Assembly (NCBI GenBank): GCA_963745035.1
Contig: CAVUVW010000014.1
Location: 256,001 to 320,000, forward strand
Reading direction: 5' to 3'
DNA from: an uncultured delta proteobacterium
GTDB taxonomy: Bacteria; Desulfobacterota; Binatia; UBA9968
Length of the DNA: 64,000 nucleotides
A model generated the notes under the pieces. It was given only the letters and a program-made list of their open reading frames with translations. It made no database searches and had not been told where the DNA came from. Numbering within the stretch: position 1 is the first letter of the stretch; the number at the start of each line of letters is the position of its first letter. A program made the position numbers and the translations under genes. This document shows positions 1-64,000 of the stretch, piece after piece.

Positions 1-26
1 GAGCTGTAGAGGGTGATCTTTTTCAT
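1..26 (-). CDS. 5' end of a gene running off the window (MKKITLYS..., GST/glutaredoxin-like N-terminus)
   Basis: ATG at 26-24 on the minus strand, reading MKKITLYS; only 8 codons visible. Confidence 0.4.
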
Positions 27-415
27 CGTTGACCCGTTCCCTCGCTGCGGCCTCGATGCGAAACCGGCTACCGTTGATCAAAATCCAGGAACTGAATTCT
101 TTCTATCGCAGGGCGATTGGAGATGAAAGACCCTTGTCGAAGTTGTTGCCGCCGACAGCGCCGGCGTTTCGCCTTCTTCAAGCGAATTTAACAGAAAACG
201 GACGGTCGAGTCCCTCGTTTACGACGCGCGGTGTCAGCCTTGGCCGGAGGCGTCCGCGCCGAGGCACGTTCAGCCGCCGGAAGGCTTGAAGGCCGCGGCG
301 GATCCCGTTAGTCTTTCGGTGAATTGAATCCCATGCCCCGCTTGTGGAAACGGCTCCGCGGGAAGATCTGGTGGAGGTTGAGAATTCCTTTTGTGTCATG
401 GTGAGGAGTGCAGGC

Positions 416-2884
416 ATGCGTAAGTGGACCCTCGTCGGCGCCGCCATCGTGGTTGTCACGATCATCGTCGTGGCCGGCGTCGTGCTGAATATCAACTCGC
501 TCATCGCGCGCAACAAAGATTACCTGATCGGCCAAGCGGAGCAGGCGCTAAACCGCAAGCTCAAAGTGGGCGAGGTGGAGGCGACTTTTTGGAGCGGTAT
601 CGGCGTGCGCCTCAGCGATTTCGCCATGTCCGAAGACCCAGCCTTTGCCCCGGAAGATTTCGTTCGCGCCCGCGATCTGCAAGTCAATCTCAAGCTCTGG
701 CCGTTGTTGCGAAGAGAAGTCGAGATCAAGAGGCTCATCCTGCATGATCCCGTCATCCGCGTGATCCGGAGCCGGACGGGAGACTTCAATTTTTCGACGA
801 TCGGCAAGAAGCCTTCGGAAAAGCCGGGCGCGCGAGAAAAAAAGTCTGGAGCCAAAGAAAGTCCGGGAGCGTCGCCCGCGTTGCTGGTATCTTTGATCGA
901 TATTTCCGGCGGCGATCTCCGCTACATCGATCGCGCCGACGGCACCGATTTGCAGCTCCGTCAAATCGATCTCAAAGTCGAAGACCTCGACTTCAACCGG
1001 CCGTTTGACGTCAAGCTTGCCGCGGCGATTTACGCCGACAAGCAGAATTTCAATCTCAGCGGCACGATCGGGGCGCTGCGCTCGGACGGAGATTGGACGC
1101 AGATTCCTCTCAACGGCGAGCTGAATATCGATTCTCTCGATCTCACGCGCTTGAAGACGGCGTCGCCCAAGCTGCGCAACGCGCTGCCGCGGGAATTCGA
1201 TCTTTCGGGAATTTTTCGCGCAAAAAGCCTGCGCTTCAAGGGCACCCTCAAAGATTTTGCCCTGAACGGCGATCTCGAAGGCACTCAGGGCGCAATCCGC
1301 TTCGGTCAAGGCTTTCACAAGCCCGCCGGGGTGCCGCTGACGTTGACGGCGGACGCGCGCTATAGCGGCAATAGGATCGCGATCCGCAAAAGCGCGCTCA
1401 AGCTTCATACCTTGGAGCTCGCGAGCGCCGGAGAGATCAATCTCGGCGACGCCGCTGCCCTTAATCTATCGATCGATTCCAAACCGGCGGCGCTGGAGGG
1501 CTGGGACAAGCTCGTCCCCGCCGTGGAGCGTTATCATCTGAAAGGAACCATGGAGATTCAGGCGACCGTGCGCGGCGCGGTCGGCACAGGCGCGGCGCCG
1601 CAGATGCAAGGCACGGTGACTTTAACCAACGCCAGCGCCCAGCCGCCGGATTTTCCCAAGCCGATCGAGAATCTCGACACCATCATTAAATTCGCCGGCC
1701 AGCGCGCCGAGATCCGCGACATGACGCTGACCTTGGGCCGATCGCGCATCCAGCTTGCGGCCGCCATCGAAAAGTTCGCGCCGCTCACGTTAACCTACAA
1801 GATGGCGACGTCGGAAATCTGGCCGGCGGACTACACCGCCGCGCTCAGCGAAGCGCGCAAGACCGATGTCATCCGCGACCTGCGGAGCGAAGGGCGATTC
1901 ACCGCGGCCGGCGCCAATATGGCGTACCAGGGAAAGCTCAGCTCCGCCGTGGGCTCGCTGTATAACGTCGGCTACAAGGACTTGGAGGCGTCGCTCACGC
2001 TGGCAGACAAAGTCGCCAATATCGAGCGCCTGCGCGTCAACGCATTGAGCGGTCAGATCCAGGCGCAGGGTCAATATGCGTTCAAAAATCCGACGCCAAG
2101 CTTCTCGGCCGCCACAAAGCTTCAGGGGATCGACGTGAAAGAGCTTTACAGCGCGCTTGACGCCAAGGCGGAGCGCGATATCCACGGCCGCATGAATGCG
2201 AATATGAAGCTCTCGGGCAGCGGCAAAACCTGGGAGGAGATCAAGCCCGCTCTGCGCGGCCAAGGCGACGCCGAGATCATTCAAGGCGTCATCTATAACT
2301 TCAACATTGCCGAAAACGCGCTCACCGGCATCACCGGCATTCCCGGCTTGACCAATCTCCTCAGCCCGTCGCTACGAAAAAAATATCCGGAAACCTTCAC
2401 CGCCAAAGACACCGAGTTCAAGGAGCTCAAGACCCAAGTCGACATCGCGGACGGCCGCATCAATCTGAAAAATATCCGCATGTCGGCCGCCGAGTTCGTC
2501 GTGGTCGGGAGCGGTTGGGCCGATTTCAACCGGCGCGTCGAAAGCCGCGCCACGCTGACTTTTTCGCAGCGGCTGTCCACCGATCTCGTCCACTCGGCGC
2601 GCGAGACCAAGTATTTGCTGAATAACCAGGGGCAGTTGGAAATGCCTTTTTCCGTCAGCGGTCAGATGCCCAACGTAAAAGCCCAACCCGATGCCAGTTA
2701 TCTCGGACAACTGGTGCAACGTAATTTCATGCGCCGCGGAGCCGAAGAGCTGCAAAACCGCTTGTTGGGACGGCCGGAGCGCGCCGACGAGAGCGCGATC
2801 GCGCCGGAAGATGAGAACAGAAAAAAGAAAAGGTCGACCGAAGATCGTATCCGCCGCGGCTTGGAAAATCTTTTCCGGCGTTGA
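416..2884 (+). CDS. AsmA family outer-membrane assembly / lipid-bridge protein
   Basis: N-terminal TM anchor (MRKWTLVGAAIVVV), AsmA N-term pattern (IGQAEQALNRKLKVG..., VNLKLWPLLRREVEIKRL), AsmA-like C-term (DTEFKELK..IADGRINL); GAGGAG upstream of ATG 416. Confidence 0.88.
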   Translation: MRKWTLVGAAIVVVTIIVVAGVVLNINSLIARNKDYLIGQAEQALNRKLKVGEVEATFWSGIGVRLSDFAMSEDPAFAPEDFVRARDLQVNLKLWPLLRREVEIKRLILHDPVIRVIRSRTGDFNFSTIGKKPSEKPGAREKKSGAKESPGASPALLVSLIDISGGDLRYIDRADGTDLQLRQIDLKVEDLDFNRPFDVKLAAAIYADKQNFNLSGTIGALRSDGDWTQIPLNGELNIDSLDLTRLKTASPKLRNALPREFDLSGIFRAKSLRFKGTLKDFALNGDLEGTQGAIRFGQGFHKPAGVPLTLTADARYSGNRIAIRKSALKLHTLELASAGEINLGDAAALNLSIDSKPAALEGWDKLVPAVERYHLKGTMEIQATVRGAVGTGAAPQMQGTVTLTNASAQPPDFPKPIENLDTIIKFAGQRAEIRDMTLTLGRSRIQLAAAIEKFAPLTLTYKMATSEIWPADYTAALSEARKTDVIRDLRSEGRFTAAGANMAYQGKLSSAVGSLYNVGYKDLEASLTLADKVANIERLRVNALSGQIQAQGQYAFKNPTPSFSAATKLQGIDVKELYSALDAKAERDIHGRMNANMKLSGSGKTWEEIKPALRGQGDAEIIQGVIYNFNIAENALTGITGIPGLTNLLSPSLRKKYPETFTAKDTEFKELKTQVDIADGRINLKNIRMSAAEFVVVGSGWADFNRRVESRATLTFSQRLSTDLVHSARETKYLLNNQGQLEMPFSVSGQMPNVKAQPDASYLGQLVQRNFMRRGAEELQNRLLGRPERADESAIAPEDENRKKKRSTEDRIRRGLENLFRR

Positions 2885-3160
2885 TTCATGATGCACCGCT
2901 GAGATTTTAGCGCATTTGTCCACGCTCGTCTCAGATCAACGAGCCCCACCATTATCAGCGCCGTCGCCGCATCCACTCCGATACTGCCACAGATTTGATA
3001 CGGGCCGACCACGAGGTGCTGTCGCGCATGCGAGACAGCGAATGAAGCGCGCCGAAACAATTCCAGACAGAAATGGCCGCTTCGCGGTGATTTTCGACGC
3101 GGAAGCGCATTTCGCTGCAGTAAAAATCGCTGTCTCGCCGCGACAAGTTGCAACGATTAC

Positions 3161-3175
3161 TGGCATGTATTTTGT
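3161..3175 (+). promoter_or_regulatory. Possible sigma-54 promoter (TGGCAT-N5-TTGT), with palindromic upstream sites at 3020-3037 and 3131-3145
   Basis: tggcatgtattttgt fits -24/-12 spacing with one mismatch at -12; TGTCGC-N6-GAGACA and TGTCTC-N3-GCGACA lie upstream. Confidence 0.3.
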
Positions 3176-3251
3176 GTCTCGACACAATCGCGCGTTCGCT
3201 CTCCGGCGCGTGAGATCGCTCGGCGTCTTCCGCGCCGGCGCCCACACCAAA

Positions 3252-4082
3252 ATGAAGCCGCTTTTCTTTGTTTCTTTTGCAACCATGGGACTGATGCTGC
3301 TTTATCCCCACGCGAGCAGCACGGCCGAGCCGGGGAAACATACGGCGACGCGCGTGGGCCGAGCGCCCGCAGCGCCGGCGCAGCAAGGAAGAATGGCGGC
3401 CACGCGCATGATGCTTCTCGAGCGCAAGAGGGCCTTGCGCGAGCAACTGCAGAAGTCGATGCCGCTTCATGAGGAAAAAATACGGAATCAGAACGACGAT
3501 TATGAAATGAAAAGAGAAATGTATGAGAAGAATTTGATTTCGAAAAATGATGTCGACCGCAGCGAGCAAGCTCTCGCGGGCGCGCAGCTCGATGCAGGAA
3601 AAATCCGCGAGTGGATCGCCGAGGACGACCGCGCCCTGGCGCTCACCGCCGAAGCCGCCGAGGAATCGAAGGGACTACGGCAGGGGCCGAAAGCGGATTT
3701 GGCGAGAGCCGCGCTCATCCGCTTCGATGGGGCATCGAGCTGGTCCATACACGCCTTCGAGAAGATCGAAAGCTTTTTTCGCCGCCAGTTTGGCAAGCCG
3801 CCGCCGGTCAGTGCCATGGGTCAATCGGACACGCACGATCGCTTGGGCCTCGATCACCGTGACGCCGTCGACATCGCGGTGCGCCCGGACAGCGCGGAAG
3901 GGCGCGCATTGATGGCGTATTTACGACGGGCAGGAATCCCGTTCACCGCTTTTCGCGGCAGGCTGTCGAGCATATCCACCGGCGCGCATATCCACGTCGG
4001 CCGGCCTTCACCGCGCCTGCTCGAGGTGAAGCAGCAGCGGGAATCCGCGCAGGAGAGAAACGAGAACGGAGAGCACGGTTAG
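3252..4082 (+). CDS. Secreted coiled-coil protein with C-terminal peptidase M15/DD-peptidase-like Zn motif
   Basis: Signal peptide MKPLFFVSF..., heptad-rich middle, C-term HDRLGLDHRDAVD...GAHIHVG. Confidence 0.6.
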   Translation: MKPLFFVSFATMGLMLLYPHASSTAEPGKHTATRVGRAPAAPAQQGRMAATRMMLLERKRALREQLQKSMPLHEEKIRNQNDDYEMKREMYEKNLISKNDVDRSEQALAGAQLDAGKIREWIAEDDRALALTAEAAEESKGLRQGPKADLARAALIRFDGASSWSIHAFEKIESFFRRQFGKPPPVSAMGQSDTHDRLGLDHRDAVDIAVRPDSAEGRALMAYLRRAGIPFTAFRGRLSSISTGAHIHVGRPSPRLLEVKQQRESAQERNENGEHG

Positions 4083-4152
4083 CTGCGCGCGACCGTCGCG
4101 CCGCCCTTGATCTCGCCGCGCATATTTAAGCGCAGACCTTCCCGGCGAAGCG

Positions 4153-4653
4153 TCACAGCGCCTTGTAAGCCAGCCGTTTCATTTTCTGGGTATTTTTGCC
4201 TTCAATGCGCAGCAGTCCTGTGGCGGCGACTCTTTTGGGCGAGTGCACGTCGCCTTCGTTATAGATGTGCGCCATGCCGGGTTTCAGAGTGTAGACTTTG
4301 GCGCGGCGCACTTTCCCCGGATTTGCTTCGGCAGCCGGCTGGACGATTTCCCAGTCGCTCATCTCGGTCTCGCCGAATGCCTGGCCGTAGATCGCCCAGG
4401 AGGCGCCGTGATCGTGCGGATTGGCTTCCCGGGCATCGCGGTTGACGTGGGCGCAGACACAAAAGCCCAGTTCGGGGTCTTCATAGATCACTTGGCGGTC
4501 GGGAGTATTGTCGTTGACGTAGGCGTTGATAAACTTCTCGTCCTTGAGCGCCTCCTCGACCAAGGCGCGCACTTTTTCGCGGCCGGCGCGACTCGGGTCG
4601 TGCCGGAGAATATCGCGAACGTCCGAAGCGAAAGTATCGAGCGTAAAATTCAT
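4153..4653 (-). CDS. Cysteine-dioxygenase-like cupin protein
   Basis: Cupin motifs PHDHGASWAIYG and GDVHSP. Confidence 0.75.
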   Translation of the reverse strand: MNFTLDTFASDVRDILRHDPSRAGREKVRALVEEALKDEKFINAYVNDNTPDRQVIYEDPELGFCVCAHVNRDAREANPHDHGASWAIYGQAFGETEMSDWEIVQPAAEANPGKVRRAKVYTLKPGMAHIYNEGDVHSPKRVAATGLLRIEGKNTQKMKRLAYKAL

Positions 4654-4703
4654 AAGTTCCTCCGTGCCGCTGCCAATAGATTTGAACTATGCAATGTGAT
4701 CGG

Positions 4704-5342
4704 CTATTTCGCCGGCCATAGCGCGGCGACCTCCGCAGCAGTGGCGATGTCGAAGTGAGTCTGCTCCATCAACTTTAGAGCCAGCTCGTGCAATTCGCGG
4801 CTGCGCGAGCCGACGCAGTCGCGCAGCACGACGACGTCGTAGCCGAGATTGCGCGCGCTCCGGGCGGTGCCCTCGACCCCGCCTTCAGTGGCGACGCCGC
4901 CGATGAGGATCGTACGCACGCCGTTGCTGCGCAGCATGAGATCGAAGTCGGTGCCGACAAAGCCGTCGGGACGGCGCTTTTGAAACACGATGTCCTGCGC
5001 TTGGGGCTCAAGCTCCGCGACGATCTCGCGGCCGTGAGGATCTTCTTTTTCGGCGAGCAAGGCGCTCGGATTCGCCGCCTTGGCCCGCTTCATGCGCACG
5101 CGCACCCAGACGCCGGCTTCTTCTTTGCGTAAATCGAAAGCGGTTTGCACGGAATAGAAAACCGGCACGCCGCCGGCGCGGGCGCGCGCCGCCAGCATTT
5201 TCAAGTTGGCCAGGATGTCTTTGTAGTTGAAGGCGTTGGGCGCGATGGCGTTTTCCATGTCCCAGAGCAACAGGGCCGCATGTTTGGCGTCGGCCAGCTC
5301 GGCCAAATTTTCCGGAATGCGTTTGCCGTGAAATTCGAACAT
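4704..5342 (-). CDS. Isochorismatase/cysteine hydrolase family protein
   Basis: ALLLWDMEN, KRRPDGFVGTDFDLMLRSNGV, GVATEGGVEGTARSA motifs; start taken at MFEFHG. Confidence 0.88.
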   Translation of the reverse strand: MFEFHGKRIPENLAELADAKHAALLLWDMENAIAPNAFNYKDILANLKMLAARARAGGVPVFYSVQTAFDLRKEEAGVWVRVRMKRAKAANPSALLAEKEDPHGREIVAELEPQAQDIVFQKRRPDGFVGTDFDLMLRSNGVRTILIGGVATEGGVEGTARSARNLGYDVVVLRDCVGSRSRELHELALKLMEQTHFDIATAAEVAALWPAK

Positions 5343-5527
5343 GGGTTCACCCTCCGTCCACGCGCTCTGCCCGGAGCATACTCGCAGAAAAGCGCCAGCG
5401 TCAATGGGTCGTCCCGTCCGGCGCAGACGCACAGGTGCGGTGCATTTGTTCGCAGTGGGGTGCGTGATGATATTGACAACCGGACAAAAGCGGCGATGCT
5501 ACAGAAAAGCTTTGGACCGAGGTAAAC

Positions 5528-5691
5528 ATGGACAGCACGGTTACCGAAATCGCGCAGACGTTTATCGCATCTCGACGTTTCACGCCGGCTTCGGCATACA
5601 ATTCAATCAGTTTCTGATCAACGCCCACGACGGCGCGGCGGTGATCGAGAATCTGGCGCGCTTTCTCGAGAACTCTCGGCGGCGCCGATAG
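5528..5691 (+). pseudogene. Internally deleted remnant of an MBL-fold (FprA-like) hydrolase
   Basis: MDSTVTEIA-[frameshift]-DVYRISTFHAGFGIQFNQFLI resembles the MBL-fold N-terminus, joined directly to a C-terminal-like DGAAVIENLARFLE. Confidence 0.45.
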
Positions 5692-5710
5692 TATTCTCTG
5701 CGGATTCGCG

Positions 5711-6301
5711 ATGAAGCTGGTGGTTAAGAAGTACTCGGCGGATTGTTTGGACGATTGCGTGGCGCTTTTAGCCGACGCGTTCGCGACCAATCCGCTTCAT
5801 CTGTCGGCATTCGGACCCGAGCGCCTCGATCAGAATCGCGCGTTCTTTCGCATCGGCCTGCGGCGCATGTTCGTCGGCCAAAGCTTCATGGCGCTGCGCG
5901 ACGGCATGGTGTGCGGGTACGTGCATTTCAATCCGTCGCCCCATTGTCTCCCGGCGCCGGAAGAGGTCCCGACCGTGGTGGCGACGCTGCTCACCCCGTT
6001 GGGTGAGGCGGTGCCGCAGGTGATTCGCTGGTTCGCGCGCTGGTGCCGGCTCGACCCCGAAGATCCGCACCTGCACCTCGGGCCGATCGGCGTGGCGCCG
6101 GCGCTGCAGGGACATGGCATCGGCACCGCGTTGATGCAGCGCTACCTCGAACAGCTCGAACGGGAAAAAACCGCCGGCTATCTCGAAACCGATCGGCCCG
6201 AGAACGTCGAATTTTACAAAAAATTCGGCTTTGCCGTCCGCCGGGTCGAGGAACTGATCGGCACGACCACCTGGTACATGTGGCGCCCCGCGCAGCGCTA
6301 A
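5711..6301 (+). CDS. GNAT family N-acetyltransferase
   Basis: HLGPIGVAPALQGHGIGTALM acetyl-CoA motif A; YLETDRPENVEFYKKFGF. Confidence 0.92.
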   Translation: MKLVVKKYSADCLDDCVALLADAFATNPLHLSAFGPERLDQNRAFFRIGLRRMFVGQSFMALRDGMVCGYVHFNPSPHCLPAPEEVPTVVATLLTPLGEAVPQVIRWFARWCRLDPEDPHLHLGPIGVAPALQGHGIGTALMQRYLEQLEREKTAGYLETDRPENVEFYKKFGFAVRRVEELIGTTTWYMWRPAQR

Positions 6302-6335
6302 GCCTCGACCATCTCGCCGGAAGCGACACCGTCTT

Positions 6336-6776
6336 TCAATGCAGCGGATTCCCGCCGCTTTCGACGACCAAGACTTTGACCTGGAAGTCCAAAGTCTTGC
6401 CGGCGAGAGGGTGATTGAAGTCGAGCACGACGGTATCGTGCTTTACCTCGTGGACATGGATCAACAGATCTTCTCCCTGCGGCCCGCGGGCGCTGAGCGG
6501 CGTGCCCACTTGCGGGTCGCTTACCGGGAGATCGGTCTTGGGAACTTCTTTGAAGCCCTTCGGATCGACTTTCCCATAGCCATCCTCCGGTCGGACTCGA
6601 ATGGTTTTTTCCTCGTTGACGGCCATGTCCGCCATGCCCTTTTCTAGTCCCGCGATAATTTCGTGCTGTCCGTGCGTGTACGTGACCGGCTCCTTGCCTT
6701 TGTTCGATTGCAGCGTTTCGCCGCTCTCATCGGATACGGTGTATTCAAAATGGACCACAGATCCTTTGGCGATCAT
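6336..6776 (-). CDS. slyD: FKBP-type peptidyl-prolyl isomerase (SlyD-like, no His-rich tail)
   Basis: GLEKGMADMAVNEEKTIRVRPEDGYG and LDFNHPLAGKTLDF signatures. Confidence 0.9.
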   Translation of the reverse strand: MIAKGSVVHFEYTVSDESGETLQSNKGKEPVTYTHGQHEIIAGLEKGMADMAVNEEKTIRVRPEDGYGKVDPKGFKEVPKTDLPVSDPQVGTPLSARGPQGEDLLIHVHEVKHDTVVLDFNHPLAGKTLDFQVKVLVVESGGNPLH

Positions 6777-7017
6777 TTTATTTTCCTCCTATGATTCTTG
6801 ATTCGGAGAACAGGGACAAAGTCAGGCGAGGCGCAGCGCGCAGCGTTTTCTGCTTTCAGTGTATACCCGGAAAAATCCGACTCAACCGCCGGGCGCAATT
6901 TTTTTGAATTTCTGCAACATTCGTGGCGCGCTTCCGTGCGGCATTCTCGCCGGAGATTTGGTAACTCGACTGAAATGAGCGGAAGTGTGTAAGTGATGCG
7001 AGCGGCGCGGCTCAAAG

Positions 7018-7528
7018 TTACAGGAAGATGCTGATATTCTTCGCGCTCAACACCGCCTGGTCCAGGATGATCGTCCGCCGGGCGATCTTGAAGGCGTCTT
7101 CGACGCGGCGCAGCACGTCGCGGCGCGCGCCGACGAACATGTCCTGGTCGGCTTCCATGCGCGTGCGGTAAACGAGAAAATTCGAATGCGCTTCGATGTT
7201 GCGGCCGTCGTCTCTTTTGACGCGGACGTTGGTGATCAAATGGCGGGTGCGCGACGGCGGCATCTCGGCCCAGGCATTTTTCGCGTACACCCGCTCTACG
7301 CGGATGCGCAGGCTCTCTTTATCGTCGTCGAAGTAATAGCCTTCGCCGGGTTGGGCGAGCTCGTCGGACAAATTTTCCGGCCGTTCGAAGCGGGTTGTGC
7401 CGGATCGGCATCCAGTAGCGGACATCGTCGGTGAGCAATTCGAACCATTCGCGGAGTTTTCGCTCGTCCAATAATTCCGCTTCGCGATAATAAAAATCTT
7501 CGATGGCGCGGCGCAGCTCGTCAGCCAT
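7018..7528 (-). CDS. Aromatic ring-hydroxylating dioxygenase beta subunit (frameshift near 7395)
   Basis: FYYREAELLDERKLREW...YWMP in one frame continues as AWAEMPPSRTRHLITNV...KIARRTIILDQAVL in another. Confidence 0.88.
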
Positions 7529-8804
7529 TTTGCGCGTCCATGATCTCGCTCCAACGGTCCGCTTGCAGCACCCTTGCCCAGTGCATGTAGAAGCTCAGCT
7601 GATTGTTGTCGCTGAAGCGGCTCCTGATTTTTCCCGGAAGCTCGAGCTCGAGGGGCGGCTCGTTGCCGCTCATCCGGTAATTGGCGGGATAGCGTCGCCC
7701 GATCGAACTTTTCGCCGCGCCCGTCACTTGAATCCAATTGTCCATGTCGTCCTGCTCGAAAACGCCGCTTGGGCTGAAGCGGTATTGCGAAACGAAGCGC
7801 ATGGCGTCCTTGATCTCGGGAGAGGCAGCGTGGTCGACGATCGCCCAGCTCCAGATCTCCATCTTGTCCGGACCGCGCGGCTGCCAAACGCGAATCGTGC
7901 GCGTGAGCCAATGCACCGACAAGTTGGGAAACACGGTTCCGGCGGAAGGCGAGATCTGCCGCGCGCGCACGGCGCCAAGCCGGCGCTCGATTTCCTCAGC
8001 GTGCTCTTTCATGTAGACGACCAGGCGATCATCGGGCTGCGCGAACCACGGACCGCTATCGGGCGGCGTGAGCCACGAGACCAGGATATGGCCGTTGGCG
8101 CAGGCGATCTGGCAGCCTTTGTTCCATTGTCTCGTCTGGCTGGTTGTCGTATCGACGCCGAGCTCGCGCGCCGAGCCGTGGGTGGAAGTGATGTGATAGC
8201 CGTCGCCGCCGAAGTTTTCCGCCGCGGTTTTCCAGTTGGCGTCGAGCACCCAGCGGTGCGGTCCGCTCACTTCGGTGCCGCCCGTGCGGCGGTCGAGAAG
8301 AATGTCGAGATACCAGGCCATGTCGCCCAGGTAGTCGAGCAATCTCGGTGCGTCGGCATCAAAAGTTGCAAAGACCAAGCCTTTGTAGCTGTCGAGCTGC
8401 GCAGCCGGAATCAGTCCCCAGTTTTCCCGCTCAAGGCCCGGGAAGGCGTCGATCATCGGCACCAGCGCGAGCTTGCCGTCGGTGGTGTACGACCAGCCGT
8501 GGTAAGAACAGGTAAAAAGCTTGGTATTGCCGCGGTCGGCGCGACAGACGCGGTTGCCGCGATGGCGGCACATATTGAGCAGCGCGTGCAGCTTGCCGGC
8601 CATATCGCGGCACAAAATGACGGGCTCCTCGCCCATGTAGCGGGTGACGAAGTCGCCGGGATTGGGAATCTCGCACTCATGACCGAGGTAAAGCCAGCAG
8701 CGGGAAAAGAGCCGCTCGCGCTCGAGCTCGTATACCTCGCGGTCGGCAAAAATGCGGCGGTCGATGAGACCGGCTTCGGGATCGACGAGAGACTTGATGT
8801 TCAT
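7521..8804 (-). CDS. Rieske aromatic ring-hydroxylating dioxygenase alpha subunit (biphenyl/phenylpropionate-like)
   Basis: Rieske CRHRG...CSYHGW; mononuclear Fe ligands NWKTAAENFGGDGYHITSTH and EQDD. Confidence 0.95.
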   Translation of the reverse strand: MNIKSLVDPEAGLIDRRIFADREVYELERERLFSRCWLYLGHECEIPNPGDFVTRYMGEEPVILCRDMAGKLHALLNMCRHRGNRVCRADRGNTKLFTCSYHGWSYTTDGKLALVPMIDAFPGLERENWGLIPAAQLDSYKGLVFATFDADAPRLLDYLGDMAWYLDILLDRRTGGTEVSGPHRWVLDANWKTAAENFGGDGYHITSTHGSARELGVDTTTSQTRQWNKGCQIACANGHILVSWLTPPDSGPWFAQPDDRLVVYMKEHAEEIERRLGAVRARQISPSAGTVFPNLSVHWLTRTIRVWQPRGPDKMEIWSWAIVDHAASPEIKDAMRFVSQYRFSPSGVFEQDDMDNWIQVTGAAKSSIGRRYPANYRMSGNEPPLELELPGKIRSRFSDNNQLSFYMHWARVLQADRWSEIMDAQNG

Positions 8805-9143
8805 TGCGTCACACCCCTGTGCTCGATTGTCGCAATATACCGTCTTGTTGCGTCAAGCAAGCGCGACATTCGCTGGGGTCTAAGTATATCAAACTGTGAG
8901 ACGTACTCTATTTTCTTATCTTGCTTTCACGAAGAGCATCGGTTCGAGCGACGCCCGCTCTCGCCGCCAGAAATTCTCTCGCGCTGCGTTGTGGGTTCTC
9001 GCTCCCGCAGCGAGTGCTTGAGACCGGTCCGAATCAGGTGTAATAGTCCAAGACGATGTCTTGAAAGCGCGACAATCTTCGCAGCGCCGCTATCAGGATA
9101 ATTCCAAATCCATTCACGAATCACGAACGGAGGGTTACCGAGT

Positions 9144-9638
9144 ATGACTGCCGAGGCCGAGTACGCCGCGGTGCCGATCAACGTTATTGTCAACGGGATC
9201 CGGTGCGACGCCGCCGTCGAACCGCGCACACTGCTGGTTTATTTTCTGCGCGAGCAGCTTGGGCTCACCGGGACCCACGTCGGCTGCGACACGAGCCAAT
9301 GCGGCGCCTGCACCGTGCATTTGAACGGGCGCGCGGTGAAATCCTGCACGGTTCTGGCCGTTCAGGCCAACGGCGCCGAAGTGAAAACCATCGAAGGGCT
9401 GGCAAGCGGCGACAATTTTCATCCCGTGCAGGAAGGTTTTCGTGAAAAGCACGGCCTGCAATGCGGCTACTGCACGCCGGGGATGATCATGACGGCGGTG
9501 CATCTGCTGGAGACCAATCCCGATCCGAGCGAGGACGAGATCAAGCACGCCCTCGAAGGCAATCTCTGCCGCTGCACCGGTTACGTCAACATCGTCGAAT
9601 CGATCAAATGGGCCGCGGACAGAATGAGAAAAGGATAA
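9144..9638 (+). CDS. coxS: CoxS/CutS-like 2x[2Fe-2S] small subunit
   Basis: [12 protein letters not shown]; QCGYCTPG; GNLCRCTGY. Confidence 0.92.
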
Positions 9639-9729
9639 CTTATGGTCGTAAGATTGGCTCTTACTAATCGTCCGAACTCACGCCTCAGGCCTCGAGCCTC
9701 GCGCCTTTCTCTCGCTACCGGAGACAAAA

Positions 9730-10602
9730 ATGTTTCCCGCTAGCTTCGGCTACGTCGCGGCGCGCTCCGTCGAAGAAGCGCTGGAGCTGATGGCCAAGCA
9801 CGGCGAGGAGGGAAAACTGCTTGCCGGCGGCCATAGTTTGCTTCCGGCGATGAAGCTGCGCCTGCAAGCGCCGCGCATGTTGATCGATCTCGGCGCCGTG
9901 GCGGGGCTGCGCGGGGTGCGGCAGGACGGCGCCGAGCTGGTGATCGGCGCGCTCACGGTTCACGCCGACGTGGCCGTCTCCGAGCTGGTGCGCAAGCATC
10001 TGCCCGGCCTCGCCGAGGCCGCTGCGGTGATCGGCGACATGCAGGTCCGCAACCGCGGCACCATCGGCGGCAGCGTGGCGCACGCCGATCCGGCGGCCGA
10101 CTTGCCGGTGATCCTGACCGCGCTCAACGCCTCGTTCACGGTCCAATCGGTGGGCGGCAGCCGGACGATTGCAGTCGACGATTTTTTTACGGATTTTTTC
10201 ACCACGGCAATGAATGCCGACGAGATTCTTACCGAGATCCACGTGCCGGTACCGCCCTCGGGCAGCGGCACAGCCTACGCGAAACTGCCGCATCCCGCTT
10301 CGGGCTACGTGGTCGTGAGCGCCGGTGCATGCATCACGCGTCAGGCCTCCGGCACTTGCGGCTCTGCGCGGGTGGCCATCGGCGGTCTGGGCAGCGGTCC
10401 GGTGCGCGCCATCGCGACGGAATTGGAGCTGCAAGGAAAACCGTTGACGCCGCAAGTGATCGCCGCGGCCACGGCAAAAGCGGCGGATGAGACCGATCCG
10501 GTGGAAGATTCTTACGCCGGTGCGGAATATAAAAAGCACGTCGCCGCCGTGTACGCGCGCAAAGCGATCGAGGCGGCGGTAGAAAGAACCGCGGCAAACT
10601 AA
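9730..10602 (+). CDS. coxM: CoxM/CutM-like FAD-binding medium subunit
   Basis: LLAGGHSLLPAMKLRL; QVRNRGTIGGSVAHADPAAD. Confidence 0.92.
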   Translation: MFPASFGYVAARSVEEALELMAKHGEEGKLLAGGHSLLPAMKLRLQAPRMLIDLGAVAGLRGVRQDGAELVIGALTVHADVAVSELVRKHLPGLAEAAAVIGDMQVRNRGTIGGSVAHADPAADLPVILTALNASFTVQSVGGSRTIAVDDFFTDFFTTAMNADEILTEIHVPVPPSGSGTAYAKLPHPASGYVVVSAGACITRQASGTCGSARVAIGGLGSGPVRAIATELELQGKPLTPQVIAAATAKAADETDPVEDSYAGAEYKKHVAAVYARKAIEAAVERTAAN

Positions 10603-10652
10603 AAAGTTTCTGATTCCCTCTCGCGGAGCGAGAGGAAGTAAGAGAGACAACT

Positions 10653-12968
10653 ATGACAACCGACCATACTCACGACGGGCTCATCGGCGCTTCGCCGAAG
10701 AGAGTGGAGGACCCGCCGCTGATCACCGGCAGAGGATGCTACGTGGACGACATCCAGTTTCCCGGCATGCTCCACCTGGCGTTTCAGCGCAGCCCCTACC
10801 CGCACGCGAAGATTCTTTCCATCGATGTCAGCAAAGCCAAGGCGATGGCCGGCGTCGAAGCGATCATCACCGGCAACGATCTCAGCGAAAAGCTCAATCT
10901 GGCGCCGTCGCAGGTGCTGCCCAACATGAAAATTCCGCCGCATCCGGTGCTCGCGCGCGGAGCGGTGCACTGCGCCGGGGTGCCGGTGGCAGCAGTGGTG
11001 GCGCGCACTCGGGCGCAGGCGCACGACGCGGCCAATGCCATCGAGGTCGAGTACGAGGCGCTGCCCGGAGTTTCCAACGCCGAGGACGCGCTCAAAGCGG
11101 GCGCGCCGCTGGTGCGCGAAGAGCTCGACAGCAACGTCTGCTACACCATGACCAAGAACGGCGGCGACGTCGACAAAGCCTTCGCCCAGGCCGATCATGT
11201 GTTCACCATGCACATCGCCAGTCCGCGCCAGGTCGCGCTTGCCATGGAGCCGCGCGGCATCGCCGCCAAACCCGATCCATTCGGCAACGGCCTTACCGTT
11301 TGGCTCTCCACCCAGGGGCCGCATCGGGCGCGCGCCGAGATCGCCAACACTCTGGGTTTTCCCGAGCACAAAATTCATTTGATCGCGCCGGATGTCGGCG
11401 GCGGCTTCGGCAGCAAGGGCCCGGTGTATCGCGAAGACATCGTCGCCTGCTATCTCGCGCTCAAGCTGCGCAAGCCGGTCAAATGGGTGGCAACGCGCAG
11501 CGAAGATTTCATCACGACGATTCAGGGGCGCGATCAGGCGATGACTTCCGAGATGGCGCTCAGAAAAGACGGCAAGATTCTCGGCCTGAAGGTCAAAGTC
11601 GTCGCCAATCTGGGCGCATATCTTCACGCCAGTACGGCGGGCCCGCCGCAGCGCATGCTCGGCATGGCCTGCGGCAGCTATCAAATCCAGGACTGCCGGG
11701 TCGAGATCGTCGCCGTTTTCACCAACACCTGTCCCACCGGTCCCTATCGCGGCGCCGGCCGGCCCGAGTCGGTGCTCAACATCGAGCGTCTGCTCGACAA
11801 GGCGGCGGCGGTTTTGGGTATGGACCGGCTGGAAATCCGCCGCAAGAATTTCATTCAGCCCGAGCAGTTTCCCTACACCACCGGGACCGGCGTCGAGTAC
11901 GATTCCGGCGATTTCGAAAAACCGCTGCGCGAAGCGCTCAAGATGTCCAACTATGAGGAGCTTTTGCGCCAGCGCGACGAACGGCGCAAACGCGGCGAGC
12001 TGGTCGGGGTCGGCTTTTCGACCTTTGTCGAGCCGAGCGGCGGCGCCGGTTTCGAAAGCGGCGCGGTGCGGGTGGAGCGCACCGGCGAAATCACCGTGCT
12101 CACCGGCTCGAGCTCGCACGGGCAGGGACACGAAACCTCATGGGCGCAGATCGCCGCCGAGTTGATGAAAACGTCTTTGGAGCATGTGACGGTTTTGCAC
12201 GGCGACACTCACGTGAGCCAGCAAGGCACCGGCACCTTCGGCAGCCGGAGCGCGGTGGTCGGCGGCGGCGCTCTGGCGATCGCGGCCGAGCGCGTGATCG
12301 AAAAAGCCAAACGCATCGCGGCGCATCTCGTCGAAGCCGCGCCGGAAGACATCGTTCAAACCGACGGCGGCTTCGCGGTGAAAGGCGTTCCGGAGAAAAA
12401 AATAAGCTGGCGCCAAATTGCCGGGGCCGCCTACAGCGGTCGACTGCCGAAGGGCATGGAGATCGGCCTGCAAGAGACCGCTTTTTTCGACCCCAAGCGC
12501 GAAGCCTGGGGCTTTGGCACCCACATCGCCCTGGTGAGCATCGACCGCGATACCGGCAAGCTGACGATCGAAAAATTGGTGCTGGTCGATGATTGCGGCG
12601 TCGTGATCAATCCGATGATCGTCGAAGGGCAGATCCACGGCGGCGTGGCCCAAGGGCTCGGCGAAGCGCAGCGCGAGCAGATGCTCTACGGCGAGGACGG
12701 GCAGGTGCAGACCGGCACTTTTATGAACTACGCGATCATGCGCGCCGCCGACATGCCGCCGATGATCTTGGGCGAGACCATCACGCCCAATCCCTTCAAT
12801 CCGCTCGGCGTCAAGGGCGTCGGCGAATGCGGCACCAACGGCGCGCCGCCGTCGGTGGCCAACGCGCTGATCGACGCGCTTGCGCCGCTCGGCATCGACC
12901 ATATCGACATGCCGTATACCGCGCCGAAGCTCTGGCAAGCCATTCGAACAGCCGAGGGAAAGAGTTAA
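10653..12968 (+). CDS. coxL: Xanthine dehydrogenase family molybdopterin-binding large subunit (form II CoxL-like)
   Basis: PDVGGGFGSK; active-site loop PYRGAGRPE; GQGHET; GVKGVGE. Confidence 0.85.
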   Translation: MTTDHTHDGLIGASPKRVEDPPLITGRGCYVDDIQFPGMLHLAFQRSPYPHAKILSIDVSKAKAMAGVEAIITGNDLSEKLNLAPSQVLPNMKIPPHPVLARGAVHCAGVPVAAVVARTRAQAHDAANAIEVEYEALPGVSNAEDALKAGAPLVREELDSNVCYTMTKNGGDVDKAFAQADHVFTMHIASPRQVALAMEPRGIAAKPDPFGNGLTVWLSTQGPHRARAEIANTLGFPEHKIHLIAPDVGGGFGSKGPVYREDIVACYLALKLRKPVKWVATRSEDFITTIQGRDQAMTSEMALRKDGKILGLKVKVVANLGAYLHASTAGPPQRMLGMACGSYQIQDCRVEIVAVFTNTCPTGPYRGAGRPESVLNIERLLDKAAAVLGMDRLEIRRKNFIQPEQFPYTTGTGVEYDSGDFEKPLREALKMSNYEELLRQRDERRKRGELVGVGFSTFVEPSGGAGFESGAVRVERTGEITVLTGSSSHGQGHETSWAQIAAELMKTSLEHVTVLHGDTHVSQQGTGTFGSRSAVVGGGALAIAAERVIEKAKRIAAHLVEAAPEDIVQTDGGFAVKGVPEKKISWRQIAGAAYSGRLPKGMEIGLQETAFFDPKREAWGFGTHIALVSIDRDTGKLTIEKLVLVDDCGVVINPMIVEGQIHGGVAQGLGEAQREQMLYGEDGQVQTGTFMNYAIMRAADMPPMILGETITPNPFNPLGVKGVGECGTNGAPPSVANALIDALAPLGIDHIDMPYTAPKLWQAIRTAEGKS

Positions 12969-13000
12969 ACAGGAACAGGTCAAAACAAAATTGCGGTCCC

Positions 13001-13044
13001 AAAGCGAAGGGCTGTGGAATCACTCCACAGCCCTTCGCTTTTTT
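13001..13044 (+). terminator. Rho-independent terminator after the cox-like operon
   Basis: Perfect 18-bp stem aaagcgaagggctgtgga / tccacagcccttcgcttt with a 5-nt loop, ending in a T run. Confidence 0.88.
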
Positions 13045-13479
13045 ACGGTCGTTGTGCGGGCTGTTTTTTCCCGGGGAGCCGACGCGAATCGTGACTCAAC
13101 TTGCTGTTTGCGAATTTTCTCCGTTGGAGGGGGTCCGCAAGCATTTTAGCTCGATCCTGTGTCATTTATTGACAAATATTGCCACTGAGTAGCACCGTGC
13201 GCTCGCAATACGCGGGAACGGACGCAGGGGAGGTCCCTGGCATCTTCGTTGCTTCCTGAAGCTCAAAAACACTGACGTCCATGAGTTCGCGGTCAGATCG
13301 AGGTGACAGCAACTCCTTATTTTGACCGAAAATCGTGAATCGTTCGGAAATGTGCTTCAACAGATTTGGCGCGAGTCCACTCGGATTCAACAAAAATGAT
13401 CTATCCCAGCCAGCGCCGAAACATCTGCGAGCTATTTCGAAGCGGTCCGATCGCGAACATGGCACCGAGGTAATTTGGA

Positions 13480-15312
13480 ATGAAAAAGACTAGGGAAGAT
13501 TTGAGCACGACAGAGACGGAACCCACAAAACTCGGCTGGTTTTTGAGCGATCCCGCCGACCATGCGCAAGCGAATGAAGCCTCGGAATTGGAAATCACCG
13601 AGCGCGCATGGGTTCAGGAGCAGTGCCAGGTCGCCGTGGAATCGGCCCCGAACGGCATCTTGATTATCGATCAGAACGGAAACATTCGTCTGGTCAATGC
13701 GCAAATCGAGCAATTGTTCGGTTTTACCCGAGCGGAGCTGATCGGCACTCCGGTGGATATCTTGTTGCCCGAGCGCTTTCGGGTTCAGCCCGGAGGCGAG
13801 CGGGAGAGTGTTCTCGTCGCCCAAAGCATGACCATAGGCGAGCCCAAAGAACTCTACGGCTTGCGCAAAGACGGGGGCGAGTTTCCCATCGAGATCAGCG
13901 AGAGCCCGATCCATACGCCGCGGGGAAAAGGTATCCTGGTGTCGATCGTCGACGTGACCGAGCGCAAGCGGGTCGAATCGGAGCTCAAACGCACGGCCTT
14001 TCACGACGCCTTGACCGGTCTTCCCAACCGAACGCTTTTCTTCGACAATCTTCTGCGTCTCAACGCGGCGGCGAAGCGGCACGGCCATCATCCGTTCGCC
14101 TTGCTGTTTTTGGATCTGGATCGGTTCAAGGTGATCAACGACAGCCTCGGTCACATGACCGGTGATAAGCTGCTGGTCGAGATGGCGCAACGATTGGTCG
14201 AGTGCACGCGCGAAGAAGATACCGTGGCGCGTCTCGGGGGTGACGAATTCGCCATCCTGCTCGAGCAAATACGCGGCCCCCAGGACGCGGTTCGCGTCGC
14301 CGAGCGGGTGCTCGAAAGATTTGCCGATCCGCTGGTGCTCGACGACATCGAGGTGTCGGTGGGAGCGAGCATCGGCATCGCTCTCAGCCTCACGGGCGAG
14401 GGGCAGCCGGAAAATCTGCTGCGCGATGCCGATATGGCGATGTATCAGGCCAAGACCAAACACTCGGGCTATCAGATCTTCGACGCGCGCATGCACGCCC
14501 GCGCCCTCGAGCGAATGAAGCTCGAAATCGACATGCGGCGCGCTATCGAGCGAAGCCAGATTCATCTGCATTACCAACCGATTGTTTCGCTCGATACCGG
14601 CAAGCTTGCCGGCTTTGAGGCGTTGGCGCGCTGGCAGCACAATGGGCGGGGCGCTATTTCACCGGCGAAGTTCATGCCGCTGGCGGAAGAATCCGGCTTG
14701 GTGGGCCGGCTGAGCCGCGCGGTTTTGCAGCAGGCGTGCAGTCAAATGCGCCAATGGCGTGACGGCTACCCGCTCGACGAGGAGTGCTTTATCGGCGTGA
14801 ACGTTTCGAGCAAGCTGCTGACTCACGGCAACTTGATCGAAGAGGTCGATGCGGTGCTGCACGAGACCGGATTGGACCCGCGCCACCTGCGCCTTGAAAT
14901 CACCGAGAGCGCGATCGCCGAAAATGCCCGCGCGGCGGCCCATACCCTGGCGCAATTCCGGAAGCGCAAGATCAAGATTTGTCTCGATGATTTCGGCAAA
15001 GGTTTTTCTTCGCTCAATTATCTGCACCGCTTCCCCATCGACGTGCTGAAAATCGACCGCTCCTTTGTCCGCAGGCTGCGCGCCGACATGGGTAACGACA
15101 GCGGCAAAAAACGGCTCGAGATCGTCCGCACGATCGTCGCCATGGCGCAAATCCTCGGCATGCAAGTCGTCGCCGAAGGCGTGGAAGTGACCGACCAGTT
15201 GAGCATTCTGCGGGAACTGGGTTGCGAGTTCGGCCAGGGCTACTTGTTCTCTCCGGCGCTGGATGCGCCCGACGCGGTGCGCTTTTTCAACGCGCCGGCA
15301 TTGCTGTCCTAA
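13480..15312 (+). CDS. PAS-GGDEF-EAL diguanylate cyclase/phosphodiesterase
   Basis: PAS (VESAPNGILII..GLRKDGGEFPIEIS), intact RLGGDEF, FEALARW, LDDFGKGFSS, VVAEGVE. Confidence 0.95.
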   Translation: MKKTREDLSTTETEPTKLGWFLSDPADHAQANEASELEITERAWVQEQCQVAVESAPNGILIIDQNGNIRLVNAQIEQLFGFTRAELIGTPVDILLPERFRVQPGGERESVLVAQSMTIGEPKELYGLRKDGGEFPIEISESPIHTPRGKGILVSIVDVTERKRVESELKRTAFHDALTGLPNRTLFFDNLLRLNAAAKRHGHHPFALLFLDLDRFKVINDSLGHMTGDKLLVEMAQRLVECTREEDTVARLGGDEFAILLEQIRGPQDAVRVAERVLERFADPLVLDDIEVSVGASIGIALSLTGEGQPENLLRDADMAMYQAKTKHSGYQIFDARMHARALERMKLEIDMRRAIERSQIHLHYQPIVSLDTGKLAGFEALARWQHNGRGAISPAKFMPLAEESGLVGRLSRAVLQQACSQMRQWRDGYPLDEECFIGVNVSSKLLTHGNLIEEVDAVLHETGLDPRHLRLEITESAIAENARAAAHTLAQFRKRKIKICLDDFGKGFSSLNYLHRFPIDVLKIDRSFVRRLRADMGNDSGKKRLEIVRTIVAMAQILGMQVVAEGVEVTDQLSILRELGCEFGQGYLFSPALDAPDAVRFFNAPALLS

Positions 15313-15404
15313 ATACTCTCGCGGACGGGGCGCCGCGCTCTCGCGCAATCGGCGCCGACAAAGCCGTCGCCCATCCCGGCGCGTCACAAAACAGACACTA
15401 GCGG

Positions 15405-17096
15405 TCATTCCGGATAATCTTGTGCTGCCGCCCCGGCGGAGATGTAGCCGCGGCGCAAATCGCGTTCGACGAGGCTTTTGGGCCGTTCCCACGGCGGACC
15501 GTAGCCGCCGCCACCGCCGGTCTCGACGATGATCTGGTCGCCGGGCGCGAGCGGGTACGCCTTGCTCTTGTAAATCACTTCGGTTTCACCCGATTTTTTT
15601 ACTACCGTAATCTGTCCCGATTTGCCTTCCTTGCCGCCGTGCACGCCCCAGGGCGGATACTTCACTCGATCGAACATCGCCTGAAGATCGCAGGCGCCGA
15701 GCATCAGATAGCGCTTGCGAAAACCGAGGCCGCCGCGAAATTTTCCCGCCCCGGCGGAGTCTTCGCGCAGGCTGAACTCGACGAGGCGATACGGATACAT
15801 CGATTCCTGCAGCTCCACCGGAATGATGCGCGTGTCGCCGTGCGCCATGGTGCGAAACGGTCCGGCGCCGTCATGGGTCGCGCAAGCGCCCCAACCGCCG
15901 TGGCCGCTGTCGTGGCAATCGAACGGCGCGCCGTTGGCGCGCTTGCCGCGAAAGCGCACGCCCGAGAAGGTTCCAAAGTGCGCCCCGGTGACGCGCTCCG
16001 GCAATGCTTTCTCCAACGCTTTGATGATCGCATCGATCACCGTGGGGAACGGCTGGGAATAGTTGCCCATCGGCGCGGTCGGATGGGCGCTCAGGATTTT
16101 ACCTTCCGGCAGAATCATCTTCAGCGGCCGAAAAGTTCCCTCGTTGGCCGGCTCGTCGTGGGCGACCAAATATTTAAACGCCACACGCGCCGTGGTGCGC
16201 CCGCCGCCGTAGTACCCGGAGTTGATGCAGCCGCGCACCTGATCGGCGATGCCGGAATAGTCGATGGTCATCTCATCGCCGGCGACCACGACTCTAACGT
16301 TGATCGGCAGGGGATCATCCGATTCGCCGTCGTTGTCGAAGAAGGTATCGTAACGGTACTCGCCGTCGGGAATTGCCCGGATCTTGGCGCGCGCCGCCGC
16401 CTCGCTCTGGTCGAGCATGGTTCGTATTGCGGCGAAGAACGTCGCGATGCCGTATTTGTCGGCCAAAGCCTGCGTGAGATCGCGGCCGAGGAAACAACCG
16501 GCATGCTGCGCCGCGATGTCGCCGAGCAGCTCGACCGGAAAGCGCGTGTTGTTCTCGATGATGCGATAGACTTCCTGAATCGGCTCGCCGTTGGACCAGA
16601 GCTTGATCGAGCGCAGCTGCAAGCCTTCCATGAAAATATCGCTGGAGCGCGGCGTGATGCCGCCGATGTCGATCCAATGCACGTTGATGGCGAAAAAGCC
16701 GATCAGCGTGTCTGAACCAGCTCCGGCGTAGATCGGCGTGTACATCACCGTGTTGTTCAAATGCTGGCCCTGGATCGCCGCGTGATTGCACACCACCACG
16801 TCGCCGCGGCGCAAGCGCTCGCGTCCATAGACGGCCAAGCCGTCGCGCACCGCCATGCCGACCGAGTCGGCGACGAACACCGGCATACCGCCGGTGCACT
16901 GCGCGATCAGCTCGCCCTCCGCGCTCACTAGCCCGACGGCAAAGTCTTTGTACTCGTAAATGTATGGACTGAACGCCGTGCGCGAGATATTGGCGTCGAT
17001 CTGATCGGTGATCGACACGATGCCGTGGCGGATGACCTCGATGGTGATGGGGTCGATGAAATTATTGGAAGTGTATTCGCTGGACTTCAAAGTCAT
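15405..17096 (-). CDS. Hydantoinase B / 5-oxoprolinase B subunit (copy 1)
   Basis: DPITIEVIRH, RTAFSPYIYEYKDF, HLNN, HWIDIGG, DSAGAGKFRGG, ETGGGGGYG. Confidence 0.93.
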   Translation of the reverse strand: MTLKSSEYTSNNFIDPITIEVIRHGIVSITDQIDANISRTAFSPYIYEYKDFAVGLVSAEGELIAQCTGGMPVFVADSVGMAVRDGLAVYGRERLRRGDVVVCNHAAIQGQHLNNTVMYTPIYAGAGSDTLIGFFAINVHWIDIGGITPRSSDIFMEGLQLRSIKLWSNGEPIQEVYRIIENNTRFPVELLGDIAAQHAGCFLGRDLTQALADKYGIATFFAAIRTMLDQSEAAARAKIRAIPDGEYRYDTFFDNDGESDDPLPINVRVVVAGDEMTIDYSGIADQVRGCINSGYYGGGRTTARVAFKYLVAHDEPANEGTFRPLKMILPEGKILSAHPTAPMGNYSQPFPTVIDAIIKALEKALPERVTGAHFGTFSGVRFRGKRANGAPFDCHDSGHGGWGACATHDGAGPFRTMAHGDTRIIPVELQESMYPYRLVEFSLREDSAGAGKFRGGLGFRKRYLMLGACDLQAMFDRVKYPPWGVHGGKEGKSGQITVVKKSGETEVIYKSKAYPLAPGDQIIVETGGGGGYGPPWERPKSLVERDLRRGYISAGAAAQDYPE

Positions 17097-17145
17097 ATTC
17101 GAGTTGTGATCTGCTTTCGTAGGTCAGAGTCAAATCGGCGCTCCA

Positions 17146-19202
17146 CTATTTAACTGCCGCGTCGCACTGGATGCGGATCTCATGCAGGTCGCCGATCTCG
17201 AAGCGATCCCCCGGCCATACCACCGTCGTCGAGCCGTACTCTTCGATTACCGCCGGCCCTGCGGCGCTGAAACCCGGCGCCAACGAGTCGCGATGATGGA
17301 TCTCTGCGTCAAGCCAACCGCCTGCGTTGCCGATGTATACTTTGCGCCTTTGCGCCGGCTGCGATTTCGCCGCAGCGCGCGGCAGGCGCGCGATCTCCGG
17401 CTGCTTGAGGCGGGCGAAGGCGGACAGGTGGAGCGCTTGAAACTCCGCCGGCGCTTTGGCGTCGGCGTGGCCGTAGCGCCGCTTGTAGTCGCGCTCGAAG
17501 GCGGCGCGGATCTGCTCCGGATCTTTCAGGCCCGACACTGGCACTTTGATGTTGTGCCGCTGGCCGCGATAGCGCATCTCCGCGTGGCGTTCAAAAAACA
17601 CATCGCTGCTGGCAAACTCCGCCGATAACGCGGCGACGGCGTCTTTCTCCATGGCGCTAAAAGTTTCCGCCATCGACTCCGCTGCCTTGTCGTTCAGAAC
17701 GCCAACAAAGGTTTTCGACGTGTCGATGCGCGCGTCGGCGAGCAGCATGCCGATGGCGGAGAAATTTCCCGGCTCAGGCGGAATCACGATGGTCGGGATC
17801 GACAATTCGTGGGCGAGCGCGCCGGAATGCAGCGGTCCGCCGCCGCCGTAGCTGAACAGAATAAAGTCGCGCGGGTCGAGACCGTGCTCGACGGAAATTT
17901 TTCGAATGGCGCCGGCCATGATCACCGTGGCGATTGAAATAATCCCGTCGGCCATCTGAATCATGCCGCTCTCGCCGGCATAATCGAGCGGCGCCGCGAT
18001 GCGCTGCGCGATCGCTTGCGCGGCGGCGCGCGGATCGAGCCGCATTTCGCCGCCGAGAAAATTCGCCGGGTTGAGACGGCCAAGAACCAGATTGGCGTCG
18101 GTCACCGTCGGCTCCGCGCCGCCGCGGCCATAGCACACGGGACCGGGAGTGGAGCCCGCGCTTTGCGGCCCGACGTGCAGGCGTTTCTGCGAGTCGATCC
18201 AGGCGATCGAGCCGCCGCCCGAGCCCACTTCGACGATATCGATGACCGCGGACTTGATCGGAAAACCTTTGACGTAGCCGTTGGCGTAATAGACCGAGTT
18301 CACCGAGAAGCGGCCGTTCTCGACCAGCGCGCATTTTGCGGTCGTGCCGCCCATGTCGAAAGCGACCACGTTCTTGAATCCCAATTTCTCCGCGTAGGCG
18401 CCGGCGCCGATGCAGCCGCCGATGGGGCCGGACTCGACCAGGCCGATCGGCTGCCGGCAAGTTCGCTCGGCGGAGAGCAAGCCGCCATTGGAGCCCATCA
18501 TAAAAAGCGAACCGCCGAAGCCCCGGCTCTTCAAATCGCTGTCGAGGCGCCGAATATAAGTGCTCACCTGCGGCCCGACGTAAGCGTTGGCCGCCACCGT
18601 CGAGCAGCGCTCGTACTCGTACCATTCGCGCGTCAGCTCGGTGCTGAAAGTAACGTAGGCATCCGGCAGCAGTTCCTTGAGAATCGCCGCGGCGGCTTCT
18701 TCGTGGGCCGGGTTGATATAGGAATTCATGAAAAAGACCGCCACCGATTCGACGCCGAGTTTCTTGATCTCGCCGGTGAGGTTTTTGAGCGCCGCCGTAT
18801 CGAGCGGGGTCACCACTTCGCCTTTGCTGTCCATTCGTTCCGGCGCTTCGAGGCGTAGCTCGCGCGGGATCAACGGCTCGTCGCGCTGATAATGAAGATC
18901 GAAGGGATCGGGCCGGTTGCCGCGGGCGATTTCGAGAATGTCGCGAAACCCTGGCTCGTCACCAGCGCGGTCTTCGCGCCTTTGCGCTGAATCAGCGAAT
19001 TGATGACCAACGTCGTGCCGTGGTTGACCAGCGACGCTTCGGCCGGTTTGATTTTGGCTTTGGTGAAACAATCGAGAATGCCGTCGACTAGATTATCGTA
19101 AGTGGTCGGGCTCTTGGCGTAAATGACGCGATGGCTGGCGTGATCGAAGGCGACCAGATCGGTAAAAGTGCCGCCGATATCGACGGCGATGGCGTAACTC
19201 AT
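17146..19202 (-). CDS. Hydantoinase A / 5-oxoprolinase A subunit (frameshift near 18950)
   Basis: N-term AVDIGGTFTD and HGTTLVINSLIQRKG (ORF 18870-19202) join DMGGTTAK, GPQSAGSTPGPVCY, YGGGGPLH in ORF 17146-19071. Confidence 0.9.
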
Positions 19203-19216
19203 CGAAGATGACTCCC

Positions 19217-19309
19217 GTTCAAAAGTTCAACGGTTCAACCGTTCAAGGTTGCTTGCAAGCTCCGGCATTTTCTGACGTTGAACTTTTGAACCCTTGAACT
19301 GTTGAACGT
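19217..19309. repeat. Inverted pair of 8-mer tandem arrays (GTTCAAnn x4 / TTGAACnn x4)
   Basis: gttcaaaa gttcaacg gttcaacc gttcaagg ... ttgaactt ttgaaccc ttgaactg ttgaacgt. Confidence 0.8.
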
Positions 19310-21061
19310 CATGCGCGCCGCGCTTTGCCGCCGTCGTCGATGACGACGCCGTAGTCTTCGCGGGCGCTTTGGCGCGAAACAAAGCCGCGCAGCACGTCGC
19401 GCTCGACGAGCTCGATGGGGCGCTCGGCGTGGATCGCCGTAGCCGCCGCCTCCGCCGGTGGACATGCGCACGCGGTCGCCGGCTTGGAGCGGGCGATTTT
19501 CCGTTTTGTAAAGCAGCTCCGGTTCGGCTTGCCCGTTCTTGTAAATCAGCACCTGCCCGGATTTTCCTTCCTTGGCTCCCTGCACTCCCCACGGCGGGCA
19601 GCCGATGCGATCGAAGTTCGCCCAAAGCTCGCACGGCGCGAGCAGAATATATTGCTTGTCGAATCCCAACCCGCCGCGCCACTTTCCGGGGCCGCCGGAG
19701 TTTTGGCGCAAGCGAAATTCTTCGACACGGAAGGGATACATCGATTCCTGCAGCTCGATGGGAATGAGCCGAGTGTCGCCGTGCGCCATGGTGCGAAACG
19801 GGCCGGCGCCGTCGTGGGTAGCGCAAGCGCCCCAGCCGCCGTGGCCGCTGTCGTTGGCTTTGAACACCGCGCCGGTATCCATGCGCTTACCGGCAAAGCT
19901 CAGCGACGAAAAAGTGCCGAAGTGGGCGCCGGTGACACGCTGCGGCAACGCAGGTTCCAGCGCTTTGATGATGCAGTCGATGATCGTGGGAAATGGAATG
20001 CTGTAGAGCCCCATCGGCGCCGTCGCTTCGGCGCTGATCAGTTTTCCTTCGGGCAGGATCATCTTTACCGGCCCGAAACGTTCCCTCGTTGGCCGGCTCG
20101 TCGGTGGCGATCAAATATTTAAATGCGACGCGCACGCAGGTGCGGCCGCCGCCGTAGTAGCCCGAGTTGACGCAGCCTTTTACTTGATCCGACATTTCGG
20201 AGAAATCGACGGTCATCTCGTCGCCGGCGACGATGACTTTGACCTTGATCGGGATCTTTTCGTCGCGCACGCCGTCATTGTCGAGAAATGCTTCATGCTC
20301 GTAGACGCCGTCGGGAATGGCGCGGATTTTTTCGCGGGTGGCGGCTTCGCATTGATCGAGGATCATGTCGAGGGCGGCGAGAAAGGTCGGCAGGACCATA
20401 TTTGTCGGCCATCGACTTGGGTCAGGTCGCGGCCCAGAAGGCAGCCGCCGAGCTGCGCTTCGATGTCGCCGAGCAATTCCAAAGGAAAGCGCGTGTTGTT
20501 CTCGATGATGCGGTAGACTTCTTCGATGGGCTCGCCCTTGGACCAGAGCTTGATCGAGCGCAGCTGCAATCCCTCCATGAAGATATCGGTAGACGAATAG
20601 GAAACCGAGCCGATGGCCGAGCCGCCGATGTCGATCCAGTGGCAGTTGACGGCAAAAAAACCGATCAGCTCATCGCCGTGCTGCTCCGGCAAAGACCGGC
20701 GTGTACATGACCGTGTTGTTCAGATGCTGTCCCTGCACCGCGGCGTGATTGCAGACGATCACGTCGCCTTTGTGCAGGTTTTCCCGGCCGTAGACTGCCA
20801 AACCGTCTTTCACCGCCATGCCCACCGAGTCGGCGACGAACACCGGCATGCCGCCGGTCGATTGCGCGAGCAACTCGCCGTCGGCGCCGACGAATCCCAC
20901 GGCGTAGTCTTTGTACTCGTAAATATACGGGCTGAACGCCGTGCGCGTCATATTGGCGTCGATCTGATCGCAGATCGAAATGATGCCGTGGCGAATCACT
21001 TCCAGAGTGATCGGATCGATGTCCGCTTGCTTGCGGCGCGCTTTGCCGGTTTAGCTTTCAT
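19309..21061 (-). CDS. Hydantoinase B / oxoprolinase B subunit (copy 2), multiply frameshifted (assembly error or pseudogene)
   Basis: ORF fragments 20670-20999, 20363-20692, 19887-20399 and 19235-20062 tile a full paralog of 15405-17096. Confidence 0.8.
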
Positions 21062-21238
21062 CCGAACTTTTCCTCACTGGAAAACTTTGCGCGATATTTT
21101 CAAGGAAGCCCCAGGTTGTCAAGCAAGCGTAATTTGGCGTAAGTACTCTTTACGGCGCGGTTGTCGCCAGTTCAGATCGAGGAGAGTCAATGATGCAATG
21201 CACGTTGGTCTACATCTCCGCTTCCCCCTTTCCAGTGG

Positions 21239-22222
21239 ATGACAGGGGTTCGCTTTTCGTTGTAGTCGTGTTGCTCAGTCTTGGCGATACTGCCCGCAAC
21301 GGCGCAGGCGCAGGAACGGCGCGCCAAACTGAGAATTTCCAACGCCGGCTTCACCATCACCGCGCTGCCGCTGCTGGCCGCCAAGGATTGGGGAATTTTC
21401 ACCGCCAACGGCCTGGACATGGAAGTCATTCTCATGCAGTCGGCGTTGGTGCCGGCGGCGCTGACTCAAGGCGACATCGACTATCAAGCCGGCGTCGGCC
21501 CCGCCTCCGTAAATGCAACGATGACCGGCTTTGCAACGCGCGCCATCTGGTTTTCTTCCGACCGCATATCCTACTGGCTCATGGCAAAACCGCAGTTCAA
21601 GACTCTCGAAAGTCTCCGATCGAAAAAGATTGCCATCACGGGGCTGGGCGGCACGGTGCACGTCGCATTTCTTTTGGCTCTGGAAAAACTCGGCGTGAAT
21701 CCGAAGGACTTTGTTCTGGTGTCGATCGCCGGACAGCAAATCCAACAGTTGATTTCTCTGGAGTCGGGCTTCGTCGACGCCGCGATGCTCTCGCCGCCGG
21801 TGACTCTGGGCGCGCAGAAAAAAGGCTTCTATAAAGTCATGGACGTCGGCGCCATGGTCGACATGCCGGGCGGTGGCCTTACCACGTTGGCAAAAACCAT
21901 CCAGGAGCGGCCGGCCGAAACCAAGCGCGTCATCCGCTCGCTGCAACAAGCCAAGGACGAGATCAAAAAATCCAAGCCAAGAACCCTCGACCTGATTGTC
22001 AAGCTGCTCAAGATGGATCGAGAAGCCGCGAACGAGACCTACGATCAATTTCTCACGACTTTGAGCCCGACCGGCATACCGACGCGCGTCGGTATGGACA
22101 TCTTGGTGAAATCCGTTCAGGCGCAGGGCCGTCATGTCGGCCGTAAAGTGGCTTTCGAAGAGATCGCCGACGACCGGCTGGCAACGGAAGTCGCAAAGGA
22201 ATTGGGATACAAAGTTCCGTAG
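21239..22222 (+). CDS. ABC transporter substrate-binding protein (NMT1/SsuA-like); start uncertain
   Basis: LPLLAAKDWGIF..GLDMEVILM, GFVDAAMLSPP; signal-peptide region appears frameshifted. Confidence 0.85.
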
Positions 22223-22297
22223 GATGATCAGAGTCGATGCCGATTGAAGTAGGCGCAACTGTTCGCCCGTAGTGCGAATCGGCCCTTCTCCCATTGA

Positions 22298-23965
22298 GAG
22301 ACTGTGTCGCAATGATCAGAGGCATTAGGGAAAAGAGTGCGTGCGCCAGCGAAAACGGGGACGCAACGCAATAACGGTATGCTAAGGTACGTTGAAAAGA
22401 AAGGGAAAGAAATGGCGTACCGTTTTGGGGATCGAAATCAAATGGAGCTATTGCCGTCGAGCATCGAAGCGTATGTGACGAAAGAAGACCCGGTACGGGT
22501 GTATGACGCCTTTGTCGAGAGTGTGAATTTTGCGGAGTTGGGGATCGAGCTAGATGAAGAGCAAGTCGGCAACCCTGAGTATGATCCCAAAGCGATGATG
22601 AAGTTGTTGGTGTACGGGTACAGCTATGGAGTGAAGGGATCGAGAAAACTGGAGCGGGAATGCCATCATAATTTAAGTTTCCTGTGGTTGATGGGAGGAT
22701 TGAAGCCCGATCACAAGACGATCGCGGAGTATCGGCGCCGGCATAAGGGAGCGCTTAGGAAGGTTCTAAAACAATGTGTGCGGTTGTGCATCAAGTTGGA
22801 CTTAATAGCGGGCAATGTGTTGTTTGTGGATGGGACAAAGATACGTGCTAGTGCCGGGAGATCGAAGAGCCATGAGCGTGGGTGGTATGACAAACGGCTC
22901 CAAGAGGTCGATCAACGGATTGAGCAACTGATAGCAGAAAGCGAAAAGCTTGATCAGGCCGAAGCGAGTCAAGGATCTATGGTCAAGATCAACAAAGATC
23001 TGGGGCAAGCGGAGCGGCTCAAGGACAAGATTGAAAAGGCGTTAAAGACGCTGGAGGAGAGCGGGCGGGGCAAGGTTAATCTGACAGACCCGGACTGTGC
23101 GATCATGCACAGCGTGCAAGGGAGCCACGCCAGTTACAACGTGCAGAGCGTGGTCGACGACAAGTACGGTTTGGTGGTGCATATTGAGGCGGTCAATGAC
23201 ACCAGTGACGTGAACCAGTTTGCGCGCCAGATCGAGGCTGCCAATCAACGGTTGGGCAAGCGCTGCGAAGTGGGGTGCGCGGATGCTGGGTATGCTGATA
23301 CCGAAGAGTTAAAGAAGATCGACGAGCAAGGAATTAAGGTAGTGGTACCCTCGCAGCGCCAGGCCTCGCATGTTGAGGAGAAGCCTTTTAGCAAGCATCG
23401 ATTTAGTTACGATCAAGAGAAAGACTGCTATGTGTGTCCTGAGGGAAAAGCGCTTCATTATGTAGGGATCGACCGTCGAAACGCAAAGAAGGACTATCGG
23501 ATCAGCGAACCTGGGATTTGTCAGAGCTGTGTGCAGTTCGGCAAATGCACAAGCGCCAAGCTTGGACGAAAGATCGCTCGGTTAGCCAACGAGGAGGACA
23601 AACAGAGATTCGAAACTCAGTACGTACTAGACAAAGAGGTCTATGATCGCCGTAAGGCTCGGGTGGAGTTACCCTTCGGCCATATCAAGGCCAATCTCAA
23701 GACGGCTGGCTTTATGCTGCGAGGACAAAATGGAGTCCAAGCGGAGTCGTCGTTGTTGGCAACCTGTTTTGACCTGCGACGGATGATGACCATTCTGGGG
23801 GTTAACGGCCTGATCGAAAGGCTAAGAGCATTGCCGACACCAGCATAAGGTGACTGGTTAAAGAGCGCACTTCGGCCACTTAACAACTTTCAGGAACCAT
23901 CGCGGTCAATTCATGAACGATCCAGTTTATGTTCCCCGGCATTTAAGGAATTGCGACACAGTCTC
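22298..23965 (+). mobile_element. IS1182-family insertion sequence (1668 bp)
   Basis: Perfect 16-bp terminal IRs gagactgtgtcgcaat (22298-22313) / attgcgacacagtctc (23950-23965); lower GC; intact transposase inside. Confidence 0.9.
22412..23848 (+). CDS. IS1182 family DDE transposase
   Basis: YDPKAMMKLLVYGY..SRKLE, KPDHKTIAEYR, VDGTKI, ADAGY, CPEG Zn ribbon, RKARVELPFGHIK. Confidence 0.93.
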   Translation: MAYRFGDRNQMELLPSSIEAYVTKEDPVRVYDAFVESVNFAELGIELDEEQVGNPEYDPKAMMKLLVYGYSYGVKGSRKLERECHHNLSFLWLMGGLKPDHKTIAEYRRRHKGALRKVLKQCVRLCIKLDLIAGNVLFVDGTKIRASAGRSKSHERGWYDKRLQEVDQRIEQLIAESEKLDQAEASQGSMVKINKDLGQAERLKDKIEKALKTLEESGRGKVNLTDPDCAIMHSVQGSHASYNVQSVVDDKYGLVVHIEAVNDTSDVNQFARQIEAANQRLGKRCEVGCADAGYADTEELKKIDEQGIKVVVPSQRQASHVEEKPFSKHRFSYDQEKDCYVCPEGKALHYVGIDRRNAKKDYRISEPGICQSCVQFGKCTSAKLGRKIARLANEEDKQRFETQYVLDKEVYDRRKARVELPFGHIKANLKTAGFMLRGQNGVQAESSLLATCFDLRRMMTILGVNGLIERLRALPTPA

Positions 23966-24050
23966 GGGAGAAGGTTAGGATGAGGGCTTTCCGAAGCAGG
24001 CCTCACCCTTCCCTCTCCCAGAGGGTAACAAAAGTAGGCAAAGAGAAATC

Positions 24051-25064
24051 ATGGCTCACAAAAAAATCTCTCGATCGCCTAAATTGGTATTTTTCCAATT
24101 TTTGTTAGCGCTCGGAGTTGTCGCGACATTTTCAACGGCTGGCGAGACTCAGGAGCGCCGTGCCAAAGTTCGCATCTCCAACGCCGGTTTCACGATCACC
24201 GCGCTGCCGCTGTTGGCGGCGAAAGATTGGGGCGTGTTCAGCGCCAACGGAGTCGACGCGGAATTGATCGTCATGAGTCCCACCCTTGCCGCGGCCGCCG
24301 TGGCGCAGGGTGATATCGACTACGTCGCCGGCGTCGGGCCAGCTTCAGTCGCTGCGACTCTGACCGGTTTGCCGTCGCGCGCGATCTGGTTTTCCTCGGA
24401 CCGGATTTCGTACTGGCTCCAGACCGCGCCGCAATACAAAACGCTGCAGGATCTCAAAGGCAAGAAGATCGCGATTTCCGGCGGCGTGGGCGGGACGAAC
24501 CATGTGGCGCTCTCGATCGCCTTGGAAAAGTCGGCAGTCAATCCCAAAGATTACGTGATGGTCGGAATACCTGGACAGCAGCTCCAAGTGCTCTATTCGC
24601 TCGAGTCGAGCTTCGTCGAGGCGGCTCTCTTGTCGCCGCCGCACACGTTCAGCGCGGCCCGCAAGGGATTTCACAAACTGATGGACGTCGGCGCCATGGT
24701 CGAGATGCCCGGCGGCGGCTTGACCACCCTGATCAAGACCATTCAGTCGCGGCCGGCCGAGGTAAGGCGAGTGATTCACGCCCTGCAAGTCGCCAAAGAT
24801 GAGGTGCGCAAGTCGAAGCCGAAAACCGTGGAGCTCATCATTCGCCTGCTGAAAATGGATAAGGAAGCCGCTGCGGAGACCTACGACGCTTTTCAAACCA
24901 CCTTGAACCCGACCGGCATTCCCAACCGCGCCGGCATCGACAACTTAGTCCGTTCGCTCCAGGCGCAGGGGCGATTTACCGACCGTAAGGTGGCGTTCAG
25001 TGATGTGGCAGATGAAAGACTCGCCACCGAGGTAGCGCGGGAGTTGGGATACAAACTGCCGTGA
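24051..25064 (+). CDS. ABC transporter substrate-binding protein, close paralog of 21239-22222
   Basis: Shared blocks RISNAGFTITALPLLAAKDWG, AIWFSSDRISYW, MDVGAMV.MPGGGL. Confidence 0.9.
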   Translation: MAHKKISRSPKLVFFQFLLALGVVATFSTAGETQERRAKVRISNAGFTITALPLLAAKDWGVFSANGVDAELIVMSPTLAAAAVAQGDIDYVAGVGPASVAATLTGLPSRAIWFSSDRISYWLQTAPQYKTLQDLKGKKIAISGGVGGTNHVALSIALEKSAVNPKDYVMVGIPGQQLQVLYSLESSFVEAALLSPPHTFSAARKGFHKLMDVGAMVEMPGGGLTTLIKTIQSRPAEVRRVIHALQVAKDEVRKSKPKTVELIIRLLKMDKEAAAETYDAFQTTLNPTGIPNRAGIDNLVRSLQAQGRFTDRKVAFSDVADERLATEVARELGYKLP

Positions 25065-25123
25065 GGCAATTGCGAGTGGCGGCTGGGGTTGTATCTCCGC
25101 AATACTCGTCCCAAATTATGAGC

Positions 25124-25231
25124 GTCATTCTGAGGAGCAGTGCGACGAAGAATCTGCTTTTTTGCTTTGTCTTAGGGACCGCGTCGGAGACGAAGCAAAA
25201 GCAGATCTTTCGCCTACGGCTCAAGATGACA
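25124..25231. repeat. REP-like long inverted repeat (GTCATTCTGAG...GAAGAATCT / AGATCTTTCG...CTCAAGATGAC)
   Basis: Paired arms around an internal hairpin in intergenic DNA. Confidence 0.7.
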
Positions 25232-25245
25232 GAAATGGAAAACTA

Positions 25246-26638
25246 ATGGAGGGTCTATCAAGCGACGTTCTCGTCGTCGGCGCCGGCTTAGCGGGATTCA
25301 CCGCCGCCATACGCGCGGCGGAAGCCGGCGCAAAAGTTCTCTTGATCGACAAGAGCAGCGGTGAATTGGGCGACGGCAATGTCCTCATGGCGTCGGGAAG
25401 TCTGCGCGCGGGCGGCAAGAACCCGCGCACGAGCCCCGCGGAGCTGTATGACTTTGTCATGGCGGAGGGAGTCGCGTATCCGGATCTGGTCAGAGCCTGG
25501 GCGGACACATGCAACCGGGCCGTCGACTGGTTGATCGCCAGCGGCGTCAAGATCAGCGAAGACGCGCCCGGCCGGATTTGGCTCGATCAGTCCGGCGAAG
25601 TCTCGCTTGCGCCGGTTTACAAAAAGGACGTCGGCACGCGCGCGCTCACCAGCCTCAGAAAACGTTTCGATCAATTGGACGGGAAATATCTCAACCGCAT
25701 CCAGGGAGAAAAGTTGATCGTTGAAAACAAACGCGTCGCCGGCGTGAGCGGCAAACGCGATGGCGCTGAAATCCAATTGCGCGCGCGCGCGACGATCCTT
25801 GCTACCGGCGGTTTCAGCGCCGACAAGGAAATGGTGCGTCGGCACATCGGACCAAATGCCGACCAGTGCAAGCTGCGCGGCTCCAAGCAGGACACGGGCG
25901 ACGGCTTGCGCATGGCGCTCGAAATTGGCGCCAAGGCGGTCAACTTGAAATTTTTCTACGGGCATCTGATATCGCGGAAAGCGCTCGTCGACGATCGGTT
26001 TTGGCCTTATCCGCGTCTGGACTCCTTTGTCGACGAAGGCATTCTCGTCGATCGCCGAGGCGAACGCTTTGTCGATGAAGGCCGCGGCGATGTAGCAGTG
26101 GCCAACGAGCTGGCGCGCTCGGAAGATGTGACCGGCGCGGTGTTGATCTTTGACCGGGAAAGCTGGGACGCCGCAAAGGACGACGCCTTTGCCAACTCCG
26201 TGAAAACGCCGGCGCCGAACCCGTGGCTGATGGATCACGACGGCGAGATTTTCACAGCGCCGACGGTGAAAAGGACTGGCGCAAGTTCTTGACATCGACG
26301 GTGATCGCTTGGCCGCGACCCTCCAGAACTACAATCGTGCAATCGAGTCGAGCGATTCTCAATCGCTCAAAATCCTCCGCACCGGCAAGCCGAAGCCGCT
26401 GCGCGGGCCCTTCTACGGCTTGCGCGTGGTCCCCGGCATCACGTTCACCATGGGCGGGATTTTGATCAACGGCCGCGGGGAAGCCTTGGATGAAAGCGAA
26501 AAATCGATTCCCGGTCTCTACGCCGCCGGCGACGCCATCGGCGGGCTGATGGGCGGCTACCGCGGCGGCTACACCGGCGGTTTGATGCAGGCGGTGGTGA
26601 CGGGACTGCTCGCTGGTGAGAACGCTGCGAAGGTGTGA
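25246..26638 (+). CDS. FAD-dependent oxidoreductase, fumarate reductase/tricarballylate dehydrogenase flavoprotein family (frameshift near 26270)
   Basis: DVLVVGAGLAG, LATGGF, DTGDGLRMA; C-term PGITFTMGGILIN..IPGLYAAG in the next frame. Confidence 0.85.
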
Positions 26639-26660
26639 GCAAGTTACTAAGATAACAAAC

Positions 26661-26738
26661 GAGGATCGAGGATTGAGGATGGATAATGGCGAAGAAGCTT
26701 CGAGCGATCCTCCATTTTCAATCCTCGATCCTCAACCT
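26661..26738. repeat. Inverted 7-mer tandem arrays (GAGGATn / TCnATCC)
   Basis: gaggatc gaggatt gaggatg gataatg ... tccattt tcaatcc tcgatcc tcaacct between convergent genes. Confidence 0.75.
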
Positions 26739-27732
26739 AACTCCCTTCCGTCTCCTCCCGGTACAAGCCCAAAGCCTCGCTCGCCGGTTGATCGGTGATC
26801 GAAAAGAGGATCGCATCTTCACCTGCGGGGTTTTCGTGGGAGTGCCATTGCCACGAAGGCACGACGAAGATGTCGGTTGTATCCCAGTTGAATTCGTTGG
26901 CGGATACTTTGGTGACTCCGCGGCCGCGAAAAGCATAGTAAACCGTCGTGCTGGTGTGACGATGGCTGCGGGTTTTCTCATTGGGCCGCAGAAGCTGCAC
27001 GCGGCAGGAAAATGTCGGCAAGGTTGGGCCGCCGGTATGCGGATTGGAATATTCAAGCAGCACGCCGTCGCAGGGATCGCCCGCGCCTTGTTTGAGCGCC
27101 TGCAGGCTCGCGTTGGTCTCCTCCCAAGGGTAGCGGTAGGGCGGAGAGCGAAACGAATTTTTGATCCAAGTCGGCCGTGCATGACCAAAAACTTTTGACG
27201 AAAAATTATCCGGTCGTTCGACCGGCTGCTGGTCTTTTTTGAAATTTTCCTGAATCATGGCGCCGAAATGAGTCACCAGACGCACGTCCAAGCCGTCGAG
27301 CCACATGACCGGCTCGTCCGAGCCGTTGAAGTGATCGTGCCAAGTCCAGTTGGGCGTAGTAATAAAGTCGCCCTCGAACATCGGAAAGCGCTCGCCTTCG
27401 ACGATCGTGTAGGCGTTGGGAGTGCCTTTGACGATGAACCGGATGGCCGCTGCCGTGTGCCGGTGCGCGGCCGCGACTTCGCCCGGTTTCACCAACTGCA
27501 CGGAAATATGCACGGTGTTGGTCATGCCGGCGGCGAGTCCTGGATTGCGCATTTGGATGGTTCGGCGACCCGCCTCCCCCGTCGTAATCAAGTCGCCGGC
27601 GTGATTGAGGGCGTCGAAGATGTCCTTGCCTTTCCACAAATAGGGTTTGACGGTCTGCGACCATTCCGAATGCTCCCAGTGGCCTTTCAAATTTCTTTCC
27701 TTCATCCACTGACTGAGACCCTGCAGGTCCAT
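26737..27732 (-). CDS. Gentisate 1,2-dioxygenase-like bicupin
   Basis: AHRHTAAAIRF, TPNWTWHDH, WLDGLD, SHRHTSTTVY, VPSWQWHSH. Confidence 0.88.
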   Translation of the reverse strand: MDLQGLSQWMKERNLKGHWEHSEWSQTVKPYLWKGKDIFDALNHAGDLITTGEAGRRTIQMRNPGLAAGMTNTVHISVQLVKPGEVAAAHRHTAAAIRFIVKGTPNAYTIVEGERFPMFEGDFITTPNWTWHDHFNGSDEPVMWLDGLDVRLVTHFGAMIQENFKKDQQPVERPDNFSSKVFGHARPTWIKNSFRSPPYRYPWEETNASLQALKQGAGDPCDGVLLEYSNPHTGGPTLPTFSCRVQLLRPNEKTRSHRHTSTTVYYAFRGRGVTKVSANEFNWDTTDIFVVPSWQWHSHENPAGEDAILFSITDQPASEALGLYREETEGS

Positions 27733-27859
27733 AAACTCCTCCGTGCGGCTGGCGTAAAGCGCCAAGATACTCGTTTCATCGCAGAGGGGAACCGGCCTGT
27801 CAAGCTGAGAGCTCCAGACCTGTGGAACAGATCGGCGGCGTAGGGAAGAAGTCGCGGAG

Positions 27860-28240
27860 TTATCGTGGAGAACGGAAATCCTTGAACCGCAGGAGCGCCA
27901 GCAAAGGGCGCCGCGCGAGTTGCCACGCCCGTCCGGGTGGTTCCTCCGGTCGAGGAGGCGCCGGAGCGACGGAGGATTTCAGTTGCTCCAAAGCGCGATC
28001 GATGATCGTTCTGGCGGCGACCAGCGCCCAACTGTCGGCGTCGATTTTATTGGGAAAGGTCAGCTTTTCGGCGTCGAAACAGTGAGCAAAGCTATGCACC
28101 CATATCCTACGCAGCCCGTGCTCGGTTTCCAGCCATACGCAGGCTTCGGGGAGCCAGGATGCGGGACCGACGGCGTAGGAGGCTGCTCGGATGCCGCAGC
28201 CCCGGTGATTGACGGAATGGCGTAGTTCTTCGGATTGCAT
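27860..28240 (-). CDS. Hypothetical protein
   Basis: ORF from MQSEELRH with coding-like composition; no recognised family. Confidence 0.45.
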   Translation of the reverse strand: MQSEELRHSVNHRGCGIRAASYAVGPASWLPEACVWLETEHGLRRIWVHSFAHCFDAEKLTFPNKIDADSWALVAARTIIDRALEQLKSSVAPAPPRPEEPPGRAWQLARRPLLALLRFKDFRSPR

Positions 28241-28453
28241 CGGCTGCGACCTGTGGAGTCTGACGGAATGTCCTAGTGCGCAAACCACGTACCAATCGTC
28301 GAATTTGGCATTTTTCGAGACTTTAAGGGTAGTGAACGTTTTTTGCGGCCCATGATGGGGAGAAAAAAGGTGTGGTCGGAAGCAAATTTTCGCTGATCGT
28401 TGTTCATTTATTTGCGGGTTCTCGATTGTGAAAACTGCGAGCAAGGCTTTCGA

Positions 28454-29680
28454 ATGAACCGTCGCAACTTCGCTCTCGTCTTGGCATTGTTTGTGAGCTG
28501 TGCGTTTGCGTCAGGCTGCCTGATCGATCGGATCGGCGGTGCGTTTTCCAAAGAGCCGGAGACGCTGCCGCAGCAGGCCAGCCCATCGGCGCGAACCTTG
28601 ATCGAGCAGGCGTTAAGCGGCATTGACCCGATGCACCGGGTTGATCATCACACTCATGTTTTGGCGATCGGTACGAGTGTTCCCGGTGCTTTCGTCAATC
28701 CGAAGATGCGCGCCGGAGTCAATCTCGAACGGATCAAGTTTTGGATCTACAAGAGCGCCGCGGGCATACATAACGACGAGAATGCCGACGAGGAATACGT
28801 CGCGCGGCTGCTTCGGTTGGCGCGCGCGGCCAAGCCGGGCCGATATCGCATCCTGGCTTTCGACAAACATTATAACGCCGACGGCACGGCGAATCTGGCA
28901 AAGACCAGGATGTACATTCCGAACGAGTACATTGTCGAGCTGGCGCGGCGCTATCCGGATGTTTTTCTGCCGGTTATTTCCGTTCACCCGTATCGGCGCG
29001 ATGCTTTGCAGGAGCTGGAGAAATGGACCAACGCCGGCGTACGCTATCTCAAGTGGCTGCCGAATGCGATGGGCATGGACCCGGCCGATCCGGCCATCGA
29101 ACCCTTCTATAAAAAAATGCGTGAATACAAAATGGTTCTGCTCTCCCATGCGGGAGAGGAGCAGGCCGTGGAAGCAGAGGAAGACCAGCGCCTGGGCAAT
29201 CCGCTGCGCTTGCGCAAGCCGCTGGATTTGGGCGTGCGCGTGATCGTGGCCCATGCCGCGAGCCTCGGCGAATGCGTCGATCATGATAGCGGCGCGGCGG
29301 ATAAGGCGGGTTGCTTCGATCTTTTTTTGCGGCTGATGGACGAGCCGAAATATGCCGGATTATTATTCGGCGAGATTTCCGCGATGCTCCAGTTCAATCG
29401 CATGCCCGTGCCGCTCGCCACGCTGCTCAAGCGGCAGGATCTGCATTCCCGGCTGGTCAACGGCAGCGACTATCCGCTGCCGGCGGTCAACTCGCTGATC
29501 TGGACCCGTTCCATGGCGCGCGCCGGCTTCATCACCGCGGAAGAGCGCCAAGCACTCAACGAAATCTACGACTACAACCCGCTGCTCTTCGACTTCGTCT
29601 TGAAACGCACCCTGCGCCACCCAGAAACGAAGCAGAAGCTCGCGCCCTCCATCTTCATGACTAATCCGGGGCTGGAGTGA
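28454..29680 (+). CDS. Amidohydrolase family protein with lipoprotein-type signal
   Basis: DHHTH metal motif, SVHPYR, LSHAGEE, VAHAAS, NGSDYP; signal ending ...FASGC. Confidence 0.88.
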   Translation: MNRRNFALVLALFVSCAFASGCLIDRIGGAFSKEPETLPQQASPSARTLIEQALSGIDPMHRVDHHTHVLAIGTSVPGAFVNPKMRAGVNLERIKFWIYKSAAGIHNDENADEEYVARLLRLARAAKPGRYRILAFDKHYNADGTANLAKTRMYIPNEYIVELARRYPDVFLPVISVHPYRRDALQELEKWTNAGVRYLKWLPNAMGMDPADPAIEPFYKKMREYKMVLLSHAGEEQAVEAEEDQRLGNPLRLRKPLDLGVRVIVAHAASLGECVDHDSGAADKAGCFDLFLRLMDEPKYAGLLFGEISAMLQFNRMPVPLATLLKRQDLHSRLVNGSDYPLPAVNSLIWTRSMARAGFITAEERQALNEIYDYNPLLFDFVLKRTLRHPETKQKLAPSIFMTNPGLE

Positions 29681-29793
29681 CGGAAGGACCTGAAGGTTTG
29701 GAGTAATGGAGTGGTGGAGTATTGATCGATCCTTCGTCACTCCGATTCTTCTTACTGTTGCCTACTGCCAATTGCCTATTGCCTTCTTCATCA

Positions 29794-31020
29794 TCATCCC
29801 TTCACGCACACCACCTGGCGCAACGTATGCGCGATCTCGACTAGATCTTTTTGCGCGTTCATCACGTCATCGATGGGCTTGTAGGCCATCGGCGTCTCGT
29901 CGATCACCGCCGCATCCTTCCGGCATTCGACTCCGGCCGTCGCTTTGCAGTGGTCTTCGATCGAAAACCGCCGCTTGGCTTCGCCGCGCGACATCGCCCG
30001 GCCGGCGCCGTGGCTGCAGCTCTGAAAGCTTTCCGGATTTCCCAGGCCGCGGACGATGAAGGAGCGCGCGCCCATGCTGCCCGGAATGATTCCCAGATCG
30101 CCCTTGCGGGCGCGGACCGCGCCCTTGCGCGTGACCAAAACCATCGAGCCATAGTGTTCTTCGCGCGCCACGTAATTGTGATGGCAGTTGACCGCCGTTT
30201 CGGCGAGTGAAAACGGCGGCACTTCGCCCGACTCGGCTATCGCGTCGACCAACTGCTCCATCATCAGCTTGCGATTGTAGAGCGCGAACTCCTGTGCCCA
30301 GCTCACCGCGTCGAAGTAGTCTTCGAAGTGCTCGCTACCCTCCTGAAAATAAGCCAGGTCTTTGTCGGGCAAGTTCTTCAGGTGCTGGCGCATGTCGTTC
30401 TTCGCCATCTCGATGAAAAACATGCCGATGCGGTTGCCGACGCCGCGCGAGCCGCTGTGCAGCATGAACCAGACCTGGTCACTCTCGTCCAAACACACTT
30501 CAATGAAATGATTGCCGGTGCCGAGAGTGCCGAGATGATTCACATCGTTGCCCCGGTCGAGTTTCGGATACTTGTCGATGATCGCCTTGTAGCCGTTCTG
30601 AAGCTGGCGCCAGACGCCGATCTGCCGTTTCGGCAGCTCGCGCCACGCGCCTTTGTCCTTTCGCCCGCCGTTATCGGTCCGCCCGTGCGGGATCGCTCTT
30701 TCGATCGCCGTCCGAATGCCGCGCAAATTATCCGGCAACTGATTCGCGGTCAGCGTGGTCTGTACCGCCATCATGCCGCAGCCGATATCTACGCCGACCG
30801 CCGCGGGAATGATCGCGCCTTTCGTAGAAATCACGCTCCCCACCGTCGCGCCGATCCCCCAGTGCACATCCGGCATCGCCGCCACCCATTTATAAATAAA
30901 CGGTAGCCGCGCCACGTTGCGCAACTGCTTTTCCGCCTCCGCCTCGATCGCCACGCCTTTCGTCCAGGCTTTGATCGGCACGCCGTTTTCGGCTTCGATC
31001 AACTGATAGGGTTTCTCCAT
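29794..31020 (-). CDS. rtcB: RNA 2',3'-cyclic phosphate/5'-OH ligase RtcB
   Basis: MPDVHWG, GVDIGCG, GTLGTGNHF, LHSGSRG, HHNY, TRKGA, SCSHGAGR, DETPMAYK, VCVKG. Confidence 0.96.
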   Translation of the reverse strand: MEKPYQLIEAENGVPIKAWTKGVAIEAEAEKQLRNVARLPFIYKWVAAMPDVHWGIGATVGSVISTKGAIIPAAVGVDIGCGMMAVQTTLTANQLPDNLRGIRTAIERAIPHGRTDNGGRKDKGAWRELPKRQIGVWRQLQNGYKAIIDKYPKLDRGNDVNHLGTLGTGNHFIEVCLDESDQVWFMLHSGSRGVGNRIGMFFIEMAKNDMRQHLKNLPDKDLAYFQEGSEHFEDYFDAVSWAQEFALYNRKLMMEQLVDAIAESGEVPPFSLAETAVNCHHNYVAREEHYGSMVLVTRKGAVRARKGDLGIIPGSMGARSFIVRGLGNPESFQSCSHGAGRAMSRGEAKRRFSIEDHCKATAGVECRKDAAVIDETPMAYKPIDDVMNAQKDLVEIAHTLRQVVCVKG

Positions 31021-31211
31021 AATTCAAGTCTAACGCAGCGGGGGACGTTGCTAAAGCCAAGCGGGCGCGGATCCGATAGTTCACTTCGTCCGCAAATTTG
31101 CTGTGAGGATGTCGGCGACTGGGCGAGCCCTGCTTTAATTCTCCTTGACGCTCCGCCTAAATCCGCCTATCAGTAAGGCGCGATGAATTGCTCCCTGGTA
31201 CAGCGAAGTCC

Positions 31212-32012
31212 ATGGTGATCCTGACACTCCGCAATGTGAGCAAAGTGTTCGGCAGTTCGGACAACGGGTCCGAGCAAGTTGTCGCCATGAGTGACGTGTC
31301 GCTCGACGTCAACGCGGGGGAGTTCTTTTCCATCATCGGACCCTCTGGGTGCGGCAAGTCCACGTTGCTGCGGATCATCGGCGGTTTGCTCGACGCTTCT
31401 TCGGGAGAATTGACGGTCGGCGGCGAGCCGGTCAAAGGGCCGCACCCCTGGGTTGGCATGGTCTTTCAGGAGGAATCGACGTTTCCCTGGCGCACGACTT
31501 TGGGCAATGTCGAATTCGGACTCGAAATGCGCGGTGTGCCGGTGAATGAAAGAAGAGCTAAAGCGCGCGAGATGATCCGGCTCGTCGGCCTGTCCGGCTT
31601 TGAAGAACGCTATCCGTCGGAGCTTTCCGGGGGCATGAAGCAGCGTGTCGCGATCGCGCGGGCGCTGGTCCTCGAACCGAAGATCTTGCTCATGGATGAG
31701 CCGTTCGGCGCGCTGGACGAGCAAACGCGCATCATTCTCGGCGAGGAGTTACTGCGTATCCAAGACGAGCTCAAGCAGACGATTATTTTAGTCACGCACA
31801 ATATCAACGAGTCGGTGCAACTCTCCGACCGTGTCATGATCATGACCGCTCGGCCTGGTCGCGTAAAGGAACTCGTGGCGATCGACTTGCCGCACCCGCG
31901 CGATTCTTCAATAATTGCTTCGGAACGATTTGGCCGTTTGGTCGCTCAGGTCTGGAATGCGCTCAGAGAGGAATCGATCAAGAGTTTCAAACAGACGGAA
32001 CAACGGCACTAA
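31212..32012 (+). CDS. ABC transporter ATP-binding protein (TauB/SsuB-like)
   Basis: GPSGCGKST, LSGGMKQR, LLMDEPFGALD, VTH. Confidence 0.95.
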   Translation: MVILTLRNVSKVFGSSDNGSEQVVAMSDVSLDVNAGEFFSIIGPSGCGKSTLLRIIGGLLDASSGELTVGGEPVKGPHPWVGMVFQEESTFPWRTTLGNVEFGLEMRGVPVNERRAKAREMIRLVGLSGFEERYPSELSGGMKQRVAIARALVLEPKILLMDEPFGALDEQTRIILGEELLRIQDELKQTIILVTHNINESVQLSDRVMIMTARPGRVKELVAIDLPHPRDSSIIASERFGRLVAQVWNALREESIKSFKQTEQRH

Positions 32013-32024
32013 GGAGGTCAAGTG

Positions 32025-33029
32025 ATGAAGAAACGACTCTCAGCCGTAAGGGAAAATGTCGTATTGGGCATATTGTTCCTGTGCGTCCTATTCGGAGCTT
32101 CGTCCGCATGGGCCGCCGCGGCGCGCACCAAAATCATCGTGGTGGTGCCACATCGCATCCTGTTTACTGTCGCGCTGCCGGTTTACATCGCCCAAGAAAA
32201 AGGCTTCTACAAAGAAAATAATATCGACGTCGATGCCGTCTTCACGCGCGGCGGCGGTGAGAACGTCCAGGCCGTGGTTTCCGGGGACGCCCAGATCGGT
32301 CTTGGCACGGGTACGCTGGCCGTCATTACCGCCTTCGTCAAAAAGGCACCGATCAAGATCGCCGCCGCCGAGATCACCGGCATGGACGCCTTCTGGTATG
32401 TGCAGAGCAATACTTCGATGCGCAAATTGGAAGATCTCTCCGGGAAAAAGGTCGCCTACAGCCGGCCGGGCGCTTCCAGCCACATGGCGGTGCTCGCCAT
32501 CGCGGATCAGGTCAAAGCCAAAGGTTTGAAGCCCGCAGAGCCGGTTTCTCTGGGCGGCATACCCGAGGTCTACACCGCGGTGCGCACCGGCCAGGCCGAT
32601 GCCGGCTGGTCTGTGGCGCCGTTTCAACTCGATCGAGTGGAGAAGGGCGAGCTGCGCGTCGTGGTCAAGGGCGAGGAGATCGCGGCGATGAAGGAGATCA
32701 CCCCGCGAGTGCATTTTCTCAACAACGACTTCGCGGCGAAAAATCCCGACGCCGTGCGCGGCTTTTTCCGAGCCCAACAAAAGGCCCTCGACTACATGTT
32801 CGAGAACAAGGCGGACGCCGCGAAAATCTGGATCAAAAGAGCTGATTTGAAATTTCCCGAGTCCGCGGTGTTGAAGACCTGGGATTATTACAATCGAGCG
32901 GCGATGGCGCTGAAACCGATTCGCGGCCTGCAGGCCACCATCGAAGACGGCATCCGCAATAAATTTCTGACGCAGCCGCTGTCGCAAGCGGAGATCAACG
33001 CGCTCATCGACTTGACCTTTTTGCCGTAG
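32025..33029 (+). CDS. ABC transporter substrate-binding protein (NMT1/SsuA-like)
   Basis: Signal peptide; PVYIAQEKGFY; operonic with the ATPase and permeases. Confidence 0.92.
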   Translation: MKKRLSAVRENVVLGILFLCVLFGASSAWAAAARTKIIVVVPHRILFTVALPVYIAQEKGFYKENNIDVDAVFTRGGGENVQAVVSGDAQIGLGTGTLAVITAFVKKAPIKIAAAEITGMDAFWYVQSNTSMRKLEDLSGKKVAYSRPGASSHMAVLAIADQVKAKGLKPAEPVSLGGIPEVYTAVRTGQADAGWSVAPFQLDRVEKGELRVVVKGEEIAAMKEITPRVHFLNNDFAAKNPDAVRGFFRAQQKALDYMFENKADAAKIWIKRADLKFPESAVLKTWDYYNRAAMALKPIRGLQATIEDGIRNKFLTQPLSQAEINALIDLTFLP

Positions 33030-33041
33030 GAAAATGAACGC

Positions 33042-33368
33042 CCACGAAGTGATTCATGAGCTTACGCTCGCCGAAAGAGAATGAATGCGAGGAGTTTCTC
33101 CCAGACTCTTCCACGCGACCCGTCATTCCCGCGCACGCGGGAATCCAGGTTTTTCCGCCCCAATTAGCCTGCATACCCGCCTCCGCTTTCGCGAGGGCAT
33201 GCTTTCGAATCGCGGGTATGACGGACGGCGGGCGGTTGCGTAACTTGCTCGGAGTTTTCATGCTATGGCTCAGCAATCCGCAATTTTCGAGGAGTCGTGA
33301 AGCCCACGAAGATAAGAGAATCATGTCACTCGGCACGCATCGCGTTCTTTCGTGACTCCGAGGTGAAG
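33042..33368 (+). repeat. MITE-like dispersed repeat, copy 1, with internal REP-type hairpins
   Basis: 33-bp end identical in inverted orientation to 35920-35952; internal gtcattcccgcgcacgcgggaatcc ... gcgggtatgac; right boundary approximate. Confidence 0.65.
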
Positions 33369-33381
33369 TCGGATTTTGCCG

Positions 33382-34128
33382 ATGTCTGAAAACACACGGC
33401 TCACGGCCTGGCGTTTAGGGATCATCTTCGCGGTCGTCATCGTCGCCGAGTCCGCTGTCAGATTGGGTTGGATCAGCGGCTTTTTTCTCGCCGCGCCGAC
33501 GCGGGCGGCGGTGGTGCTCTGGGAGCAGATCGTCCACGGCAACGCGCTTTGGTTGACGGCGATCACGCTTTTCGAGATCGCCGCGTGTCTGCTGATTTCC
33601 ACCGTGGTCGGGGTACTCGCCGGATTCTTCCTTTGGCGCTACAAGCTCATCGGCACCAGCTACGAGATGTTTCTCGCGGCGCTGTTCTCGTCTCCGGTGA
33701 TTCTCGCCTATCCGATTTTTCTCGTCACCTTCGGCAGGAGCAGCGCGGCCGTCATCGCGCTGTCTTCGATCTTCGGCTTGATTCCGATCATCATCAACAC
33801 CAAAGGAGCCTTCCAGAACGTCAATCCGATCCTGCTGCAAGTCGGCGCCAGCATGAATCTCACCGGCAAGCAGATGTTTCGGCATATTCTCGTGCCGGCG
33901 GTCGCGCCGGCGATCTTCAGCGGCTTTCGCCTAGCGCTGACTTACATTCTCAAATCGGTTCTCGGGTTAGAATACGTCGCGCAGGTCGGCGGCGTCGGCA
34001 TGTGGCTTTCCGACGCCGCGTTCAAGTTCGAAGTCGAGGAAGTTTACGCCGGTTTGTTGGGGACGATCACCTTGTCGATCCTGTTTCTCTACTTGATCAA
34101 CCGCAGCGAAGTTTTGGTGCGCAGATAA
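33382..34128 (+). CDS. ABC transporter permease (TauC/SsuC-like)
   Basis: Six hydrophobic segments; EAA-like loop LLQVGASMNLTGKQMFRHILVPA. Confidence 0.9.
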   Translation: MSENTRLTAWRLGIIFAVVIVAESAVRLGWISGFFLAAPTRAAVVLWEQIVHGNALWLTAITLFEIAACLLISTVVGVLAGFFLWRYKLIGTSYEMFLAALFSSPVILAYPIFLVTFGRSSAAVIALSSIFGLIPIIINTKGAFQNVNPILLQVGASMNLTGKQMFRHILVPAVAPAIFSGFRLALTYILKSVLGLEYVAQVGGVGMWLSDAAFKFEVEEVYAGLLGTITLSILFLYLINRSEVLVRR

Positions 34129-34130
34129 CC

Positions 34131-34946
34131 ATGGCCGGCTCCCCACAGAATGCGCTGTTCCTCGGCGGATCGATCCGGACGCCGCTCGGCGTGCAAACGC
34201 TTACGCTACTCCTGGTGATCGCCGTCTGGGAAATCATCGGCCGCACCGGCATTCTCTTCGCCGAGCTGTTTCCACCACTCGTCGAAATCCTCCAATCGCT
34301 TTGGCGCTACCTGACGACGCCGATAATTCTGCCGCACTTGCGGGCCAGTCTCTACGAAGTCGGCGGCGCGCTCGCGCTCGCAGCGCTTTCCGGCATTCCC
34401 TTGGGGATTCTCTGGGGCAGCCGGAAAAGCTGGCTGGAAATCGTCGAGCCGCTGATTCTTTATGCAGCGGTGGTCCCCAAGATCGTGATCTTTCCGGTGT
34501 TCATTCTCTTCTTGGGCATCGACGTTCACTCCAAGCTCGCCGTCGGCGCCATCGCCGCATTCTTTCCCATCTCGCTGTTGACGATCGCCGGCATGCGCGA
34601 GGTCAAGAAAGTCTATATCGACGTGGCGCGCACCGCCGGCGCCAACGCCTATCAAATCGCCACGCGCGTTTATCTGCCGGCCATCGCCGGGCAGGTTTTC
34701 ACGGGCATTCGCATCGGCATGGGCGCGGCAGTGACCGGCGCGCTCTTGGCCGAAACCAAGATCGCCAAAGCCGGGCTTGGCTTCATGATCGTTGAATACT
34801 ACGGCCAGTTCCGCATCGCCGACATGTACTCTTTATTGCTTTTTATTTTTATCCTGGCCGCCCTGGCCAATTGGGCGATGAAGGCTTTGTTTGCCCGGCT
34901 ATCGCCGAGCGCGCGCGCCGCTCAGGATGCCGCAATGTACTTCTAA
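34131..34946 (+). CDS. ABC transporter permease (TauC/SsuC-like)
   Basis: YIDVARTAGANAYQIATRVYLPA loop; hydrophobic segments. Confidence 0.9.
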   Translation: MAGSPQNALFLGGSIRTPLGVQTLTLLLVIAVWEIIGRTGILFAELFPPLVEILQSLWRYLTTPIILPHLRASLYEVGGALALAALSGIPLGILWGSRKSWLEIVEPLILYAAVVPKIVIFPVFILFLGIDVHSKLAVGAIAAFFPISLLTIAGMREVKKVYIDVARTAGANAYQIATRVYLPAIAGQVFTGIRIGMGAAVTGALLAETKIAKAGLGFMIVEYYGQFRIADMYSLLLFIFILAALANWAMKALFARLSPSARAAQDAAMYF

Positions 34947-34960
34947 CGATCGAGCGCACT

Positions 34961-35734
34961 ATGAAAGAGCTTTTCATCATGCTGCGCCAGCGCCTGGGCA
35001 CCACGCGAATCGCGCGCCGGCTTTATCGTCTGCTACCGTCGGGCAAACGCTGCAAGGAATGCCTCGTGCCGTTTCTCGGGCTCTGCTCCTTGCCGTTTCG
35101 TCTGTTACAGATCCGCCCGTCGCGGAAGAATCCCAACCTCTGCACGCTTTGATACGAGCTGGCTCCTCCGGGCGGGGAGACGCTCAACATTTCGATTTTG
35201 TTCGCCGATATCCGCGGCTTTACCGCCTTCGCCGAACAGCTCCATCCCGCGGACGTGGCGGCGCGACTCAATCGTTTCTACGAGCTTGCTTCGCGGGCGA
35301 TCTTTCGCCGCGACGGCACCCTCGACAAGCTCGTCGGCGATCAGGTCATGGCATTTTTCGGTGCGCCCATTGGCCGCGATGATCATGCCGGGCGAGCGGT
35401 GGCAACCGCGCGAGAGATCATGCGCGCTCTCGCCGCGCCGGAGGCGGGAGAGCGCTTGAGCGTCGGCATCGGTATCTCCACCGGCGAAGCGTTTGTCGGC
35501 AACGTCGGCGGCGGCGAGGTGGCCGACTACACCGTGCTCGGCGACACGGTGAACGTCGCCGCGCGGCTGCAAGGCGAGGCGGCATCCGGCGAAATTCTTG
35601 TATCGCACGAAACCTATGCGCGGGTCGCGACGGAATTTCCCTATGCGAAACGCCGCGAGCTCTTGCTCAAGGGCAAAAGCGAGCCGGTGATCGCCTGGGA
35701 GATCATGCGAGACGCGCTGCGGCGCGGTAGGTAG
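34961..35734 (+). CDS. Class III adenylate cyclase with N-terminal CxxC...CxxU module; candidate selenoprotein (TGA 35150-35152 = Sec64)
   Basis: RCKEC...RPSRKNPNLCTL-TGA-YELAPPGGETLNISILFADIRGFT reads in one frame; catalytic DKLVGD and TVLGDTVNVAARL intact; hairpin 3' of the TGA. Confidence 0.8.
35153..35185 (+). promoter_or_regulatory. Putative bacterial SECIS element
   Basis: Lower stem gagc/gctc; upper stem ctcctc/ggggag; G-rich loop cgggc starting 16 nt after the UGA. Confidence 0.6.
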
Positions 35735-35770
35735 CTAGCGTGATAGGGCGTTTCATGGGGATTAAGCACC

Positions 35771-35952
35771 TTCACCACGAAGGTGCGAAGGACAGGCGGT
35801 GGTTGAGTTTTTTAACCGGAAAGAGAAAGATTTCTCACTTCGTTCGAAATCACAGCGTCTACTATTGTTGTCATTCCGAACAGATGTGAGGAATCTATCC
35901 GGAGGCTTTCATTATTTTGTCGGCGAGCGTAAGCTCATGAATCACTTCGTGG
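35771..35952 (-). repeat. MITE-like dispersed repeat, copy 2, with a different internal REP-type cassette
   Basis: Ends accacgaag ... cttcgtggt; shares 33 bp with 33042-33074; internal agatttctcacttcgttcgaaat / gtcattccgaacagatgtgaggaatct. Confidence 0.65.
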
Positions 35953-36029
35953 TTGGGGTAACCTTGGTTGACACCGCTGATCGCTCTCAATTAGTGTGAA
36001 ACTATCGCCCGGCGCAAAGGAGAAATCCT

Positions 36030-37128
36030 ATGGAAAATAACAAGGATCTCGTGATCGATGCCGATGCTCACGTCGTCGAGTGCGCGCGCACGTGGGAGTT
36101 TATGGATCCGTCCGAGGAGCGCTACCGGCCCATCCCGCTCGAAACCCGCGAGGAGGCGGGTGTCCGGCTTCAGTTCTGGGTGATCGACGGCAAAGTCAAA
36201 GGGTTTCGCTTCCCGGCTTTCTCTGCTGACGAGCTGGCCAAGCGCGCCCAACAAGTCGGCCGCAAGTTTGCCGACGCGCAGGAGGCGCGCGAGCTGGGCA
36301 ACGTCGATCTGCGGTTGGAGCACATGGACGAGACCGGCGTCGACGTGCAGGTGCTGCACAACACGATGTTTATCGAATCCGCCACCGATCGGGCCGCAGT
36401 CGAAGTCGCGTTGTGCAAGAGTTGGAACCGCTGGCTGGCCGATATCTGGAAGCGCGGAAAGGGACGGCTCCGCTGGTCCTGCATGGCGCCGACGCTCAGC
36501 ATGCCGGACGCCCTCGATCAGATTCGCTGGTCGCAGGAAAACGGCGCGTGCGCGGTTCTGCTTGCGCCCGATCGAAGGTCAGCGTTTGCTCGCCGATCCG
36601 TATTTTTATCCGATTTATGACGAAGCGCAGAAACTCGACATGCCGATCGCGATTCATATCGCCAACGGCAATCCGTGGCTGACCGACTTGTATAACCATC
36701 CCGTGCGCATCGCCTCGACCTTTCATCGCTTCAGAATCCCCACCGTAGGGGCATTCAATGACATCATCATGAGCGAGATCCACGACGTTTTTCCCAAGCT
36801 GCGCTTCGGCTTCATCGAAGCGAGCGCCCAATGGCTGCCCTGGGTGATGCATGAAGCGAGAAATCGTTTCAAAACGCTCGGCAGGAAGTGGCCGGAAAAC
36901 GCGATCCACGAGTTTGGCATGTATGTCACCTGTGAAAATTCCGATGACATTGCATACATCGCGCGCGAAGCCGGCGAAGATTGTCTCGTCATAGGCACCG
37001 ACTACGGCCATACCGATACTTCCAGCGACGTCGATGCGATCAAGACTTTTCGCGCAAGAAGCGATCTTTCCGGCGCGGTAAAGCAGAAAATTTTAAGCGA
37101 TAACGCCCGAGCGCTCTACGCGCTGTAA
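36030..37128 (+). CDS. Amidohydrolase_2 family protein (frameshift near 36560)
   Basis: IDADAHVVE; ORF 36030-36620 joins the frame containing DPYFYPIY, PKLRFGFIEA, IGTDYGHTD. Confidence 0.87.
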
Positions 37129-37155
37129 CCGGCATCGTCGACGAGACATCGCCGC

Positions 37156-38169
37156 GTGCGCTTCTACATAAACATTTTGACGACCTACTTCCCGGATCTC
37201 GATCCCGGCTACGACGTTTACTATCGCCAGGTGCTCGAGCAAGTCGAGCTTGCCGAAGAGCTGGGCTGGGAATGTTTCATGTTCAACGAGCATCACTTTC
37301 TCGGCTACGGCGGGCTCGTCGCCAATCCCGCCGTGCTGCTCGCCGCCGCCGCGGCGCGGACCTCGAAGATTCGCCTGGGGCCGTGCATCGCGATTCTGCC
37401 GCTTCGCCATCCGCTGCATAGCGCGGAAGATTACGCGATGGTCGATGCTATTTCCGGCGGCAGACTCGAATTCGGTATCGGCTCGGGCAACACCGAGCTG
37501 GATTACAGAGTCTTCGGCGTCACCCGTGAGAACGATCGTCAGCGCCTCCATGAAGCTCTCGACGTAATCTTGAAAGTATGGAGCAGCGAACGGGCGGGTC
37601 ACGACGGCGAGTTCTGGAAGTTCGACGAGTTGACTCTTTACCCGCGGCCGATCCAGCAGCCGCATCCGCCGATCTGGGTGGCGGGAACTTCCGCCGAAGG
37701 CCTCGGCTGGGCCGGCCGCCACGGCTATCACATCATGACCGTCGGCCACCCGCATCCTCCTGAGAAAGTGCGCGCCGGCGTGGAGGCGTGGAAGCAAGGA
37801 CTGATTGAGGCCGGATACGATCCGCGCGAGAAGCACTGCCAGTTTCACGTCCGCACCCACGTGAACGACAGCGCGGAGCAGGCGCGCTTGATCGGGATGG
37901 CGGCGGTGAAGCGCTACGACGAGATCTCACGCATCGGCCGCAAATCACTCACCGCGCCGCCGGGTGAATATGATTGGGACAAAATGCTCGCCACCGGTAG
38001 AAACAACTACGGTAATCCGGAGCAGTGCATCGAGAATATTCACAACGCGATGAAACATTATTATTTCGACACGCTCACCACTACGTTCAACTTCGGCGGC
38101 ATCCCGCACGCGGAGATTCTTAAATCCATGCGCCTGTTCGCCAGAGAAGTCATGCCGGCGTTTCGCTAA
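37156..38169 (+). CDS. LLM-class flavin-dependent oxidoreductase (luciferase-like)
   Basis: AEELGW..NEHHF, AARTSKIRLG, SGGRLEFGIG, PHPPIWVAG. Confidence 0.93.
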   Translation: MRFYINILTTYFPDLDPGYDVYYRQVLEQVELAEELGWECFMFNEHHFLGYGGLVANPAVLLAAAAARTSKIRLGPCIAILPLRHPLHSAEDYAMVDAISGGRLEFGIGSGNTELDYRVFGVTRENDRQRLHEALDVILKVWSSERAGHDGEFWKFDELTLYPRPIQQPHPPIWVAGTSAEGLGWAGRHGYHIMTVGHPHPPEKVRAGVEAWKQGLIEAGYDPREKHCQFHVRTHVNDSAEQARLIGMAAVKRYDEISRIGRKSLTAPPGEYDWDKMLATGRNNYGNPEQCIENIHNAMKHYYFDTLTTTFNFGGIPHAEILKSMRLFAREVMPAFR

Positions 38170-38229
38170 ACGCTAATTTTTGTCGGGCTGACGGGCTTGA
38201 CTGCGTTTGTCCTGTTGGCGGAAGTCAGC

Positions 38230-39261
38230 CTATTTGAGTATCTCCTTCATCTTGCTCACCAGCGCCGGCTCGAGCTTGAATAGCTCCCTTACCTGCTTCT
38301 CGATCTCGGCGCCGTCGATAGGATCGAGATCGAGCTTGGCTTTCTGCGTTTCGGCGAGAAACTCTGGATCTTTCATCGTGTCCATGAAGGCCTTGCGCAG
38401 CAGCCGCACGCGATCTTTCGGCGTGGCGGGCGGCAAAGCGTAAAATCGGTTGAGCACGCCGTTGACGCGCGCCGAAGTAAGAATCATTTTCTTGGCTTCT
38501 TCGGTCTTGGCCAGATCGACTGCCCAGGGCACGTTCGGCACCTCGGGGTGCGGTTTCAGATTGGCCTGAACCAACAGCACGACTTCGCCTCGCTCGAGCT
38601 CCGCGCGCCAGGTCGACTTAAACGATTCCCAGGAATTGCACGAGCCCTGAACTTCGCCGGCGTTGAACGCCAGGCGCACCGGGCCGGTGCCTTTGTAGCC
38701 GGAGACCAACTGCAGCGGCAGACCGAGGGTTGCCTTCAATACTTTTGGAATGTCGTCGGTGCCGCCGCCGGGCGCGACGCCGCCGATCTTGATGACCGTG
38801 CCCGAGGCGCGCCATTGTTCGACGCTGGTGATGCCCGTGGACTTGGCGACGCCGATCATGAAATTGTCCTGCGCCGGGACGCCGAGGAACTCGAACTTCG
38901 GCGCGTCGAATTCCACGCCGGGCAGGCCGAGGATCTGCTGGAACGACAGGCCGCCGATGAAGTTTCCGATGGTGAGGCCGTCCGGCTTGGCGACCTTGTA
39001 GACGTAGTTGGCCGCCAACAGGCTCGCTGCGCCGGGCATGTTTTCGACGACCGTCGTCGGATTGCCGGGGATGTGCTTGCCGATATGCCGCGCGATCACG
39101 CGCGAATAGGTATCAAAGCCGCCGCCGGGCGCCAGACCGACGATCAGTCGAATCGTCTTGCCTTTGTAAAAGAATTCCTGGCCGCCGACCGGACTTGGAT
39201 GAATGTTAAAAAAAAGCGCGATGCCGACAGCAAGGAATCCACGAACGACTCTGCGTTTCAT
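38230..39261 (-). CDS. Tripartite tricarboxylate transporter substrate-binding protein (Bug/TctC)
   Basis: KTIRLIVGLAPGGGFD, VVENMPGA, KPDGLTI, SGYKG. Confidence 0.92.
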   Translation of the reverse strand: MKRRVVRGFLAVGIALFFNIHPSPVGGQEFFYKGKTIRLIVGLAPGGGFDTYSRVIARHIGKHIPGNPTTVVENMPGAASLLAANYVYKVAKPDGLTIGNFIGGLSFQQILGLPGVEFDAPKFEFLGVPAQDNFMIGVAKSTGITSVEQWRASGTVIKIGGVAPGGGTDDIPKVLKATLGLPLQLVSGYKGTGPVRLAFNAGEVQGSCNSWESFKSTWRAELERGEVVLLVQANLKPHPEVPNVPWAVDLAKTEEAKKMILTSARVNGVLNRFYALPPATPKDRVRLLRKAFMDTMKDPEFLAETQKAKLDLDPIDGAEIEKQVRELFKLEPALVSKMKEILK

Positions 39262-39393
39262 GATTGCCTCCCGCGCACATCCCGCAGGTGCGCTTGCATT
39301 GCAATGTCTGGCTGCCAGCGATCCCGTGCCGTGTCGGAATCACGTCGTCCCAATACTCCATCACTCCAAGACTCCAGTTCTCCAATCGTACGA

Positions 39394-40389
39394 CTATTTT
39401 TTCCCCTCCGCGCCGATCCCCAACTCCTGGTGCGCGCGGCGCAGATAGCTCATGTCGAGATATTTTTCCGGCGGCGGATAGGGCTTGCTCTTGAACAGGC
39501 GCTCGCCCATCAAATCGAGCAAGCGCTGGAAGCCGTCGCGGTTGACCGTGCCGTCGCGGCTGATGATGCCCTGGGTCAGGTATTCGTCCACCGTTACGCG
39601 CGTGGCTTTGAGCGGAATCCCGGTGCGCTTGCTCACCAGCTCCGCCGCTTGCTCGCGGTTGGCGTGCGCCCACTGCATCGAGCGCACCATCGCTTTGAGG
39701 TAGCGCACCGTGAGTTGGTTGTGCGCTTCGGCCCAGCGGCTGTCGACGATCAGGCTGTGAAACTGCAGGTTGGGAATGTAGTCCGACAGCTTGGCGATCT
39801 CCAGAAAACCCAGCTCGCGCGAGCGCGGCAGGTCGCCGCCGAGAATCATCGTCGCCGACGTGCTGCAGGTTTTGAGACTGGCGAGGCGTTGTCCCGTCGG
39901 TCCGTTCTGGACGATGGTGTAGTCGCGATTGAGCTCCAGGCCTTCGGCCTTGAGCATCTCGCGCAGAAAAATCGTGCTGCCCGACACCAGACTGACCGTG
40001 CCGATGGTCGTGCCCTTGAGCTCTTTGATCGATTTGTACTTGGGACAGGTGACCAGCGTGTAGGCGGCGACCGGCACCGTGCCGCCGATGATCTTGAGCG
40101 CAGCGCCGCGCTCCACGGCGTTGATCGCCGCCGACGGATCGACGATCGCGACGTTGACGTGATTGGCGATCAGCGCCTGGATCAAGGTGTCGGTGGAGCC
40201 GATCAATACCACGTCGCCCTGAATGCCTTCCTGGGCAAAGAAGCCCTTGTCCGTGGCGGCGTAGTTCGGCAACTGCTCGACGGTGCGCGAAACGTTGCCG
40301 ATCACGACCCGGTCGGCGGCGTGCGCCGGCGAAGAGAGCCAACAGAGCGCCAAAAAACAAACGCCGCGCGCGAGCCATTCAAGCTTCAT
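39394..40389 (-). CDS. ABC transporter substrate-binding protein (NMT1/SsuA-like)
   Basis: Signal peptide; LPNYAATDKGFFAQEGI; KSIKELKG. Confidence 0.9.
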   Translation of the reverse strand: MKLEWLARGVCFLALCWLSSPAHAADRVVIGNVSRTVEQLPNYAATDKGFFAQEGIQGDVVLIGSTDTLIQALIANHVNVAIVDPSAAINAVERGAALKIIGGTVPVAAYTLVTCPKYKSIKELKGTTIGTVSLVSGSTIFLREMLKAEGLELNRDYTIVQNGPTGQRLASLKTCSTSATMILGGDLPRSRELGFLEIAKLSDYIPNLQFHSLIVDSRWAEAHNQLTVRYLKAMVRSMQWAHANREQAAELVSKRTGIPLKATRVTVDEYLTQGIISRDGTVNRDGFQRLLDLMGERLFKSKPYPPPEKYLDMSYLRRAHQELGIGAEGKK

Positions 40390-40403
40390 GATCGCCTCCA
40401 TCA

Positions 40404-41273
40404 TCAGGGTTTTTCATAATACTTCGCGTAGTAATGATCGGCGATCTCGGCGCCGGTGGTTTTCCAGACGCCATCGTGAGCGCAGATGTATGCGAGCGCC
40501 TTGTCGAGATACTTGACGCGGAACGCCAGGCCGATGACGAACGGATGCAGCGGGATCGTCATCACCCGCCCTTGGGTCGCGCCCTCGGCGTACAACTGGT
40601 CGAATTGATCGCAAACCATTTGCAGCCAGTCCTTCGGCGTGTGGCCGCCCTGGAAAATCACCCGGATGTCGTTGAGACCCTGCTGGTAGGGAATCGCGAT
40701 CATCCGGCCCGATTTCACCCGCATGGCGTGGGGCTGATCGTCGAAGCCCCAATCGCACACATAGTCGAAGCCTTCGGCGGCGAGGTGGTCCAGCGTGTGC
40801 GGGCTTTCGTCGCCGCCGCCCGGACCGAGCCAGCCGCGCGGCGCCTTGCCGCTGGCGCCGGCGATGGTGTCGCGGATCTGCCGAATCACCGCGCGCTCTT
40901 CCTCGGCCGGATACTGGGTCATGCGGATATTGTTGGTCACGCCGTGGCCGAGCCACTCCCAATTTCTTTTGTTCCCTTCTTCGATGATCGCCGGATGATG
41001 GGCGCATACATCGGCGTTGAGCAGCACGGTGGCGCGGATCGCGTGCTTGTCGAGAACTTCCATCATGCGAAACACGCCGATGCGCGAGCCATAGTCGCGC
41101 AGCGCGTAGCCGGTCACGTCGGGCAGGTGCGCGCTCGGCGCGCCGGGAATGACCTTGTCGATATGAAAGAATTCGATGTTCGGCGCGACCATCAAGGCGA
41201 CGCGCGCGTTGTTCGGCCATCTGAAAGGTTTCCGGCGAACGATCGGTGAGTAGTCGTAGCGGTCGGTGTGCAT
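40404..41273 (-). CDS. Polysaccharide deacetylase family protein (PuuE/allantoinase-like)
   Basis: RWPNNARVAL, RDYGSRIGVFR, WEWLGHG, PRGWLGPG, IPLHPFVIG. Confidence 0.88.
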   Translation of the reverse strand: MHTDRYDYSPIVRRKPFRWPNNARVALMVAPNIEFFHIDKVIPGAPSAHLPDVTGYALRDYGSRIGVFRMMEVLDKHAIRATVLLNADVCAHHPAIIEEGNKRNWEWLGHGVTNNIRMTQYPAEEERAVIRQIRDTIAGASGKAPRGWLGPGGGDESPHTLDHLAAEGFDYVCDWGFDDQPHAMRVKSGRMIAIPYQQGLNDIRVIFQGGHTPKDWLQMVCDQFDQLYAEGATQGRVMTIPLHPFVIGLAFRVKYLDKALAYICAHDGVWKTTGAEIADHYYAKYYEKP

Positions 41274-41310
41274 GCTCTCGCTCCTTTTGGCTGGCCGGTC
41301 GGCGCGCCAG

Positions 41311-42258
41311 TCATTTTCCCGGCGTGGGAGCGCTCGGGATATGGCTCTCGTGAATTTGCAGGTACCACGTCGCGATCTCCTCGCGGCTGGGAAACCAAAC
41401 TCTGTCGCGCGACGCGGCATACTCGACGAACTCGCGCAGCGCGCCGATCCGATGCGCCTGCCCGATCACGTGCGGGTGCAGCCCGACGTTCATGATGCGG
41501 CCGGTCCGCGCGCCTTCGCCGTAAAGCTGATCGAAGCAGGTCTTGAGAGTTTCCAAACCCGCAGCGGCGGACATGCCGCCGCGGGCGAAGAGGTTAAAGT
41601 CGTTGATGTCGTTGGAGTAGGGCACGCAGACGATCGGGCCGTGCCCGGTGTGAATCAGATAGGGCTGATCGTCGTTCAAATAATCGCAATAGGCGATCAA
41701 GCCCTGCTCTTTCAAGAACGCCGGAGTATGAACGGTGCCGCGGATCGCCGAGGAGAGCCAGGCTTGCGCCGGCCGCCCGACGACTCTCTCGTAGGTTTCG
41801 AGAGTGCGGAGGATGAGCGCGCGCTCCGCATCCGGATCGTGCGCGTAAAAGGCCAGCAGATCGTTTTGCGCCCAGTTGTGCGGCACGAGCTCCCAGCCGC
41901 GCTCATTGCAGGCATCGACGATGCGGCGGCGCTCGGTCATGGTCATGCCGTTGATCGTGCAGGAAGGCTTGACCCCGACCTGATCGAACATGTCGATCAT
42001 GCGCCACACGCCCACGCGCTGGCCGTACTCGCGCCAAGTCCAATTCGCGGTGTCGAGCACGTCGCCGGGCAGCCCGTGCGGTATCGTCATCGGCCCGCCG
42101 GTGAAGAGCGGTTCTTTTTGGCCGGGCCGCGATTTTTCCCAATATTCGATATTGATCGTCAGAATCAGCGCAAGCTGCGCGCCGTTGGGAAAGCGCAGCG
42201 GCTTTCGATCGGGCAAGGGAACGTAAGGATAGTAGGAAGGCGGGGCTGCGTCGCTCAT
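41311..42258 (-). CDS. Polysaccharide deacetylase family protein (PuuE-like), tandem paralog
   Basis: RFPNGAQLAL, REYGQRVGVWR, DDQPY, VPYSNDIND, GLHPHVIG. Confidence 0.88.
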   Translation of the reverse strand: MSDAAPPSYYPYVPLPDRKPLRFPNGAQLALILTINIEYWEKSRPGQKEPLFTGGPMTIPHGLPGDVLDTANWTWREYGQRVGVWRMIDMFDQVGVKPSCTINGMTMTERRRIVDACNERGWELVPHNWAQNDLLAFYAHDPDAERALILRTLETYERVVGRPAQAWLSSAIRGTVHTPAFLKEQGLIAYCDYLNDDQPYLIHTGHGPIVCVPYSNDINDFNLFARGGMSAAAGLETLKTCFDQLYGEGARTGRIMNVGLHPHVIGQAHRIGALREFVEYAASRDRVWFPSREEIATWYLQIHESHIPSAPTPGK

Positions 42259-42290
42259 CGCGAATGCTATCCTGTCGCTTTCCGGTTCCG

Positions 42291-43427
42291 CTACTCGTCT
42301 TTCCGCTTCATCCGGAACTCGCCGCGTTTGGCGCCGTTGAAGGTGCCGTTCACGAGCCACTGATGCGAGGCTTCATGGAGCGCGTCGTGGTTTTTCTCCC
42401 AGACGAGAAAATGCGAGCCGCACGGGATGCTGACAAAGACCTTGTTATCCGTGCCGAGATCTTCGTAAAGCTGCTTGTTCGAGGCGTTGAGCTCATCGAA
42501 CTCGCCGAGCATGACCAAGGTCGGCACCTTGATGCGTTTGGCCTCCTCCGCGTTCCAGCCCCAATACGTTCGGGTCGGCGCGCGCATCACGCCGGGGCCC
42601 CAGGTCATGCCCCGCGGATCGTGCTCTTTGCTCAGCTCCCAGATGCGATCGGGCATGCCCGGCTCGATCTGATCGGGACACTTGGCGAACGGAAACCAGC
42701 GCTGCTTTTCCGCCAGCTCGCGGCTCTGAATCGTGATCGGAAATCCCGGCGCGGGCAGAGAGGCCGGCGCCGCGCTCGGGTTTTTGCGCGAGTAGTTCGA
42801 TGACGCGAAGATTACCAGTTTTTCAACTTTTTCCGGACGCTCGCTGGTGTACGTGCCGATCCGGTAGCCGCCGCCCGACCAGCCGAGCAGGTTGATCTTG
42901 TCGACGCCGCGCAGCCCGCGAATGTACTCGATCACGCGGTCGAGCTCGTCGTGCTCGCTTTGGCGGTTTGCCAATTGAAACGGATACGGCGGCTTGCAGA
43001 CTTCGTCGAGCGTTTTGGGAATAAGCGTCTTTTGCAGCGCGGGACTAACGTTGCAGGGATCGTCCATCATCGGGTGCGCCGATTTGCCGTAGCCGGTCAT
43101 GTCCATGGCGAAGACGTCGAATCCGGCGCGCGCGAGATAGGCCATCCAGCTATACGTTTCATGCTCGACGTCGAAGGCCAACGTCGAAGGCGAAACGCCG
43201 CCGTGAACCATCAAAACCACCGGCCGCGTCTTTTGCTCGTCGCCGGTCATCACCTTCTCGCGCACGAAGATCTGCACCTGCTCGCCTTTGTTGGCGGGCA
43301 CGGTAGAAACGTGGGGCACCTTGTGATCGATGGTGCGAATCCCGTCACTGCCCATATTCAGCGCGCCACAGCCCGACATCGCCGGCAATGACAAGACCAG
43401 CGCCGCCAGCGTAAATCTTTTTGCCAT
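42291..43427 (-). CDS. Alpha/beta fold hydrolase (lipoprotein signal)
   Basis: VLMVHG, DMTGYGKS, nucleophile elbow GWSGG, GEFD, CGSHF. Confidence 0.9.
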   Translation of the reverse strand: MAKRFTLAALVLSLPAMSGCGALNMGSDGIRTIDHKVPHVSTVPANKGEQVQIFVREKVMTGDEQKTRPVVLMVHGGVSPSTLAFDVEHETYSWMAYLARAGFDVFAMDMTGYGKSAHPMMDDPCNVSPALQKTLIPKTLDEVCKPPYPFQLANRQSEHDELDRVIEYIRGLRGVDKINLLGWSGGGYRIGTYTSERPEKVEKLVIFASSNYSRKNPSAAPASLPAPGFPITIQSRELAEKQRWFPFAKCPDQIEPGMPDRIWELSKEHDPRGMTWGPGVMRAPTRTYWGWNAEEAKRIKVPTLVMLGEFDELNASNKQLYEDLGTDNKVFVSIPCGSHFLVWEKNHDALHEASHQWLVNGTFNGAKRGEFRMKRKDE

Positions 43428-43543
43428 CGTTCCATGCTCCAAAGTTGGTTGGGTTCTTATGTGAGGAATGAAAGCCGGTAATGATGACCCGGCACATTTG
43501 CCGCCGAAGCGCCGAGCTTCGCCCGCGCCTTTGGCGGGCAGGC

Positions 43544-44038
43544 TCATTGCGCGGCCTTGTCGATCTGTTCTGCGCTCGTTTCCGGCCGGTGCGGAACCGG
43601 CGATTTCACGATCTCGTCGTAGGTCGGCGTCGGCATCCCGGCTTTCCAGCTCGCGTCGCGCAGCTCGATGCGATTGCCGCTCGGATCGAGCACGAAAAGC
43701 TGGCGGCCGGTGAAAAAGCCGCCGGGCCGGTAATCGACCGGCTCGCGAATCTGGATGCCGAGATCATGAAAAACTTTGCAAGCGCGCACGAACATTTCCG
43801 GGCTGACGTCGAAGGCGTGATGCAAGCGACCGTCTTGCTCCACCGTCCGCACGAGCGGTTCGTTGCGCTGACAAAGAATAATATTATGGTTGCCGAGCTT
43901 GAAACAGGACATGGGCGAGTGGGCGAGCCGGCCGACGTGTTCCAGGCCGAGGATTTCGCCGTAAAACTTTTCCGACTCCTCGAGATTGTTCACCGGAATC
44001 GACCAGTGAACCACGGCATCGAGTTTCAAGAGACCCAT
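43544..44038 (-). CDS. VOC (glyoxalase/bleomycin resistance) family protein
   Basis: HWSIPVNNLEESEKFYGEILG, HHAFDV, DPSGNRIEL. Confidence 0.9.
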   Translation of the reverse strand: MGLLKLDAVVHWSIPVNNLEESEKFYGEILGLEHVGRLAHSPMSCFKLGNHNIILCQRNEPLVRTVEQDGRLHHAFDVSPEMFVRACKVFHDLGIQIREPVDYRPGGFFTGRQLFVLDPSGNRIELRDASWKAGMPTPTYDEIVKSPVPHRPETSAEQIDKAAQ

Positions 44039-44569
44039 AGGCGTTCTCCTTTGGAGCTTGCCTTATCGCATTCACCGGAAGCTGTCTACAACGACAGCGA
44101 TTCTTTGACAATCGGAAGGCCCGTTCCGCGATGGCCGAGTCGTTTCAGACAACACAGGCGCAGGAAATGACCACTCTGGTCCAAGACGGCGTGCCCAAAG
44201 AACTGCAGGCCGGCACACGGAGAAAAATTGGCCGCGGGCGGGAACGATTGAAAGACCACCTCGGGACCGAAGGTATTGTCCAAAGCGTTGGGACCAAAGC
44301 TGCCAGCATTGAGCGGGCCTGAGCGAATTCCCAGAATGGGTTGAAATCTTTGAACTGAGCCTTTTCCGGGGTGTAGTAAGCGTTTCGCCGCAACCCTGTC
44401 GCGAACGATGGGACAGCCTCCGCGGACAAATTTTATTGACGCACCGTAGACCCTGTGTTAATTGGCAATTTTCGAGACCAATTCGTTCATCGCCAAGACG
44501 GGTTGGCGAAAATCTTTGAGATTCCGCCGCACAAGTTCGCATCGAGCATTCACCTGGAGGTTTAGGAAA

Positions 44570-45631
44570 ATGAAATTATTCAGCGCCAAATTACTCGTGG
44601 CTGCAGTCCTGGTAACCGTTCCTTGCCTTCCCAGCGCATGGGCGCAGGGGAGAACGCCGCTCTCTTCCGGCGAGCTGGCGGCATACAGCGGGCCCGATCG
44701 AGAGCAGCGTCTTGTCGAAGGGGCGAAGGCCGAAGGTAAAGTGGTCTGGTACACTTCCCTCGCCGGCAGTTCTTATAAAGAAATCGCCAAAGGCTTCGAG
44801 ACGAAATATCCCGGGATAAAAGTTGAGACCTATCGCGGCACCAGCACGGACATCATGACCCGGATCAGCGCCGAGGCGCAAGCCAAGCAAACCCTCGCCG
44901 ACGTTCTCGAGACGACCATGCCGCCGTTGACCTATCTGCGCGAAAACAAATTGCTCGCCGCCTACAATTCACCCCATCTCGGCAAGTATCCGGCGAGCAC
45001 AAAAGAAAACGCCGGGCGCGGGCTGGTCTACTGGGTCATCGATCGCGAAACCTACAGCGGCGTCGGCTACAACACGAATCTCATTCCCGCCGCCGCCGTG
45101 CCGAAAAACTACGGCGACCTGCTGAAACCGGAGCTCAAAGGAAAAATCGGATTCGTCTCCAACGAAACCGGCGTGCGCGCGCTGGGTGGGATGCTCAAAG
45201 TGAAAGGGGAAGAATTCGTCAAAAAATTAAAATCCCAGGAAATCGTTCTGCAATCCGTATCGGGGCGAGCGATGGCGGATCTGGTCGTTTCCGGTGAAGT
45301 ACCGCTCTCCCCGACGATCTTTCGCGACCATGCGACGGAGCTCAAAGCCAAAGGAGCGCCGGTGGAATGGGTGCCGATGGATGTAACGCCGACCAACACC
45401 GGCGGCGTCGCGATTATGGCCCGCGCGGCTCGTCCGCATGCAGCCCTGCTGATGGCGGATTTTCTTCTCAGTCCCGAAGGTGCAAAAATTCTCAGCGACT
45501 TGGAATACGGCAGCCCGCTGAAACCAACGAGCTATAAGCTCTGGTATCCCGAAGCCGGCATGTCGATGGCTCAGTACGATAAAGCGATGGAGCGGTGGGA
45601 AAAGTTACTCAGAGAAATCGGCCGCAAATAG
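44570..45631 (+). CDS. Extracellular solute-binding protein (iron/thiamine/polyamine ABC family)
   Basis: GAKAEGKVVWYTS, PKNYGDLLKPELKG, ARPHAALLMADFLLS. Confidence 0.9.
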   Translation: MKLFSAKLLVAAVLVTVPCLPSAWAQGRTPLSSGELAAYSGPDREQRLVEGAKAEGKVVWYTSLAGSSYKEIAKGFETKYPGIKVETYRGTSTDIMTRISAEAQAKQTLADVLETTMPPLTYLRENKLLAAYNSPHLGKYPASTKENAGRGLVYWVIDRETYSGVGYNTNLIPAAAVPKNYGDLLKPELKGKIGFVSNETGVRALGGMLKVKGEEFVKKLKSQEIVLQSVSGRAMADLVVSGEVPLSPTIFRDHATELKAKGAPVEWVPMDVTPTNTGGVAIMARAARPHAALLMADFLLSPEGAKILSDLEYGSPLKPTSYKLWYPEAGMSMAQYDKAMERWEKLLREIGRK

Positions 45632-45634
45632 GAA

Positions 45635-45920
45635 TCGCCACTACGGTCGGCAGCGTGGACGCGACGGTCATCACGAGCCCGGCCGAGTTTGCGGCCGAGA
45701 AGCAGGGACTGCGCGTGATCATGCCGGCGCGCGAGTTGGGAGAGCTCGTGCGCATTCCGATCACCGGCATCGGCGCGACCCAGAAAAAGATGGAAAAAGA
45801 TCCCGATGAGATCGTCCGGCTCCTGCGCGCGCTGCGCCTGGCGACGCTCTATCCGCTGAACAATCCCGAATATCGCCAGTCGGTGTTTCAAAGAATAATG
45901 CGCGTCAGCCCTCCTCTGAC
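45635..45920 (+). pseudogene. Internal fragment of an NMT1-like substrate-binding protein
   Basis: GSVDATVITSPAEFAAEKQG...DPDEIVRLLRAL with no start or signal peptide; ends at the shift to lower GC. Confidence 0.6.
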
Positions 45921-46050
45921 CACCGTTGTGTCGTGAGTTTTTAACTTTGTCGCGTTACCGCAAATCGGCTCTTCCCCGGTAGTCAGCCAGCGGTGGACTC
46001 TCGAAATGGCCGCTTCACTTCTATGATCTTTCTTGGCATCATCGCGGGAA

Positions 46051-48061
46051 ATGCAAATGCCGCCCGAGTCACATGCTGTTAAACCAGTGTCGTCGCGTGC
46101 TTGGTATTCCTCCTCCATTGAAGATTTTCTAAAAACCCAACCAACTACGGTCATTGGTGAACTGGCGACAAACACAGATTTTACCCTGCTTCCTACGCAG
46201 AAGGATGCTTGGTTACAGCAGCTTGGTTTTCTGCAAGAGCACCTTGTTGGTCTAACCGGTGCGGTGCTTTTAGAGTTCAACATTCCGCGCATGGGTCGGC
46301 GGATTGATACGGTTCTGCTCGTTGGCCCAGTCGTGTTCGTGATTGAGTTTAAAGTTGGTGAGAGCAGCTTTGATCGTGCGGCGTCGGACCAAGTTTGGGA
46401 TTACGCGTTGGATCTGAAGAATTTTCACGAAGCTAGCCATTCTGCTTCAATCGTTCCTGTTCTCGTCGCTACTGAAGCGACGAAGTCGCCTGAGTTGAGG
46501 CTTAGCGCAGACGACGACAAAGTGTATCGCCCCATTTACGTGCATCCCGCTGGTTTTCGAGGCGTCATTGACACTGCACTCCAAACTGTAGGGGACGAGA
46601 TAATCGATCAACAGAAATGGTCGAACGCTCGCTATCGTCCAACGCCGACCATCGTGGAAGCTGCTCGGGCTCTTTATGCTCAGCATTCGGTCGAGGCCAT
46701 CGCCCGTTTCGATGCAGGAGCGCAGAATTTAAGGGTCACATCATCTCGAATCGAAGAACTGGTGGACCAGGCGAGGGCACAGAAGTGCAAGCTCATTTGT
46801 TTCGTCACGGGTGTTCCTGGAGCAGGCAAAACACTCGTTGGCCTTAACATCGCTACCCAACACCGCGATGTAAACCAGCCAACACACGCCGTTTTTCTTT
46901 CAGGGAACGGTCCGCTAGTCGCTGTACTACGGGAAGCGCTGACCCGTGACGAGGTGGAACGCAAAAAGACTCAAGGGGTTCGGGTTCGAAAGGGAGAAGT
47001 CGGCGAGAGCGTAAAGGCGTTCATCCAGAACGTTCACAATTTCCGCGACGAGGCTTTGATCGACTCATCTCCTCCGCCCGAACATGTGGTGATATTCGAT
47101 GAGGCGCAGCGTGCGTGGAATTTGCAAAAAACCGCAAATTTCATGAAGAGGCGAAAAAATCGGCCTGGATTCTCGCATTCCGAACCGGAATTCCTCATCT
47201 CGTGCATGGATCGCCACACGAATGGGCAGTGATTGTTTGCCTTGTCGGTGGAGGACAGGAGATTCACACAGGCGAAGCCGGCATCGATTCTTGGCTTGAC
47301 GCAATAAATGCTAGCTTCCCACGTTGGCACATGCACATCTCATCAAGACTCACCGATACCGAATACGCTGCTGGCAAAGCTTTGGGCGCAGTCCGTCAGC
47401 GCCAGAATACTCACTTCGACGATTGTCTACATCTTGCCGTCTCGATGAGATCGTTTCGGGCCGAGAATGTTTCAGCTTTCGTCAAAGCATTGCTCGACTG
47501 TGAAAAGCAGCAAGCACGCGACGCTTTCGTGCAATTAGTGGATCGTTATCCTATCGCCCTTACTCGGGACCTGCGCCGTGCTAAGCAATGGATTCGTGAG
47601 CATGCTAGGGGAACCGAGAGATTTGGATTGGTTGCGTCATCCAAGGCTCAACGTCTCAAACCTCATGCGATCGATATTCGTGTGGACGTTGATCCGGTCC
47701 ATTGGTTTTTAAATGATAAGGATGACACCCGATCGAGCTACTATCTCGAGGATGCCGCCACGGAGTTTCAGGTGCAAGGTTTGGAATTAGACTGGGCCTG
47801 TGTGACTTGGGATGGCGATCTGCGTTTCACCGGTTCCGGGTGGAGCTATCACGATTTTCGCGGTACTCGCTGGTGTAACATCGCGAACCCGGACAGTCGC
47901 CGCTACGTATGCAACGCCTATAGAGTCCTGCTCACCCGCGCTCGGCAAGGGATGGTAATTTTCGTGCCGCCGGTGACTCAACTGATCCCACTAGGTCTCC
48001 AGCGTTTTACGATTCAACATTTAACTATCTGACCGAGCTCGGCATTCCCGTCCTGCAATAG
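46051..48061 (+). CDS. DUF2075 / Schlafen group 3-type helicase with N-terminal PD-(D/E)xK-like nuclease (frameshifts near 47220 and 47970)
   Basis: RRIDTVLL..VIEFK; Walker A GVPGAGKT; FLSGNGPL; FDEAQRAW; ATEFQVQGLELDW; NAYRVLLTRARQG. Confidence 0.85.
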
Positions 48062-48093
48062 GCGTTTCGGCCGCGTCTTCAATAGGAGATCAG

Positions 48094-48344
48094 TCAGAAA
48101 CCAGCGGAACCATCTTCCTTAGCAAGAACAACGGCAATTGCTAATGCGTTGCGCAGCATAAAAGCACCGTAAATGTCGGCGAGCTTCAAGAGTTCATGCG
48201 CACCTGACAGAGTCCAATCTGCCGAATCCGCAAGTTCTTTGATAATTCTTGACTCGTCGTATGTGCCATTACTTTGCTCCGCTAAGCGCTGCATATTCGT
48301 CGACCAAAGAATCTACGTGCTCACCCTCTGTCATAGACTGCTCT
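48094..48344 (-). CDS. Small hypothetical protein (probable 5' frameshift)
   Basis: MTEGEHVDSLVDEY upstream appears to join ORF 48094-48294; lies in the lower-GC insert. Confidence 0.45.
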
Positions 48345-48741
48345 TTCCTCTCGTTCGGATTGAGACATTAATACCGCTTTTTGACTAAAGAAGCCGGCGG
48401 TGAGAAGAGGTCAATAGGACAAGCTGTTTTCAAGCAGATCAACGAGCCTTGCCTTCAGTGGCGTCCTACGGCAATACTCCGGTCGATTCTTTTTTTGGCT
48501 GCGTATGGTTCTCAGTCACCTTTTCATACTCCTCCTTCTCGCACACGCGAGCTTCAGCACAGAGGCTTCAAGGCTTCAGGGTCACTCCGGCTTCAGTCCG
48601 GCTTCAGGATCAAATCTTGACTTAGGTACTCCGGTTTGACGGATTAAGTAACGGGCCCGGGCATGGTCGACTTGCCTAAGTCTCCTCGTAGCGTGGCGAG
48701 GGCTTTCCCGCACACTTGCCGTGGGATTGGAACAGTTATCC

Positions 48742-49143
48742 TTACAGATGTGAGAAGAACGCAGGCGCTTCTTGCCACCTGTCGTTCAGCCCGTCAATGT
48801 ACGTGATCGGCACCTTGGAAAGTTCTTCCTCCGTAACTTCCTCCAGGCAGCCGACGTTCACGCCGTACATCTTGCCGATGGGAGTCTCATTGCCGACGCC
48901 GAAGGCGCGGACGCCGCAGTTTTTGCAGAAGAAGTGCTGGTTCTTCTTGGTATTAAAGCGGTACTCGGTCATCTCGTGCTCGCCCGCTAGCAAGCGAAAG
49001 CTCTCGGGCTTGGCAACTGCCACCCAGAACCGGTTTCTCCTGCAGATGGAGCAGTTGCACCGGTACGTGCTCGCCGTCAAGTCGAGGTCGGCCTCGAATC
49101 GAACCGCTCCGCAGTGGCAACTGCCGCGATAGGTCTTCAACAT
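48742..49143 (-). CDS. GFA (glutathione-dependent formaldehyde-activating / CENP-V) family protein
   Basis: GSCHCGAVRF, CNCSIC, FCKNCG, GVNVGCL; GGAGG RBS. Confidence 0.93.
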   Translation of the reverse strand: MLKTYRGSCHCGAVRFEADLDLTASTYRCNCSICRRNRFWVAVAKPESFRLLAGEHEMTEYRFNTKKNQHFFCKNCGVRAFGVGNETPIGKMYGVNVGCLEEVTEEELSKVPITYIDGLNDRWQEAPAFFSHL

Positions 49144-49192
49144 TCATCGCCTCCTGGGTCTGGTCATCGTGTTCGTGTTTCGTGATCGTGTC

Positions 49193-49564
49193 TTACTGGC
49201 CGACGCCACTTCGATCTGGCGCCGCACCGCGCGCCGATGAGCGTAAGTCAGCTGGGCGGCCATGCACGCAAGCTCCAGGTAGTAGTTTTCTCAAGCGAAC
49301 CTCGCTCCAGTCAAGCACCCGAGCCGCAACCAACGACTGTTGCGCGATCAGGAATCCGCCGGCGAAGAGAAAGACGAGACCCGGTCCGGGAATGAAGAGA
49401 AGAAGGAACCCCGCGGCCATGAGCAAGAGGCCGCCGACAATCAGGAGTGCCTTTTGAATCGGACTGCGGCCGGCGCTATGACGGCGCTTGAACTCTTGCT
49501 GAAAACGCTGCCCCGGGTTAGCCGCTTTGAGACGTAGCCAGGTTTGTTTGAACTTTTCCCACAT
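49193..49564 (-). CDS. PGPGW-like small membrane protein
   Basis: TM hairpin GFLLLFIPGPGLVFL; C-terminus may be frameshifted. Confidence 0.6.
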   Translation of the reverse strand: MWEKFKQTWLRLKAANPGQRFQQEFKRRHSAGRSPIQKALLIVGGLLLMAAGFLLLFIPGPGLVFLFAGGFLIAQQSLVAARVLDWSEVRLRKLLPGACVHGRPADLRSSARGAAPDRSGVGQ

Positions 49565-49758
49565 TGCGACTGACCCTTCGGCTGTCGCGGGTCTTGCCAA
49601 GCAGCTTAGCACCGCATCATACCGATGGAACCGGGTGGGTATGTGGGAAAGATTCAACTACGTTCGCCGCTTGCCGGCCATTATTTCCTTACCAACGACA
49701 TATAACGTTCAACGGCCGTCGCATTAGCCGGCCGATTCCATTCGTGCCATCGTTCCGC

Positions 49759-50378
49759 TCAGATCCCTTCGTTCGGCGGGTCAACCGCGGCGCAGGTGGC
49801 GCGCCATTCTCCCGGTTCGCTGCCGATGAGCGTGAATAATTTCTGGTACTCTTCAACCTCTGCGTTGCCTTCCCAGGGAACGCTCTTGTGAGCGATCGTA
49901 GTGTCGTGGTCTAGTATCCAGAGTGAGCGATAATAAAAACCGCCGTGGTGATGTTCTTTCTCGCGGAGCAGGCCGTAGCGCTGCGCGATGTCGAGATCGC
50001 TGTCCGAACGTAGAGGTAAGGAAGTTCCTCGCCGAAGAGCTTGAGCGCGTATTGGCGGTGTTGTTCGAGGGAATCGGGCGAGATCATGACGAGATCGGCG
50101 CCTGCTTTAAGTATCTTCGTATAATCCTGCTTCAACGAAGCAGCCATGCTCGCGGCTCAGTTGGGGTGATATCGGTAACTATCCTGGCTCGTGAGAATGA
50201 GATTCTTATGCCGCACGGCGAGTTGATGCAGCGAAACCCTGCCATCGGCGGCTTCGATGAAAAACTCGGGAGCCTTCAGGCCGACGTGAGTGCCTTCACT
50301 TGTCGTGTTCGTGTTTCGTGATCGTGGCATAGGTTGCAACGACATAGAAAACTCAAAGCGCTCAGCTTTATTTTTCAT
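49759..50378 (-). CDS. Peroxiredoxin/AhpC-TSA-like protein; candidate selenoprotein (TGA 50159-50157), frameshift near 50005; true start possibly GTG 50299
   Basis: VGLKAPEFFIEAADGRVSL...SYRYHPN-TGA-AASMAASLKQDY..GADLVMISPDS...[fs]SDSDLDIAQRYG...RSLWILD, matching the Prx fold. Confidence 0.72.
50127..50156 (-). promoter_or_regulatory. Putative bacterial SECIS element
   Basis: Perfect 7-bp stem CUGCUUC-GUU-GAAGCAG; the loop starts with G 20 nt after the UGA. Confidence 0.6.
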
Positions 50379-51055
50379 TTCGCCGCGAAGCAGTAAAAGC
50401 GGCCGGCGCCGCCGCGCGGGGCGGTGTCGGCGCAGCTGCCATTTTCATGGGACGAGTTCCAGATGGCGTATCTCCCGGTCGGGTCGCCCATAGGCCCTAA
50501 GCCGTCGGAGTGGCCCACCTGAGCCTGTTGGTCTGCAGCCTCCGAGGTCCAATCGTTGCACGTCTTTCCCGCCATGACCTTACCGTCGGCGGTCGAGCCG
50601 GTGAGAATGTCATGGGCGTTGGGTCTCGGTGAATCCGGCCAGTTGCCCGGAACGCGCTGCCCGCGCTCGTCGAGGAAAACGTCGGCGTCGCCTTTGCGGC
50701 CGTGCAGCTCGTCGAGATTTTTCGCGATCACTTCGCCTTTGGCATTGGACCACGGGCCGGTGCCGATGCGGCTCCGCGCGTCGGTCGGTTTGTTGCCGTT
50801 GCCGGGATCTCTTTCCGCGCTCAAGTAGGCGCGCCAGGTCTTGTTGCCGAGACCGACGGCGGTCGCGAGCTCCTGGCAAATCTTATCTGCGCCGCGCAGC
50901 CCGCCCAAGTTGGCGGTCTTGTTCCCGGTGCTGGTGACAAAAAAGCTCATGGCCGGACTGGTCTGAGCGCCCTCGGCGCTGATACCTTGGTTTCTGTCAC
51001 TGCTGACGATAGCGAGCGTTAGGACTGCGGCGAGAAGAAAAATATGTCGCTTCAT
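50375..51055 (-). CDS. Secreted endostatin/lectin-like (DUF1554-like) protein
   Basis: Signal peptide; FFVTS, NLGGLRGADKICQ, WRAYLS, HDILTGS, GRFYCFA. Confidence 0.75.
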   Translation of the reverse strand: MKRHIFLLAAVLTLAIVSSDRNQGISAEGAQTSPAMSFFVTSTGNKTANLGGLRGADKICQELATAVGLGNKTWRAYLSAERDPGNGNKPTDARSRIGTGPWSNAKGEVIAKNLDELHGRKGDADVFLDERGQRVPGNWPDSPRPNAHDILTGSTADGKVMAGKTCNDWTSEAADQQAQVGHSDGLGPMGDPTGRYAIWNSSHENGSCADTAPRGGAGRFYCFAAK

Positions 51056-51166
51056 AAGAATTTCCTTTCGCGTAAGAATCAGCACGCCTGGCCGTACTGG
51101 GAAAGTAACATTAATTTGCGGAAAAATCCCTGGCCTTCATTTCTTAAATGAAGCGATCGGGCCGGC

Positions 51167-51856
51167 TCATTCCGGTTTATTTCCCAAGCGCCGAAGCATT
51201 CGCTTGATCGCGACTCGGGCGCGGGTGAGAGGTGTGATCTTGCCTCCCTCGAACCGGATTCGGAGTTCGACGTAAAATTTGGATAGTGAATTGAGAATCC
51301 GTTTGAACAGGTCATCCTGGCCGGCGGTGTTACCGCGGCAGATATGGTCGTGGCAGCCGATCGCTACGGCTTGCACGGGCACGAGGAGTTGGATTTTCGA
51401 AAGGCTCTCGAGGTCCAGCGTTTTCTCCGCCGACTCGATCTGCATGGCTTTGCTCCGCACTTCGTGCTTATCGCGCGCATACTCCTCGTAGCGCAGCGAG
51501 ATGAGCTTTTCCCAATCGCGCAGATGCTGGGCCTCTACACCCAGGCTCTTGAGCTGCCCCACATACGCGGCGGGAATCCGGTCTTTCAACTCGGCGAAAT
51601 AATTGCGCAGCTCCGGCGCAACGCGGAGATCGGGCGCCTCGAGCAGAAGCATGACGAGCGCGAGAAACGCGACCACCAGCTCGTTGAAGATCCGGTCCTG
51701 TTCAACCTGGCTCAACCGCTCGAAGTCGACCATGCGGCGGACTTCTTTGTCGCAAAATATCTCGTAGGCTGCCGCCGAAGCCGACTGCGACAGATTCGCC
51801 GCCGTCGCCTGAGCCATTTGATCGGGCGAATCAAATTCCGGTAACCGTGTCTTCAT
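51167..51856 (-). CDS. Hypothetical protein
   Basis: 229-aa ORF, co-oriented with neighbours, typical codon usage. Confidence 0.7.
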   Translation of the reverse strand: MKTRLPEFDSPDQMAQATAANLSQSASAAAYEIFCDKEVRRMVDFERLSQVEQDRIFNELVVAFLALVMLLLEAPDLRVAPELRNYFAELKDRIPAAYVGQLKSLGVEAQHLRDWEKLISLRYEEYARDKHEVRSKAMQIESAEKTLDLESLSKIQLLVPVQAVAIGCHDHICRGNTAGQDDLFKRILNSLSKFYVELRIRFEGGKITPLTRARVAIKRMLRRLGNKPE

Positions 51857-51871
51857 GTTGGATCACGTGGG

Positions 51872-54200
51872 CTACCGCGGTTCTCCATGCAGCGGGCCGA
51901 AGGCGCGCGGCGGTCGGCGGTGCTTGGTCGCGGCTTCGTAGGCGGAGGCCGCTTTCAAGATCGTTCCTTCCTCTCCCGGCCCGGCCCAAAACGCCAAGCT
52001 GATCGGCAGGCCCGGCGCGTCGAGCATGGTCTTTTCGATGCCGGAAACACTGCGGTAAGTTTTGGTGTCGTCGCTCAGCGCGAACTTGGGCTCGTAGACC
52101 ACTTGATTGAAACCCGCCGGCACGATGACCTCGGGAATTCCGGCATCGGCCGTGAATGCAAAGCGATTGCTCGGGCGGCTGTTGATCTGCGGCTCCACCG
52201 GGCCGCCGATCTTGGGAATCGGCACGGTGTTCAACGGGTTGACCAGCGCGTCGAGATTATTCTCCCGCATCACCTTGAGGATCACCCGCTGCATGACTTC
52301 TCTCATCTTGATGCGCTCGGTGAGCCCGTCCGAGCGAATGTCCTTCAAGTTTTCCCAGTTGATGAACGCGGCCAGTTTGTCGCCGGAGTAATAGCTCGCG
52401 TTGGCGTTGAGCGAGGGCCAGTCTTTCACCTTGGCGTCGCCGCGGCGCAGCAGGTACTGGCTCAGGTGAAAGCGAAAGCTCGAGGTGCGCGGGAAAAGCG
52501 TGATGCGGCGGAGATTCAAGATTGGGCGGGAAAGGCTCCAATCCTTCGGCGGCGCGCGCCATGTATTCAGCCGGAGCAAGCGTTCCGCCGCCCGCTGTTT
52601 TGCCGACGTTGACGTTGATCCTGCTGGCGAACACGGGAAACTCCGCTTCGCCGGAGCTGGTGGTCTTGAACAGATATTCGGGCATATGGAATGGCAGGAT
52701 CTCGGCGAGCGCTTCCTGAAACGTCGGCTTGAGATTCGGAATCGCCGGATCGTCGGGGTAGAGCGGATCGACCGATTCGAAGAGTTCCGCGCCGAGCTTG
52801 TCGCGCAGGATCGTCTTGATCTCCTTGTCGATCTGATCGCTGATCGCCGCGTCGTTGGGCGTGTGCTTGACCATGAACTCGCGCACGATGCCGATGCGCA
52901 TGCCGCGAAGGCTCTTCTCCCCGGCAAAACTGGCGAAGGGCTTTTGCGGAATCAGCGCCTTGGGCAGCGCGGTATAAATATCACGCGGGTCGTAGTAGCC
53001 GCGCTTGGGGTCTTTCAGCGCATCGAGCACGATCGCGGTGTCTTTGACCGTGCGGCAATTGATGCCGGCGCGATCGATGAACGGGTCGGCGCCGATGCCG
53101 CCGCCGAAGGGAATGATCGCCTTGCCGGTATTCAAGCTCGCGACGCCGTTGTAGGCCGCCGGCACGCGGCATGACCCACCGGTTTCTTCGCAGATCGAGC
53201 AGGTCACGAGATTGGCCGCGACCGATACACCCGATCCCGAGCTCGACGCCGCTTGCGCCGGCGCGCGCTCGGTGTCGTAGGGGTTGCACGGGTTGCCGGC
53301 CCAGGTGCTGCGCGAATTTCCCGCGCCGAGCACGACGGCTTCGGCCTTGGCGCTGCCGCCGGGGTCGCCGCTGGCGCCGTTGTACTCGCTCAGATTGGCC
53401 TTGCCCAAAATGATCGCGCCCTTGGCGCGGAGCTGGGCGACGATGGTCGAATCCGCCGGGGCGGCGTCGAGCGCGTACGCCACGTCGGCGCCGCCGGTGG
53501 AGCGCATGTCTTTGGTGTCGAAGATGTCTTTGATCGAAAACGGCGTGCAGTAAAGCGGCATCGCCGAGAGATTCGGATTGGCGCCGAACCGCCGGTCGAG
53601 CTCGCGCGCCCGCTCCAAGCCGTCGGGCTGGGCGCGAAACGCTTCGCAGGCCGGACTGCAGCCGCTCGGCAGCGGGCCCTTGGACGGATGAAGGTCGCAG
53701 GTGGCTTTGCAAGTCGCGGAGCGCTCGCCGCGGATGTTGACAGTACTGAGCGAGCGGAGCTGTCCGGCGTTTTTCACGCCGCGAATATAGCCGTAGGTCT
53801 GCTGCTTCGTCGGATCGGAAACCGTCGCCTGCATGACGCCGGGCTGAAGCGGCGTGCCAGTGTATTTCGCGACATCGGGAAAAAGGTTTTGCGGATCGTT
53901 GGCGTCGTTGGGATTGACCGGCGCCACGCACATGCCGTCGTAGGCGCGGATGCGGTTGATGTAAGCCTGCACCAGCTTCTCGCAGGTAATTTGCCGAGAC
54001 TTGATGGCGCGGTGAATATCTTCGATGCGCGCCTCTTCGAGGCGAAACTTCCACGGCGCGGACGCGCTGCCGGCCGGCGCCGGCTTGGCGCTTTGCGCGT
54101 CAGCCACTTGCGGATCAAGCGCCCAGAAGATGTGCGACGCGAGCCATCCCGCCAGAGCGATCGATAAACAGCGCCGAACAGCCAATGCGTAACTGGTCAT
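51872..54200 (-). CDS. Large secreted amidase-signature family protein (frameshift near 52520)
   Basis: SIKDIFDT, GAIILGKAN, SSSGSG, EETGGSCR; C-term PEVIVPAG..GLPISL..AASAYE in another frame. Confidence 0.85.
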
Positions 54201-54382
54201 CTTTGCCTCCCAAAACTCGAATGGCTTTTGCTTATCATGTTTTCTTAAGGCCGTGGGAAGATTTTCGCGGCGCACGGCATAACTTCTTCGACGCGCCGCC
54301 GGATGGCATGATTGGAACGTGTCGACCGGAAAAAATGCGGCGTGTAAACGATCTCGCCGCAAGTGGCGGAACTGAGACGGTT

Positions 54383-54710
54383 CTAGGTTTCTTTCATGCG
54401 CCGCTCGGGGATGTTCGGCCGGCGGTGCGATGAGCATCAGCACGCCGAGCAACACCAGAAGCATCGGAATCAAGACGAACCAGGTCACGCGCCAACGGTC
54501 ATGGAGCGCCCACGCGATGCCGCTGGCGATCAAAAACGGCCCGGAGACGATCGACTTCTTGGTTATTCCATCCAGGAACAAAACCGCGATGCCGGCGAAG
54601 ACCAGGCCAGCGGCGATGATCCAGTCGATGTCGGGAAACAGGCGGAAGTACCAAAGCAGCCAGGCGCTGCCGACGACGATCAGAGTGACGGGCAAACCGG
54701 CGTTTCTCAT
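54383..54710 (-). CDS. Small 4-TM membrane protein (frameshift near the 3' end)
   Basis: MRNAGLPVTLIVVG..., four hydrophobic segments. Confidence 0.65.
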
Positions 54711-54748
54711 GAAGCCTCTCCGTGCCTGTCGCACCGGTCATTTCCACG

Positions 54749-55549
54749 TCACCGCGCGGCGGCGACGTCGATGGGCACGCCGTCGGGATCGGCGAGTTGA
54801 AACTGGCCGTGCTTGCATTTGGCGAGCAGCTTGAGCCTGATCTCGCCTTCGGTGCCGCCGGGCTTGGGTGAAAGAGCCGGGTTTCTATTGACCAGTGCCT
54901 TGAGATCTTTTTTGAACGACTCGACGTCTTCGACTCTGAAACCGAGATGGTCCATGTGTCTCGGCTCGATGCCGGCGCCCTCGTAATCCGTGATCGCCCA
55001 GGGCGCGACGATGATCGTCACGCGTCCGTCGGACAGATAATGATTCGGATCGTCGGCGGGCTTCTCCATCTCCTGAAGCTCGTAGACTTCCCGGTAAAAC
55101 TTGGCGAGATTCGCCGGGTTGAGCGAGCGCAGAACGAAGTGGCTGATATAGCGATCCTGCTTCCATTCACCCTCGACATACACTTCCGCCCGGTTGGTCA
55201 TCGCTTGCTGCGACAAGTCGAACACGTAGCCGTCGGGATCATGGGTGCTGATGCCGGCGAAAGGACGATTGGTCGGCCGCTTGATCAATTGTATGGAAGG
55301 ATACTTTTCGCGCAGCCGAGCGCTGACTTTTTCCACGTCTTCGACTTCCAGGCCGAAATGCTCCAGCCCGGCCTGCCGTCCCAGTTTCTGCGGGATGATG
55401 TTCATGCCGATGTAGCCGTCGCCGATCGCGACGGCGCTTTCCGGCCGCGGGGATTTCGACGTCTTCATGCCGAACAGCGCTTCGTAAAACCGGCTCAACA
55501 AGACGTAGTTGTCGCTGATGATGGCGAGATGTTTGATCTTTGCGAACAT
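54749..55549 (-). CDS. Two-domain VOC family protein
   Basis: IKHLAI, EHFGLEV, HDPDGYVFDL, DHLGFRV, DPDGVPID. Confidence 0.88.
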   Translation of the reverse strand: MFAKIKHLAIISDNYVLLSRFYEALFGMKTSKSPRPESAVAIGDGYIGMNIIPQKLGRQAGLEHFGLEVEDVEKVSARLREKYPSIQLIKRPTNRPFAGISTHDPDGYVFDLSQQAMTNRAEVYVEGEWKQDRYISHFVLRSLNPANLAKFYREVYELQEMEKPADDPNHYLSDGRVTIIVAPWAITDYEGAGIEPRHMDHLGFRVEDVESFKKDLKALVNRNPALSPKPGGTEGEIRLKLLAKCKHGQFQLADPDGVPIDVAAAR

Positions 55550-55558
55550 GGGCGCTCC

Positions 55559-56564
55559 TTACTTTTTCGCAGGTTCTTTGTAAATCTGGTCGATGAAGCC
55601 GCTTTTTTCCAGCTCGGCGAGTATGCTGTTGTCGATGAAATTGTCGGCGTTCAGTTTGGCCGCGTCGGGAAGTTCTTTGCCCATTTGATCCAGGGCGAAG
55701 CGCACCGCGCGGCGATCGCCGTAGGGAATCTGTTTGTACACCGGCCGGTAGATCTCGTGACTTTTCTCCAGGATCTCGCGATCGGTTATCTTAAGATATT
55801 TGGCGAGCACCTTGACCGAGAAATCTTTGTCGGTCTTGAAAACTTTGATGCCTTCGACCCAGGCGCGGAGAAAACCTCGTGCCACGTCCCGATTGGCCCC
55901 GAGAAATTTCTTGGAAGCGATCACGCCGTTCACGGGATAATAAATCGGCAGCTTGCTGAGATCGATGGCGACGTGATAGCCCAACTTTTCGGCCTGCACC
56001 AATTTATCGCCGGAAAGCATCGCGCCGTCGATGGCGCCCGTGGTCAAAGCGGCGAAGCGGGTCGCCTCTCCTCCGGTCTGGAGTATCGTGACGTCTTTCT
56101 CCGGGTTGAGCTTGTAGTGGCGCAATGCTTCGCGCAGCGCCATGTCCGTGAGCGAGCCGAAGCGGCTGACGCCGATTTTTTTATTTTTTAGATCCGCGGG
56201 GCTCTTGATCGACGGTCCGGTGACCACGGTTTCCAATAGCTGATCGACGCCGCTCGCAATCAAAACCAGATCGAAGCCTTTCGCCCACGCCCCGATCGCC
56301 GACGGCGGCGCCATGTTGGCGATCTTCACGTCGCCGGAAATGATCGCCTGGATGATCGTCGAGCCGCCTGGTATGTATAAAAGCTCCGTGCCGACGTTGT
56401 TGCGCTTGAAGAAACCCGCCTCGTAAGCGATCCACAATGGCCCCGCGGTGGGTGACAGCGAAACGTAAGGCACTCTCAGGCTCTGCGCCTCGACAGTTGC
56501 TCCGCCGAGAAGAAGAAGCGTGAGTAAGCAGCAATGCCGGCATGCGCCGGCCAAGCAAATTCAT
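55559..56564 (-). CDS. ABC transporter substrate-binding protein (NMT1/SsuA-like)
   Basis: PLWIAYEAGFFKR, DLKNKKIGVSRFGS; signal region probably frameshifted. Confidence 0.9.
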
Positions 56565-56867
56565 GAAGAATCCCTTTCGTGCGCTTGACTTACGCGGACC
56601 GTACCAACTGGCTCAGCGACCTGTCAATCGCGAGCCAGGCGCGCGATGCTCATCAAGACAACCACGTCTTGTTCAAGGTTCGCCAGAAAGGATCGGATTT
56701 GTTCGGGATAAATGACCTGGCTCAAATTATGGCGGCGATTTTTGTGGACAAGGCAAGGTCAGGCTTGCATAGATGGATAGCTAACACACAAGGCGGCTTC
56801 TAAAGTGGCTGAGTGAAGCGCTTCTGTTGAAGCCGGCCGGCACGATGATCTCCGGAATCCGCGTCAA

Positions 56868-59061
56868 TTAAACATTTCCCGTTGCCCTTTTGACCTCGCG
56901 GCGGCGGGAGTGGAGCACGGATTCGGTGTAGCCGTTGGCTGCATGACGGCCATTCAGGACGAGCTCCAGTGCCGCCCGAAAAGCGATGCTTCGTTCATAG
57001 TCCGGGGCCATGTTGCGGTAGTTCGGATCGCCGCGATTTTGCCGATCGACCACCTGCGCCATGCGCCGAAACGTGTCGATGATCTGTTCCTTCGCGACGA
57101 TGCCATACTTGAGCCAGTTGGCGATGTGCTGGCTGGAAATTCTGAGTGTCGCCCGATCCTCCATCAAGGCGACGTTGTTGATGTTGGGAACTTTCGAACA
57201 GCCGATGCCCTGATCGACCCAGCGAACGACATAGCCCAAAATTCCTTGCGCGTTGTTATCGAGCTCGCGTTGGATCTCCTCCGCCGTGAGCTGCCGCTCC
57301 AATAGCAGCGGCGGCGTGAGAATGTCCTCGAGCCGCGCGCGACCCCGCTGCGCCAGCTCGCGCTGCCGCTTGGCGACATCGACGTAGTGATAGTGGAGCG
57401 CATGGAGGGTGGCCGCGGCCGGCGACGGCACCCAAGCGGTGTTTGCGCCGGCTTGTGGGTGGGCGATCTTCGTTCTGACCATCTCGCGCATCTCGTCGGG
57501 CATGGTCCACATGCCCTTGCCGATCTGCGCTTTGCCGCGAAATCCCGTCTCGATGCCGATGTCGACGTTCCAATCTTCATAGGCTTTGATCCACGGCTGC
57601 GCTTTGATCTCTTCCTTCGGCAGCATCGCGCCAAGCTCCATGCTCGTGTGGATCTCGTCGCCGGTGCGATCTAAAAAGCCGGTGTTGATGAACACCACCC
57701 GATCTTTCGCGGCGCGGATGCATTCCTGTAGATTGACCGTGGTACGCCGCTCTTCGTCCATGATGCCGATCTTGAGGGTTCTGCGCTTCAGTCCGAGAGC
57801 TTCCTCGGTTCTTGCGAAGAGCTCGACCGTGGCCGCGACTTCCTCCGGTCCATGCTGCTTCGGTTTGACGACGTAAACGCTCCCGGTCCTGCTGTTGCGA
57901 TAATTTCCTTTGCCTTTGAGATCGTGAATGGCGGCAAGCGCCGTGATCATCGCGTCGAGAAAACCCTCGGGAATCTCCTCGCCGCTGCGGGTGACAACGG
58001 CATCGGTATACATGTGAATGCCGACATGGCGCACGAGCAGCAGGCTTCTGCCGGACAGGGTGATCTTTCTTCCGGCCGGCGTGGTAAAGACTTTGTCCGG
58101 ATTGAGCCTGCGCGTGAGCGGGCCTCCGAACTTTTCGAAGGTGGCTTCCAGCGTTCCTTTCATCAGGCCGCACCAGTTTCTATAGACCGCGACCTTGTCG
58201 GCGGCGTCGACCACCGCCACGGCGTCCTCGCAATCTTCGATGGTGGTGAGCGCCGCCTCGAGGAGCACGTCTTTCACGCCCGCAGGGTGGAGCTTGCCGA
58301 TCGGATGACCGCGGTCGATTTGGATCTCGATGCGCGCGCCGTTGTTGGTCAACACGATGTCCGTCAACTCGCCGGCGCTTGCGCGATAGCCGAGAAATTT
58401 TCGCGCATCGGCCAGGCGGGTCGTCGCGCCGTCCTTGAGCATCATCGCGAGCCGGTTTTTGCGACCGGTCCGTTCGAGACAAAATCGGACGACGTCCGCA
58501 TATTTGCCGCGTTTCAGCGGCACGACTTGGTCCAAAAACTCCTCGGTGTAGGCGATGACCCTGGCGCCGCGCCGGGGATTGTAAGCTTCGCCCTTTTCCG
58601 CGCCTGCCTCTTCGGCGATCACATTCGTGCCGTAGAGCGCGTCGTAGAGACTTCCCCAACGAGCATTGGCGGCATTCAAGGCATAGCGGGCGTTGTCGAG
58701 CGGCACGACCAACTGCGCGCCGGCGATGGAAGCGATCTCCGGGTCAGACTTGGCCGTGGTGATTTTGAAATTTTTTCCCTCGGGGACGAGATAACCGATC
58801 TCCTGGAGAAAGGCAGCGTAAAGCCGAACGTCAAACGGCTGACCTGATGCGGGCCAGATGCCAGTCGTCGATCTGCTTTTGCAGCCGATCACGCTTGGCG
58901 AGGAGTGCGCGGTTTTTCGGCCCGAGATCTCTTACGATCGCGCCGAGAGATTTCCAAAAGCCGTCGACCTTCACCCCGGTGCCCGGCGCGATCTCTCCGC
59001 GCACCAGACGATAGAGCCGTTCATCGATTTTAAGATCCCCGACCTCGACTCTGCCGGCCAT
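56868..59061 (-). CDS. glcB: Malate synthase G (frameshift near 58850)
   Basis: [65 protein letters not shown]. Confidence 0.95.
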
Positions 59062-59235
59062 GGTCAGCTCCGTTTTCCCCGAGGCAGGCACGGGAACTCA
59101 CCGCAAGATGGGACAATCTGGCGTGCTTCGGATCGTCTAGACTTGAGTTCTATCCCGTTTTAGCGCCGAAAGCTGTCAAGCCGCAGCCGTTGACGAAATA
59201 CGACGAGCTGCGGAGTTGGCCGCGCACGGCTGCGG

Positions 59236-60234
59236 TCATTGGAAGAACAGCTTGTGAAATTCTTTGCGCTTTTCGGCGTAGACCTTCTCGCCCAAGTCGT
59301 CCATTTCCACGAACTGAATCTTGTCGGCATCGGGCACCGGCGGGTAGACGCCCTTGCGGTTCACGAACTCGCCGGCTTTGGCCATGATGCGCATGCTTTC
59401 TTCGTCGAGGAAAAAATCGATGAAAGCTTTGGCGGCGTTGGGATGAGGCGCCTTATGAAATAAGCTCAAATAGCTCGCGTCGCCGAGAAAACGGCCGGTG
59501 CGGACGTAGTCGAGCGGCGCTCCTTTGATGCCGTTTAGGTAGACGTAATAAACGTAGGTGATGCCGATGGGAAACTCGCCCGAGGTGACCCGATCGGCGG
59601 CGGGATTGAACGACTCGACCAGAGTCGGTTTCATCGCCGCGAGGTCGCGCACGAACTGGCCGGCCTTCTCTTTGCCGATGAGCTTATGAACATTGGTCAG
59701 CCACTGGGCGGTGGTCGTGTGCAGAGTCGGATCGGCCATGACAAGTTTGCCGCGGTACTGCGGCTTCACCAGGTCTTCGAGAGTTTTCGGAGCGTCACCC
59801 GGCTTGATGATGCTCTTGTTGTAGACGATGCCGACGATGTGATTGCGCGCCCTCGGGCCCAGCTGCGGGTCGATGGCGTCCTTGGGAAAATCCTTCTGCA
59901 TCGGCGATTCGTATTTCGCCAGAATCCCTTCCTTGAGCATGATGCGCATGGTGTCTTCGGTCGACATGACCAGATCGAAGAGCGCCTTTCCGGCGCGCGT
60001 TTCGCTGAGCGCCCGTTCCATCACCTTGGTCGCCGAAGTGCGCCAGTAGTCGATGGCGATGCCGGTCTTTTTCTGAAACGCTTTTTGCAATAGCTCGAAA
60101 ATATCGGTCTGCATGGTGCCGTAGAGCACCAGCTTGCCTTCCTTCTTGCCGGCTTCGATCAGTTGCGCGTCCTGGGCGAAAGCAGGGGATGCAGCACCGA
60201 GCACAATCAGTAGTGCTATCGTTTTAAGTGGCAT
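59236..60234 (-). CDS. Extracellular solute-binding protein (iron/thiamine/polyamine ABC family)
   Basis: GKKEGKLVLYG, PKTLEDLVKPQYRG, APHPNAAKAFIDF. Confidence 0.9.
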   Translation of the reverse strand: MPLKTIALLIVLGAASPAFAQDAQLIEAGKKEGKLVLYGTMQTDIFELLQKAFQKKTGIAIDYWRTSATKVMERALSETRAGKALFDLVMSTEDTMRIMLKEGILAKYESPMQKDFPKDAIDPQLGPRARNHIVGIVYNKSIIKPGDAPKTLEDLVKPQYRGKLVMADPTLHTTTAQWLTNVHKLIGKEKAGQFVRDLAAMKPTLVESFNPAADRVTSGEFPIGITYVYYVYLNGIKGAPLDYVRTGRFLGDASYLSLFHKAPHPNAAKAFIDFFLDEESMRIMAKAGEFVNRKGVYPPVPDADKIQFVEMDDLGEKVYAEKRKEFHKLFFQ

Positions 60235-60280
60235 AGATCTCCTGTTGCCGACAAACACTCGCAGCGTACACTTTTAGAGC

Positions 60281-60348
60281 CGTGTTCGTGTAACGTGTCC
60301 GTGCTCATGTAATTTCACGTTCACGTTGCACGGTCACGCGCCACGCGC
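60281..60348. repeat. Inverted ~6-mer tandem arrays (CGTGnn / CACGnn)
   Basis: cgtgtt cgtgtaa cgtgtc cgtgct ... cacgtt cacgttg cacggt cacgcg. Confidence 0.65.
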
Positions 60349-60358
60349 AGCAGCGCGC

Positions 60359-61399
60359 CTAGATCCGATAGAACTCCTTGGCGTTGTCGTAGAGAATCTT
60401 CTGTTTCGTCGCATCGCTTAGCTCCGGGCGGGCGAGCAGCTCGGGGATGTCTTTCAAAAATTCCCCATAGACGCGCTCGTGCGGATAATCGGAGGGAAAC
60501 ATGAGCCGGTCATCGCCGATTACTTGCGCCACGTAGGCGAGCGAATTTTCCTCCGGCTCGCAAGTGACATACACCTGGCTCTGTTTCACGTACTCGCTCG
60601 GTTTTTTCTTCATGTGCGGGAAGGAGCGGGCGCCGCGGGTTTCGTATTCGTAATCCAGCCGGTCCATCATGTAGGGCAGCCAGCCGCAGCCCGCTTCGAG
60701 AAAGGCGAGCTTGAGGCGCGGGAATTTTTCCAACACGCCGTCGCAGACGATGCTGGTGAACTGAATCATCAGCGGGAACGGATGCTCCAGCGCGTGGACC
60801 TGACCCATGTCTTCGAAGTAGTCGAAGCCGAAGCCGCGGCTCGGCGCGCCGTGGATTCCGAGAGGCACGCCGAGCTCCTCGGCGGCGCGAAAGATCGGCT
60901 GAAAGTCCGGATGGCCGAAGGCCTTGTTCATGACCGTCGCCGATGGGAGAAAGGCGCCGACCATGTCGAGCTTTTCGACCGCGTAGCGAAGCTCTCGGGC
61001 GGCGGCCTCAGGATCCTGGACCGGCAACACGGCGACGCCCTTCAAGCGCGAATCTTTCTTGATGTAGCGGGCGTGAAACCAGTTGTTGTAGGCGCGCGAT
61101 ATCGAACACGCCCAGCCCGGATCCTGCACCAAGCCGATGGCGAGGGCGGCGGTCGGGTAAAGCACGGTGCTTTCGAGTCCCATGGCGTCGACGAACTTGA
61201 TCACGTCCTCGGGACGCGTTTCGGTCACTTTGTCGGGACGCCCCGCGCCGAGACCGCGCGGCCAGCCGTCGAGCGACGGAAAAAGCGCATAGGCCCGCGC
61301 GCGGCGCATGCCGCGATATTGCCCTTCGAAGTATTCTTCGATTTCCTCGTGATTCTCATAGATATGACCGTCGGCATCGATGACTTTGGGACGATTCAT
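60359..61399 (-). CDS. Amidohydrolase_2 family protein
   Basis: IDADGH, AYNNW, FPRLKLAFLEAGCGW, FPSDYPH. Confidence 0.92.
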   Translation of the reverse strand: MNRPKVIDADGHIYENHEEIEEYFEGQYRGMRRARAYALFPSLDGWPRGLGAGRPDKVTETRPEDVIKFVDAMGLESTVLYPTAALAIGLVQDPGWACSISRAYNNWFHARYIKKDSRLKGVAVLPVQDPEAAARELRYAVEKLDMVGAFLPSATVMNKAFGHPDFQPIFRAAEELGVPLGIHGAPSRGFGFDYFEDMGQVHALEHPFPLMIQFTSIVCDGVLEKFPRLKLAFLEAGCGWLPYMMDRLDYEYETRGARSFPHMKKKPSEYVKQSQVYVTCEPEENSLAYVAQVIGDDRLMFPSDYPHERVYGEFLKDIPELLARPELSDATKQKILYDNAKEFYRI

Positions 61400-61553
61400 G
61401 GAGCTCCTCCCGATGAGTTCTCTCATCTCACCGACCGTAGACCGGTCAAATAGCTGGTGTCAAGCAAACAACCGGCGCCGCCGCCGTTACGTTGACAACG
61501 GTCCAGAGCTCATGAATACTCCCGTGCAAGCGACGTTTGGGAGGGACTTGCCG

Positions 61554-62174
61554 ATGTCCGACGCGAAAATCGAATTGCAGCCGGAGTCTACCGGGCTCGT
61601 CATTGTCGACATGCAGGTGGAGGGATGCGAGCGCCACGGTCCCGGGATGAAGCCGGTCATCGGCAACATCCGTCGATTGCTCGATCGTTTCCGCGCGGTG
61701 AACGGAAAAATTATCCACGTCCAGTCCGTTCGCACCAAAGATCATCCCGAGTTCACTGTCTTCGGCCGATCCTACGCGTTACTGCTCGGCAGTCCGGGCG
61801 CGGATTTCATCGAGGAGTTGCGTCCGCTGCGCGGTGAAAACGTCGTGCAGAAAACCTCCCATGACTGCTTTTACAAAACCTCGATGGAAGCGGTGCTGGA
61901 AAAACTCGACCTGCAACCGTGCCGTGACAAGATCGTCGTAACCGGCATCGGCTCGAGCAACTGCGTTTACCACGCCGTCATCGGCTTTCATATCAGGAAC
62001 TATTACAGCATCGTGGCCGAAGACTGCATCCACGGTGTTCATCCGCAGTCGCAGCCGTTCGCGTTGCACCAGTTCCGCTCCAATGCCTACAACTTCAATG
62101 TCACGGTTTCCCACTCCGATGACCTTCAGCTGGTCTCCGAAAGCAATGCGCCCCGGCGCGCCACCGGCCGCTAA
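61554..62174 (+). CDS. Isochorismatase/cysteine hydrolase family protein
   Basis: LVIVDMQ, KTSHDCF, TGIGSSNCV. Confidence 0.88.
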   Translation: MSDAKIELQPESTGLVIVDMQVEGCERHGPGMKPVIGNIRRLLDRFRAVNGKIIHVQSVRTKDHPEFTVFGRSYALLLGSPGADFIEELRPLRGENVVQKTSHDCFYKTSMEAVLEKLDLQPCRDKIVVTGIGSSNCVYHAVIGFHIRNYYSIVAEDCIHGVHPQSQPFALHQFRSNAYNFNVTVSHSDDLQLVSESNAPRRATGR

Positions 62175-62198
62175 GCTTCCACCGCAGAGCGCGGTCCC

Positions 62199-63181
62199 AT
62201 GGAAGCTTCTGCCGGCGTTGGCGGTCATTTGGTTGACATGCTCCGGAGCGCCCGCTATGGCGCAAAGTCTGAAAGTTCCATTCGCAGCGCTGTCGCCCAA
62301 CTACGCGCCACTGTGGATCGCGGATCAGGCGGGCCTCTTCAGGAAACACGGCCTGGACGTGCAGTTGATCTATATTTCCGCAGGCTCGGTAATCTTGCCG
62401 GCGATCTTATCGGGGCAAGTGGACATCGCCAATATGAGCTCGGCGCCTGCCCTTGCGGCATGGGCCCGCGGTGCCGAGCTCAGCGCCGTCGGCGTCACAT
62501 CGAATCAGTTGCTGCACGTCATCATGACGCGGAGCTCGATCAAAAGGCCCGAAGAGCTCAAAAACAAAAAGCTCGGCGGAGACCGCTATGGCTCGTTATC
62601 GGACTTGATTCTCCGTGAGGCGCTGCGCCACTACAACCTGGTGCCCGACCGGGACGTGGCGATCATTCAAACCGGCGGCTTGCCGGAACGGCTGGGTGCG
62701 CTCAAGGTCGGCGCAGTCGACGGCGCCATCGTCACCGGTGATACCGCCATCGAAGCGGAGAGACTGGGATTTCATAAGCTCATCGATCTCAGCCAACTGC
62801 CGATCCGTTATCCCAGCAGCACGATCATCGTGAGCAAATCGTTTCTCGCGGCGAAGCGGGACACGGTAAAACGATTTCTACGCGGCTGGATCGAAGGCAT
62901 CAGAGTCGCCAAAACCGACAAAGATACTACCGTCGCGGTGATGCAAAAGTTTCTAAAGACCGGCGATCGATCGGTGCTCGAGCGAGATCTTCGAAGTCTA
63001 CAAAACCGTCCACGAGAGAGTGCCGGTACCGGACCCGAAATTGATGGGAGTCGCGTTAAAGCAGCTCACCGCCGCCGTACCGCAGACCAATCAGCTCAAG
63101 GTCGAGGACTTTACCGACCGGAGTCTGATCGCAGAGCTCGAAAGCGAAGGCTTCATCGCCAAGGTTTACGCCGGTCGTTAG
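62199..63181 (+). CDS. ABC transporter substrate-binding protein, paralog of 55559-56564 (frameshifts in the signal region and near 62985)
   Basis: Read from sequence: MAQSLKVPFAALSPNYAPLWIADQAGLF...LIAELESEGFIAKVYAGR-TAG. Confidence 0.8.
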
Positions 63182-63216
63182 CCGGCTGCAGAACGCTTTC
63201 GGCAGAACTGACTGCC

Positions 63217-64000
63217 TTGATTCCGCCGCCCATTGACGAGATCGATCGAATCGCCCGGCTCGGCGATCCGATTTTGCGCAATCTGCAGATCACCCAGTGC
63301 TACTACGAGATCTCTCAGGAAGTCGCCGGTCTTACCGGCTTTTCCGCAAACTGGTGCACCTTTGCGACGTGGGCCTCGAAACAGGCGGGACAAACCATCC
63401 GCCAGCAGGACTTGCTGCGCGCCTTCGAGGAGCGCTTTTATCTTTCGTCTGAGATCTCCGCCGCTCTGGAGGACATGACGAGCAGCCTCAAGGACATGGG
63501 AGCAAGGCTGCCGATCGCCGCGTCCAAGGACGCGTTTCTACGGGCGCTCAATCCCGCATCGGCGTTCGCCCGCGCCGGCGACGCGGTTGCCCGCGGTAAT
63601 AAAAAAGTCTTCGAAGAAATCGGCCGCGAGTTCGCCCGCTTTCTTGCTGCGTTTAAAGACGACGCTGGCTTCGATCGAAACAAAACAGCACGGTTCTGCG
63701 CCGCACTACGCCCCGGCGACCCACCGGACGGGCAGCGGTTTCTCGGCGAAGCCTTCACTGCCTACTGTGAGGCGCGCTTTCACACGGGAAAGGAGAAGAT
63801 CGAGCGGATGTTGCTCGCCAATCTTTGCGCCGGCTATCACGAGCAGATTCGCCTTCAGCCGGAGATCACCGAGGCGCTCAATGCGGCCCTCAGCGATTCC
63901 GTCGAACTGAGACGCAAGCTATCGCGTCTGGTGCTGCCGGCTTTTTATCTGCGCGCCCGCGCCCGTGTGCTCGGCGATCGCCAATCTTTGCTGAACAGCG
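63217..64000 (+). CDS. Hypothetical protein, 3'-truncated by the window
   Basis: [21 protein letters not shown]...[19 protein letters not shown]; frame read as open toward the window end. Confidence 0.7.

Follow-up and report, generated by a model that had tools for sequence, protein, structure and literature searches.

Soluble class IIIb adenylate cyclases carry a Lys/Thr pair, with Thr replacing Asp as the second substrate-defining residue, and are bicarbonate-responsive. The closest described members to the cyclase reported here are CyaC from Spirulina platensis (PDB 1wc1) and CyaB from Pseudomonas aeruginosa (PDB 3r5g), which are regulated by bicarbonate and by other N-terminal domains. 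Both share with our cyclase the catalytic fold (Foldseek E 4.5e-19; phmmer E 3.4e-28 to 3.8e-26), the Lys/Thr substrate pair, two metal-binding Asp residues, an Asn and an Arg, but they lack its CxxC...CxxC/U module and its selenocysteine (Sec).

The great majority of known bacterial selenoproteins act as oxidoreductases, transporters or metal-handling proteins. Among them, the thioredoxin-fold CxxU/UxxC proteins (Trx, Grx, DsbA-like and Prx-like) pair Cys with Sec in a CxxC motif and interchange the two residues repeatedly, as the family described below does. That family differs in that we detect no such fold, another invariant CxxC precedes the pair by 26 residues and the output domain is a signalling enzyme, not an oxidoreductase. 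FmdB is a zinc-ribbon family. One FmdB-family protein (TIGR02605, UxxU), a putative regulatory selenoprotein in the family table of PMC13188914, likewise has Sec in place of Cys in a CxxC-type pair and is small and not of the thioredoxin type. Our module gives no match to TIGR02605 at E values up to 10; its Sec is the fourth ligand only, and it is fused to a cyclase. Redox-responsive cAMP output is described in the abstract of PMC10463352 for Sinorhizobium meliloti CyaC, a class III membrane adenylate cyclase whose membrane domain serves as sensor of the respiratory chain and quinones; it is described with neither a Cys4 module nor selenium. Literature searches returned no bacterial Sec-containing cyclase, the word cyclase is absent from the selenoprotein papers searched, and the family was not found in the catalogues covered.

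The gene lies at 34961–35737 on the forward strand of the window, by which we mean the whole 64,000-nucleotide stretch of DNA analysed. Translation with table 11 splits it into two open reading frames, 34871–35152 and 35198–35734. When TGA 35150–35152 is translated as Sec, one frame runs from ATG 34961 to the stop codon TAG 35735–35737 and yields a 257-residue product. The preliminary description had proposed just such a read-through into a complete class III cyclase, and both the translation and the Pfam assignment agree with it; the product contains the elements listed there, namely RCKEC (C31 and C34)-x26-C61-T-L-U64, FADIRGFT, DKLVGD and TVLGDTVNVAARL. It had also argued that the downstream half has no good start and would lose its first strand. 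The first in-frame start 3′ of the TGA is indeed TTG 35198, at codon 80, and strand 1 of the AlphaFold model spans residues 73–84, so initiation there would cut strand β1. Orthologues align from residue 1 and continue across the TGA, on either side of which the cyclase frame is otherwise intact. The annotated stub and the shortened cyclase are a single gene, in which the in-frame TGA very probably encodes Sec. We are fairly confident in the combined reading of one gene, a UGA at 35150 decoded as Sec and a class III cyclase product.

The TGA at 35150–35152 (forward strand), which would encode U64, the fourth ligand of the N-terminal module, falls in an alignment column where homologues have Cys. 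Among 134 related loci having this column, 80 carry TGA, 53 a Cys codon (TGC or TGT) and one is frameshifted; none carries TAA or TAG. These loci come from three sets: 30 examined, 24 with the column (14 TGA and 10 Cys); 39 examined, 33 with the column (31 TGA, one Cys and the frameshifted locus); and 80 examined, 77 with the column (35 TGA and 42 Cys). Fitting the column to a tree that contains 122 distinct rows (70 U and 52 C) takes at least seven U/C changes, five of them forced by starred branches, and one large clade keeps Sec in 59 of its 60 rows. The peptide is kept before and after the TGA although its synonymous positions vary, with a third-position entropy of 1.6–1.9 bits upstream. 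No start is conserved 3′ of the TGA: codon 67 varies among CTG, CTC, TTC, TTT, TTG and CTT, and 15 of 34 sequences lack any in-frame start over a span of 15 codons. The TGA-bearing orthologues occur in Binatia-labelled and Dehalococcoidia/Chloroflexi-labelled metagenome-assembled genomes and in metagenome contigs, and the 80 TGA loci derive from soil, rhizosphere and groundwater genomes. The same TGA appears unchanged in two contigs from other runs, one of DNA (X1, covering 34700–35553) and one from an RNA library (metatranscriptome contig X16, covering 34994–35229), which bears out the expectation for reads over 35150.

Among the best 120 protein matches in the database, 110 are truncations of 157–197 residues and the ten full-length entries all have Cys; among the best 150 matches to the module, ten are stubs that stop one residue short of the fourth ligand. 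The prediction that homologues would carry Cys at position 64 is thereby borne out, with Cys invariant in the full-length database homologues. An alternative genetic code was ruled out, as TGA ends 12 of the 30 long open reading frames in the window and many orthologues of the cyclase gene. The cyclase gene appears to be one member of a widespread selenoprotein family.

Downstream of the UGA we identified a SECIS-like upper hairpin of 17 nt (35163–35179, forward strand), with arms at 35163–35168 and 35174–35179 and the loop CGGGC at 35169–35173, contained within the codons A68-P-P-G-G-E73. Its 5′ arm begins 10 nt after the UGA and its loop 16 nt after it; the G-rich stem-loop placed 16 nt after the UGA in the preliminary description is therefore correct for the start of the loop and incorrect for that of the stem. 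Around the upper hairpin, 35156–35161 can pair with 35181–35185 in an extended stem (35156–35185, forward strand) particular to this genome; the orthologues compared do not preserve this lower stem. RNAalifold predicts the same six upper pairs, and pairing is retained in 98% of 204 cells, compared with 51–81% in slid controls. Of 50 conserved four-fold codons, those for A68, P70 and G72 vary least at the third position: G72 is GGG in 34 of 34 sequences, A68 is GCT in 28 of 30 and P70 is CCG in 32 of 33, although the third base of P70 falls in the loop. The third position of Gly71, also in the loop, is variable. The hairpin shows two U-A to G-U double changes and one position that is C-G or U-G in 23 and 11 sequences, respectively; true covariation is small (one pair, two sequences). 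The sole Cys form within the same subfamily reads CCT GGT GGT, which breaks the stem. Together with the 80 TGA loci, this conservation agrees with the predicted sharing of TGA and hairpin by independent genomes. The APPGGE peptide under the hairpin is itself conserved and favours C- and G-rich codons.

We compared the hairpin with the bacterial SECIS (bSECIS) model, which, in the Fig. 2 legend of PMC13188914, specifies a loop of 3–9 nt, a stem of at least 4 bp, a G in the first two loop positions, a distance of 16–37 nt from the UGA and a minimum free energy of −7.5 kcal/mol or lower. The loop CGGGC (5 nt), the 6-bp stem and the 16-nt spacing fall within these ranges; the 45 nt after the UGA fold to −14.3 kcal/mol, and the bare 17-nt hairpin to −6.8 kcal/mol against the cut-off of −7.5. 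With our own scanner, which applies the published criteria with a strict perfect stem, 49 of 70 U forms passed, compared with 7 of 52 C forms. The surrounding 76 nt (35140–35215) are not unusually stable (z = +1.72), as 193 of 200 shuffles fold at least equally well. Downstream minimum free energies differ modestly between U and C forms (−14.7 versus −12.9 kcal/mol; Mann–Whitney p = 7e-4, for sequences that are not independent), and certain Cys forms fold well too (L161, −22.3 kcal/mol). Because the sequences are related, the shuffle and rank statistics overstate significance. We dropped hairpin energy as evidence, it being no better than that of shuffles, and relied instead on synonymous-site constraint and the comparison with relatives.

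The class III nucleotidyl cyclase domain (Pfam PF00211) covers residues 76–241 (35186–35683, forward strand; E 1.8e-25, 90 bits against a cut-off of 21.9). Residues D83, K123, D127, T191, N198 and R202 are invariant in the homologue alignments and align to the motifs of CyaB and Cya2, with T191 at the Thr of the CyaB motif DYTIIG. In this enzyme class, two Asp residues at these positions bind metal, one pair defines the substrate, and an Asn and an Arg act on the transition state. At K123 and T191 the protein follows the ATP-specific CyaB/CyaC pattern, in line with the substrate proposed earlier from the K/T residues. The AlphaFold model of the full-length protein has a pLDDT of 89.3 and a pTM of 0.86, and its best Foldseek match is CyaC (1wc1; 37% identity, TM score 0.85 normalised to the target). 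From sequence and model, we assign the product to the soluble, Lys/Thr-type adenylate cyclases of class III, among which CyaC and CyaB come nearest to it; by analogy it should act as a head-to-tail homodimer. The overall proposal, in which a CxxC...CxxU module precedes a class III adenylate cyclase domain in a Sec-containing protein, draws support from the TGA column, the hairpin, the independent contigs, the presence of selA, selD and tRNA-Sec, and the K123/T191 pair.

Ahead of the catalytic domain lies a four-ligand module of ~45 residues (about 23–66; 35027–35158, forward strand), LPSxxRC31KEC34 ... PSRKNPNLC61TLU64. It comprises two CxxC-type pairs, with Sec as the fourth invariant ligand. 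Across 37 sequences, no variation is seen at P26, R30, C31, C34, P37, G40, S54–P58, C61 or C/U64, and the four ligands are invariant also in a set of 44; the NPxxCxxC motif that the preliminary description gave for related cyclases is present in these homologues. In the predicted structure, the first pair sits on a β-knuckle and the second at the start of a short helix (H62–66), one of two short helices in total, nine residues ahead of catalytic strand β1. The module is modelled at a pLDDT of 87–93 within the full-length protein and of 71 when modelled alone. Its profile matched 896 cluster representatives; 34 of the best 150 matches also contain PF00211, and no other output domain recurs among them. 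Two MerC fusions are a weak lead. No Pfam or NCBIfam model, and no thioredoxin-fold family, matches the N-terminal 72 residues at E values up to 10; for one homologue, family searches returned sub-threshold CXXCH noise. A Foldseek search of the isolated module against the PDB gave a best E value of 4.4, with weak LIM, RING and ribosomal zinc matches, none of them significant, and no PDB match covers query residues 1–69. An Atlas search with a natural Cys homologue (P0010) returned only unnamed clusters and cyclases.

Whether the UGA is decoded in this strain depends on the Sec machinery of the genome. Profile searches placed selA (592 bits) and selD (385 bits) above their cut-offs, and a tRNA-Sec with anticodon TCA is present. 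selB also scores above its cut-off but is divided between two frames in this assembly (profile positions 2–382 in ORF L001:1492–3426 and 448–580 in ORF 2813–3529, with the switch near L001:2870–2895). The expectation that selA, selB, selC and selD would all be found thus holds for selA, selD and tRNA-Sec, and for selB only as a split gene. If the selB frameshift is real, this strain could not decode Sec, translation would end at 35150 and the locus would be a selenoprotein gene in decay; in favour of this, selB is contiguous in four of four relatives. Yet selD of the same genome itself holds a TGA that needs decoding, the cyclase frame is intact on both sides of its own TGA, and the frame break in selB has a counterpart in a second gene of the window (36051–37125), which shows a single break relative to its relatives; the recurrence suggests assembly indels. 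We consider loss of decoding quite improbable. Co-occurrence of the machinery was set aside as evidence for Sec; all 15 of the other Sec-form genomes tested have selA, but so do five of five Cys-form genomes, and its presence therefore does not discriminate. An ordinary stop codon separating a 63-residue peptide from a separately initiated cyclase, as the gene callers annotate it, or a sequencing error, would fit the unremarkable hairpin energy. Both are extremely improbable given the identical TGA in independent assemblies and contigs; an ordinary stop is further opposed by the absence of TAA and TAG from the column, the frame and peptide kept across the TGA with no conserved downstream start, and the damage to β1 that initiation at 35198 would cause. 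With the UGA taken as a Sec codon, SelB and tRNA-Sec would decode it under the direction of the 17-nt hairpin located 10 nt downstream and built into the Ala-Pro-Pro-Gly-Gly-Glu codons.

What the module does is a separate matter. From its position, the four invariant ligands and the weak leads, we infer a role as a redox or soft-metal switch. C31, C34, C61 and U64 may be the ligands of a metal (Zn or Fe), or a selenylsulfide may form, and oxidants or thiophilic metals acting on the very reactive selenolate would alter the module and hence cyclase activity; we judge the chances of this scheme to be about even. More specifically, and tentatively, the Cys3-Sec module could be a selenium-based sensor, in which oxidants or soft metals such as Hg or Cu attack a selenolate-ligated metal site, or a selenylsulfide, whose reaction directly switches a second-messenger synthase. 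A genuine selenoprotein cyclase could instead carry a merely structural Zn site or dimerisation element, with Sec or Cys a lineage habit of selenium-rich organisms and no sensing involved. Four invariant ligands on a knuckle and a helix do resemble ordinary structural zinc fingers, Cys and Sec forms swap repeatedly, Cys-form genomes also have Sec machinery, and neighbouring genes are conserved only in the closest kin. However, Sec is costly and seldom kept at purely structural sites, whereas the large clade retains it almost throughout, the module ends close to β1 and, among its best 150 matches, the one recurring output domain is the cyclase; we regard a purely structural role as somewhat unlikely. 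Redox-active CxxC proteins carry their motif at the start of a helix, where C61-x-x-U64 is also predicted, and the pair could be a metal-free selenylsulfide/selenol couple, as in CxxU oxidoreductases, with bond formation switching the cyclase. Most known bacterial selenoproteins are redox proteins, according to PMC13188914, which would suit such a couple. It leaves the equal invariance of C31 and C34 unexplained, and no thioredoxin-fold family matches the module; this metal-free version appears unlikely.

With Sec placed in the input module of an adenylate cyclase, outside its catalytic domain, selenium chemistry would feed second-messenger signalling directly. If the sensor reading is true, the protein would be the first selenoprotein with signalling, rather than redox catalysis, as its job. 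Its cAMP output would also be tied to selenium supply, since the catalytic domain lies 3′ of the UGA and would be translated only when Sec-tRNA is available. Because most database entries are truncated, as the best matches and the N-terminal stubs illustrate, annotation misses the family, its module and how large it is; these entries, including the 80 TGA-bearing loci, would be mended by a curated model that allows a Sec exception. In at least five lineages, the family provides natural Sec/Cys pairs as material for testing the contribution of Sec to a four-ligand site.

No partner gene is conserved among the 23 loci compared. ABC permease genes upstream of the cyclase and amidohydrolase-like and LLM oxidoreductase genes downstream are common only to its closest kin in that comparison (L023, L052 and L053).

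The reading frame that opens at ATG 34961 on the forward strand passes through TGA 35150–35152 and stays open up to TAG 35735, in agreement with the preliminary description, which had read this stretch as one frame through the TGA. Translation table 11 yields two open reading frames (ORFs) instead, 34871–35152 and 35198–35734. With TGA read as selenocysteine (Sec, U), the 257-residue product contains, in order, RC31KEC34, 26 residues, C61-T-L-U64 and a complete class III cyclase domain (PF00211 match at residues 76–241, 90 bits versus a Pfam cut-off of 21.9). The first codon of the downstream ORF, TTG 35198, is codon 80 and falls within the first strand (residues 73–84) of the AlphaFold model, and no conserved start codon 3′ of the TGA was found among the related loci compared. 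Upstream of the TGA, the peptide is conserved and synonymous sites are free to vary (entropy 1.6–1.9 bits), which argues for protein-level selection on both halves. Elsewhere TGA acts as an ordinary stop: it terminates 12 of the 30 long ORFs of the window as well as many orthologues of the cyclase gene. These data strongly support a single gene with Sec at position 64.

Two contigs from independent public runs bridge the codon, and both carry TGA. The codon is unchanged in X1, a DNA contig (34700–35553), and X16, from a metatranscriptomic library (34994–35229), spans it with one difference, at 35090. Two further DNA contigs stop 27–29 nt 3′ of the TGA and are not counted as bridging. Because RNA libraries may include some DNA, X16 suggests rather than demonstrates transcription of the cyclase gene.

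A word-indexed search of 5.8 billion proteins showed how relatives are represented: among the best 120 matches, 110 are 157–197 aa long and span only the C-terminal 60–74% of the query (63–96% identity), and in ten near-full-length proteins (225–267 aa, 53–60% identity) the U column holds Cys, within the motif SRKNPxxC[T]xC-YE. At the DNA level, the column was present in 24 of 30 loci fetched from a same-class set of 301 genomes (14 TGA, 10 TGC/TGT) and in 33 of 39 loci examined in GTDB species genomes (31 TGA, one TGT and one broken-frame copy), whose record titles include Candidatus Binatia, "delta proteobacterium", Syntrophobacteraceae, Dehalococcoidia and Chloroflexi. Metagenome contigs, retrieved with a Cys-form alignment as query, gave the column in 77 of 80 loci (35 TGA, 42 Cys codons). 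Genomes G183 and G213, which are flagged as unpublished, figure only in a tally for the same-class set, and none of the conclusions draws on them. The three sets total 80 TGA, 53 Cys codons and one frameshifted copy, with neither TAA nor TAG at the column, which bears out the prediction of Cys there in homologues; some loci are the same genome in different collections, and removal of duplicates and short rows left 122 distinct proteins (70 U forms, 52 C forms). A FastTree phylogeny of these proteins implies at least seven U/C changes, five of them forced by well-supported branches. The Sec forms occur in the contexts CT[LMIV]U-YE, CAFU, CPSU, CNRU, CN[LTG]U-FE and CTLU-CE. Two fetched loci have frame problems that are probably assembly indels: L075 (match 3001–3747) loses the frame a few codons 5′ of the Sec column, and in L086 (match 3001–3716) the alignment covers query residues 94–245 only, within a match of 716 nt, which is not a multiple of three.

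A stem-loop had been placed 16 nt after the UGA. That position holds for the loop (35169–35173, CGGGC) but not for the 5′ arm, which starts at 35163, 10 nt after the UGA, and forms a 6-bp stem around the 5-nt loop on the forward strand. Folding of the 76-nt region is no better than that of its shuffles (z +1.72), and runs of C and G are favoured here by the codons of APPGGE, the conserved peptide that the hairpin encodes. From 34 distinct main-subfamily sequences, RNAalifold predicted this stem and loop (6 bp and 5 nt), with pairing in 98% of 204 cells, versus 51–81% with the partner slid. Position 27 is C in 23 sequences and U in 11, either of which pairs with G, and two sequences carry a double change from U-A to G-U. 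Of 50 conserved four-fold-degenerate columns, A68, P70 and G72 have the lowest third-position entropies (0.35, 0.20 and 0.00 bits), and all columns outside the hairpin codons lie at 0.83–1.95. A68 is GCT in 28 of 30 sequences and G72 is GGG in 34 of 34; in the rest of the gene, GCT is seldom used and GGG accounts for 0–41% of any Gly column. The A68 and G72 sites belong to the stem, and P70 supplies through its third base the G in loop position 2; the third position of Gly71, also in the loop, varies freely (C, T or A), and that of P69 is C or T only. The sole Cys form of the main subfamily (locus L132, protein P0010) reads CCT GGT GGT, which breaks the stem.

This geometry fits the bacterial SECIS model as given in a figure legend (PMC13188914, Fig. 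2): a loop of 3–9 nt with G in its first two positions, a stem of at least 4 bp, a distance of 16–37 nt from the UGA and a minimum free energy of −7.5 kcal/mol or lower. In this genome, a U-G pair limits the bare stem to −6.8 kcal/mol; the extended fold reaches −14.3. Of the 70 U forms, 49 passed a strict perfect-stem scan with our own scanner, as did 7 of the 52 C forms; the sequences are related, so the comparison is no formal test. Distinct hairpins, with loops GGC, GGU or GGUC, occur in the other Sec lineages. The comparative signal is stronger than folding energy, which is uninformative alone, and a SECIS-like hairpin within the coding sequence, conserved in TGA-bearing relatives as anticipated, is strongly supported.

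The genome (7.4 Mb in 28 contigs, 92.6% complete, 5.8% contamination) was expected to encode the Sec machinery, and selA (592 bits), selD (385 bits) and a tRNA-Sec with anticodon TCA were found. The selD gene (G000:C17:317316–321242, match 1501–2427) contains one TGA in frame, at residue 11 of the match (KAAG-U-AAKLG), which makes its product a Sec-containing selenophosphate synthetase. The picture is less clean for selB, which adjoins selA and selD on contig C17: it scores above the cut-off, but its N- and C-terminal parts lie in different frames. Within locus L001 (G000:C17:315180–319373), the N-terminal GTPase part occupies ORF 1492–3426 and profile positions 448–580 fall in ORF 2813–3529, with the switch near 2870–2895. 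A real frameshift would leave this strain with a dead selB. The gene is unbroken in all four relatives compared. A second gene in the window, 36051–37125, shows a like single break, the 387-aa single ORF of relative L053 aligning there in two frames with a switch near 36559–36569; because of this shared kind of break, we judge an assembly indel likelier than a dead selB. Beyond this genome, each of 15 Sec-form genomes tested carries selA, and so does each of 5 Cys-form genomes. Two further paralogues in the source genome of the window (G000:C13:1140314–1140979 and G000:C14:882434–883105) match from residue 26–29 at 38–39% identity with no internal stop and are presumably Cys forms.

The AlphaFold model, confidently predicted from a 37-sequence alignment (pLDDT 89.3, pTM 0.86), is closest among PDB structures to CyaC, a soluble adenylyl cyclase from Spirulina platensis (E 4.5e-19, TM 0.85 by target, 37% identity), and to Cya2 and CyaB. 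D83, D127, K123, T191, N198 and R202 are invariant and align with the matching CyaB motifs; we take their roles, and the class IIIb label, to be those familiar for the family. At the positions of K123 and T191, the guanylyl cyclase Cya2 carries Glu and Gly, which supports ATP as the probable substrate, as had been proposed from these residues. By sequence, catalytic completeness of the domain is strongly supported.

The N-terminal module (residues 23–66) is invariant at P26, R30, C31, C34, P37, G40, S54-R-K-N-P58, C61 and C/U64. Residues 1–69 have no PDB sequence match, and neither Pfam nor NCBIfam holds a model for the module. Searched against 1.84 billion proteins, its profile matched 896 cluster representatives (E ≤ 0.001). 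A cyclase domain is recognisable in 34 of the best 150 and is the only output domain to recur; in two, a MerC-like membrane domain precedes the module-plus-cyclase unit, and in one that unit is fused to a cNMP-binding Crp-type transcription factor (P0227, P0262 and P0269). Stubs account for ten of the 150: they stop one residue short of the fourth ligand and are the other halves of truncated cyclases. Gene neighbourhood is conserved in the closest kin only.

The Sec-cyclase family is real and well supported, and apparently uncatalogued. The word "cyclase" is absent from the main texts of a 2026 review with a prokaryotic family table (PMC13188914), deep-Sep (PMC12013277), a 2022 review (PMC9312934), the GOS study (PMC2398784), the Olavius symbiont study (PMC1976440), a 2016 ISME J survey (PMC5029168), BSepDB with its 111 families (PMC13326102) and the Haft and Gwadz preprint (10.1101/2022.07.06.499078). 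A full-text search of non-subscription literature returned no bacterial Sec-cyclase, and NCBIfam 20.0 has no specific model for the family.

In the model, the first ligand pair lies on a predicted β-knuckle and the second at a helix start, an arrangement that resembles a treble-clef or zinc-ribbon site; the isolated module, predicted at moderate confidence (pLDDT 71), matched no known structure significantly. We consider it an even call that C31, C34, C61 and U64 would bind a metal or form a selenylsulfide and that changes at this site would alter cyclase activity, the latter because U64 is nine residues from strand β1. Selenium has affinity for soft metals, and this, with the MerC fusions, makes a thiophilic-metal input a lead; the sensor interpretation of the module is a hypothesis. 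Independently of the metal or selenylsulfide question, the gene layout itself ties production of the catalytic domain to the supply of Sec-tRNA.

Downstream of the cyclase gene, the intergenic segment 35807–35900 has a summed contig depth of ~50–210 in three unrelated soil and rhizosphere metagenome runs, versus ~2–6 over the adjacent 35602–35806. Numerous loose ends occur in it, and it looks like a multi-copy short repeat.
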